A stretch of 64,000 nucleotides of DNA from Glycera tridactyla (taxonomy: Eukaryota), in assembly GCA_965644265.1 (NCBI GenBank), contig OZ286475.1:44888001-44952000 (forward strand), written 5' to 3'. The notes below the pieces were generated by a model. The model worked only from the letters and a program-made list of their open reading frames with translations. It ran no database searches and was not told the DNA's origin. Position 1 is the first letter of the stretch; each line of letters starts with the position of its first letter. The translations under genes were made by a program, and so were the position numbers. Shown piece by piece: positions 1-64,000 of this stretch.

Positions 1-575
1 TTGAATTGATAAGCTTCCTCCTTCGAAACAGCAAACCGCAGAAACTTCTGATACTGTGTGTTTATCGGGACGTGGAAATAGGCGTCTTTCAGATCTATGG
101 AGACTGCCCAGTCCAGCAGTGCTATTGACTTCACCACTGACCTGGCAGTCTCCATTTTGAATTTCTGATTGTATAACAATCTGTTTAACGGCTTGAGATT
201 TATTATAGGTCTGAAACCCCCTGTTGACTTGGCAACAAGAAACAGGTTGCAATAAAACCCTGGTGGAGCTGATGTGTCCACCTTCGCTATAGCTCCTTTC
301 TGCAACATTTGATTGATCTCCTCGATCAATGCAGCCCTCTTCTCCATGTTTTTCGGTAGAGTAAATGGACGGAAATTCGGGGAGAGAGGGGGATTCTCCA
401 AAAATGTCAAAGCTAGACCTGTTGATACTATTTCTAGAACGAACCGATTGGTCGTTAATTTCTCCCAAGCCGGAAAGAACTTTGAAAGACGACCCCCCAC
501 AACCTGCGGCTCTGAGGGAGGAGCGCTCGTCTCCCTAGGGCTGGCGCCTACCTCTACCCTTAGATCTGGGGAAAT
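1..575 (-). CDS. pol: DIRS reverse transcriptase N-terminal part; frame open to the window edge and absent from the ORF track
   Basis: Manual translation: QVVGGRLSKFFPAWEKLTTNRFVLEIVSTG...GAIAKV...GFYCNLFLVAKSTGGFRPIINLKPLN...FKMET...WAVSIDLKDAYFHVPINTQYQKFLRF...YQF. No stops; first in-frame ATG at 347. Confidence 0.92.
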   Translation of the reverse strand, partial: MSPDLRVEVGASPRETSAPPSEPQVVGGRLSKFFPAWEKLTTNRFVLEIVSTGLALTFLENPPLSPNFRPFTLPKNMEKRAALIEEINQMLQKGAIAKVDTSAPPGFYCNLFLVAKSTGGFRPIINLKPLNRLLYNQKFKMETARSVVKSIALLDWAVSIDLKDAYFHVPINTQYQKFLRFAVSKEEAYQF

Positions 576-3185
576 TCATTCTACGATCCTGTTTTCCCCT
601 GTAGGACTGAGGCTGAGTCTCCTGAGAATCTTCTGCTTTTGCAGGTGTCTGCGCTGCCCCTCGACCACGCCCTCTGCCCCTTGTCTGGCTCCGACCCTTC
701 CTACTGGAACTACCACCTCTTGATCTTGGTTGATATTGACCTCTACCTGATTTCTTTGGTGAAGAGCTCTTGAAATCAAAGGCTAACTCCCTATTTCTGC
801 GACCTACTTCGAAGGCAGTCTTAGAAGCTTCATCAAGCTTTCCTCCGAATAAGAATTCTTGGCCTAATGGCAAGGCTCTCAGCTTTGCTTTAGTGTCGTC
901 ATCAAACTGGAGGGATTTAAGAGCCACGGTGCGTCTCGACAGCTCCATGTTTCCTACCACTTTGAGTACTAACAGGGCTGTATGTTCAACAGCCATCAAG
1001 CCGATTCTGGTTGCCTCCTTGGCCTTGACCTTGACATCCTTAATATCGGCCTCAGTAATATCTGCAGCACCCAATCCTGTCTGCAAAGCAAAATCAGCAT
1101 AGCTGAGAGTCTTGAGGGCTTCTCTTAAGGTGGTCTCGTCATTGGTAGGTTTGAGGTCAAGTTTAGAAGCCTTGCCATACTTTTTCACATATTCAGGGTC
1201 GATCTGAGGGCATTGTACTAGATATTTATGGGATCTATCTCCAGAACGGCGGATTCTATATGATCTGGTATTGCTACCGAACACTCGAGGAAGAGAAGGT
1301 TTGAAATAACGAGAATTTGCTCCTTCTAAGCCCTCTGTACCAACAGTGAAATCTTCCATGTCTGTTGTGATAGGCTGAATCTCAGCTCGAATATCCCTTC
1401 CCTGTAGGGTCTTATCAAGGATTTCCTGTCCATTAATAAGAAGAGATGACAATGGAAGAGCAGAATCCAGTATTCTCTCTATCTCCTTAGATTGCATCTC
1501 TAGTTCAAATGAAGTGTTCATATTATTATCACTTATAGTGATCTTGCCAATCTCTGAAGGATGTGGTGGGGGAATACAAGTGGGCAGTACCTCTGCCGCA
1601 AACCGGCGAAAACTTCTCATCCTCCTTCTGACAGCGGGTTTCTCAGAATCCTCATCTGAACCCTCACCATCTGAAACAGCTTTCTTAGCTTCCTCTCTCA
1701 ATCTATCCCTTTCCAGTAGCTTATCTATTTTTTCCTGCATAGATTGTAGAAGAGCATCCTGCTCTATCTCCCTCCTGGTTCTTATATTGTGACCCGCCTG
1801 GTCATGAACCTGGATCTCCTCTTCCACTCCAATTATCTGGACACCATCACCCATAAGGGCTACCCTGCCTGGTGCTGAAGCTGTAGCTGGAATCAATCTG
1901 GCACGTTTGGTCGGATTAAGGGCAGAAAAACCTTGCTGATTATCTGGTATTCTAGAACTCTGAACCTGAGATCCAGCCCCAGACATATTCAATCCCAATT
2001 CTGCTAGTTCTGCTTCCAGTTTACGCTTCTTATCTGCAAATAACCTAAGGCTATCTTTTAGAGCTTGAGGAAGAGTTGGAGAACCAAAAATCTCGGGGTC
2101 CAAGCTAACTGGACGATGCTCAGAATTCTGAGGCTCCCCATGAACCTCAGCCTGTACTACCCTAGTACTAGAATTCTGAGCTGAACTAGCCCGCAAACCC
2201 CTGTCTGGGCGTAGTTCTGTGTTGGGATCAGATGTTCTTCTATTACCCGATAGATCCTGAACTTGCTGATTCCCAAAGGAGTCTGAATGAACACGTGATC
2301 TGAAGGGCGCAGAAAGATCAGTGGGTGTCAATGATTCCTGTTGTATAGATGGCTCGAGGACATTAGATACCACACCTGTCGCATCCATAATTTTGTCCTC
2401 AGTAACTCGGACACCGTCCCGTGACGGAAGCCCAGGGTAGTTTACCCCTGTCCGAGTATCACTCACTGGTGAATGATTTGTCAGTGAGCCATCTACACTT
2501 CTATTCCTAGAAGACCACCTAAGGTTAAGAGGAGCACTCTGTGTACCTAAGTCTAACCTGGAGACATTCCCACTCTGGACTGGTGACACATGGGGGGATT
2601 TGATCTTAGATTTTGTGTGGGATAACATTTCCTCACTCACTTTACTCCTCTCTAACCTAACCACAGGTTATGAAACTCTGATGGACCTTCTATCACTGGC
2701 AGATGATTCATCTCTAATACTACTCCTTGTAGCATGCTCTGAGGCTTTGGAGGATGATCTAAGTCTAGGCCTAGACTGTCTTTCTCTTAATGACTGTACT
2801 AACTGAGGCCTGAGACTGAGTTCCTGCACAACACTGCCTAAGCTAGATTGGGTATCATCAGGAGGAGCATTACTCCCTTCAGCTCCTTTATGGTGAGAAC
2901 TGGCAGTTGACTTATCCTCTGCACTTTTGGGACCAAGTTTGCAAGAAGTGGAGTCAGATTTAGCCACCGGGACTACCTCTTTTAGTGAAAGATCCTCTGA
3001 TATGGACAATCTGAAGGTGTGGTGCTTATGCCACAATTCAGGGGACCAGTGCAAACAAACATCACAAACTCCTTGGCCCTCAGCTGAAGATGGTGAAAGA
3101 CCACAAGGCCTGCAAGAGGGGCATAATGAATGGCTATCCCAGGTATAACATGGCCACAAGTGCCCCTCTTATTTGTATTTGGCAT
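535..3185 (-). pseudogene. gag: DIRS ORF1 (gag-like, ~880 aa) with one frameshift and one premature stop
   Basis: ORFs 2982-3185, 2668-3159 and 535-2664 join into one protein. MPNTNKRGTCGHVI shifts frame near 3142 into WDSHSLCPSCRPC..CDVCLHW. An in-frame TAA at 2668-2670 is followed by PVVRLERSK. The C-terminus has LRALPLGQEFLFGGKL and an RG-rich tail, typical of DIRS ORF1. Confidence 0.8.
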
Positions 3186-3300
3186 GATTCAGGATTCCGA
3201 AACTAGAACAATGGACTCACAATTACTGCACGGATACAGGGGTCAATAGGAAAAATCACAACACGAACACAACAAGTTTTGGCACAATAGGTCTGTCACA

Positions 3301-3618
3301 GATATGAAAATCACAACCCTTAGGGTATTTCAAACATCACCGACATACTTGGCTGATAACAATATATATATATGTATGCCGTGAATGTGACCACGCGTGA
3401 GGTATGCTTCCGAAATGTAACGCGTATGAGATAACTCACATCAGAATTATATGGCTCCTGAATAAGGTGAATAATACAACACCTGAAACTGATATGAAAA
3501 TCACAACCCCGGAGGGTATTTCAATCCAACCAACCGATCCACACTGAGCAACATGATATCATTTCTCAAGTACAACATCTGAATGATATGAAAATCACAA
3601 CCCCGGAGGGTATTTCAA
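3301..3618. repeat. Three copies of a 33-34 bp motif in the DIRS 5' leader
   Basis: GATATGAAAATCACAACCC(TT/CGG)AGGGTATTTCAA at 3301-3333, 3491-3524 and 3585-3618. Confidence 0.95.
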
Positions 3619-3670
3619 TCTATCCTTCCAACCACACTGAGCACAACATATTACACAATCGGTAAATTAG

Positions 3671-4159
3671 CATCGAAAGATACAGATATAAGTAATGTGA
3701 TACAAGCATGAAACCTCTCGCGAGGAGTAGCGTGTGAGCGCGAGCTACATTAGCGTGTGCGCGCGCGCTACATAACGCTACAATCGACAATCTCCATGAA
3801 AACAAAAGCTGATTTCGTTCGAATAGTATCAAGGGAAGATGGAGGGGTATTTCTAGTATCGTATAGATACAAGGGGCGCTACGAGAATGGGGTAGAAGCG
3901 ATTAGACGCTAAAATAACATCGAAAGATACAGATATAAGTAAGGTGCTAGAAGCATGAAACCCGCCGCGAGGAGTAGCGTGTGAGCGCGAGCTACATTAG
4001 CGTGTGCGCGCGCGCTACATAACGCTACAACCGGCAAAATACATGAAATGTGCTGATTTTGTTCAAATAGTATCAAAGGATGATGGTGGGGTATTTACTA
4101 GTATCGTATAGATATAAGGGCGCTAAGAGAAGAAGTTATAGCAAGGAGACGCTAAAATA
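3671..4159. repeat. Tandem duplication, 2 x ~247 bp, in the DIRS 5' leader
   Basis: CATCGAAAGATACAGATATAAGTAA at 3671 and 3918; both copies end in AGACGCTAAAATA. Confidence 0.95.
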
Positions 4160-5421
4160 GCGCCCGAACATGGTGCCGAGTCGAGCTGTCAAACTCACTC
4201 GAAGCGCTTCCCTAGCAACCCGTCAACAAACGTAAACAAACCCGCTCGTCTATACTCGTCTATAATCGTACAGAAATCCGTTAAATCCAGAATATTCACA
4301 CACGCGAAGCATACCTCAAGTGATATAAGCCAGTTTGTGTATCCGTGAAGCGATAATCATGACACATTAAGATATCCGAACGCAGCATGAATCCGAGTCC
4401 ACGAAGGAGAATCCTGACAGCTGAAACAAATATCGGACATTCAAAGTTCGCAAAAGCACCCAGAATCACCCAAATCATTCAATCGTCAGGGATCGTGTCC
4501 CGTAGAATAATGATAGGAATAATATGAATGATTCCAGATTGTAGGCGCTGAGAAAAAACATCAAAAATGAGGGATTTTCTCTGCCCGGGTACTTCCCAAC
4601 TACTCTCAATGAGGCGAAGTTGAAAAATACACAGAATTACGCGGGAGCTGCGTTGACATCGACAGTTACGCACGACATCTAGCGTAACTGGCAGCGGTCG
4701 GGAGGAACACCCCTAATTGAAATTCTTATTGTTGTTATGTTCGCTTGTAGGCCTATCGGCCCGGGGAATGCTAAATTTGAGGGAGAAATGGTACAGATAG
4801 ATCTGATATTCTCACAGGCAAAACACCACTCAACACTGAAACATGAGATTCATTACAACTCTCAGCAGGAGGCTATCATCAAATCAATTCCATACATGTT
4901 TGCATCATAACAAAATTATACTGTATGAACTTAGCACAAGTTGTACCTTTTACAGTAAATATGCGGTAGATTACAAATGGTGACCATATTTTCAAAACAA
5001 ATGCTTTTTAGATAGGGTACGGCTGTCTGTTTGAATGTTATTCAATCTACGTGTAGTTATCAGAATAATTTCACAGGTGATCAGTATAGATACTATCCTA
5101 CACTTATTTTCAAATCTGACTTTTTGAACAAGTATAATCATGCAGCAGTGTCGTATAATGAGTTTGTACAACATATAACAATTGACACAAGAAATAGAGC
5201 CATGTATAAAAAAACATGATAGGCAACATGCATTTGAAGTGGAAAATTTGATGGGTCTAGTATGAATCACTTTAACCATATTGTTCTATTTTGAAGAGCG
5301 TGGACTCTATGAAACCCGTGGAACCTGCTTGTCTTTCCAAGTGAGAGAAAATGAGGTCCAGTTCTCGTTCAAGCCGGTATTATTGGCTAAAATTCGGATA
5401 TTCTTTTATCACTACCAGTGG

Positions 5422-5833
5422 AAATATAAATGGAAATGTTAAGGTTTTAGGTTCACTTTCTGCACTGAAGTAGACCCAGTGCATGCCGACCGGGATATCG
5501 AGGCCACCTGTGTTGATAGGAGTCTCTTCCTTGACGCACCTTAAAGATCCACTGCTGTCTTCTGCAAAGAGTAGGGACGGCCCCCGGCAGGCAGTGACTC
5601 TTTTCTTCAGCATTCTCAATTTGTTTCAGTTTCAGTTCAATATATCCCATGCGGGTTTGAGTGACATTAAACTCAAACAAACAAACAGAGCACTCGAGTA
5701 GGCTAAATCAGACCACCTGCCAAGGAGGATCGAAAATGAAGGGTGGAATGTTCCTGCATGGTAGGACCGGGATTGAACCCCAGACCCACTGCACGCCAGC
5801 CCAGTACGCTACTACTGCGCCATCGGAGCAGCC
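5422..5833 (-). mobile_element. tRNA-derived SINE, long form (412 bp)
   Basis: A-box-like TGGCGCAGTAGTAG and B-box GGTTCAATCCC on the minus strand; CATTT-rich tail. 13-bp TSD TCACTACCAGTGG at 5409-5421 and 5834-5846. The paralogous site near 31180 is empty. Confidence 0.88.
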
Positions 5834-7269
5834 TCACTACCAGTGGCTTCTTCATTTGACAGTTGCTGTTCGAGGGATCCCAAAGGGTTCGGAATAGTTC
5901 AAGATATCCTTGTCTGTATAGCATGTGGTGCATTCAGGTTTGAGAGACGCACGTCCAAACAAATTTACGAATGGGGTTTATCACTACATGGCACATTGAA
6001 TTGAACATTGGCTTAATTAGAGTAGGGGAAAGGATTCCAACTGCAAGCCCAATGTGTCATTTGTGACTTGGCTGGCGTTAGTTGGTGATAAAGTTAGCCA
6101 GGCCAATCCGTGTTTTATGTCTGCCGAGATTGGTGTCTGGGGTGAGTCAAATGACACATCATGATGTCTGATTAGCAGTCCCTGGTGTTGTGTATCTCTA
6201 TATCGAATATTCGCATGTGTTTGATATGCCTTGTAGAGGACACAACCCACACATTACTGATCACTCAAAATGTCATGCGGTATAGCTTGTCTTGGTTGCT
6301 ATTGAACTGGATTGTGACATGGCAATGTTGATATCTCCATAGCTATGATGCCATTGTCACACCTCTCTTCCTAACTCCGCCTCTTCGTGACACTAATACA
6401 ACTTCCGGTTCATTTTCTCTGAAAAAGTGCAAGTTCAACACTGCATATCAAGGGATTCTGTCAAGTGTCACATGCAGAGGCTGCCACATCCCCATAGCGA
6501 TGGTCTAATTTTGATGCCACATTTACTAACGCTGCCTGCCAATCACCAATAGAGCTCCTATTTCATATGTTTCAAATGTTTCGAGTTTGGTGCTCATTGC
6601 TGATGAGGAAGCCACACTGTTGAGCCATCTCATGGAAGCTAGGGAGTACACAGCACAAACCTGTACATATTTATTACCAGTGCATTATGAATCACCATAG
6701 ATGAGAGTATCCCTGATACTTCTCTCTAGAGATATTCTTGTAGCTAAAATTCGATGCAATAGACTATCTGTCTTGATCAGGAAATTTATGGGACCTAGGG
6801 GAGATTAACGATTCATCCTGTAATATCACCTCGTATAGATATATAGTATCTAGAACAAACAGGGTTATATGTGGGTTGAATATTAGCTATTGTAATGTAT
6901 TGTAACATGCCGTTGCCTGATCAAAAAAGAAAAGTGAAGCCTTTGAAACTCGGTTCCACTTCACTGACCTCGAGCGTGCAATATTGAGTGCACTGATGTA
7001 TATGAAGAACCAACTTTCAACCGCGAACTATTCAGTCAGTTTTGGTGAAATAAGTCAGATCATGATTTGGCCGTGATGTACTCCGGATGAAGAAATTATG
7101 TCATTTATTCAGGTCAAGGCCACATCACATAACCCTATGTTTCTAGTGATAATCAAAAGCACAATAAGGTCTTTTAGGCCTGGTGGATTTCAATACCTGT
7201 CATTCATTGAATCAAATTGTGTGCTAGCCAGAACACTGAATGTTTTTTTTGATCGGAATTCATCATGTG

Positions 7270-10200
7270 GCATTATTACCATGAACACTTTGCAGCTGAG
7301 GTTCATACCATAATCTGAATCAGATTGCAAAGAAGCTGAATGCTATCAATAATGATACATTCAACGAAAATTAGGGATTTACATTATGGGTTGTTTCTGA
7401 AATCATTTATCAAATTGGTGTTGGTTCTTCGATTTTGATGAAGGTGTACAGCAAAGGCAATATAGAGTTATTTCCGAATCATTATTTATCACATTGGTGA
7501 TAACCATTGACCTGATAACCATAACACCTGGGTGGACATTTTGCCCAAATCCTCCCATAATTCATGATTTGCCTATACCTCTATCACAACACTTCATCAT
7601 GCTGAAGTCTTAGGTGAAGAAGCTTAATAAGTTCGTCTATTCAACCAATACAATCGAATATTAGGCCATACCACTTCCTGCCTGGATAATTTCATCATCA
7701 TAAAAATATCTCTAGTAGTTAATGCACTTTTTGGGCATGCCCGTGAATTAGTTATATTTCTTTGAATTAGCTCTTTGAATGTAGATGTTACCAAGCTTTG
7801 ATACAGAAACCCATACATATTATTTTACACTACCTTGTGGGCTTTTGGAATTGGAGACATTTTGTTGCCCCTAATAACCCTGTGAGCGTTGCTATGGCAA
7901 CAGATTTGAAAAAAAATCAAACAGTTCAGGGCTGTTTTGACCCAGCGCAGGACCAATACAGGATATAGAGAATCACAGTTGGTACCCAATCACTCCATCA
8001 ATGCTGCTCTACATCTCTCTACTGGCACAATTTTAGTCAGGTCTTGAAATTCATGAAAATCTCATTTCTATGGATTTTGAGCTGGATTTTTACATTTCTT
8101 GCAACAAAAATGGATATTTTGAGAAATCTATTGCCTAACTGAAAAATGTGCCTATGACTGATTATCAAGCCCTATGCCAAATTGGAATTGAATGATGCAG
8201 TGATGGTCCTGAGCTAGGCCCAGATAGCCAAGATTGATTCGAATTCCTTTTTTGGTTGCCATGGTCAAAAATAATCATCAGCAACACAATTTCAAGTTGT
8301 TTATTCAGAGACATAGGTGCCCTCGAAGGGAATGTATGGTCTTTCATACATCATTCCAAGATGAAAGATACAAATCACAGTTTGATCAACCCTATTCTGA
8401 CATATTCAACGATTAGGCAAAAGTGCATAATTCACTTGAGATGCGTCTCTTTCCACTTAACAGATACAAGGTAGGACAGCTGCATAATCGGTCAAACTTT
8501 TTCATATTGATTTGATTCGTGGAAAGACTTATCAATTACTGCAGACTAGTTTGTCAAAGATGGTTCACATATGTGTTAGTGTCTATGATTTGTGCACATG
8601 AGAGATCCACTCTGCGATTTCAGATAGGTGTGGAGACGATGGCCAACCCAAAGTCTTCTATCTTCCATCTAATGGTGTGTTATTTCACAAAGAGAAATGT
8701 TCTCCACTTTCAATACTTAGTGATAGTCGTCCATGGAAAAAAATTGAGATTTTATGTATTGAGATGTAAAATCAGTCAGATTCAGTTGAAAATATCGGAA
8801 TGAAGGAATGCTGCAGATGTGGAGACAGTAACTATCTGACAGAGGTCTCGACTTTAGCGTTGTTGACTATTCTACACCAGGCACCATGTATTTGATGAAA
8901 AAAGGTGATACTCATTGCATACAGAAGAAATCACATAGAGACATTAGGAATTGTAGCTGGAATTGTGTTCCAGGTTGGTCTTGACCATCAAACTAATGAT
9001 ACTGGTATTATCACCATGAACATTTTGCAGCTGAGTTTCATACCATAATCTGAATCAGATTGCAAAGAAGCTGAATGCTATCAATAATGATACATTCAAC
9101 GAAAATTAGGGATTCACATTATGGGTTGTTTCTGGAATCATTTATCAAATTGGTGGTGGTTCTTTGATCATGATAAAGGTGTACAGCAAAGGCAATATAG
9201 AGTTATTTCCGAGTCATTATCTATCACATTGGTGATAACCATTGACGTCATGATAAACGTGTACAACAGTGGTGATACTACATCATTTCTCTTGTCTGCA
9301 GAGAAAAAGGTGCGGATGAAGAAACACCTGGGTGGACATTTTGCCCAAATCCTCCCATAATTCATGATTTGCCTATACCTCTATCACAACACTTCATCAT
9401 GCTGAAGTCTTAGGTGAAGAAGCTTAATAAGTTCGTCTATTCCACCAATACAATCGAATATTAGGCCATACCACTTCCTGCCTGGATTATTTCATCATCA
9501 TAAAAATATCTCTAGTAGTTAATGCACTTTCTGAATTAGTTATATTTCTTCGAATTAGCTCTTTGAATGTAGATATTACCAAGCTTTGATACAGAAACCC
9601 ATACATATAATTATACACTACCTTGTTGGCTTTCAGAATTGCAGACATTTCGTTGCCCCTAAAAACCCTGTGAGCGTTGCTATGGCAACAGATTTGTAAA
9701 GACTCAAACAGTTCAGGGCTGTTTCGACCCAGCGCAGGACCAATACAGGATATAGAGAATCATAGTTGGTACCCAATCACTCCATCAATGCTGCTCTACA
9801 TCTCTCTACTGTCACAATTTTAGTTAGGTCTTGAAATTCATGAAAATCTCATTTCTATGGATTTTGAGCTGGATTTTTACATTTCTTGCAACAAAAATGG
9901 ATATTTTGAGAAATCTATTGCCTGACTGAAAAATGTGCCTATGACTGATTATCAAGCCCTATACCAAATGTGAATTGAATGATGCAGTGATGGTCCTGAG
10001 CTAGGCCCAGATAGCCAAGATTGATTCGAATTCCTTTTTTGGTTGCCATGGTCAAAAATAATCATCAGCAACACAATTTCAAGTTGTTTATTCAGAGACA
10101 TAGGTGCCCTCGAAGGGAATGTATGGTCTTTCATACATCATTTGAAGATGAAAGATACAAATCACAGTTTGATCAACCCTATTCTGACATATTCAACGAT

Positions 10201-10795
10201 TAGGTAAAAGTGCATAATTCACTTGAGATGCATCTCTTCCCACTTAACAGATACAAGGTAGGACAGCTGCATAATTGGTCAAACTTTTTCATATTGATTT
10301 GATTCGTGGAAAGACTTATCAATTACTGCAGACTAGTTTGTCAAAGATGGTTCACATATGTGTTAGTGTCTATGACTTGTGCACATGAGAGATCCACTCT
10401 GCGTTTTCAGATAGGTGTGGAGACGATGGCCAACCCAAAGTCTTCTATCTTCCATCTAATGGTGTGTTATTTCACAAAGAGAAATGTTCTCCACTTTCAA
10501 TACTTAGTGATAGTCGTCCATGGAATAAAATTGAGATTTTATGTATTGAGATGTAAAATCAGTCAGATTCAGTTGAAAATATCGGAATGAAGGAATGCTG
10601 CAGATGTGGAGACAGTAACTATCTGACAGAGGTCTCGACTTTAGCGTTGTTGACTATTCTACACCAGGCACCATGTATTTGATGAAAAAAGGTGATACTC
10701 ATTGCATACAGAAGAAATCACATAGAGACATTAGGAATTGTGGCGGGGATTGTGTTCCAGGTTGGTTTTGATCATCAAACTAATGATACTGGTAT
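7270..10795. repeat. Recent tandem duplication, 2 x ~1.74-1.79 kb
   Basis: 7270-9008 and 9009-10795 are nearly identical (ORF pairs 8165/9952 and 8519/10306, offset 1787). Single copy in unit 2. Confidence 0.95.
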
Positions 10796-11407
10796 ACAAG
10801 AGAGTGATACAACATTTGCGCTATCTCCTTTAATGAGAACCGAGGGATACAAAGACAGTTGAATCGCGACACAGACCATTCACAACTAATAGAGACTTAT
10901 TATAGCAATGCGCCTGGAAAAACTTTTTGTGTCCGAGAAAGCATTCTGAAGACAGTAATTCAGATTAGTTGATTCCATATCGGAGAATGGTCATGTCAGA
11001 TCATTTGGATACCTGACAGGTTTCATATTGTGGAATGGCAAGTAATGTTCGATAAATTTCATAATATTTCTTATTCCGTAGCAACCATCACCAAGAACTT
11101 GTGAATGTTTCTACAGTTTCGACTGTAGGAGAAAGGTATCTATGATTCGTTTATTAGGCATAAGTGAGAAGCAAACAAACTTTTAAAAGCATCATTCTGT
11201 TGCAAGTATTAGGACTATTCATTCTTGGGCTCTTTTGCTACTTTTCTGGGTTTATTCTCTAGCAATATGTCCATGATACTCTCAATGCACTGTGTATACG
11301 TTTCTTCGAGGGAATATTTGGATAGAAGAAGGACATAATGTTTATTGTCCTCTGACCCAGTTTACTCAACAATTGAACCAAAATTGAATTATTCACGATA
11401 ATACATA

Positions 11408-11411
<4 letters not shown>

Positions 11412-11454
<43 letters not shown>
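11412..11454. repeat. (AT)n microsatellite
   Basis: Direct inspection. Confidence 0.97.
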
Positions 11455-11459
<5 letters not shown>

Positions 11460-11720
11460 GACGAGGCAAACACGTTCAGCTCCTTCCACGGCAAGACTCG
11501 GACTGAAGTTTGTTTGTAAACAGACGCCGTGACGTCATAATCGATGCCGCATTCAGTTGCCAAGTGATAGCGTCGCGGCACTAGCGGCGTCGCCACCTAG
11601 TGGATGACTTGGCAATTAAACACTCCTTGGCATCAGCCAGATGGCACTGTGCAGTGATGGGATCATCCACTATACAGTTTTCATCTGGGTTGCTAGAACT
11701 TGGGTTTTGCAGCAAATTCT

Positions 11721-11763
11721 AGCCAATCCGAGTTTCGGTCCTTTAGACCTCATCAGTTGCCAT
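11721..11763 (-). ncRNA. Degenerate type I hammerhead ribozyme associated with the Penelope-like element
   Basis: Minus strand TGGCAA-CTGATGA-GGTC-TAAAG-GACC-GAAAC-TCGGA-TTGGCT. Core boxes are intact and stem II is perfect; the cleavage triplet and stem I are degenerate. Confidence 0.65.
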
Positions 11764-12151
11764 TTCTGTGCTATGATTTAAAAATTGATGTATTTTTCAA
11801 CCATTTAAGTCCTGGGAGCGGGGGTGATGCTGCATTTATGATGCTGGTCTCCTCCCATCCCTCTATGATGTTGGGAGAGTCATTCATATAAAATGGCACT
11901 CCCGATTACATAGGATTTGGCGTCCGTTGGAGAGTGCACTCTCACAATTTGTGTTCAAACTGTGAGTGCGTCTACTGGGGGGTGGAGTCATTTTCAAATG
12001 AGTCTCAGGATGGGACCCACATAAATAAAGAAAATTGTGTGACGAGGCAAAGGGTCCACAACATGATGTCATTTGAAAGGTCTCCCCCAAATCCGATGGG
12101 ATTGGTTCCTCCAGTTCTTTGGCGTTGAACTCCTATTTGGGGGCCCCATAT

Positions 12152-12604
12152 TTATTTTCTGTTGGTTTTGATTTTACCGGTCTCCCGATAAAACCTACAA
12201 TTTCTACAGTTTTTCTCAAGGGGGGTTCTGTCCTTGGTGTTCAACCCCATTGGGAGCATGGTTTTCAACCTATGGATCCAATTGAATTCAATTTGGAGCC
12301 TTAGGGTGATGCTATAGTCCCTTTTTGGGTGGACATAAATGAAATCCAGAATGTGGATTTTCATTTCTCTGAGTCCCTTGTGGTTAGTTGATTGAAAATG
12401 TCGGCTCACATCTTCAACCAAATTCTTCCTTCCAATGGCTCCAGAGTGTGCTCCAAATCTCTGATTGATACTGTTTCCAGTTTGCCCGACATATTGTTTG
12501 GAGCAGTTCTTACATGTGATGCAATATATGACATTGCTGCTTTGACATGTAATGTTTTTCTTGGCCTCATATTCACGCCCAGTGGTGGTGATATATATAT
12601 ATAT
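12152..12604 (-). mobile_element. Penelope-like retroelement 3' fragment encoding a GIY-YIG endonuclease
   Basis: Open frame ITCQSSNVIYCITCKNCSKQYVGQTGNSINQRFGAH...VSRHF...RLQIEFNWIHRLKTMLPMGLN matches the Penelope GIY-YIG pattern (VIY, YVGQT, CxxC, R..H, E..WI..L.T..P.GLN). Disrupted upstream by an (AT)n run. Confidence 0.88.
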
Positions 12605-13704
12605 AATTCATTTATATTTATGAATAGATTCATTATTTTTCTAAGGTATATATACTTTGACACGATCGGATGAGAATGGTGAAAACAATGAGAAGAAGAC
12701 AGTAGAGGCGATTGCGGTGTAGGATGGCTATCAGGCGTGTAGAATAGATCGTCCTTGTGAGTAATATGATGATGGTGACGAGAAGATATCTGTATATGCA
12801 TAGAGGCCATAAAAAACAATGTGATACTAGGCCATATAATAATGAATTTGCTATGATCTGGGACACATATATATCCTGTGTAGCTGCATAAAAGAATTGA
12901 TCAATTTTCTCATCAGAAAGAACTATAGAATAGAAATCACCGCCTTCAATGAAGAATTCGCACAATAAATCTCAAAAGGAAAGTCCACTTGTGATTCGTT
13001 CCTATTATCAGGCACTCGACAATATCATACGCCTGGGAAAAATTCAAGATCAGTAACCTTACTGGGGAGTGTGCTGATAGCCAGACAATTTATCAACTGA
13101 TCGAACAGTTCATCAGCTTGAATACTAGATATTATTCTGTCACCACAGATACCTTGACGACCGTTGCATTGGCAACAATTGTCATGGGTTTTTGTTTTTT
13201 TTCGTCAGTATCCTCAATCAAGATAATGGTACAATTATTGAATTGGCCTATAAAATCATGGAATACATATTTTAGTGTGAAATTCTACCCGAAATTTCTA
13301 ATCTCCGCCACAAAAATGGAATATATGAAAGATATATTGCCCAAATGAAAATTGTGCCACTGTTAAATTGTCAAGCTTGACTTGATGCATATATCCATCT
13401 CAAAATTGTATGAGATAATGTGGTATCTGCATTGCGGCCGCCCTTGAAAGGATAAATCTATGATGGAATCTGATTTCGTTGCTATAGCAATCAGCCTGCA
13501 TTTGACAGGTATCAATAGAGTTGTGTGTTGGCAGTTAGATCCGGATGTGACCTATGAGAAAATATATCATTGTCTGTAAATATGGAGAAATGATGGGGTA
13601 ATTTTCAGGGTATACCTAATCATGGTCATGCATATTCAAGTATCAGGGGGGAATGGCATTAACTACTCAATTGTGAAAGGATCTGGTAATAGACAATAAG
13701 GTAT

Positions 13705-14332
13705 TATAGTAAGAAATCATGGGGTGTTGTCCTGACAAGTTATACACCACGAGGTGTGTATTGTCAGTATAATTCACAAGGCCGAAGGCCGAGTGGATTA
13801 TACTGACAATACACTCCGAGTGGTGTATAGCTTGTCAGGACAACACCCCATGGTTTCTTGCTTATATACCACGATTCATCATGCTAATTGAAGGCTGTTA
13901 GCTAATCGGGATGGAATTCAGTCGATTTGTTGATCCCATTTATCCCATCATGAACCTCTTGTATGAAACATACAGAAGTTACAATGTATATTAAACATGA
14001 ACAGATAAGCCGAATGTCACTCAAAATTAGCTACAGATCTTACTGTATCCATACTGAACAGGGCAGATCATGCGAAATCCAACAATATGTTTCGTTTGGG
14101 TGTAGTCCCTAAATTCGTGACATGCAATGTAAAATTGAATGGACAATGAATCATTTTACAGGCAGTTTAGCCGCTTGCCGATCACGTCGCATGGAACGTG
14201 TCTGCAGTAGCTGAGACAATGGGAGTCACGTGACTTCGCATTGTGACGTTGCTGCAAGTACCAGTGGTCCTGACGAGTTATATTCAACCCCCCCTATATT
14301 CAACCGTAGCTAGCGCTGATCGTGGTATATAA
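13705..14332. mobile_element. Non-autonomous element with a long 5' hairpin and a second inverted-repeat pair; family not assigned
   Basis: Arms of ~68 bp (13711-13859) surround GGCCGAAGGCC (13780-13790). TTATATACCACGAT (13862-13875) is inverted at 14319-14332. Absent at the paralogous site (~47470). Confidence 0.75.
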
Positions 14333-17300
14333 CAACTTTCTTCAACAATCCTCATCTTTCTCTGGAGATATCATCACGTAAAATGCTTTATGACTGCCCC
14401 AATGATGATGTCTACTCTGCTGATTTTTCCGGGTGAATATATGAAATCTAATATTATGAAACGTTATTGAAATTCTGAGTATTGTATTTTGTAAACCACT
14501 GGCAGATGAATAGATGTACTTGCTGCCGTGTCATTATACTGGAGATATGAGATCTAAGGTACAATTACTGTGAACCCTATGCACCATTTGGTTAGTTTTC
14601 ATTCAGAGATTTTGTCAATAAAAATCGGCTCTTCTGATGATGTGTACACAAATCGCCAATCTCATCTCACTCTATAACAAAGTCTTCACAAAAAAAGCAA
14701 ATTCGGGAAAATCACTCTCCCGAAAATGAGTTGACTTCCCTGATCTTAAATGGAATGGCCCAGACAACTAGGCTATATTGCAAGAAATTCTTATAAGGAC
14801 ATGTGTTATTGAGAAGTGATATCCAACCCATCTGTATACCACCGATCCATTTTTGTGGTGGTTTGTTCCTCAGAATCGAACTAACTCTTGTGCATGTACA
14901 TGCAGAGCGATCTCATAGAGAATGCAGTGTATTGTTGGTGGATTCAAGACTGTTGTGTTCGTCTTCAAGAGGAATTCATCAGTTTCATCCACTGAATTTA
15001 CTCATTTTCATCTAGAGAGCGAAATTGTTTTTTTTTTCACATCTCCCGAGTAACAAAATACTTTTTCGGGGATTCAGGAGAGTGGCATACATGAACCCCC
15101 AACCTGCCGATGTGGGTTGCATGCCAACATAAAATGCAACTCTAATTCTCTCATTCCATCGTTGCTTTAAAATGGTCCGTTTCATTGAGGTCAATTGTGT
15201 GCAATTGTGTGCTTCCCATTGAAGGAAGCAATAATCACATTCTATGGCGGTTATTGGCAATTCCACACTGCAATCAAATCAGCCAACAGATGTGCATCGG
15301 TAGAAATCTTCGAGACCAAGGCGAAGGCCAAACATTCAGCCTTTCAAATCACGCCACCCAGTCACCCTTTAGTATTTTTATAATAGATAATCTCTATTCA
15401 GCAATGAATTGTGCAATTTGTCATCGCTCTGAAATTCAGGTCCGTGATAATATTATACTTTTCAATCCAATATATATCTGCAACCATTTCTTCTCATGCC
15501 CATAAATCATGTATATCCAAATATGGCAATGAGGTCAATGAATAAATGAAGGCTAAATTTATATACTATTCAACCAGTCTTCGTGATTCTTAAAATATTT
15601 TATTTCATATGCAGACACGACTAATTGCAATGTGATTGTATTGAATGTTCGGAGTGGGAGACACTGGCAGGAAAGTCTTTGATATCAGCCTTGTCCCACT
15701 GAACAAAAATACCAACTGAACATACTCAATTTCCATTGATTGATTAAGCTGAATGAGATATTTGACGAAACATGTCCAACAGAAGCATTGTAGAAATTCT
15801 CAGTACCGAATAGATACACCTACTTTCTATTTATGGAGTAATCCTCAATTTTCGGGATGGTTGCAGTATGTGTAGCATGAAAGCATTGTAAAATTTTTTG
15901 GCATTCACCTAATAATTCGTTAAGAATTGCCAGCGTACTATCGTCAATTGGCAATCACACATCCATTGTATTTGCACTCCATTGTCAAACGGTGTCATCA
16001 CATCACCTTTCCCTCAGAGCCTTCCCCATCGCCTCATCATATGGCCATGTGGAGTAATATGAGTACATCATTACTAATATTGCAAGCCCAGTGATACTTG
16101 AACCTGGAATTTACATTTCTGAACCGTTTATTGTCTGGACTTCTTGGAACGTGGAGCATGTCTTCTCGTCAGTACTGATTATTGTACAAGGAACTTCCCT
16201 AGCCACTCGGACGATGGAAATCTGCATGATTGCTTTTGCAAATCAGGCAAATTAGCTACTTTGCCAAGTGATGTACACCAGTACAGGAAGTAAAGTAAAT
16301 CTCTTCGGGTTTCCTCCTCATCTCTACTAAAGCCTGGATTTCTTGCTAACACTTGATGCATGTGACATTGTGAATGTTAAGTTAAGGTGTAGATATATCA
16401 CATGGTGTGTCAATGAAGGCCTCGCAATTTGAAAAAAAAATTCATAAAAGGCAACAATCCGATGTCTGGGTGACCTCCAACTCACTGTCAGAGAGGTTTT
16501 GATGAGTTCCTGAGTCAAATTGTTGATGGTCCTCATGATTAAGGAAGATTAGGGAACAGTTTTTGAATGCTTTTGCTACCTATCAGACACAATGCCGTTT
16601 TTGAGACATAAATAAAGAAAACGTCGTTCATCCACAGATTGCCTGACTCTTGAAACGAAGCCATAACATACCTTGTGAAGTAATAAGCCCGCCCCTGTGG
16701 GCTTTTACTTGTGATGATGTTTATAATAATCTTTGAAAAAAATATAATAGGAATTGCTTTTTCATACTAAAAAAAACCTTCCTGATTCCGAACATTTCCA
16801 GAAGAGTGAGTACTAGCAACACTCGACAGATATTTGTGAATATTAGCTTGCATTTGCTTATGATTTCCTCAACACTGAAAAGGTCGATTGTATTATCTTA
16901 AGAGAATCCAGCAAACTGACTACTATCAACAGGAATGAACCATTGGTTGGTTATTGATGTCACTGCTGGGAAGGAAGTAGTGCAAGTTAGTGCTTGAAGC
17001 ACCTTGATTGCTCAGCATCTCTGATGATTGTTCTCAAATGATCAATGCAAATGTTCTCGAGTAATGCTCATTCCCCATGGTTACGTAAGTAGGATAGGTT
17101 TGGTGGGTTCACTAAAAGGAGTCAATAAGTTTATCCTCTCTTATCTCCATCACATCCGTGTAAAATAATTACAACACTTTGAACAATTTCAAATACAAAA
17201 TACTCCAGTACGATACATTACATGGATAAAGAATGAATGTATATGCCTGCGGGACCACTCTAGCTTTTCATTGAACTATGATCTTTGTGTTTAGGAAGCT

Positions 17301-19404
17301 CTTCTATAGAGTTTGATCCTTGTGATGAATACAGTGGTTTCTGCTAACGAAGGCTGTTTTGAGTAACTAGTTTACCACCTAGAATAATAGACGAGATACA
17401 TAATATATCGACTCATTATTCACAGAAACTCATCAATCAGTAATGATTAACCTCGTATGAATTCTTTATGAGGGCTGATTGCGTTACTCAAAGTCATGCC
17501 ATAGTTCGAAATTTGGTCCTAATCCTAAGCATGTAAGAAGAATAGATATATTCGTAAACCATGAGAAGGAGTCCAACCCTCCTAGGTACTGCTCATCATA
17601 AATTCCTGTGAACTAGGCAACGCTGGGTTGAGTCTACAGACTATCTTGGATATCGATACGTTTATGAAACACGAAGATGGAAACATACATTCTCCCACCT
17701 GTATTTTATTGCTGGTATCAACACTCTCCTGATCCATGCCCATCTACTGGATATATCTGCATATACCTTAGTGAGTAGGTCATGCCATGGCTACCATTCT
17801 TCTCTAAAATTTCCTATGCTCTGTACATAGTCTCAACCTCTTGTTTGGCGTTTTTCTTTCCCTTATCTGGATTAGGAAGCTCTTCGCTGACTGGATACAC
17901 ACCTATTTGTAAGTATGTCCACTGAGAACAATATAGATCTCTTATCTCATCTCATCATATACCCTGTCCCCGCGATGTATTATGATCCATGTACATCTAC
18001 TGGATATGTATGTATATACCGTAATCAGTATGTCATGGCATGGTTAACATTCTTCGAAATTTATTCAGGATACCTGCAGCCAGATAAGGCCAATTCAATG
18101 AGATACAGACCCATGAGATATTGTGACTAATGTACCACCCTTTTTGTGATATATCATAGATACTTTCGACGATGTTATTCTGTGATAATTGGATTTACTT
18201 CTTTTCAAAGTCAATCGAAATGATTGAAAACGTATCAATACCATGAGCACGTGCCTTCATGTTATGAATTCTGGGAGACAATTAATGCCGAATTGATGAC
18301 ATATATAACGTCTCGTAGATCTAGGCGTGTTCGTTCAAGCATTCTGTGATGACGTCATGATCAGCAGTAACCATGGATGCTAGCAGTGATTGTGACGTGA
18401 CAGTGTTTTCATGCGATGCACTAGCATCGATCATCCAATAATGCCGTCTCTGTCATTGTTTCCATATGCGCAGCATGGTGGCCATTTCTGGCAGTTTGGG
18501 CTTCAGTTTGGAAATGATTGTTTTTGTTTCCTTCAGCCAGGTGTTGCCCGGCGACATTCCCACCTCGTGGAATCTTGTGATCATATTCGATAATCATCCG
18601 TTACTGAGGTGCTAGGAATTAGACATTACCTCAGTCACAATTCATATTACGTTTCGGGACCCTCTATAGGATGTAGTACGAACTCACCAGGTAAAAACGT
18701 TATCAATATACCAGCTGTTGACATTCTGTGTATTGATCCCACCACAATATAAATAGTGAGCAAGAAGCGAGGCGATTCTTACATGGCCCTGATTCAATAC
18801 TGGCAAGGTGGCAAATACTGACATGGTGTACATTACTATTGTGACTCGTGCTCTGTCGGTATTCCTGTCATGAGCTCAATCTTGCTCCATACAATCTTTC
18901 CAGCTTGCACATTATTCATGAATACGAGTGTCGGGTATTCTACTTCAACAGTGACATCCTCATCGTTGAACGCAGGATGCGTGTGATAATGCTGATGCTG
19001 CATGGGAGTACAAGACCCAATCAAAAAGTTGAGTTCCTGCTTACTCCCAAAACATCTGATGCATGTACCCAGATTGCTGCTATATCAATATATTGACTAA
19101 TCATTTGATCGACTGATGGATTGATTGATTGATACTTTATTTCGATAACACGTTGAACATAAGGATATATAGGTCATTTTATATATGAATTCAACACAAG
19201 TACATTGCAACACCAATGATGTGAGAAAGCATGAGTAGGTAAGTGAAGGAGATGATCGAAAAGAATACAAGGTAGATGTAACAGCAGATTTTGCTGAAAA
19301 TTTTGGTCTGCTCAACCTAGACGGACTTTTATGATAGAATCAGTGGATGAACAGTATGTGTGTGAAGATTAGCTGGCAAGAGTACAAACTTCAAGGGTAG
19401 AGAG

Positions 19405-19975
19405 CTAGAGAGAAATATGGGACGAGAAAGCGAGGGAGAGAGATAGAGGGAGAGCGAAAGAGAGGGAGGGGAGAGCTGGAGAGAAGAATTGCACGGGGAG
19501 AGAGAAGAGAAAGGGGGAGGGGAGAGGGGGAGAGAAGCTACACATGGTGTAATTACTGGAGTGCTTTGTGTAACATAGGCTGTGACTCAAGCCGGTATGA
19601 GATTCATGTATAAACACAAAGACTTTGTAGTAATTGATGTATTGTGTAATACTGGGAGCGTATGTTAGTCCATCCGACCTCTGCCATCGATCATTGCGTT
19701 TAACATGTACAACCTTGTTCGAGTAGCCTTGCTCGTCAACCAGACATGAACAATACATGCCAGCACGCATTTGGGACAGATGATGCAGATGCCCCTCTAG
19801 GTGCTCGGATTCCACTGACATCAGAGTGAAAAAAGAAGGCAGAATTGTCAATGAAATGCCACCATCTAGAAGATGCACACAAGTCCATCTATCTACCTAC
19901 CTACCTACCTATCTACCTACCTACCTACCTATAGACATACATACCTACCTACCCACCGGTCCATCTATCTATATA
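19405..19975. repeat. (GA)-rich tract (19405-19540) and (CTAC/CTAT)n tract (19885-19975)
   Basis: Direct inspection. Confidence 0.9.
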
Positions 19976-21544
19976 TCTGTCACCAAATGTTATCTATCTC
20001 TCCAACTATCTATGTATCTGTCGTGTATGGGTCCACCTGCAAATTCTCCTTACTTGACCCTCTCTTATACATAGAAGCTGAGTTTCTTGTATTTACCCAA
20101 AGTCAACTAATCTTGTTGACAACATTTGGTGGCAGATAAGCTGACTCGATATGGACATATACTGGTTGTGATAATCCCGATTGATTCTGACTCTTACCGG
20201 GAAATCACAGTTTGGGTCATTGCTAGTCAAGGTCAATCGCCACTGGTGCTCCCTGCCCTATAATCCCGAGCCTTATTGTTGCACTTAGATGAATAAATAT
20301 CGTTTGCTGCTCAATACAATTGTCTCAACAGTTACGGGTTTCGCGAAGTATATGTATTTGTCTAGTACTGCATTCACAAGCTTGATCTGCTCAGCTATTT
20401 GGTTGCGAATGAGCTTTTTCCAACCAAATGTTCAATATTACAATAAAACGTTGTATAGATCTATGTGAGCTTCATTCGAGATGCATGGCAGGAAAATCAA
20501 GCTGCACTTTGTAGATGAAGTTCGAACTTATCGGACAGTGTCTCTTGTGATATCATAAATTCTCAAACAATTGAGAATGCTTGAAAGGCTACATATTGGG
20601 ATTGAGAAAAACCATTGATGCACACAAACCTTTGGTATCCATCGAATCCATACAGATTGAATCAAGCACATATCAAAACATATTTAAAACTGCTCTACTT
20701 ATTCATTTAGTATCAGTCATGAAGTTTAAGTTTCTCATGTAGATGAACTGCTCCTTCCATTTTCTCTCTGTCTCTTCGTCGATGTGTTTATATACATGTC
20801 TCCAGGTCTTACTCCAGGCCTTTTCACTCGTCCCTCCCCTCCGTATTCCTACCTCCCTCCACAAACCACATCGGGGTGTGATGTAGATTCTTATGTAGAT
20901 ATTGCCTCAGTTATATCTATACCCTCATACTATTCACTGAGATCTCGTTCATGAAGAGAACTCGACCACTGTGCATATATCCATATTGTAATGACATGCA
21001 TGATCAAGCTTATCATACATATTTTCTCCACCTTAGAATCTCAACGGTTTGAATGTATTGCTGTGAATGTACATTTATTTGTAATACTAGGCTATAATTG
21101 TCAATTTTTATCATTTGTGTTCTGTGCTATCCTGCATAAGGATGTTATATAGCCACTCGAGGAAACATTCATTCATTACACTATGTTAAAATCGTTGATT
21201 TTTGAATAGGTATTATATAACATTCTGGGTGTAATATAGCCCCATGGGTTTGATGGCGAGCATTTTCATCTCGTACTTAGGCAATGAAAACCTTTCCTAT
21301 CCTATCTTATGATAACACATTTGCATTCGCAGCTTATTAGCATTCGCAGCCACTCATCGGCATTGGTGAGGCTGGCCACATATATTTGTCCTACTACCAT
21401 TGATCTCCATCCTCCGATAGCAATATCAGTTCACTGCAGTTAGTGAAACTGCAAATTCATTACCATGAAGGTGCATAGAACACATGACTATCCGCTGCAC
21501 AACCATTTGATTATTGTGTGACAAGCAGAGGGTCCAGTTGCCTC

Positions 21545-21678
21545 NNNNNNNNNNNNNNNNNNNNNNNNNNNNNNNNNNNNNNNNNNNNNNNNNNNNNNNN
21601 NNNNNNNNNNNNNNNNNNNNNNNNNNNNNNNNNNNNNNNNNNNNNNNNNNNNNNNNNNNNNNNNNNNNNNNNNNNNNN
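21545..21678. other. N block; others at 23438-23593, 51250-52107, 53034-53184, 58890-59039 and 63485-63821
   Basis: Several blocks are flanked by TAGA/CT simple-repeat sequence, so they are probably masked microsatellites rather than assembly gaps (inference). Confidence 0.9.
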
Positions 21679-21789
21679 CATCGTTTCTGATAGTAGACCT
21701 TCTTAGTTACCACCCTCTAGGTCCCATAACCCCATGATCCTGTTTGTTATCCCACCTGTTGTCAGAAAATATCGTACATATGCTGTTAC

Positions 21790-21897
21790 CCAGTTGTTTC
21801 CTAGTTAAGTTTTCGTCCACACTGGAAAAGCCCCATCATGTGTAATTGTGTTGTTTATGTGATAAACCGAAATAAAGTCATTCAATTCAAATTCAAT
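21790..21897 (+). mobile_element. Remnant LINE 3' end
   Basis: GGAAAAGCCCCATCATG...AAATAAAG followed by (TTCAA)-like repeats; resembles the 3' ends of LINEs B and D in this window. Confidence 0.45.
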
Positions 21898-24800
21898 ATA
21901 TCTACCTGTCTATAGATCAATTTTTTTCCTGACATGGCGGTGACTTGAAACGACTGGCGAAGATCCTTCATTTGATAGAATTTCCAGCAGGGTCACAAGA
22001 GAGTCTACACCCACATTCGCTAGACATCAATCCATCTATTCTGTTGATTAATGGATCACTTAGATAATGAGAATTCAACTGTGCTGTCTCTGTCCAAATC
22101 ATTCTCATTCCACGATGCAATACAATTCATTTGCCTGAATCCCTAATACCCCCTGAAGTTTCAGTTAGTCGAACAAACAAATCTCTCAGGCACATAAAGA
22201 TGAATATTCATAGACACACCATAACATAGTGAATTCACAGGTATAGTCACACACACATGGTCGATCCCGAAAGCTAGGTCAAATCGTTTGTCAATTAAGT
22301 GAGATTGTGTCCAGCATGCATCATCAATCCTTCACCTGCTTTGCTCAACTATCCGATGTCTCTCTGCCATCGTGCTACTCCATCACCACCATAAACTCTC
22401 CCATAATAATACTTGTTCTGACTACATGCTGTCTCCTAAAATCAGGGCAAAATAGCTGGGAAGATGCAGAAGAAAAAATCTTATTCCACCACAGATGAAA
22501 CTAACACATCAGTGGACTGCATTAACCTGTCGGCTGCCCCATTAGTAGGGCGAGCAGGTCATCTGACGGCCCATCCTAATGCCGACTGAGACTTCTATCT
22601 ATCATACCTTACATACATCATTCAGAGAGATATAGCGATGTGAAAGCAAATACATGTCACGGTCGCATAGAATTCATAGACCACGTCATCTGTTATTTGT
22701 GCTGGATTTGTCCATGATGAATGTTGATGGGGATCTATTCATATAGACATAAACCTATGTCTTGAGCCGATGGTGGTAAGAATTTGAATAACTGCGACAT
22801 GAGGGAAAATACATGCCACCTTGCGGTAGAATTTATGTAATTCAGCCCCTCGATAAGTGCTGGATTCGTAAATGACAGATGTTGATGAATATTTGCATGC
22901 GCTTATGAGGGATATGTGTTCGAATGAATATATGTATTCCTGGAAGATGCAAAGTGTATCGAGAGGTAGGAGTGATGAGACTCGGAATCATCACATTTGC
23001 CATTCATGACATCACCATGTATGGCAATGTGACGTCATCAAGCAACCATAGGCTGAGACTGCAATCTAGGGTCACCAATAGAGAAAAAGCCTGTGTCTCA
23101 AACAATTGAGTGCTCCTCCCTAAGAAGTTCAACTCTGCTGGACGGTGTCTAATCTCAAATACTTTGAATCTGTTACATAGTTGTCAGGCTCAATTGCACA
23201 TGCTTCACATATTACCATTGATCGATTCAGTTTAGAAGCGGATACTTGAAAACATCTGGGTCCCCTAAGGATGGAAATAATGATGTTTTATTCCTGGTGA
23301 ACCTTGCCGGTCATGGGTCCTTGATCGGATAGATGGAGTGAGATGATTCATAATAATATCCGTTAGGATTTTCAACCCCAATTATGTTGGCAGGTTGGAT
23401 GACTTTGAAATGGAAAAACCGTTAAAAGCATATAGACNNNNNNNNNNNNNNNNNNNNNNNNNNNNNNNNNNNNNNNNNNNNNNNNNNNNNNNNNNNNNNN
23501 NNNNNNNNNNNNNNNNNNNNNNNNNNNNNNNNNNNNNNNNNNNNNNNNNNNNNNNNNNNNNNNNNNNNNNNNNNNNNNNNNNNNNNNNNNNNNAGTTATC
23601 AAGATTAAGAAAAAGGTAGATGAATAGATAGATACGTAAGATCGAAGGTATATAGGTATGCAAACTGGTGAAGAGAGAGGCAGGGTCTAACAACAATGGA
23701 AGCTCCTCTGATTGAAATTGACAGTGCATCTATACATCTTGGATGTGATTTGTCATTAGCTTTGTTGGGCTACATTCACTGACGAAGCCAGAGATGTAAA
23801 GGAGCAGAGCCTGTCTACTCTGTCATTACAGGTTTGGAATCATCCACTTCCCGATGGTATCTATGTGTAGTACAACCTCCCATGCTTCCTCTTTCTCTAG
23901 AGGCAATTAAGCGAATGGGATCCATGGTTCTTTTTTCCATCATCCTGAAGAGAGGCAAACTCATTAAGTAGGGCTAAAATGATTACAACAATGATAAGAT
24001 TAAAATTCATTCAGAAGGAATTCTCATGTCATCAATGCAATCCATGGTATACTCAAACCTAATCATTTGAGTGGAGTTTCCGAAAGCTGTCCAAGTATAG
24101 TTGCCAGGGCAACCATGCTGACCAGGAATTTTCCCCTGAAATTGCAAATTTTGGTTCAGCTTGGAGGTCTCCATCAGGACATGCTAGGGGCTACTGAGAT
24201 GTCTGACGATTTTCCATGATATTCTGGGAAATTGAGTATTCTCAATATCTGTGGGCGTTTGTCATTGAATATTTTGAGAACAACATGAGATAATTCTCCA
24301 ATTTGTTGGTTGCTATGTTACCCATAACCATGAATACAGATGATAGAACTGACTCTTGTGGAAGCCCAGTCATCTAAATATATACCTATTTCATCGAACC
24401 TAGGACCAAACATAAGAATATTAAGCAAGTGGCATTGCCTGTTATTCATGCACCTGAAAAATTGCATAATTGGCATGACTAATCAACTCAAGTGTGAGAT
24501 TTCCGCCCAGAGTGCAATGAGTGATGATATCATACACTTGAGCTTTCAGGTTGAGGGATCCCTTGCATGTGATATCATAGTTCATACCACTCTATTTTGG
24601 GATCCTTGCTATATTGCTAACTACAAATCAAAGGATACCCATGAGATGTACTATTGGTACCTTGTCACATCAGAAAAATTGGGTGATAAATGAGCCCGAT
24701 TGGTAGACATTTATGTGATGCCCTGACTATTGCCAAGATAAGAAATTCGATTTTGAGTGAAGGAAAGATTTGCCGGGAAATATAGTGGTGTATGGCTGGG

Positions 24801-25044
24801 GTATTGGCCAAGACAAATTGCTTTAGAAGTAATTCTCAAGTTTGAATTCTGACCGTCCAGGTAGATGAAAATTATCTGTGAAGTAACCGGAGCACATCGC
24901 CCCATCTGAAGAGGGCTATGCCAGATCTGCCGAAAACGTTTGTGGTTACAGCTCTGTTTACACAGTAATGTACTGGACACAATCAATGGGAATTTCGGGA
25001 GTCTAAATAGACTTCAGTTTGTGAGTGGTATTCTTCACTTGAAC

Positions 25045-25160
25045 TAATAATGATAATGATTATGAAAAAAAAATAATAATAATCAAAAGAAGAAGAAGAG
25101 GAAGAAGAAAAATCGTTTTATATAGCGCCATATCCATAGCATATTCAAAGGCGCTTCACA
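25045..25160 (-). mobile_element. L2-type LINE/SINE 3' tail remnant with a simple-repeat tail
   Basis: Minus strand TGTGAAGCGCCTTTGAA...TGGCGCTATAT followed by (TTC/TTA)n; a second copy is at 28421-28462. Confidence 0.55.
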
Positions 25161-26554
25161 CGTAATACATGCAAGTCTATAAGACACCACGATGAAATAT
25201 AATCACCATTATCGGAGAATGAACTGAGTTGAACTCATTCATTTTCATGATGCATTTCACAAACATGACTGATCCGATCTCTCCCCGAGATGAGAAGCTC
25301 GATCTCAATTGCTCAGGATGGGTATTTCATCTTAACAGGACATGAAGTTTGCGCAGGGAACAGAGTAACGTTAGTTAATGGAATGCATCATATTGATGAC
25401 TATATATTTTCTGTATGCATATCTCTGACGGTCCTCTTTATCAAAGTTTGATACTGCATATATTCGTTTTTTGGGGTCTTCAGCCCTAAAATATATCAGA
25501 TTGGAAGGCTTTTTCATGACATGTATGTATACACATATGTACAGAATGGCCCCAAACTGGCTCAAAAAATGGTTTCTGGAAGTCCGCATTTATTGATCCG
25601 TAATTGATATCTATTGAAATCCATTTTAGCATCTGATTAAGTTTAGATAAGCCTTCCACTTCAAGAGGCAAATGGTAGTCAATACATCAAATGACATCAC
25701 CATCTGCGACGTGCGTTAAGGCAGTGTCCCTGCGGGAGAGAAAAGTGGCTTTAGACTACCGATTTGTTGTGTCATTTGTGACATGACTGGCTTTAGCCGA
25801 CGCTGAATTAGCCAGGCCAATCTGTCTTTATCTCTTCTGAGATTGCATGTAGGTAACATCCAAAACACAGCGTGAAATCGAATTTGTCGACGTGGTAACA
25901 ATGTGATAAATTTGATGGTGCCAGTGGAGGAGTATGGCTTTCTAGCGGATGTAGTGGTTGTGCCAAATATGATGGTTTTGGAATAATTTATGCTGGGTTT
26001 TTTGGAGGTGACAAATATCATGAATCTGAACTGAGCCCGATCCAATTGTGTACTGCCTACCTTGTGAAAGTTATGGAATGTCGCCCATCTGATTCTGGTG
26101 TATGATGGGAGGGTTTGGATGAGATGAGGTTTGGTTCTCTTCTCGTCAGTAACAAATCGGGCTATATTGAGACGCCCAACCAGGCAAAATGATGCATGGA
26201 TTGTGAATAGCTATACAGTAAATTCATGTTGGGTTGGATTGTTGAAGTTCCCTGGCCCCTGTGAATACCGGATGAGATCGAAGATATATTTCTGTCCATC
26301 AACGGAGTCTACCTCAAAGTGTCATCATCAGTATGTGGCAACATCCACTTTCTTTCCTCTGTCATAGAAACGAGAACAGTTAGTCAAACATGAACCATTT
26401 GTCTGATGAAATACTTTCACCCTAGAATCACCGGTAGTTCATGCGTCTCCCTTCGCTGACCGTTACCATCACCCAGTCACCCTTTATGTGTATAAAGAGT
26501 TAGTTTGCACCCTACCCTTCCTCATCTGAATTGTTGAAGCGTCATATATCGGAG

Positions 26555-26733
26555 GCCTGCCTTGGTAGCTCAGTGGTAGCATGCTGGGCCGGCATGCAAT
26601 GGGTCTAGGGTTCAATCCCCGGTCCTACCATGCAGAAATGTTTCACCCTTCATCTTCGCTCCTCTTTGGCAGGTGGTCTGATTTAGCCTACTCAAGTGCA
26701 GAAAGTAGGCCTAAAACCTTAACATTTCTTTTT
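26555..26733 (+). mobile_element. tRNA-derived SINE, short (internally deleted) form, 179 bp
   Basis: A box TAGCTCAGTGGTAG and B box GGTTCAATCCC; same body and tail as 5422-5833. 13-bp TSD TCATATATCGGAG at 26542-26554 and 26734-26746. Confidence 0.9.
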
Positions 26734-26933
26734 TCATATATCGGAGTATGTTTTTGATGTTTTTGATGAGTTCAAATAAAGTTTCTCAATTAATGCACAA
26801 GTTGCGTATGAAGAGATGTCTCCTCTGCGCTCTCACTCGAATATAATTCGTATCGACAGTATAGGTGCATTGTGGTGCTGATTGTGTATGAGGGTGGTCG
26901 TGGTCTTTCGAGCGAAGACGACGGTGTACGTGG

Positions 26934-28250
26934 GAGCAATATAGCTGTAAGGCTATCTTCTCTTATGAGAAGCTGGGGATGGAGGTACAGCTGGTTTCAG
27001 GAATCACATTAAATCACTATCTACTGGTGGCCAACCGAGATAATCTGTGTGAGTAGTTGCTTGAAAATCCTGATTCACTTTTGTGATCTCGAAATGTCAT
27101 TCGATTGAATAATCCATTCAGCGACAGGCATCAACCCGGAGAAAGAGTGCCTTGCATTCCTGGTCAGCGAAAGCCTGTTTTCGGTCTCCTGCAGGCATAA
27201 CTCTTGCAAACATTGAACATATGAGAATGGTGTAACAGACAGGGTGTCTTGCGAAATTGGCCGACACTTCAGACACATCTGAACTTATAGATCAAATCGC
27301 TGTCATTTGCTGGAAGGTGACACACAGGCCTGATAGCAATAGTTGTATTTCAATTTAAGTATAGGACTTGAGACAAGCAAATAACATGGTTATGAGATTA
27401 ACTTCAAAGTGAGTTTGATTGAGCATATGTACATTCTGTTATGTTGAGAAGTTGTGTTGATCATTATAATGATGATGATCGTAATATTGGTAATAAAAAT
27501 GATTCAAAAAATAAGAAGAAGAATAATGATGATAATAATGAAAGTAATATTGATAATGAAAATGAGGTCCTGAGGAAAATAAATACGAGGGAGCAATATA
27601 GCTGTAAGGCTATCTTCTCTTATGAGAAGCTGGGGATGGAGGTACAGCTGGTTTCAGGAATCACATTGAATCACTATCTACTGGTGGCCACCCGGGATAA
27701 TCTGTGTGAGTAGTTGCTTGAAAATCCTGATTCACTTTTGTGATCTCGAAATGTCATTCGATTGAATAATCCATTCAGCGACAGGCATCAACCTGGAGAA
27801 AGAGTGCCTTGCATTCCTGGTCAGCGAAAGCCTGTTTTCGGTCTCCTGCAGGCATAACTCTTGCAAACATTGAACATATGAGAATGGTGTACCAGACAGG
27901 ATGTCTAGCACAATTGGCCGACACTTCAGACACATCTGAACTTATAGATCAAATAGCTGTGATTGGCTGGAAGGTGACACGCAAGCCTGATAGCAAGAGT
28001 TGTATTTCAATTCAAGTATAGGACTTGAGACAAGGAAATATCATGGTTATGAGGTTAACTTTTAGGTGAGTTCGATTGAGTGCTTGTACATCCTATTATG
28101 TTGAGAAGTTGTGTTGATCATCATGATGATGATGATCGTGATATTAATAATGAAGATAATGAAAAAAAAATGAAAATAATGATGATATTATTGAAATTGA
28201 TATTGATAATGATAATGATGTCCTGAGGAAAATAAAGTTCGAAGTCAAAG
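26934..28250. repeat. Tandem duplication, 2 x ~657 bp
   Basis: GAGCAATATAGCTGTAAGGC at ~26934 and ~27592; ORF pair 27075/27732. Confidence 0.95.
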
Positions 28251-28282
28251 TGAACTCTGGTTCTGGTCGTCCTTCACACTTG

Positions 28283-28462
28283 AATGATATTTATGTTAAT
28301 GATGATAATAATGATAATAATGATAATAATAATGATAACAAATAACAACGATAATGATAATAATGACAGAATAACAATGATAATGATGATAATAATGATA
28401 ATTATAACAAAAGTGCTTCACATAGCGCCAATATCCATTGCGTGTTCAAAGGCGCTTCACAA
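28283..28462 (-). mobile_element. L2-type 3' tail remnant with a long (ATT/ATC)n tail
   Basis: Minus strand TGTGAAGCGCCTTTGAA...TTGGCGCTAT followed by (TTA/TCA)n. Confidence 0.55.
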
Positions 28463-31400
28463 GTGACATCATGTTACATCACTCTATTTCACAATATCAG
28501 TAGTATTGAAAATTCTCAACAACCAATATTGCTTATTCGTGCAGAGTCTAGCGGGTTAATACAAAGCTTGGTTGATCCTGGCTAAGATATCACACCATAT
28601 GTGTTATGTTGCAATGGGCATCTGGGGTCGTCCGAAACTTCTCTTACTTGGTGATGGGGAATGGGTGATGTATATAGTATCACGCAGATAGTTGTATAAC
28701 AAAATTTCATCCAAGGAGGTAAATCACAGTATTCGGATAAAAATAGCAAAACATTGTGGACATATAATCATAATTCATGTGGAAATACAATGCTTCGAAC
28801 TAGTGTATTTGGATTGGTGCAATATAGCGGCGAGAGTTTGCATAAATGTGTCGATAATCTGACCGATTTGCCGAGATATTCAACCCTTTATCATCTCATC
28901 AGATCAGGTGTTTGTGAAGGCCATATTTCCTGAGTTCATGTCCTCAATATGCATGGTGAACATGAGCACCAAAAGCAATAACCACTTTCGAGAAATGAGA
29001 ATATACTAGCTCATAATGCAATATCACTAGTCACGTCGTTATACAATGATCCATAACTCAATCTGGAAAATTATGATATATCCTCCAATGGGGGAGCCCT
29101 GACAGTTGGTCCTAGGTCATTATGCTTGATCTATGATGTAATAATGCATCACTCAGATTGACCCATGATTGCAGCAAATCGCCAGGAAAATGAGTCTCAT
29201 GGTGCAAGCTGGAGGATATTATGGATCAGCTAGCTCAAACGCCCGCATTTCCACACAGAGAAATATCTCCAAATATACCCCATATTTACTGGGAAGCTAT
29301 TCCACCTGATAACTGACATAAAATCTCATCGGACAAGTATTTGACTAACATTGCCACCAGAAAAAATATACGCTGTGCAAGTGCTGCCCGATCTTTGGAC
29401 ATAACTTTTGTGGATTTGTCTTCATACACTCCCTATTGGAGCAATATATTCACTATTTGAGGAGAATGAATCTTACTCGGTGGTCTTCCCATGTGATTGC
29501 TCAAGACCCACATCGTTGTAATTTTTTAACAAAAGCTGCGTTATATGAAGAATTTGACAAGGTTTGTCCTGTGATTTGCCTGAAGAAAAAAATATATATA
29601 TATATATATTCACGTGTGTAGGAGAGTTAGACAGCTTCGCCCTGACACTAAATCACATGTAATCAACAATTTGTATTACTATCTTAGCAATCTTGTTGTT
29701 AGTTCGCCTAGGTCAACTGATGTTCCATCCTAATGCCAAGCAGGACTTCCATCCATCATACTTACCATTCATCATGCGGGGTGGATTATGTAGCCTTGGT
29801 GATCTACATAAGACAAGATGTGTACCAGATAGAAGCAAACCTCATATAACATGTGCTGTCTAATCTGGATAATAAAAGTGGGAAGCAACTGTTGATGGGA
29901 AATTCCCATTAGTAGACACCCTGATACACCTCAAAATGTGGATGTATGTAAGTAGAGATGATAACAAATAAACTGACTTTATGCCAAATCCCTACATTGC
30001 GGTGGATAGCATTTTTTCTGTCTGCCTGTCTGTTCATGTGTCCATATACCTGAAGTTTGTGATGAACTGTATCTTGGATGCTGATTGCAACACACAAAAA
30101 TTATACAATTGATTTCTGTGATATTCAGCTTTGGTTCGAAAAATATTGAGCATTACTCCAGGCAAGTCGTGCTTGAACTTAATATCATATAGAACATTTC
30201 ACATTCTCTGGCTACTGCACTGTGGATATTTCCACTCCCACCCGGTATGACTAGTCTCCTCATCTGTCGTGAGGTGCAAGATGCATCAATATTAGTGTTG
30301 GGATTTGATTTATTTCTCACGTTTGAAGTTTGATTCTCAAAACCAAACAAACTTCAAACACTGTTTGATTTCTACCAAATTTTTTACCCACCTCATTTCA
30401 CGGTCAAATTTTTCTATTGTTTTCTACAAGTTTCTCAACATGACTGTCGTAATGCAAATCTCGATGACCCAAAAATGAGTGAACAGTGACAGTTCTTCAA
30501 TTTATTGAACTGTCAAATTGATAGCAATGGGGAGACAACAATTGTAAACAGGAATTATTATTATAGAGCCCCTTTTTTCAAACATGTGGCAATGAGGGAT
30601 TGGAGCAAAATGAGCTGATGTGGATGATATGGAGGTTGTTATGAGAGCAATGAGTCCAGCCAGGCTGAGATAAGCCTGAGGGGAGTAGATAAATCGAACA
30701 TATTGACTTGGTATCCGAATATTTGATTTGTTGGAGCTATCGAAACGAAATCGACCATAGTCGAACATCGGCCCATCACTAATCAATATCATTACAACAA
30801 TATGGAGGATGATATGCGTCAGCTGATTGATTTCACCACCACCATCCAAGAATCACATACACCACGAGGTTCATTGTAACTCTCAGCAGGAGCCTATCAT
30901 CACATCAATTCAACACTAGTTTGCATCATAAAAATATGTACCATATGAACTTGTTGAACCTTCCACAGCATATATGTGGGGGATGACAAGCAACAATCAT
31001 ATGTTCAGAACAAATGCTTCTTAGATAGGATATGGCTATCCGTTTGTATGTCAATCAGACTACGTGTACTTATCAGGTTATATTTACAGGTGGTTAGTAT
31101 TAGTACTATCTTACATTCATCCTTAATTCAGACTTCCTGAATAAGTATTCAATTCGATTGTCACTGATGTTTTGTCACTACTGATGACTTTCTCATCTAG
31201 CAGTTGTGTGACAGATGTTCATGGGATTCAAATGGGTTAAGAATAGTAAACGATATCCTTGACTTTATAGCATGGGGATGCATGCAGGTCTGGAAGACAC
31301 ATATGCGAAAACAATTCTGATCGCTGTTTTCTCAATCCACTTCAGCTGATTTATCACTACATGGAACATTGAATTGAACATTGGCTTCATTAGAGTGGAG

Positions 31401-32155
31401 GAAGGGATTGCAACTGCAAGCCTGATGTGTCATTTGTGACTTGGCTGGCGTTAGTTGGTCCTTAATTTGCCAGGCCAATCCGTATTTTATGTCTTCCGAG
31501 ATTGGTGTCGGAGGGGGGGTGGCAAATGACACACCATGAGGTCTAATCAGCAGGCCCAAATGTAGTGAGTATCTTTATACAGAATAATTGCCTGTGAAAA
31601 GCCTTTCAGAGCACAGCTATCTGTCGGATCGAACTCGTAAAGTAAGAGTAAATAATGTCATCTGTAGTGAAATGAAGATATCTTGTGGAGTCCCACAGTG
31701 ATCCATACTGGCCCCCCTATTATTTCTCATTTATGTAAATGAAATCTCACATCATATGAGGGGGCTCAGTATGAATCTCTATGCGGATGACACAGCTATT
31801 ATTGTTCAGGACACGATACCTGATAACTTAAGTAGGAAATTAGAAACTTCTCTTGAAAATGTCAGTGAATTGAATTGAATTGAAACGTTTTTATTGCGTA
31901 TGATCACTACACAATTTTACAATGGACCCAATACAGGTCATATCAATTGCAGACGCAAACAAATCACAAGAACATACATACAATCAAATGGCAACATTAC
32001 AATAATTATTTGGTGAACACTCCAGTTATGCAAATTTGCAGGATGATGTAGAAAAGAACACTTGCATACACGCTATCTTAAGGGGTAATCAGAGATGTGG
32101 CTAGAAACACAATATATGATGTATAGGCTCACCCGGGTACAACAAAGGCTAAGTA

Positions 32156-32333
32156 CAGTCGAACCTCTCCATAAAGACCGACTTTGGTCGCACCAAAAAG
32201 TGGTCTTTTAAGGGGGGTGGTCTCTATAGGGAGGTTATTTACTGTTGAAATTACTACCACGGTAGCAGCTCAGCATGGCCTTTACAGGGAGGTGGTCTTT
32301 ATAGAGAGGTGGTCTCTAGAGGAGGTTCGACTG
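32156..32333. mobile_element. pogo/Tc1-mariner-like MITE (178 bp) inserted in LINE B
   Basis: TIR CAGTCGAACCTC...GAGGTTCGACTG, preceded by TA and followed by CA (mutated TA TSD). Subterminal GGTGGTCTYTA repeats. Confidence 0.82.
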
Positions 32334-33683
32334 CATATGTTGTTAATGACATCATACTATTGAGAACATGTTTCAGTGCACTGATGGAGGAAGCAGTACG
32401 GACACATAAATTGGAGTCATTCCAGTAAAGTGCGCCCCTATGGCTGAAGTTTCTCTCTGCAAATCTCAGTCTGGTTCTAGGTACTTCAAGTTGTGGACCC
32501 TGCTCAAGAGCACTGATCAATCTGCTTCTAGCTCCTGCTGCACGTGGTCTTTTAACATTGAAAAGGGACTCAAGGGGTCGGGCAGTGCTTTCACTTCCAT
32601 ACATAGATCTGTACACTTCTATCACAGTATTTGCAGTACGTGTCTCCTTCGAAGTTTTGATACCTAGGGTTTCATGGAGATGAGTGGCTGAGTGAGACCA
32701 CCCACAGTTAGCTATAACACTGAGGCATCTATTTTGTGCTACCTGTAGCCTTTCAGAACATGTTTCAGTACACGCATCGTAGATATGGTCCACCTAAATA
32801 AACAACGGGTGGATAAGATACTTATAGAGATATAAAGCCATATGCATATCAATAGACGGGCGAATGTGGTAAAGGGCACATCGTCTAAAATTGACATTCT
32901 TGACAAGATAGTTCACATGGTTGCTAAAACTCAGATTGGAGACCAAGATAACTCCCAGATACTTGTAATGAGAGACCTGCCCCACCTGTTGCCCATTGTA
33001 TATGACAGCCAGGTCTCTACATGTGCCTAGACGTTGGTGGGTGCAAAAAAAACATTACACTTGACTTATTCAAATTCAGAGTCGATTTGCGAGAGGCAAA
33101 CCAGGTAGAGATACGTGCCAGGTCACAATTTAGATAGCGCTCCACATCATCGATTTGATTTGATTTTTTTGATTTGAAAAACTTTATTAAGCAAAGAACA
33201 TAATAAGAGACCTCGCAGGGTCATATGACATGTCAATGCTACAAACAATATCAACATAGGTACAAACATACAAGTGTGGGAGTGATGGTATAATCTTGTG
33301 TACCCCCGGTCGTCGGGAGTATGTTCAGTGGTGTGTATATCCAGTTCCATTTTCAATTAGACTGGGCCCAAGGAGAGATTCAGGAACTTCCTAAATTTCG
33401 GTATTGTTGATTCGATGGCCGTAGTGACTCATCAAAGATGTTCAGTATGGTCTCAGGAAGGGCCAAAAGTAAGATTTGGTGGGGTATTTGGACTCTATAT
33501 TCGCGCTCATGGCGACATCTGGTGGAAAACGCTGGTAATTCATGTAGCCTAGCCCACATGTTTTACCTGACATCTGGTGGTGCTTGCTCTCAGATGTTCC
33601 GAGCTACCGGTGGTCGGGCTCTATTTGTTGGATTCATGTTATGATAGATCTACTCTGACGGCCCGCTTTTGTCCAATTATGAT

Positions 33684-36503
33684 TCAATACAGAGTTGGAG
33701 CAATCTGGTGATCAGGCTCCAGTTTCGAATGTCGCTTATTTGTCCCATTTAGTGCGCTTCTCGTCAGTCTTGCCGGTTCGGGTTTGTTATTGGTCATAGT
33801 TTTCAGTCTCGTGGGGCATAGCCCATGTTTCATTTTGAATGTCTCGACCAGCGTACTTAAGTACCTGCTATTCTGAAGAGTGGGTGCCTTGAATTCATGT
33901 CTTAGTGCAGTGGCGGAATACCTCCAGTCACCGTGTGCTACCGTGTTCAGACAGCGATTTTGAGATACTTCTAGCTTATTGGCGTTTCTTTTTGTCGTTC
34001 CGTCATATATGAAATCTCCATAGCGATATAGAGGTAACAATAGTGATTTGAATAAGTAATGTGCCATGTTCTCACTAATTGACGGTCTTAGGTAGAGTAG
34101 TGCTCTCCTTCTCAGATTGACCTGGTTAATTATTACATCCACATGTTTATTGAAATTCAGCGCTGGGTCTAGTGTCACCCCCAGATACTTGTAGTGGTCT
34201 ACATTTTGTATTTGTATCCCGTCGCATGATAGATTTAGGTCGCGATTGCGTTTTAGTCCATTTCTGGTGCCTAATAGCATTGTACAAGACTTTGAGTGGT
34301 TTAGCGTTAGTTTCGAGTTTGCAAACCAGTCTGACAATGTTGTAATGTCCGCATTCATTGCCTGCTCAATTTCATCAGTATTTTTGGCTGAGAAGCATAT
34401 AGCCGTGTCATCCGCATAAAGGTATATTTCACTTCTTCTGATTGCATGCCAGATGTCATTTGTGTAAAGTATGAAGAGGAGTGGCCCTAGGATCGATCCT
34501 TGTGGCACCCCAAGCTTTACTTGTTCGTACGAGGAGACTTTATTGTTGATCTTGGTTGATTGAGTTCGATTTTGCAGATAAGATGAGAACCAGCTCATGC
34601 ATTTATTTCTAAAGCCTAGGATCTTCAGTTTGGCTATTAGATTTGTGTGGTCCACAGTATCGAAGGCCTTTTTCAGATCCAGGAAGAGCACCCCACTCAG
34701 ATTTCCTTCGTCTGCGTTTCTGTAGACCTTGTCCAGAAGGTTCACCAGGCACGAGCCAGTGGAGTGACTCTTCCTGAATCCGAATTGTGCCTCCGATAGA
34801 ATAGAGTGTTTTTCGACATATTCATAAGTCTGCGTGTGAACTATCCTTTCCAAGATTTTTCCCATAATTGGTAGAAGGGATATCGGTCTAAAGTTTCCGT
34901 AGTCGCTTGGGATGCCTTTTTTGTGAATTACAGTTACATTTGCCTTTTTCCATGCGTTTGGGAAAATTGAGTTTCTAATGCTCAGGTTGAACACATGTGT
35001 CAGCGGTATTGCAATCGTGGTGATGCAATCTTTTAACATTGATGACGTAATGCCATCATGGCCAGCTGATGGTGAATTGCTCATTGATTTTATCGCTTTG
35101 ACTGTGTCTGCTTCAGTGATTTCTGTCAGCTCAAAAACCGGTGGTCGGTTCTTTAGCTGAGGCATCGATTCCAATGGTCGGCATTTTATTTTGTCTGCCA
35201 GATTTTCCCCTACTTTCGCAAAGTATATATTCACTGAGTCAACTATTTCTTGTTCTGTCATGTCTTTTCCAGTTGGTACTGTTGGATTTCTTTCCGTGAG
35301 CGGCCAGATTGATTTAATTGTTTGCCACAGTTCTCTTGGATCATTTTTATATTTGTCTAGAGTAGTGCTAATGTACTCTCGCTTCAGATGCCTTTTTAGT
35401 CTACCTCTTTGCCTTATCGCTTCCTTTTCCAGTTCCAGATTTAGTGAGTTTGGGGCTCTTTTATATATCCTGCTTCTGTATTCACAGTAGTCCAGCATGG
35501 CTATGTATTCATTATTCACCCACGGTTGATTGTCACTAAAACATGGTAGCCATTTATATGGCGCTAGGTCATCTAGTATCTTGTTGAGAATATCTGTTAG
35601 TTTGTCCGTAGCTGTATTTATGTCTTTCTCATCTGTTATGCAGTTCCAGTCTATCGCATCTATCTTCTCTTTGAATTTTTCTTTGGTATAGTGTCGCAGA
35701 CTTCTGGTCCATTTATATTCTTTCGTCCGTCTCAATTTTCCGCGGTGTCTGCTCGTAAAGATTAGTTTATGGTCGCTGAGGCCTGGGTCCAGGCTACCTT
35801 TTAAATAGTAGTACTCTGGTCTATTCACTAAGAGGTGATCAATTAGTGTACTCGAGTGTTCTGTCGTCCTTGTTGGCGTCTCGATTAACTGTACCATGTC
35901 ATGTTGTTGTATATAGTCCAGGTATATTTTACTTGGTTTATCTTTGGCTAGATCTATGTTTAGGTCTCCGGCAATGATTATGTCCGCTGTTTTCGTAATC
36001 GTAGTGTCATTGGTGATTTTTGTTAACATTTTTATGAAGTTCTCGATATTGCCGTCAGGTGGCCTATAGGTACCAATTATGAGCGTTGGTCTGCAGTTTT
36101 CGAGATTTAACTTTACTGTTAGTGTTTCTATGTCCGGATTGCATATGGTTAAGTGGGGTATGCATTCTATATTATACTTGTCCGCATAATATAATATGAG
36201 TCCTCCTCCCGATTTCTTACCACTAGCGTCTGTCCTGTCTGCTCTATATGCCTTATAGTCTGCGATGCTAATTTCGTTGTCATTAATACTTTCATTCAAG
36301 AAGGTCTCGCTAATGCTAAGTATGTCAATCTTACTTCTGTGCAATAGAGTAGTCACTTCATCTATTTTTCTGGTTATGCTCCTAAGGTTGTAGGCACCAA
36401 TTACAATTCCTTTGATATTCGATAGACACCGTACACTGTATTCCATATCATCCAAGGGATTTTCGGTGGGGAAGGTATATTTGGTCTTTCTGGGTGCTGG
36501 CAT
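33684..36503 (-). CDS. LINE ORF2: APE-like endonuclease plus reverse transcriptase (939 aa)
   Basis: EN motifs N.RSI, SETFL, GDLNID, LIDH, SDH; RT motifs DLKKAFDTVDH, GVPQGSILGPLLF, YADD, YLG. The extreme C-terminus looks aberrant. Confidence 0.96.
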   Translation of the reverse strand: MPAPRKTKYTFPTENPLDDMEYSVRCLSNIKGIVIGAYNLRSITRKIDEVTTLLHRSKIDILSISETFLNESINDNEISIADYKAYRADRTDASGKKSGGGLILYYADKYNIECIPHLTICNPDIETLTVKLNLENCRPTLIIGTYRPPDGNIENFIKMLTKITNDTTITKTADIIIAGDLNIDLAKDKPSKIYLDYIQQHDMVQLIETPTRTTEHSSTLIDHLLVNRPEYYYLKGSLDPGLSDHKLIFTSRHRGKLRRTKEYKWTRSLRHYTKEKFKEKIDAIDWNCITDEKDINTATDKLTDILNKILDDLAPYKWLPCFSDNQPWVNNEYIAMLDYCEYRSRIYKRAPNSLNLELEKEAIRQRGRLKRHLKREYISTTLDKYKNDPRELWQTIKSIWPLTERNPTVPTGKDMTEQEIVDSVNIYFAKVGENLADKIKCRPLESMPQLKNRPPVFELTEITEADTVKAIKSMSNSPSAGHDGITSSMLKDCITTIAIPLTHVFNLSIRNSIFPNAWKKANVTVIHKKGIPSDYGNFRPISLLPIMGKILERIVHTQTYEYVEKHSILSEAQFGFRKSHSTGSCLVNLLDKVYRNADEGNLSGVLFLDLKKAFDTVDHTNLIAKLKILGFRNKCMSWFSSYLQNRTQSTKINNKVSSYEQVKLGVPQGSILGPLLFILYTNDIWHAIRRSEIYLYADDTAICFSAKNTDEIEQAMNADITTLSDWFANSKLTLNHSKSCTMLLGTRNGLKRNRDLNLSCDGIQIQNVDHYKYLGVTLDPALNFNKHVDVIINQVNLRRRALLYLRPSISENMAHYLFKSLLLPLYRYGDFIYDGTTKRNANKLEVSQNRCLNTVAHGDWRYSATALRHEFKAPTLQNSRYLSTLVETFKMKHGLCPTRLKTMTNNKPEPARLTRSALNGTNKRHSKLEPDHQIAPTLY

Positions 36504-37026
36504 ATTTCTGGTATGTTGGTGGGTCCGGGGTTATTCCAAGTTGAAGGGTATTGGGTTGGTATGATAGTAGGAATCCTAATTGGTGACGGTCAGTGTCGCT
36601 GGTTTGACAATTCGGGGGTGATACTTGGGGTGTTGATAATACTGGTGTGTTATTTTCTGTTAGTATTGGTGGTGAGGGGTGGTGAGGTGAGGTGGTGAGG
36701 TGGTGGTGGAGAGGTGGTGCTGGTGAGGTGGTGGAAGGTGAGGCGAGACGGGGGGAGCACAAATCGCTGAGATAGGTTGGCATAGATTTGTTGGTTCTAT
36801 TTCATTCCGATTCTGCAATAGCTTGATTTACTGTGCTATTGATCATTCATTTGTCTATTGTCTCTGAGAGAAAATCATCATGATGATTCTCCGAGAAAGA
36901 TTTTTCAAGCTTGATGGTGAGGTGGATCACATGAGATATGAATGTCTTTTTGTATATTATTTGAGGACTATTTCAATTCAGTAAATGAGACAGTATCATT
37001 TACCTGATGCAATCAAGACCCATGCT

Positions 37027-37237
37027 CGTATGTGATTACAAGGTGGTTGTTACATGGAAAGAAAAAGAAAAACATCAGAAATGTACAAGATGTACAATCA
37101 CATATATTGACTGTCGTGGTGACAATCAAGACCCACACGTGTATGTAATTACAAGGTGGTTGATACATAGAAAGAAAACGAAAAACATCAGAAATGTATA
37201 AGACTTACAATCACATATATTGACTGTCGTGGTGACA
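37027..37237. repeat. Tandem duplication, 2 x ~110 bp, in the LINE C spacer
   Basis: CGT(A/G)TG..ATTACAAGGTGGTTG...GACTGTCGTGGTGACA repeated. Confidence 0.85.
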
Positions 37238-38256
37238 GTAAATTTATTGTTGTTCTTAGAGAACCAACAGTCATCAACATATTTTTGCATCCTGTGTTAG
37301 GATGCATACACTGGTTTTTTTAATATCAATGCGCATCAAATACTAAGTTGAATAACGGGGTCAGGTTGGGTCGGTCATCGTGATGATGAATGTTCCCATG
37401 TGGAATCTTGGTTCAATATGATTTTGGATATTACTACTTTCGGTCATCCATGCGGTGTTGGAATCATGGCGGTACAATACATCATTAAGACCCAATCATT
37501 TACCAAGTTTTTAGTATGAGTCATCATAGTGATGAGTCAGTTTCAACATAGTAGAATTGCGATGGTTTCCGATGTGTCACATCTCATTCTCACAGCTAGG
37601 TGGCCGATGTAGGCATTGACATCTGGCGGCGTAGTATGCTGAGGTACGTTGAGGTAACCCCCCCCCCCTCCCCCTACTGTAGTTAATATCTTCTTGGGGA
37701 GCCATCGTGATGATGTTTCCGATTCCATATGAGTCTGATTCAGTATATTTCGTTATTTCCATTTCAGCTATAAATTTTCATGGTTGGTGTGCTGTGACAG
37801 CATTTTGTTGCGTGCGTGTGTCCTCGTGTACATATAATGTGTTCATGTTGGTGTATGTCCCATATATGGGGTGTTATAGTGTGTGCGTGTGTGCGTGTGT
37901 GCGCTTGAGCTTGTGTTTTCATGTCCCACTTGTGCACGTGTGTAGTCGCGTTTGTGTGTACATTTGTTACTCTGAGTTTCTGTATAAGCATGCTGGTTGT
38001 TGTCGTTGTAGTCAATACAGTATTTTCGGAGATCGATCATGTTCATATTCGGCCCGATTCATTGCTGGTATTAATTCGATGTCGACCTTGCTTTTGTTTC
38101 TGCGGTCGGAGTGAAACATAGTATATCCGGCAGTCTGACTTCTGAGTTTCTGAAGGTCCTGTGCGTGTTTCGAATGGCATGTACATTTCATTCTTGTCTG
38201 CTGGATGCGCGGGCGGGTGTGTGTTTACTCATGCATGTCTGTGTCGATGTGGTGCA

Positions 38257-38258
<2 letters not shown>

Positions 38259-38296
<38 letters not shown>
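38259..38296. repeat. (GT)n microsatellite
   Basis: Direct inspection. Confidence 0.97.
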
Positions 38297-38301
<5 letters not shown>

Positions 38302-38488
38302 ATGGGTATGTATAGGTATGTATGCATGCTTAATCTGTGGACTTGATTTGTGTGTCTGTACACGTTCAGTAATACGCAGGCTGGCAGTAGTGTGTGGAGG
38401 TGTGCGTGCACAGTGTATGGGCACTGCTTTGTTTTCCGCGATGTAATCGCGAGATGTGCGACAGCTATTTCACCGGGCAGTCTCACTA

Positions 38489-39427
38489 TTAGTTGGCAGC
38501 TTGAATTTTCCTCACTGCATAATTGTCCATTTTTTTTGGCAGTATGTCACGTAGAAGCACATGGCATCCCCATTTATCTAGATGTACGTTGTCATCCTTC
38601 AGGAAGCCTGGCACTAGATCATCGTAGTATCCTGTACTCGCTTTGGGTTTTTTTGTGTCATGGTAGAGAGAGCGTGTTTTCAGTTCTCTGACCTGGAACT
38701 CAGTTTTGAAATTATAGTGGAACTGGTAATCAAGTATGCTCACTAGTTTGCGTGAGTACCCATTCCACCATCTGCGGGGAAAGATTGGGACATAGCCCAG
38801 TGTGATATTTGGAAAAGCCATTTTAATCGATTGGACCAGGTCCTTTATACGGGGCACCAACTCATCCTCCCATTGGTTGAGATCATTCTCAATCGTGTCA
38901 ATCAATTCCGGCCCCTGTAGGTCTTCACGCAACGTGCGTTGGTGTGATTGAAAGTCTTCGATATCATTCCCCCCAACCATTAGAACAATGTAATCTGGAT
39001 CATATTCCGCATTCAGCAGTTGGTCCCATTGATTCCCATAATATTGTTTTTTGGCGTCACTCATCTCTTCTCCTCGCAGATTATCGAACAACTTCCAGAA
39101 TTTGCTGCCACTTACTCCCATAAACCATGATTCACACATGAAAGGTCTTACGACGCTGAAGTTGGGCATATTCATAATTCCATCCGATAAATGGATGGTT
39201 TGTGATGCACCCATGAAAACGATGTTGGGGCAGCCGAACGACTCCAGGATTTGACTCGCGCGGGCAAGCTTGTACGGTCCAGTCGGATATAGTCGCTGTT
39301 GTGCCAGATTTTCATCGCTTTCTGTGCAAACCTGAATAACAGATGAAACATGTATTGGTAATTTATGGTAGAGGGTGGCCAATTCAGTAGTTATGGGCAA
39401 TTCATTGATTAATGAAAATCGTTGGCT
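38489..39427 (-). CDS. SGNH/GDSL-type esterase domain (312-aa open frame) within LINE C
   Basis: Block I IVFMGAS, block II GVSG, block III YIVLMVGGND, block V DDNVHL; also VPIFPR. No ATG before block I. Confidence 0.8.
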   Translation of the reverse strand, partial: SQRFSLINELPITTELATLYHKLPIHVSSVIQVCTESDENLAQQRLYPTGPYKLARASQILESFGCPNIVFMGASQTIHLSDGIMNMPNFSVVRPFMCESWFMGVSGSKFWKLFDNLRGEEMSDAKKQYYGNQWDQLLNAEYDPDYIVLMVGGNDIEDFQSHQRTLREDLQGPELIDTIENDLNQWEDELVPRIKDLVQSIKMAFPNITLGYVPIFPRRWWNGYSRKLVSILDYQFHYNFKTEFQVRELKTRSLYHDTKKPKASTGYYDDLVPGFLKDDNVHLDKWGCHVLLRDILPKKMDNYAVRKIQAAN

Positions 39428-39983
39428 CTAGTAGAGATAGTTGCATACAGAAGGCAGGTCATTTCTCTTGTATTAACGAATGGGTCCTCAAGTAGGTTTT
39501 GGTTTGTCTATGCTTGTCCGGGGGAGAAGTTGGTATTGCACTGGTCAGCTTGCGGGTGTATACCTGCTGGGAAGTAGGGCCGGCGGGGGGGGGTGTGGCC
39601 GTGGGAGAGCGGCAATTATCATGGGCGATCATTGCTTGTTTTGCCGGTTGTGCGATGTTATTACCTGAGAGTTCTTGAGGACTCCTCACAACACTTTTAT
39701 ATTTAGGGCATATGAGTTGATAACCTTTAGTGGGTTTTCGCGATATTCATGGATGCGAGTGGCAAATAATATTCACAACTGTAGAGCTCGGTTGACAGCG
39801 GGTTGTTCTGCTTACAAACCAACGTCCATTTGACTTGTTTTGTAGGGTTCATTTTTCACATGTATCACACTAGAGAAATACAAAATTTTTGTTATTCAAG
39901 TGGTAACACTTACTCGTTCCGGATTGACATATCGTGTAAAGTTCCGGCGATATATGGGAACATAAGCCATGTTTTTCTGGTGT

Positions 39984-40442
39984 TTAGAATCGGAGTTGCC
40001 GTTGTGCTGCCCACGGTGGTCTTATGTTGTTGTGCCAGCTATTTGTGTTTAGGGGCGGTTGACCTAGTGGGGGGAATTCTGGGTTAAGCCACGGGTCGCC
40101 GTAGCTCACCTGCTGCATATGCATTAGTGGGCGTGGTTGCATGTGCGCCTGAATGGTGTTACGTGTAAATTGGGCATTTGGTATATCTGTCTGTCTGTTT
40201 ATTAAGCGGCCTTGGTATCTGTTTCTGCCTTGATAACTGCGTATACCCACGTTATTCTGTCTGTTTTCGTAGTGATACTGCCTATCTTTGTCAGTATTAT
40301 TCTCGGTTGTTTGTTGGTCTTCTTGACCTCGCTTAATAGCGCTATATGTGTCATCAGACTCCACCAGGATAGGGGTTTCACTGTTCGGCTTTAGCGCCCA
40401 GACAATGCCATCACTTGTCCAAACCTTAGTGTAAGCATTTTG
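39984..40442 (-). CDS. LINE C ORF1 C-terminal fragment (5'-truncated)
   Basis: Frame is open to the insertion junction: QNAYTKVWTSDGIVWALKPNSETPILVESDDTY resembles the WTxDG motif of LINE ORF1 C-terminal domains, followed by an N/Q/R/P-rich tail. Confidence 0.6.
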   Translation of the reverse strand, partial: QNAYTKVWTSDGIVWALKPNSETPILVESDDTYSAIKRGQEDQQTTENNTDKDRQYHYENRQNNVGIRSYQGRNRYQGRLINRQTDIPNAQFTRNTIQAHMQPRPLMHMQQVSYGDPWLNPEFPPLGQPPLNTNSWHNNIRPPWAAQRQLRF

Positions 40443-41489
40443 GCGAGAGATTCACCTGACACAAACAGGGCCATGTCATCGGCATAGAGAAATTGGGTTG
40501 TTACACTTAGACACGATTCTAGGGAATTCACATAGAGTATGAATAATAGCGGACCAAAAATCGATCCTTGCGGAACACCATGAGTGATGGGTGAGAAACT
40601 AGACAAGGATTGGCCCACATGCGTCGCTTGAGTGCAGCCTGATAAGTACGATGCTAACCAATTAAGACACTTGACACCAAATCCGAGTAGATCAAGTCTT
40701 GTTAAACCGTAAAAGGTTGAGTCTGAATGTCAAAAAGAATAAGGTAATGGCATTTGGTACGAGACAACGAATCAAGAAGTATCACAGGTGGAGACCTTTA
40801 GGTATCTGGGTATTGTCTTGGACAGTAATCTAACTTTTGCAGCTCATGCTGAGGACATCAGGGGAAGAACAATGGGAAGGGTGGGTGTCTTGGGCAGGCT
40901 CAGGGGAATATCAAGTCGGAATATTTCCCTGACCGTGTACAAGACACTCATCCTTCCTGTTTTCTATTACTGTGATATTGTCTACGACAATCTGAGCATG
41001 GCTGACACAAGTAAGTTGCGGAAAATCCAAAACAAAGCGTTCAGAATAATCACAAACCATATACCAGAACTTCTGCATTACATATTGATCTGAATATGCC
41101 ATACTTGGATTGTCGTAGAGAGTATCACACAATAATCCATGTGAACAAAATTCTATGTGGTGACCTTCACCCTCAGTACACTCCTCTGGCTTCGTACTTA
41201 ACAACGACCCATGAGTACCACACCAGATCACAGACTAAACAGTACTTGTCCTTCAATATGCCTAGGGACAAAGTTATGGAATACCTTTACCAACCGACAT
41301 GATGATTTTGAAAGCCTTGCTCCAAAGCTCTTCAAAAATCAGTTACTAAAGTTGAGAAGGTGTAAACTCATTGGTTAAGAAAGTGTACACTCTCAGCTCA
41401 CTTACCAAGGCAACCTCAAAATTATTTTATCATTATTTTAATTACCATGTGTTGGCTAGGCTTCCCTAATAGTTTGAGTTATAAGCAAC

Positions 41490-42085
41490 CGCCATTCCTC
41501 GTCTCCATTCGGGTCTTTCATATCTCATCATACCTCTAATTCATTCATTAACATTACTGATAATTTTCGCTTAATTCATTCATTATCACATGATGGTGTT
41601 GTGTGTGCCTTATTTGTAATTTGTGTGAATTTTTTTCGTCAATTTGAAAACGCCTCATTATGAGGTACATTTATTTTGTATACTGCATTGCTGTATATTT
41701 GTTGACGGAAGAAAAGAAAGTAACAAACAAACAAACAAACACATCCAACGCATTGCCGATAACTCCAAGCCTCATGCGGTATATCATGCGCCATTCCTCG
41801 TCTCCATTTTGGTCTTTCATATCTCATCATACCTCTAATTCATTCATTAACATTACTGATAATTTTCGCTTAATTCATTCATTATCACATGATGGTGTTG
41901 TGTGTGCCTTATTTGTAATTTGTGTGAATTTTTTTTCGTCAATTGGAAAACGCCTCATTATGAGGTACATTTATTCTGTATACTGCATTGCTGTATATTA
42001 GTTGACGAAAGAAAAGAAAGTAACAAACAAACAAACAAACACATCCAACGCATTGCCGATAACTCCAAGCCTCATGTGGTATATC
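41490..42085. repeat. Tandem duplication, 2 x ~300 bp, spanning the LINE A 3' junction
   Basis: Each unit contains LINE 3' UTR, the (CAAA)n tail and ~50 bp of host flank homologous to 6240-6285. Confidence 0.85.
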
Positions 42086-43284
42086 TGGTATTGGTTGCTA
42101 GAGAATTGTGACATGCAGAAAGTGCCATATCTCCATCACAATGATCTCATTGTCACACCACTCTTTCCAATTCTGCCTCTTCAACTCTTCAATAGAACTT
42201 ACAGTTCGTGTGCTTTGAGAATTTGTAATTTTGCCACCTTGTATCTAGAGATTCTTCCAATTGTACCATGCAGAGACTGCCCCCTCTCCTTAGTGATGTC
42301 CAAATGTCGACGCCTCTCTGCCTAATGCTGCCTCTCCCATTCGCCAATAAAGCTCCACCAATAGTGCTTCAAGGAGTTTGAGTTTGTTACACTGAGTTGG
42401 GTGCTCAGTATAGCCGCTCTTTGATGACGAAGCCACATGCCCCATAGGTTGCGAGCCACGTCATTATGAATCATCATGTGTTGATGATACTATCACCATT
42501 TTGATGACATCTTGATCTTGATGGGATTAGAGTATCCCTGATACTTCTTCTCTAGAGATATTTTTGTATCTAAGATTTGATGCACATATTGTATCATATC
42601 TCAATAGGAATTTGTCATGGTGATGTGATTAAACTATCATGGGGCCTGGGGAAGATTCATTGATCCATGATGCAATATTACGCTGCAATATAGATACATA
42701 GCCTTTAGAACAGGAAAGGTTATATGTAGGGTGAATATTTGGTATTGAAATGAAATTATAACATACCTTGGCCTGACCAAAGGGGACAGGTAAACATTTT
42801 AAGCCTTTGAAGCTTTGTTTTGCTTCACTGACCTCAAGCCGCCACTATCGATGTGAATGACCAACATTTAACAGCAGAACTATTCAGTACCATGTGTTAA
42901 AAAAGTCAGATCATGATTTGGCCGTGATGTACTTAGGGTGAAGAAATTATGTCATTCCAGTATTCAGGTCAAGGCATTATCACATATTCCCATGCTCTAC
43001 TACTAGTGATGATCAATAGCACAATCAAGGTTTTTGGGCATGAAATATGCTGATGCTTGTCATTCATTGAATGAAATTGTTTCCTCGCCGGAACACTGAA
43101 TGCTTTTTTTTATCGGAATGCATTTTGTGACATTTTTACTCTGACCACTCTGCAGCTGAGATTTATCCAATAATCTAAATAAGATCGCAAAGCAGCTGAA
43201 TGCAACCAATAATGCGGATTTTGAAGAAAAATAGGCATGAGAAAGGTGTAAAGCCGAGGCGATATAGAATTATTTCTAAATCAT

Positions 43285-45984
43285 TAGTCATCACATCGCT
43301 GGTGGCCATTGAAATTATAAGGAAGTTGTGCAGAAGAGGCAACACAGAATCAAATATTGATGTTGAAAATAGACAAATATCCAAATCATACAAATCCTCA
43401 TTAAAAACAAGCAATCTAAAACAAATCATAACAAGATACACCAGGGTTGCCATGGGGTCCAAGACTTTAATTGATCATGTTGTGGTAAACAATGTTGAAA
43501 TGTATCATCAAACAGGGGTGGTGGAGACAGGTCTATCTGATCATAGTATGATAATAGTCTGTAGAAAACGTCCACCGATTTCACGTAAAACTGAATATGT
43601 ATACTTTAAAGACTATAAAAACACCAATTTCAGTGAAATCAAGAAAGGCCTATTAGAACATGACTGGACTGAATTTTATAATACCACAGACACGGATACT
43701 TGCACCAATATACTGCACCAGACAATAGGTGAGATGCTTGACCGTCATGTCTCTCTAAAGAGATATCGAGTCAATGAAAATTGGCCCAAATGGCTAAATG
43801 GGGAATATATGGACCTCATTAGGGATAGAGAGCATGCAAGCAGAAATTTCAAACTCACGAATACTGAAGAAAATAGACTCTTGAAGAAACATTTAGAAAA
43901 ACAATGTAAAAAACTAAAAAAGAAATTGCAGAAACAGTACATAGAGAATGCCTTTGTTGAACATTCGTCAGATTCAAGAAAACTTTGGGAAACGATAAAT
44001 AGTTTTTGGGGCAAAGGAAAGGGGAGCACAAATATAGTGAAAATAGGAGATTGTTCAGATAATATGGAAATAGCAACAAAGCTTAATAATTATTTTTGCA
44101 CAGTAGGAGTGAAATTGAGCAATCAAATCAGAAATGATGGCATTGATGCACTAAATAACTTCCCTTGTAATTTAAGAAATACATTGACACTTTATGAAAC
44201 GAATATCACAACAGTCATAAATCTAATAGGCAAACTCTCACCATCAAAATCAGGCAAGGACGATGGTTTACCAACTAAAGTGATAAAGGAATGCTCAGAA
44301 GAACTGTCTCCACTTCTTTGTCATCTGTATAATGTTAGTATCTGTAATGGTTACTTTCCAACAAAATGGAGGTCAGCAACTGTGATCCCACTTCTTAAGG
44401 AAGGTAATCGCTCATTGGAGTCCAATTACAGACCAATCAGTCTGCTGTGTACCATAAGCAAAATACTAGAGAAAATAATACATTCTCAGGTTGCCCTATA
44501 TTTTGAGACCCATGGTCTACTGTGTCAGGAACAGACAGGGTTAAGGGAGGGTTGCTCCTCTGGCACATGTCTACTGGAATTTCTCGACAAACTTTATTTA
44601 AATATAGAATCAAGAAAGACCAGTGGAGTGCTCTTCCTGGACCTCAAGAAGGCTTTCGACACGGTGGATCATGGGTTGCTTCTACAAAAACTAGAGAGAT
44701 ATGGAGCTGATCCCATATGTATTTCCTGGTTCGAGAGCTATCTATCGGATAGACGTAACCAGGTGAAAGTCAATGGAGTGACATCAGAGGAAGAATTCAT
44801 ACGCTGTGGGGTGCCACAAGGATCCACGCTGGGACCTTTATTATTTTCGATTTATGTGAACGATATAACATACCATATGAAGGGTCCCAGTGTGAATCTA
44901 TTTGCGGATGATACCGCTATCTTGGTTGAAGACACATCCCCCCAGAATTTGAAGAGGAAATTAGAAAATTCACTATTAGAGGTTTCAACTTGGCTAAAAA
45001 GAAATAAATTAAGTCTTAATACCAAAAAGACAAAGATCATGATATTTGGAAGTAAACAGAGTATATCGAAATGTGATTTTAATATATCGCTCGGATCAGA
45101 TATCATATCCCAAGAACAAACTTTCAAATATCTGGGGGTGGTGTTGGATGGCCAATTGAAATTCAATCATCATGCTGAACATATCAGGAAGAAAACGATT
45201 GTTAGGACGGGGGTACTGGGGTGACTCAGGGACTACTTAGTCAAGGCACGTCCCTGATGTTATACCGGTCCCTTGTCCTACCATTGTTTGACTATTGTGA
45301 CATTGTCTACGACAGTCTGGGACTGGCAGATGCAACAAAGCTACAAAGAGTCCAAAATAAAGCATTGAGAATAATTACAAAAAGTCCACCAAGAACAAGA
45401 TCTATTGAAGTGCATCAGCAAGTTGAACTGCCTTTCCTTGACTGTCGTAGACAGTACCACACCCTATTACAAAATAATGATGGGAGAGGTACACCATCAG
45501 TACACACCACTATGTGCTTATCCACCAGTATCCCATTATAATATCCGTTCGAAAGAGAAACCATTTCTTGATGTCTATGTGCCTCGTACCAAACAGGCAG
45601 AGGGTTCCTTTCGTTTTAGAGGACCCAATATTTGGAATAATTACTTGAGAAACCATGTAGATGCAACATTTTGCGAAACCGAAAGCTTTAAACGACAACT
45701 TAGCCATTTTGTCAAAATCTGATTGAATACTAGTAAGAAAAATAGAACAATATATCGTTGGAATATACTGAATCAGTTTATTGAAATAATATGTCAAATA
45801 TACAATATCATCATCATATAATCATAAATAACAACCCATTCATCTCATTACTAACATTCATTGAAAGTATGTAACAATTGGTATTTGTGTTGATTATCGT
45901 CGGACCGGGAAAGCCCCAATATGATGGGGCAAATGTTTATATACATCTGTATGACGATTTAAAATAAAGAATTATACTATATAC
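43285..45984 (+). mobile_element. LINE D (CR1/L2 group, truncated within EN); ORF2 nearly intact
   Basis: TLIDHV, SDH, DLKKAFDTVDH, GVPQGSTLGPLLF, FADD, YLG. In-frame TGA at 45222-45224 and a frameshift near 45470. 14-bp direct repeat TATTTCTAAATCAT at 43271-43284 and 45985-45998. Confidence 0.92.
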
Positions 45985-48900
45985 TATTTCTAAATCATCA
46001 TTTTCTCATTGATGCTAACCATTGACATCATGATGGACGTGTACAACAGTGATGACACTATATCAATTCTAAAGCCCCAGAGAAAAAATTGAAGATAAAG
46101 GAAAACCTGGGTGGAGAGACTGATCCATGAAACATTTGGCTGTGACCCTCCCATAATTCATGATTTGCCTATACCTCCATCAGGACACTTCATCATGCTG
46201 GAGTCTTAGGTAAAAAAGCTCAAAAAGTTTGTCTATTACATTGATACAGTCGATTTTTTGGCCCAACCACTTCCTGCCTGGATTATTCCATCATCATACA
46301 AATATGCTTCTCTTTCTGTTTAACAGATACAAGGTAGGAGAGCTGCATAATTGATCAAACCTTTCATATTGGTTTGATTTGTGGTAAGACTTATTAATTA
46401 CTCCAAACTTGTTTGTCAAAGATGGTTCACATACATGTTAGTGTCTATGATGTGTGCACATGAAAGATCCACTCTGTGATTTCAGAAAGGTGTAGAGAAG
46501 ATGGCTCATAAAACGTCTTAAAATCTTCAATCTAATGGTATGCTTTCTCACAAAGAGAAATACTCTTCACTTTCAATACTAGTTATTGTTCATGAAATAA
46601 AATTGAGATTTGACCCAGTTTTTCCAAATGTAAAATCAGTCAGATTCAGTTGAAAAAGCATTAGGCATTTTTCGATCAAGAAGATTCATTGGAAATATCG
46701 GAATAACTGCAGATGTGGAGACAGAAACCACCTGACAGAGGTCTTGACTTCGAGGTTGACTTTTACTATTCTACACCAGGCACCATGTATTTGATGAAAA
46801 AAGGTGATATTCATTGCGCCCAGAAGAAATCACATACAGACATTGAGAATTGTGGCGGGGATTGTGTTCTAAGATGGTCTTGACCATTGAACTAATGATA
46901 ATGGTATACGAGGGAGTGATACAACATCGGCACTATCTCCTGTAATGGGAATCGAGGGATACAGAGATAGTTGAATTGCGACACGGACCAGTCGCAACTA
47001 ATAGAGACTTATGATAGCAAAGTAACTTGAAAAAACTATTATTGTCCATCATTGCTGCTGAAATGCAGAGTCGCTTCTGCATATCACTGTCATTATCTCT
47101 TCCTATTCACTGATGACTTTTTCTTTTCACCTTGTATGTATGGTTGTATGGCATCATGTATAATGGCTTGTTCTCAAAGAAGGGGAAATACTTTCCCGGA
47201 ACTCCACTTAGAGAGTCTTTCCGAATTCAAATATAAATTTTGTGATCTGTGATGACAATATTATCCTTGATGCTGTGGGAGCATGTGTCATGATACTATT
47301 CTCCCGATGATTGTAAACCGAAAGGTCGTTCCTATCATTGGATTGTAATAACTCGACCAAGCAATATGAATTACATGGGACACGCCCAAAAAATGATGCA
47401 TGATTAGGAATTATCTGCCGGTTTCCGATGATGATGATTGTGAAAGTGATTGTTAGATGACAGGATAGGATGACAACTTTCTTCAAAAATCCTAATGTTT
47501 TTTTTCGAGTATTTTCGCGTACAATGCTCCACAACTGCCACAATGATGAATCCGACAGAGCTGACAATTCTAGGTGAATATATGAACTCAAATATGATAA
47601 AATGTTATTGAAATTCAGAGTATTGTATTTCGTAAACCGCCTGCGGATGAATGAGTGTACTTGTTGGTGTGTCATTACACTGGAGATATGAGAGCCAATG
47701 TGCAATTACTGGAAATCATATGCTTCATTCGATTAGCTTCAATTCATGGATTTCAACGGTGAAAATTGGCTTCCCAGATGATGTATACACGAACCACCAA
47801 TCCCTCCATACTTGGCACATTAACGCTGCATGGAACCTGGATACACCTAACATTGCTCGAAATTGTTTTGAATTTCTTTCAAAGTGTTTGGACACTAAGA
47901 AGCAACATGCGTGCAAAAAAATAAAATGAATTCCAGTATATATCACATACATCAAAAATATCTTTTCAGCTTTATCCATCTGAAGCCTGATTGGGAAGAT
48001 CACTCTCATGGAAATTAGTTACCTTCCTCTGATTCTAAATGGTAAAAAACGCTTCAACTAGGCTATATTGAGAACAAGAGATCCATGTGAGGAAATGTCT
48101 CATAAAACGCGATGTTCAACTCATCTCTACTGTATACCACCTATCCATTTCTGGTGATTGCTTGTTCTTCAGAAGCGAACTTGTGCAGGTATATGCGAAG
48201 CAATCTGATAGAGAATGCAATGTTTTGATGGTGTATCCCAAACGGTGGTGTTCGTCTTCAAGAGGAATTCATTTGTTTGATCCAATGAATTCACTCTTTT
48301 TCATCCGGAGAATGAAATGGGTTTCCAAATATTCACGGTGACAAATCACCCTTTTGGGGATTCAGGAGAGTGGCTATATTCGATACATGAACCACTAAAC
48401 TGCCAATGTAGGTTGCATGCCCACATGAAATGTGTCTCTAATTCTCTCATGCATCATTGCTCTAAAATGGTCCATTTCATTTGAGGTCAATTGTGTGCTT
48501 CTCGTTGAAGAAAGCCATGATCCCATTCGATGGCGGTGATTGGCAATCCTATGCTGCAATCTAATCAACCAATAGATGCGCATGGGGAAAAATCTTCGAG
48601 ACCAAGGCCAAGACCAAACATTCAGCCTTTCAATTCTAGCCACCCATTCACCCTTTATTATCAGTATGACATATAAACTCTATTCAACAATTAATGGTGC
48701 CATTCGTCATCAAATGATAACCCTTTTCAGAAGCTCTTGATGAATTGGAAACATAATGGTTAGTAGCAGCAAGAATGTGTGAGTGAGAATGAGTTGAAGC
48801 TGGCACTATTCCCATAGTTTTCATGGATTTGTTCCGAAATTCAAATTTCCAATCCGATATATAACTGAAGCTATCTCTCTATATTACCATACATCATGTG

Positions 48901-51154
48901 TATTCCAATATTGCAATAAGTTCAATAGATAAATGAAGGCTAAATCTGTATACCATAAGACCAGTGAAACATGAAAGCATTGTGAAATTTCTCATCATCC
49001 ACCTATTAATTCGTTTGAAATTGCCAGCATACTCTTGTCGATCAGCAATCACACATCTTTTGTATCTGCACTCCATTTTCAAACTGTGACATCACCATGA
49101 GTCTCCCCCAGAGCCTTCTCCATCTCTTCATCATATGGCTACGAGGAGTAATATGAGTACATCGTTGACTAATATTGCAAGCCAAGTGATTATCAAACAA
49201 TCTGAACACTAAGTATATAGTATCCAATGTCTCCGTTCCTGATACTTGAACCTGGAATTCACACACATCAGAACCGTTTATTTTCCTTCCAGACTTCTTT
49301 GAACGTAAAGCAAGTCTTCTTGTCAGTACTGAATATTGTAGAACAAACTTCCCTAGCCACTTGAATGAGGGGAAAATCTGCATGATAGTTTTTGCAAACT
49401 GGACGAATCCGCTACTTCTCTCATTGATGTTTACCAGTACAGGAAGTAGACTCGATCTCCTTGGAATTCTTCCTTATCTTTGCTAAAGCCTGGATTGTTT
49501 GCTATAACGTGATGCATATGGCATTGTAAATGTTAAGTTCGGGTGTGAATTTGTCACATGGTGGGTCAATAAAGGCTTCGTGAATTTCTAAAACAACAAT
49601 TTGATAACTCGGTCACCTCTTTCTTAAAGTCAGAGAGATTCTGATTAGTGCTTGAGTCGAATTGTTGATGGTCTTTATGATTGTAGGAAATCGTGGAAAA
49701 GTTTTTATTTGGCAAAAGTACAATGACCTCATAGGGTCATTTTGAATGCTTCTGATACCTACAGAACACAATGTCATTTTCAAAATCAGCAAAATGAGGT
49801 AAACGGAGAACAGAAATACAAAATGATCAAGCATACAATGCAATGAGAAGGCACTGACGGGCGATGATGAAATGATTGAGTAGACCGTGAAAGTACTCAT
49901 ACAACTCTGGGAGAGCACACATGTAATTACAGAGGGGGAAATAAGTTATCACGTAGACACTGCTCCCATGATCTGCATTTGAAACATATCTGGTATGTAG
50001 TTCCGTTTTGACAAATGGATGCCAGATTCTATCGATATGTCGTTTATTCCTCAGACTGCCCGACTGTTGACAACCAAACTATGATATGACCTGAGAGATG
50101 ATGAACCAACCTCTGTGGGTCTGAAGTTATGATGATGATTATGATAATATATGGAAGATAAAGGTGAGAATGTGCTCTTATTGATAGTACAAAGCCAAGC
50201 TTCAAGATCCCCAGAACTTTCATATATTGGTGAACTTCAGCCAGACTGCGATATCGATTTACTATGGCCTGAACAGGTTGCTTTGAGTCATGTTAAGAGA
50301 ACCGAGCAATCTGAATCATAAAAGTAGTTGTGAATCACATGTTGGAAAAGTGGTCTGGTTACTGACATCAATGGAGAGGTAGTGCTAGTTAGTGCTTTGA
50401 GCACTTCGATATGTCCCCGGGTTCCGTGACTGCTCAGAGACGAATCTTACTCAGCATCTCTAAAAGTTTTTATCTTATAATCGCTGCGAATCTTCCCAAG
50501 TGAAGCTGATTCCCGTTCTCCATGGTTCCTAAACTATGGGAGGTTCACTCGATAACGAATCAATGTGTGTGAAAGTCCACTCTAGCTGCACATGGAACTA
50601 GAGTCCTACATACATTATGCAGCTGGTTTCTGCGAGCGAGAGCAGCTTCGAGTAGCATGTTTAACTAGTAGACTAAAATACAAGATACATAATAGATGGA
50701 CTCATTATCCAGAACAACTCATCAATCAGTGATGATTTACCTCGTATGAATTGTTCAGAAGGGCTGATCGTGGTACTGGCACTCTTGCCAAAGCTCAAAA
50801 TGCATCTATTCAGATATGACTCTGCGATATATAATATATCTGGGCGTTTTACACTCGGTTCTCAGCACCTATTCCCTTATCCCCCCTCCATCAGGATGTA
50901 GTACGAAACAGAACAGAACATTTCCAATCTAACAGCTGTTGACATTCTGTGTATTGATTGCACCGCAAAAAAAATAGTGAGCTAGAAGCGAGGCGATTCT
51001 TACTAGCCCCTGATTCAATACTGGCCAGGTGGCAAATATTGACAGGGTATACATTACTATTGTGACTCCCGTTCTGTCGGTATTCCTGTCATGGGCTCAA
51101 TCTTGCTCCATACAATCCTTCCGGACTGCACATATGACACTATTCAAGAATTCA

Positions 51155-51249
51155 CATTCACGATGTATGGATGTGCTGTAAATTATAATCAGATGCGCTT
51201 CCATTGCTGGAAGTAACTGCCTCTCTTCACCAGTCTATCTACGTACATA
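51155..51249 (-). repeat. Inverted near-identical copy of 63822-63916
   Basis: The reverse complement of 63822-63916 matches with few mismatches; both copies abut N blocks. Confidence 0.9.
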
Positions 51250-53370
51250 NNNNNNNNNNNNNNNNNNNNNNNNNNNNNNNNNNNNNNNNNNNNNNNNNNN
51301 NNNNNNNNNNNNNNNNNNNNNNNNNNNNNNNNNNNNNNNNNNNNNNNNNNNNNNNNNNNNNNNNNNNNNNNNNNNNNNNNNNNNNNNNNNNNNNNNNNNN
51401 NNNNNNNNNNNNNNNNNNNNNNNNNNNNNNNNNNNNNNNNNNNNNNNNNNNNNNNNNNNNNNNNNNNNNNNNNNNNNNNNNNNNNNNNNNNNNNNNNNNN
51501 NNNNNNNNNNNNNNNNNNNNNNNNNNNNNNNNNNNNNNNNNNNNNNNNNNNNNNNNNNNNNNNNNNNNNNNNNNNNNNNNNNNNNNNNNNNNNNNNNNNN
51601 NNNNNNNNNNNNNNNNNNNNNNNNNNNNNNNNNNNNNNNNNNNNNNNNNNNNNNNNNNNNNNNNNNNNNNNNNNNNNNNNNNNNNNNNNNNNNNNNNNNN
51701 NNNNNNNNNNNNNNNNNNNNNNNNNNNNNNNNNNNNNNNNNNNNNNNNNNNNNNNNNNNNNNNNNNNNNNNNNNNNNNNNNNNNNNNNNNNNNNNNNNNN
51801 NNNNNNNNNNNNNNNNNNNNNNNNNNNNNNNNNNNNNNNNNNNNNNNNNNNNNNNNNNNNNNNNNNNNNNNNNNNNNNNNNNNNNNNNNNNNNNNNNNNN
51901 NNNNNNNNNNNNNNNNNNNNNNNNNNNNNNNNNNNNNNNNNNNNNNNNNNNNNNNNNNNNNNNNNNNNNNNNNNNNNNNNNNNNNNNNNNNNNNNNNNNN
52001 NNNNNNNNNNNNNNNNNNNNNNNNNNNNNNNNNNNNNNNNNNNNNNNNNNNNNNNNNNNNNNNNNNNNNNNNNNNNNNNNNNNNNNNNNNNNNNNNNNNN
52101 NNNNNNNGTTTCTAATGGCAAGGCGCATAACTCTGCCTGTGATTGACTCTTCGATCTTTTTTCTCTTGTCCTTGCATATGTGTGTATGCTGAGGTGGAAT
52201 ATCAATGTAGCAGTTTTTTTAGTCCCCATTTTAGCACCACCACCGCCCAAGGACCATTGGTTCAAGATCCCAGATAGGCACTTCGACCATCGAACAGCCT
52301 TGGCGTTGTCTAGCTCATGCCAATTTCATAGAGCTCAACACTGAGGGCCCTGACAATTGTGTGGTCTGTGACTATCAGTGTAGTGTATGGTTCACCAGTA
52401 TTCGAACTGAATAGAGTGTATGTCAGCAAACATGTCATTGCCAATATACATCACGTAGTGTCGAATGTGCCTAGTGAATAGGAAGTGACAGCGTATCACC
52501 ATTTCACAGGCAGGAAATGCTATGTGTATAGGTTTTTTCATGAATATTTGATCGCAATCAAAGGATTTGTCTAGCCTATATTCGATGTATATACGCGGCC
52601 TTATGAGGTCACATGAAGCCAGGGGATGAAACTGACCGAGAATGCTACAAAGAGTATAACGGCTGCACAGGGATATATAAATTCACCTCCGTCGGAAATT
52701 GATCTTTAAGTGGATACTGGTTTCGAAATAATTGCATCCACCACTGGCGCGCTATTGGAACGTGTCTGAATGCAAAGCTTATTCATCATGACTGTATATT
52801 TCATCAGACTTCTTAAGGCTTCATGAATATTTATTGCGGAAGTGTATTCAAATGATACATCCCCCATCCATATCCTTTACAATCGATCATTACCTCATGT
52901 ATAATTAATTATATACAATATTTTTATGCTATGGTTTGGTACATCATATCCCGATATCATTGTCACAACCACCGCCCCCTCCTCTCTGTCTCTCTCTCTG
53001 TCTGTCTCTCTCTGTCTCTTTGTCCCTCTCTCTNNNNNNNNNNNNNNNNNNNNNNNNNNNNNNNNNNNNNNNNNNNNNNNNNNNNNNNNNNNNNNNNNNN
53101 NNNNNNNNNNNNNNNNNNNNNNNNNNNNNNNNNNNNNNNNNNNNNNNNNNNNNNNNNNNNNNNNNNNNNNNNNNNNNNNNNNNNGAAACGAAAAATGATT
53201 GGGCCGCTCATATCAAATTCAGCTACACATGAATAGCATATGTACAACATGGATCGTGTTAACCAATGGGCATTGAAATGGAGCAATCACAGTGTGCCAC
53301 ATGTATATAGTGTCCCATTACCCCATGCCCTATGTAGCGGCATGCGATTGACTTGATATTCTGTTGTTAG

Positions 53371-56300
53371 TAGTCCAAGAGCATTAGGTCAAAAATAGGC
53401 CCAACCCGGAAATAATTCAGATGAAGCTGGATTTCTCAGAATTACTCCCAAATATTGTCAGGAATAACATATCAAAATTCCCCCAAATTCCTCCTTGTGC
53501 TCTTTCCACAGTGAGTCAAGTTGTGAGGGAACTATTTTTCGGTTTTTAGTCATTCTGGGTGTCATACATTCAATGCATCTTGGTGACATAATTGAAAAAA
53601 ATCATCCAATATCAACATGGTTTGTTGTATTCTCACTGCTACTATGATGTTCCCTTACTCTAGTATGCTTATCCTCATGATCTGCTGTTCTTAAATGATG
53701 CTAGGGGTTCCAGGTTTTGTATCATGACAGATCTCAAATGATTATAATCATGGTATGAAATAAAATATTCGATTCACCTTTGTCTACATCACTTTGACTG
53801 ATTCCTTATGTTTCATATGATGCTTGACTTCATCATTGTGGTAGTTCTGGTGGTTTTGACTGTGCCTGTAGTGATATATATGGTTGTTGTGGTAGTGATG
53901 ATGGCAGATACATTGTTAGTTTGAACAAGCAGAATTTGGGAATGGTAGAGGCATAATCGCCAGTGGCGATGAAATGGTTTTTGATTCCCTCATACCTAGT
54001 AAATCTCTTTATTCAGACCAACAGGCCCCTAATGTAATTTGGCTTGCCAGGGAGCTGCTATATTCAGGTACACAATCCACTAATTGGAATAGACCTACTT
54101 GTAAGCCACTCAAAGATGTCACAACTTTCTGGAAGTTGGTTTGCATGGAAAATTCTATTTGTCCACAAAACAAAGGATGAGAAAAGTGGAATTATTGAGA
54201 TGGCTGCTTCCCATTTGGCCTTGTTGGCAATATTCCATTCAAAATATACACCAAGCTTATTGTCTCAGGACTTCAGACTATAGCTAACAGAAATGTCTTG
54301 AATATGGTGATGAGCCAGAAACTCTTAGATCTGCCAGATCACCGGGTACCTTATGGCACATCAAATATGTATTTGAGATATCTCCATTGCCATCATGGAG
54401 TGGTTTCATGCTATGACACAAGTAGAGTTGAAGTGTTCCTGGCTTACACTGGCTTACACTTGTGCAACGAGAATGTGAGAGGCAAGGTATCCACACATGC
54501 CCTATTACATTTGATCAGCTGCTTTAGGTCAAAAGAGTATAAATAGTAAAAGCTTCAAAAGATTTGGAAATAGTGTATAGAAGACTAGGAGGTTTTCACT
54601 TGCTCATGTCTTTTATGGGGTCCATTAGTAAAATCCTGTTTGGCAGTGGCCTAGGAGAGTTGTGGGAATCAAGGGTACCATTGTGCATATGATGAGTGAT
54701 CATGCTCATGCTAGTGCACTGTATGCTCATTTCCTGACATAAGCACCACTCACTAAAATCATGCTCCAGAATCCAGAACATCTTGTTGAGATCAGCAAAG
54801 AATGATTGTGTGCTTCATACATGTCTCTGCTTGACAAAAATCAGTCCTACAATGAGGTAGTTAAGGATGTATGTGCCAAAGACCGGGTGATATGGTATCA
54901 GGAATATTTACACAGGCTGCAGGTATAAGTGAAACAGGCAAACTTTGGATCCAGTATTATGAACAGGTCTCATTGATATGGCTCTTCATCAGAGCTGAAC
55001 AATTGGGTGATTGGTCTTTCCAAATTTACTCTATCAAGCAGATGCTGCCACACTTTCATGCTGCTGGGCATCTCGCATAAGTCAGCTCATCTCGAATACT
55101 TAATGCAATTATTTAAAACATCTGGTGGTCTGACACATGGATGTGGGATGACTGATAGCACGCAAACACGATGGGTATATGCAATGATCTGATGCATTCC
55201 CATTTGTAATGCATTAGCGAAGTTCACTAGTGTTTTCTCAACCACATCAGAGCAGTATAAAGACCTCTGTATGCCTACCCAGATCAGAGACATTACTGAC
55301 TTGAATACCTTCATACAGTGGTTAGAAGCTCCATTTGCCCCACAAGTTTCTGGTTTATTGGTGTCCATTGCCACAGGGATTATGTCTGATAGTTCAGTGA
55401 ATTGTGATAATGCTGTTCAGGTCAGCCATGATGCTAAAGCACAGATGGCAAAACCTTGTGTAAAATCACTTGGTGCTATGAAAAACACAGATCTTATCTA
55501 TGGAGAGGATATTGTTGTCAATCCTACATTACTCTTCAATAGAATCACATGTATTTTGAACACAAGTTCTGAAATGGAAACCTTTCTCAGATAAGGGCTA
55601 GCCTCACAATCCCCATCACTGTATTTGAATGATCTGGTGAAGAAAACCAAACAACAGTGCCTTTGGAATAATGTTGATGTCCCTGGCAGACTGTCAGGAT
55701 ATTCCTGAAAATGCTTTGTATGTCTTGGATGGGGGTTACCAACTCCAGACTGTTATTTGGCCTAAGCCCACAACATGTCAAGACATTTGTGATTCCTATA
55801 AGTCATACATCATCAGTCATTACAAGGTAGGCACAACAGTTGTCTTTGATGGTTATGAAGGGCCTCCATCATGCAAGTCCGATGAACAAAGTCATTGGGC
55901 TAAGGTCTACCTGTCTGCAGACATCTTGATAGCACCTTATTTGCAAACAACCACCACTCAGAGTGAGTTTCTCAGTAATGAGAAGAAATAAGACAAAGTA
56001 ATCAAGCATTAACAATAGTATTGGGTAATGGTGGTATCCTGGTTAAACAGTAGGTTCTGATGCAGATGCCCTCATTGTAAGGACTGCCCTACAGCTGGTC
56101 GCAGCAGAGGAGAAAGATCCCGTGGTTGTTGGTGGGACAGATACAGATCTGTTAGTCATGTTGACAGCAAGAGAAACCACATCAAATATGTATATGCTAT
56201 GTCAGAGTAGGGCAACAACTCTTGCTCTTGCCAATAAGAGTTCACTGAGTCATATGGAAGTCTTCTTGCAGAACTCTTAATAGTCATGTTGCCCAAGCCA

Positions 56301-57455
56301 GGGCGAGGGATTTGCTCATTCTTTATAGGGCTGAGATATTCAGCTTATCAGACAAGTACAGACATGTGGCATATAAATGTGCTGTTCCGAGGACCTCTCT
56401 CAGTAGTTCATTTCAGCTGAACAATCTCCCACCAACAAGTTCTGCTGCAAATCAACATTCTTATTGTGTCTTTCTACAGATTCAACAATGTTTGGATCCA
56501 ACAGATTGGGGCTTGGAACTCTCCGATCAGGCATTGCTCCCCGTCACATCTGATCAGCATGCTGCTCCCCAGGAACTGATGAAATTTATTAGCTGTGCTT
56601 GGAAAACAAGGTTGTTGATGGCATGTGGTTGTAAGAAGGCTGGAATGGTTTGTTCTGAAATGTGTATCCATTGCTTGGGTGTCTCCTGTGACAATGTACC
56701 AGCAGCTGAACATGAAGACCGATGACTATGCCCATCTGGTGGGTGAATTATCATCAACATTCACTTCTGATAGTAATGTACAACCATATGAAAATAGAAT
56801 GGGTGCTGTTTTCAAATTGAAATAAGAAAAATATGATATTTCCTCCAACACAAAATATCGTTCTATTTTCATTCAAAGTAGATCCCTTGGATATATAGCC
56901 CAGAACCCTGTGTTTCATTCCGAAAAGGTGTGTCAAAGAGAATATTTTGATATACTTTCTGGTCAATGTCAATTTTCCTACAACTGATGAACATCAAGAT
57001 AATATGCCTAACAATTATTGGTACTCTCTGTTCATCTAAATAAAAATCCAGTCCTCATATCATGGTGATCAGTATATGCATGTGTATGATATTCGATGAA
57101 AATACCTATAATTTACCCTTATTTCTGAGTAAATCTGACAAAATTGGACATTTCTGTAGGGGTATGCACCATATATTGTTATGAAATGATGTCATATGTG
57201 AGTTGATATCATATCATGTGGCTGTCACAAGCAATTATCTTGAAATTCTTCCATCAAGGACCATATATCAAATTTTGATATTTAACTGGTATAGCCCCAA
57301 AACAGGATTTTCAAAAATTAGCTCCCAATCGGAAAGCACAAGGGGGAATTTTGGGGAGTTTTGATATGTTTCTCTGTATGATTTAATAAAACTTTCCTGA
57401 AAAAATCAGCTTCATCTGAATTATTTCCGGGTTGAACCCTATTGCTCCTGGACTA
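53371..57455 (+). mobile_element. Academ-type DNA transposon (4085 bp) with a degraded transposase
   Basis: TAGTCC...GGACTA termini, TIRs of at least ~140 bp, 3-bp TSD TAG. Fragments KLWIQY...FIRAE..GDW...MLPHFHAAGH, VLDGG...VVFDGY, DADALIV, LPPTSSAA..H...DPTDWG, and a CXC-like CGCKKAGMVCSEMCIHCLGVSCDN. Confidence 0.85.
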
Positions 57456-60400
57456 TAGTCTTAGCCGCAGTGAAATACATCTTGATCACATTCCTAGTCG
57501 CCTGTGACGTAAACATAGCCGGTATATGAGTGTCATTTTAATCGGACCGAGATTGTTGATAGGCAAACAAAAACGTGCACGGCTAGACTTGACGGTCGTC
57601 AGCGTCTGAATCACTTACTCCTGAATCACTTACTCTCTTCTGATCTCACTGATTGATATTAGGTTATTCAATTCAGCTGTATCCAATGATCCATATTTAG
57701 GCGTGCGCTATCCATTGCATCAGAGCAATTGAAAGCATGCATATCCTTCTCTCAAATCAAGATGATTTCTTGTTTGATTTATTCTTCCCTAGGAAAAAAT
57801 ATCGTCAAAATGAAGACTAGGACCTGTCAAATATGTAGGTGACAGCGCTGTTTCCCAATGCAACATCAACAATCTGAGATTAAAAAGAACGTTTGTTCTC
57901 GTGATTGCCAATTGATATTACCAGTCCAGCAGCAAGACAAAAGTATTGTATGGCTTCCTGATGTGCATTGGATGGACCAATCGATACAGCCTTACTAGAT
58001 CACATTAGTTGTTGAACAAACATACAATCAGACAACTTACATCAGAATACTTTCTCGATTAGTGTGTGTAAATTTGCCCCATGAAGAAGATGAAATGTTT
58101 TTGAGTCATACGCAAGTGGGATTATCAAAACCTCATCATAGAAATTACCCCCTTGTTCTGGTGGAATATGCGAGACGGTAATCACACGTCTTCATCATCA
58201 AGGCCAATTACAAGGTTGTAATAGGGGCTTGACACAATGAAGATACATACAAAAACATGCTTATTGCTCCCATCTCCATCCTCATCCTCACCATCATTAT
58301 TGCCATCTTCGTCATTATCATTGGCAACAAACACATTATCCGAAGTAATACTTAAAGAGTGATAACTTTACCTTGAAAACACATTCAAGACCTTTTCCAT
58401 CAAATTAAATCCTATGAGCTTTATCTAAACTCACACATTGGTATACTAATACGTGCAGATTCGCACTCCCCCACACAAGGAAAATGATAACATTTGTATT
58501 GATACATATGAGTATTCATATGCAATCAGGCTGATGATAGATGATGTGTTTAGGTACAAAAAAAAACCAATGCATATCTTGGATAATGAACAGAAAGTAA
58601 GCACAACCTCGAAATGGACACACACACATTTTAACACATCCATACCAGGAAGATTGATTGATTGTATGGCCACAGAGCTAGTACGAATGTGCTATAAATG
58701 GGATGGAGAAGGATTCATGCTCATCATGAGAGCATTTATGCAAATAGATCCTAGGATGACATCCCTCCTGCCTAGGCATGCGACGATATTACGTATCTTG
58801 CATATCGTGCATTCAAGAATATAGATCAACCAATCTCTGTCAAATCTCATTGAATATCATAACTAAACATGTTAGTATGCGTTGGTGATNNNNNNNNNNN
58901 NNNNNNNNNNNNNNNNNNNNNNNNNNNNNNNNNNNNNNNNNNNNNNNNNNNNNNNNNNNNNNNNNNNNNNNNNNNNNNNNNNNNNNNNNNNNNNNNNNNN
59001 NNNNNNNNNNNNNNNNNNNNNNNNNNNNNNNNNNNNNNNTGCAGGGTGAACTTTAATGGTCAAATGAAACTGGAATGATTGTGGGACTTCACCTGTAACA
59101 TAGATAGATGAGTCAGCTCTGTAGTGTTATAAATCATGAATACTATTTCTCGACGAAAATATTCGCAAACCACCTATCAGCATAGGGAAATAGAGCATAG
59201 CTGCCGATTGGTGAGATCGAGACCTAGAGGGTCACAATTTTTAATCAGAAACCACACCAGTCCATCCGTAACAAACAAATTTGTTGGCTGACTAGAGGGA
59301 TTTTCTCACCATCGAATCTGATACTGAAACCGTGCCAGCTGACCTCCGATAGTGCTGGTTGCCATGGAGATTGTGCACGATGAAGTAACCGACCCTATAT
59401 ATGTGTGACCTATAACATTATTTTGAAGGAGGGCTGGAAAAGCAGATCACATTAAACATTTTCATCATAGGGGTTGTGTATAGTGGTCTAGCTGTGATAC
59501 TGCTTCTCAGTCCTCAAATTAGCCTTCAAATGTACTCCGGTATTGTGATTAAATGGAATGGATAGTTTGAATATATGAGTCTGTCATATGATTCGCTTCT
59601 GGGTTCATCTGGATAACCCCTTCTATGTAAAGTGAGGAAGTCGGTCATATGTGCTACATCTGGGTTCATTTGAACAATCCCCTCTATGGGAAGTGAGGAA
59701 ATGATCCCCAAATCTCGCGCATCTAGAACAGACTGAAGTGTCAATGAATATTGAAGGTGGATTCTGTAGTAGCTGGGATCACCCTAGCTCGAAAAGCTAC
59801 ATCAGAACTTGATTTAAGCATGTTCTAGTTCAGGGAAATTCTTGCTTAGGACATATTCAAGAGCATGATAGATTATTCCTATAAGTTTTCACAGCCACAA
59901 GTACCCTAATTGTCATAGCCAGTGCTCTGCTATCAACTGAAATGAAGATTCCGAATCACTGCATAACACACTGTGATCACTTCATATATGCGTGGGCCTA
60001 ATTACGCATCAAATTGAAGGATTCTCAAAAGATGACATTTTCATCTCGTTGATTATGTTATTCATAATGTGATGTGACGTAGGTGATAGGATATGCCTGA
60101 TCTCTCAAGACAGATGAGTTCATTCAGCTCCTACCTTTATATATGATGGCTGCTTTGAAAGAGGCAAACAAAGCATTCCATCTAGGTTTATGTTTGGTTC
60201 ACTATAGTGATATCAGGTTACAAGCCTTTTATACGAGGCAGGGAGCCCAGCCACGATGATGATAAAGACCTGAACTATTCATCAAGTCAGTCTCCTTCAC
60301 CAGGCACATCCAACCCAATCACCCGAAAATCTGTCATGGTTATCATTTCTAGGGAATGAACCTGCCTCAAGCAGTCGTTGAACGCACCTCCTCAGTGGAC

Positions 60401-62404
60401 TTATGATGTATATGAACTCGCGTTTCCCAATCTTGGATAGGATTAAATGCATTATCTCGGTAAGCTGTTTGAGTCACCTCTTTGCTACGAATCAAAACAA
60501 TACGAATCTGTAATGTCTTATGTTGATGATTTCCCGAGTGACATTTGTTGAAGTTTCTGGATGTTGTCGAGCAAACCAACGGCGAGGAAAGCAGATTATC
60601 CTACACCTCCTGTCTCTCTCCCAGTACGTTCATTATTTTTCCACCTAGATTCCACGTGAGTACCATTTATTAGACTATTGTTGAATTCACGTATATCTCA
60701 GTATATAGGTGGTGGTCCTAACAATGCGAGGTACTCCAACATGTGTCTCTGGACAGCTGCCGTTACAGCAGAAGCTAATTCTCAAATTGATGGCACATGA
60801 GATTCTGGGGGGATGAATCAGGATAAAGCTCACTGATTTCAGGAATGTTAGGTATACCTTTGGCATCATGACATGATGCTAAAAAGATAGACATGATAGG
60901 TATAAATTCACGCAAACTATTCAATAGATCTGAAGATGAATTACTGTCATAAAGGCAGGATATTCAGAATGGCGTCCTCCATCGAATCACAATGAGGGTG
61001 AGGGTGGGGTGATTGAGAGAGCAGTATGATGGAGGCAGAGAAGAGAGGTGAATCACTGTCATGTAGGCAGGAATTTCAAAATGGCATCTTCCATGGATTC
61101 AGCATATAGTTGCTGAGGGAAAAAGCAGTATGCAAAATGAGCAAATATGTTGCAGGATGAAGGCAAAAGAAGACAAATCCAGATTGGTGTGGAGGGAGAC
61201 ATGATTGTATGAGAATAAATCAAATCAGTCGCAGCCAACTATGCAGATCCGTACACGTCAACGGAAAAATCTCATCATGGTGAGCAAGATAAAAGAGACA
61301 AGCAAGATTGTGATAACTTGCCACTGCCATATTTGTTTCCGACAATAGCACTGTGACATGTGGAGAAAAGCACCCCCTGTCAACATCAGAATCACGCAGA
61401 GTAGCAGTGGGTGGCAATCAGTAGGGGCGGCGCGCTGATTGGTTGACGCCCTTGCAGAATTGACAACACCTATTTTGTACCCATTAAGCCAGGCATTGTA
61501 TCGCATTGTATTGCACTGGATTGTTGGGGGACCCGCCTACCATGATATTATGATCACAGGATTCTAGCTCAAATATTGAAGACAGAGACCATCTGTTTTT
61601 TATGATGTTCTTCATCAACTTTGTGAGTGGTATGTAGTAGCCTAGATCACTGAATGAACTCACCCTTCTTCACGATATAGAATGTGGATGAATCGATTCT
61701 GTGCCTAAGGTAAACATTAATGCCCCACCAATTGAACTATGCAAGTACATTCCTTAGCGGAACTGCTAGAACTTGAGTCGTCTCCCCCCCCCCCACACAC
61801 ACACCTTAGAAACAATCATGATCAAACTCAGGAATCAATATTATGAGCCGAGCAAAGTAAAATCACCTTGATTGAACAGAAGGGTCTTCAATCGGTGAAT
61901 ATTGTTCACTTCAAACATTCATTTGATACAGGGTGCTCCTCGTTATCATATTCTCTCTTGTTCATTGAAGAGCTGGTGTGACTCCAACCACAGTTTGAAA
62001 AAAAAAACTTGAAGAGAAGTAAGAATCATGCGACTAAAAACAACCTGAAAGAAAAAGCAGTAGAGATGATGTCATTGCATATCAGATGGGCTCCCGAGCG
62101 ATACCAAGCTAATAATATCCAAATGCTGGCTTGTTGGCAAATGATCGATTCATCGATACACCGATGTTGTCCAGGGTATTTGATTAGTCTAAATCTATAC
62201 TGTGTTCGATGATAGCAGAACGCACATACTATAGAATCCATATTTTGTCATGTTTTTCCCCGTAAAACATACAGGAAAAAGTAATTATAAGTCATGCTTG
62301 CTTCTCCTGAGAACATTTCAATTGGAATATGGGTTCAATGGTTTTTCATGAATTCGGAAGTCTGCCTAACCAGCATGCACCCCTGTGTGATGTTAATATA
62401 TGCC

Positions 62405-62448
62405 ATCATCATCATCATCCTCATCATCATCCTCATCATCATCATCGA
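62405..62448. repeat. (CAT)n microsatellite
   Basis: Direct inspection. Confidence 0.95.
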
Positions 62449-64000
62449 TCATTCAAATCACTTTTCTCACCTACCCAATGCTACTCCATCACCACCATAA
62501 AAACTCCGATAAAAAAACCTTGTTTCACCTACAAGTAGTCTCCTGTAACAAGGACAAAGTACCTGGGAAGATGCGGAAGAAAAAATGTGTATTCCATCAC
62601 TGATGGAACCAACACGTCAGCGTATTGCATTAACCTGACAGCTGCCCCATTAGTAGGGCGGGCAGGTCAGCTGACGGCCAATCCTAATGCCAACTGAGAC
62701 TTCTATTTATTATACCTTACATACATCATGTGGAGAGGATTATGGAGATATAGTGGCGTGAAAGCAAATACATGTCACGGTGATGTATAATTTATCGACC
62801 ACATCATCCGTGATTTGTGCTGGATTTGTCAATGACAAATGTTGATGTATATCTCCATATATTATATTCATATAGACATATACGCATGGTGGTAAGAATT
62901 CAAATAACTGGGACATGAAGAAAAATACATGCCACTCAAACATTAATGGATTTGTCTATGACAAATGCTGACGTGTATTTGCATGCGCTTGAGAGGAATA
63001 TGCATCCAAATAAATGTGTGTTTTCCATTGAAGCTGGAGAGCACTTCAAGAGGCAATGGTGATGAGACTCAGAATCATCAAAGTGGCCATTCATGACTTC
63101 ACCAGGTATGGCAATGTGACGTCATCGAGGAACAATCGGCTGAAACTGTAATCTATGGTCACCAATAGAGAAAAGGGCTTGGTCTCTCCACCAATCGAGT
63201 GCTTCTCCCTATTGAGTTCAACTCTGCTGAACGGTGTTTTATCCCAAATACGTTGAATTTGTTGCATAGTTTTTAGGTTCCATTGTACTTGCTCCACATA
63301 TTACTGTTGATCAATTAAATTCTGAATAATCTGGGCCTCCGGGAATATAATAGAACGATGAGGTGTTGGTCCTGGTAATTAGTCATATTGTGAGGGAACA
63401 AGTTAGAACTCGATCGGGCTAAACCGGATAGGAATTGGGACCGGAGGTCGAATTGTGCCGGTCATGTGACCTGAAATGGGTAGGNNNNNNNNNNNNNNNN
63501 NNNNNNNNNNNNNNNNNNNNNNNNNNNNNNNNNNNNNNNNNNNNNNNNNNNNNNNNNNNNNNNNNNNNNNNNNNNNNNNNNNNNNNNNNNNNNNNNNNNN
63601 NNNNNNNNNNNNNNNNNNNNNNNNNNNNNNNNNNNNNNNNNNNNNNNNNNNNNNNNNNNNNNNNNNNNNNNNNNNNNNNNNNNNNNNNNNNNNNNNNNNN
63701 NNNNNNNNNNNNNNNNNNNNNNNNNNNNNNNNNNNNNNNNNNNNNNNNNNNNNNNNNNNNNNNNNNNNNNNNNNNNNNNNNNNNNNNNNNNNNNNNNNNN
63801 NNNNNNNNNNNNNNNNNNNNNATGTACGTAGATAGACTGGTGAAGAGAGAGGCAGTAACTTACAGTAATGGAAGCGCATCTGATTGTAATTGACAGCACA
63901 TCCATACATCGTGAATGTGATGTGTCATTAGCTTTGTTGTGCTACATCAACTAACGGAGTCAAAGACATGAAGAGGCAGTGCCTGTCCATTCTGTCATGG

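Follow-up and report, generated by a model that had tools for sequence, protein, structure and literature searches.

A conserved, probably spliced intron in the esterase gene of a three-gene LINE family of Glycera tridactyla

Genes and features of the element copy

The window analysed here is a stretch of 64,000 nucleotides of the Glycera tridactyla genome (assembly GCA_965644265.1, contig OZ286475.1, positions 44,888,001 to 44,952,000), and it contains a LINE copy inserted into an older reverse transcriptase (RT) fragment (Table 1). A preliminary description of this DNA had placed all of its features inside that insertion, and this setting was confirmed. Both junctions of the copy carry a few bases of microhomology, and a clear target-site duplication was not found at them. 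The copy is 5'-truncated, because a 97%-identical sister copy on C18 continues upstream in the ORF1 frame, and being truncated it cannot be active. Compared with the sister copy, about 230 nt are missing near the end of ORF2.

Table 1. Features of the LINE copy, with positions in the window
Feature	Position	Strand	Remarks
5'-truncated LINE copy	33152..40445	minus	inside older RT fragment; sister copy reaches further 5'
ORF1 C-terminal remnant	39984..40445	minus	CTD end and low-complexity tail; own stop
Esterase exon 1	39914..39970	minus	AUG + 19 codons (MAYVPIYRRNFTRYVNPER); begins 13 nt past ORF1 stop
Phase-0 GT-AG intron	39332..39913	minus	582 nt; GTAAGT ... TTCAG; 9 in-frame stops
Esterase exon 2	38489..39331	minus	280 codons; starts VCTES; SGNH hydrolase blocks G-x-S, G, G-x-N-D and D-x-x-H intact
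Spacer, esterase to ORF2	36504..38488	minus	2 kb; AUG-rich
3' arm of predicted long-range stem	36750..36763	minus	TTTGTGCTCCCCCC; 5' partner missing from truncated copy
AUG-free stretch, 3' arm to ORF2 start	36504..36749	minus	predicted shunt landing/scanning zone; read by eye
ORF2	33684..36503	minus	AP endonuclease and reverse transcriptase; own conserved AUG
3' end	33152..33222	minus	GACCC...GGTC stem-loop 33222-33209; AATAAA 33188-33183; TCAAA-type tail

On the basis of sequence comparison, the element is assigned to a LINE family with three genes: an ORF1 of the L1-like kind, an SGNH esterase in a gene of its own, and an ORF2 for endonuclease and RT. The Pfam families RVT_1, Exo_endo_phos, and Exo_endo_phos_2 were detected in ORF2, and the family has the dispersed copies, 5' truncation, and common 3' end with a stem-loop and short-repeat tail of AP-endonuclease LINEs. 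We place it provisionally in the CR1 group (named clades CR1, L2, Daphne, Crack, Kiri) from the lack of RNase H and the repeat tail; the trees were built with unnamed public RTs as the comparison set.

The ORF1 that had been described as short is a product of the truncation; in full-length relatives it comprises about 750-980 aa with a coiled coil-RRM-CTD layout and its own stop. The top 10 Foldseek matches to a model of the relatives' ORF1 were human L1 ORF1p (E 1e-5 to 5e-4), as for type II (L1-like) ORF1 proteins, and Pfam Transposase_22 gave no match to ORF1 among the matches listed (25 families). The esterase is a separate, AUG-led gene behind this RRM-type ORF1, an arrangement different from that of type IV LINEs, whose ORF1 contains the esterase and has no RRM. 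After removal of the intron, the esterase of the window copy would have 299 aa. Blocks I, II, III, and V (Ser, Gly, Asn, Asp-His) were invariant in all 38 aligned exon-2 products, the structure model (pLDDT 93.8) has an SGNH fold and matched GDSL/SGNH structures in Foldseek, and the Pfam scores were under the curated cut-off. The protein is a predicted SGNH hydrolase with an intact catalytic set and, by analogy with ZfL2-1, would act on lipids or membranes.

The esterase intron and its conservation

A protein search of the genome returned 127 esterase matches with 37-100% identity, of which 122 were examined as a set of 82 loci and a set of 40 further loci; these search counts are lower bounds, and one false mini-exon call (L272) was dropped. 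An AG at the acceptor was present in 113 of the 122 relatives and the mini-exon in 102. In the window copy the acceptor is CAG/G at 39332/39331 (the first slash marks the splice point), where homology among the relatives starts sharply. The AG directly precedes a conserved Val/Glu/Asp/Lys-Cys start in 80/82 loci and in 33/40 further loci; the seven exceptions among the latter comprise two loci truncated inside the exon, two with point mutations, and three shifted by small indels. A logo of 44 clusters formed at 85% nucleotide identity gave a pyrimidine tract followed by YAG/G, with an in-frame TAG stop in 9 clusters.

The mini-exon was located by its peptide motif alone in 74 loci of the first set and 28 of the second. 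At the position following the motif-found exon, all 39 clusters have GT and a G at +5, 35 have a T at +6, and none has a G at -1. Counted by locus, GT was present in 73/74, mostly as GTAAGT or GTGAGT, and the exon 1 AUG sits exactly 57 nt before the donor in 72/74. The donor of the window copy, CGA/GTAAGT at 39914/39913, lies past the ORF1 stop. Intron lengths in the relatives range from 284 to 1533 nt and represent each of the three length phases, and without splicing the frame is interrupted in 74/74 loci; read-through of the intron is therefore not the explanation. The GTRAGT donor, the pyrimidine tract, the YAG acceptor, and the restoration of the frame on removal are those of a major (U2-type) intron, and the U1 5' end is canonical. 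In an uncontrolled count, YTRAY was seen at variable distance in about half of the clusters, and there is no strict branch-point consensus.

Taken together, the comparison shows that a conserved GT-AG intron splits the esterase gene, with splicing predicted from its signals. Because a LINE copies itself through RNA, a sense-strand intron is expected to be lost from it. The preliminary description had suggested a spliceosomal intron in the sense strand ahead of the esterase body, belonging to the element and retained in its genomic copies, and had proposed a search for rare intron-less copies; the comparison bears out the former, and in the search none of the 122 matches examined proved to be an intron-less member of the intron-bearing clade. 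Pattern searches of the whole genome, with 26 and 19 matches that overlap the loci sets, gave none either. That the splice signals are relics or chance, the esterase being no longer made, is very hard to reconcile with the state of exon 2, since among 43 other clusters of about 40-80% identity 37 have it intact with invariant catalytic residues, or with splice signals that stay fixed while the intron diverges in sequence and length. Gene callers that ignore splicing will miss or truncate the esterase gene.

Different splice sites had been proposed at first, joining ORF1 to an esterase without a start codon. The letters of that proposal are correct: CAG/GTGAGC (40104..40112, minus) has its GT at 40109, a TAG stands at 39430-39428, removal of the 682 nt between them joins the frames, and a 312-codon frame runs from 39427 with its first Met at residue 72. 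One intron-less relative (L246) even has a 1255-codon frame from ORF1 into the esterase. Among genomic copies, however, the sister copy, although 97% identical, has GCGAGC in place of the donor, and two further relatives have ATG or TAT there. The proposed acceptor (39428..39430, minus) lies within the intron, 96 nt upstream of the conserved one, and an AG occurs at that offset in 4/82 loci, the window and sister copies included; the 32 residues it would add are not conserved and are open in 8/82. Neither site exceeds chance. The conserved AUG exon, with its start codon at 39970, and the conserved donor sit between the two proposed sites, the intron measures 582 nt, and in both clades described below ORF1 ends at a stop of its own. 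Unconserved splice sites and an AUG-led esterase had both been named as findings that would speak against the fusion; it is refuted as a family feature, and as an account of the intron it is extremely improbable.

Other candidates were rejected. An Env-like splice from the ORF1 start was considered from AAG/GTGAGC near the ORF1 AUG in one subgroup; it was discarded because these letters belong to an RG[CT]GATA motif that in other subgroups is preceded by bases other than GT, and because the true exon had been located. With a canonical cis donor and a canonical U1, neither trans-splicing nor a non-canonical donor need be invoked. No consistent pairing partner of RG[CT]GATA was found, nor any consistent pairing between the 5' end and the intron.

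The intron-less sister clade and predicted expression

The genome also contains a second clade (136 matches, 40 of them fetched as long regions) in which ORF1, esterase, and ORF2 follow in the same order and the esterase frame is uninterrupted. Here the same lead of 19 residues, with its Pro-Ile-Tyr/Phe motif, runs directly into the exon-2 start, and a script found the same motif spacing in 38/40 fetched loci; of the remaining two, one has it with Ile-Phe and the other has a stop just upstream. The unbroken esterase thereby fixes both intron boundaries to the codon. Since the esterase occupies the same place in both clades, its origin as a separate nested insertion, which the preliminary description had listed against its own model, was rejected. 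In a tree of endonuclease and RT sequences the two clades are sister groups (18 members in one and 28 in the other; FastTree supports of 0.994 and 1.0, and of 0.995 for the two jointly), and they are also sisters in the esterase tree, where the nearest outgroup is continuous.

A word-seeded homologue search with a single esterase gave no match; a profile search gave 208 matches to public proteins. Among 35 classifiable proteins, 15 have the continuous start and 14 open with hydrophobic residues followed by Gln, as is typical where an acceptor is left unspliced, so the family reaches beyond this genome. The continuous proteins may come from intron-less elements and are therefore no proof of splicing. 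One public continuous esterase and one public ORF2 come from source sequences of equal size (10385), which hints at long RNAs with a continuous esterase elsewhere. An Atlas search returned only generic SGNH clusters, and an Rfam search one weak chance match.

From the conserved signals it is likely (probability about 0.8) that the intron is spliced from part of the RNA, giving the 299-aa enzyme, and that the unspliced RNA is the template for insertion. ORF1 would be read by scanning from the cap, ribosomes would reinitiate at the nearby esterase AUG, as they also would in the intron-less clade, the whole enzyme would be made from spliced RNA only, and new copies would come from unspliced RNA. 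The suggestion made at first, with the unspliced RNA as genome and the spliced RNA as esterase message, is compatible with all data; its spliced product, an ORF1-esterase protein, did not hold.

ORF2 would be translated by a shunt over ORF1 and the esterase. In the family its conserved AUG lies behind a spacer of 0.5-3.6 kb with 10-86 AUGs, in which no conserved splice signal for a second intron or an acceptor before ORF2 was found. A perfect complement (9-14 nt) of a motif at the 5' end was present 44-266 nt before the ORF2 AUG in 29/30 full-length loci; the exception (L052) was mis-anchored and fits after re-anchoring. Three core positions of the stem show compensatory pairs across 21 lineages (G-C 6/A-U 14, C-G 14/U-A 7, and A-U 11/G-C 8). 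In 23/25 lineages a uORF of 2-9 codons stops 10-20 nt short of the 5' arm; part of this conservation may be at the DNA level because the uORF overlaps a probable internal promoter. Between the 3' arm and ORF2, 23 AUGs were observed against 142 expected, with control triplets below the arm at 108 against 124 (CAT) or likewise near expectation (GAT), and the landing zone of the sister copy has no AUG in 248 nt. The relatives thus have the elements of a shunt layout, a short 5' ORF by the stem base, paired arms, and an AUG-poor landing zone; the window copy keeps only the 3' arm and the landing zone. The stem is short for a loop of 5-8 kb, and its duplex energy is no better than that of the best control window in 6/21 lineages. 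In the intron-less clade the uORF and the AUG depletion (12 against 79) are present, and the complement is weak and variable. Overall, ORF2 is rather likely reached by a shunt, as judged from the uORF and the covarying stem that would join the 5' end to a site before ORF2. Being concrete and open to mutation, this stem is a candidate answer to the question of how ribosomes reach ORF2 past kilobases of AUG-rich spacer.

How the intron survives is less firmly predicted. We favour, at somewhat less than an even chance, survival through partial splicing together with poor use of spliced RNA as a template. This reading draws on the donor, which lacks a G at -1 in every cluster, and on the exon junction, which falls 58-121 nt beyond the ORF1 stop, so that the spliced RNA would be marked for decay; in mammals the decay rule sets a distance of 50-55 nt. 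A minimum of 58 nt is already dictated by the layout.

A shorter transcript of the esterase's own, starting near the end of ORF1 and containing the same intron, is an unlikely but serious alternative; the intron may then hold promoter or enhancer elements, as in Penelope. Such a transcript would lack the 5' stem arm, could not make ORF2 in cis, and would not be copied. It would suit the placing of CAGCTG 163-179 nt past the donor in 10 lineages of one subgroup with intron lengths of 284-710 nt, the enrichment of CAGCTG, TCGCCC, and GTCATG in introns over shuffles, and the strong start context of the esterase (-3 A and +4 G each in 31/39). The AUG nevertheless lies only 1-64 nt past the ORF1 stop, with no intervening AUG in 27/30, as reinitiation would predict; the layout is unchanged in the sister clade, where there is no intron; and a poly(A) signal after the esterase is not enriched (12 against 9 of 36).

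Still less probable is that spliced full-length RNA does retrotranspose and that the intron holds an RNA or DNA element needed for later rounds, making intron-less copies rare dead ends, as are the SpIREs of L1 (PMC5860796), and the sister clade the descendant of one escaped loss. The conserved intron motifs, the sister relationship of the clades, and the 14/35 distant public proteins whose start at this position, hydrophobic residues and Gln, is what an unspliced acceptor would encode, would be in keeping with this, but dead copies should remain visible and none was seen in 122 loci, and the continuous outgroup in the esterase tree fits intron gain and loss equally well.

With partial splicing and a poor spliced template as the preferred reading, a virus-like programme can be tentatively proposed in which one RNA would serve three genes. 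Regulated splicing would switch on the esterase, the uORF and stem would shunt ribosomes to ORF2, and the spliced RNA would be barred from retrotransposition, while an intron-less sister lineage thrives alongside; we hold this complete scheme to be a little less probable than its negation. If the splicing reading is true, a coding intron kept across at least 39 diverged subfamilies shows that template and message can be kept on separate RNAs in a LINE, for which the intron-less sister clade is a built-in control.

Comparison with known retroelements

In the open literature (Repbase and subscription journals were outside the scope), we found no LINE with a conserved coding intron, with a separate esterase beside an L1-like ORF1, or with a shunt to ORF2. 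Some algal retroelements carry introns. In the esterase-encoding LINEs ZfL2-1, vertebrate CR1/L2, and RTEX, the esterase is described as ORF1 itself, without an RRM (PMC3905857, PMC4120745, PMC13343379). The element analysed here resembles them in having an SGNH esterase with a Ser-Asp-His triad upstream of an endonuclease-RT ORF2 and differs in that an L1-like RRM ORF1 coexists with a separate, intron-bearing esterase. According to PMC3905857, RRMs are absent from every esterase ORF1 in Repbase and the two are perhaps mutually exclusive; the present family pairs an L1-like RNA-binding ORF1 with an esterase, a combination suggested in print to be redundant or exclusive. With the CR1/L2 elements that have a type II (Tnp22, L1-like) ORF1, the family shares the coiled coil-RRM-CTD ORF1, the endonuclease-RT ORF2, and the short-repeat tail, whereas those elements are described with two ORFs only in PMC4120745, in whose main text the words 'intron' and 'splic' are absent.

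Penelope-like elements likewise keep spliceosomal introns in their genomic copies, for a reason given as unknown in PMC8557442. They have a GIY-YIG nuclease and pLTRs, and the introns detailed in that source lie in the 5' UTR, whereas the present element is an AP-endonuclease LINE with the intron in a coding gene. Splicing within LINE RNA, predicted here from sequence, is reported for human L1 in the form of SpIREs, as a cryptic event that deletes needed sequence and produces dead copies without the intron (PMC5860796); here, in contrast, splicing would be needed for a protein, and the 122 loci include no intron-less copy. In bdelloid LTR elements the esterase is also an extra third gene, a GDSL ORF3, and ORF3s are typically expressed from spliced messages according to PMC5408684, but these ORFs follow pol in an LTR element, whereas the esterase of the present LINE lies between ORF1 and ORF2 and has its own AUG exon.

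Translation of LINE ORF2 has been reviewed as reinitiation or as open (PMC3894237, PMC5902531). The layout predicted here is like that of the CaMV and RTBV shunt as described in PMC2241666, with a short 5' ORF ending just before a stem and the other arm before the downstream ORF; the stems of those viruses enclose a leader of about 480 nt, whereas the predicted 9-14 bp stem would loop out two whole genes. RTBV also expresses one gene through inefficient splicing (PMC2241666). In its expression, as predicted from sequence, the element resembles a retrovirus or pararetrovirus, and by membership it is a LINE.

ORF1, the esterase intron and the region before ORF2

In the family to which the LINE copy belongs, the motif RG[CT]GATA was observed at the nucleotide level within the ORF1 N-terminus, at a near-constant distance from the 5' end of relatives L051-L126. 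In these loci it was located about 155-187 nt downstream of the 5' stem arm, the upstream half of a predicted long-range stem, and it was also seen in L015, which belongs to the intron-less clade. A pairing partner for the motif was looked for in the relatives and none was found; RG[CT]GATA is possibly a downstream promoter element. The C-terminal domain of ORF1 was matched weakly by Pfam Baculo_FP_2nd in 19 of the 30 members of ORF1 alignment A2.

Within the intron that splits the esterase gene, CAGCTG was held at 163-179 nt 3' of the donor, independent of intron length, in 10 introns (L063, L064, L066, L069, L072, L088, L103, L111, L113, and L126). A local hairpin was noted by eye directly 5' of ORF2, about 10-45 nt before the AUG, in which the arm sequence varies and the pairing is kept (L063-L073, L088, L091, L103, L111, L113, and L126).

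Intron-less sister clade

The intron-less sister clade, L208-L247, has many members and is young in appearance. A conserved 5' uORF was found in these loci, its last codon being Glu, followed by the stop, and their early ORF1 codons were partly complementary to the pre-ORF2 region. One intron-less relative, L246 (G000:C7:36461609), carries ORF1 and the esterase in a single 1255-codon frame; the two genes are either truly fused there or joined through loss of the stop codon.

Genomic surroundings

The older RT fragments on both sides of the element are nested LINE insertions (see table). Elsewhere in the genome, at L012-L013 (G000:C42:78353107-78361227), a family member is adjoined by an LTR-type element carrying pol and an env-like ORF, and U1 snRNA genes form a tandem array of at least 42 copies with a spacing of about 2.1 kb (G000:C4:77045576-77171102).

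Features within and around the element (window positions)
Feature	Position	Strand	Remark
LINE ORF2 fragment	43200-45224	+	Outside the element's family in the RT tree
Older RT fragments, both sides of element	40446-41093, 32299-33151		One interrupted by the element
Duplicated unit of about 115 nt	36990-37237		In the spacer of the element
Larger tandem repeats	41480-42100		Upstream of the element

Comparison with public proteins

Of the public proteins P0153 and P0182, one is an ORF2 and the other a continuous esterase whose tail is long and of low complexity. A longest contig of 10385 nt is listed for both, and the two may derive from one long RNA.
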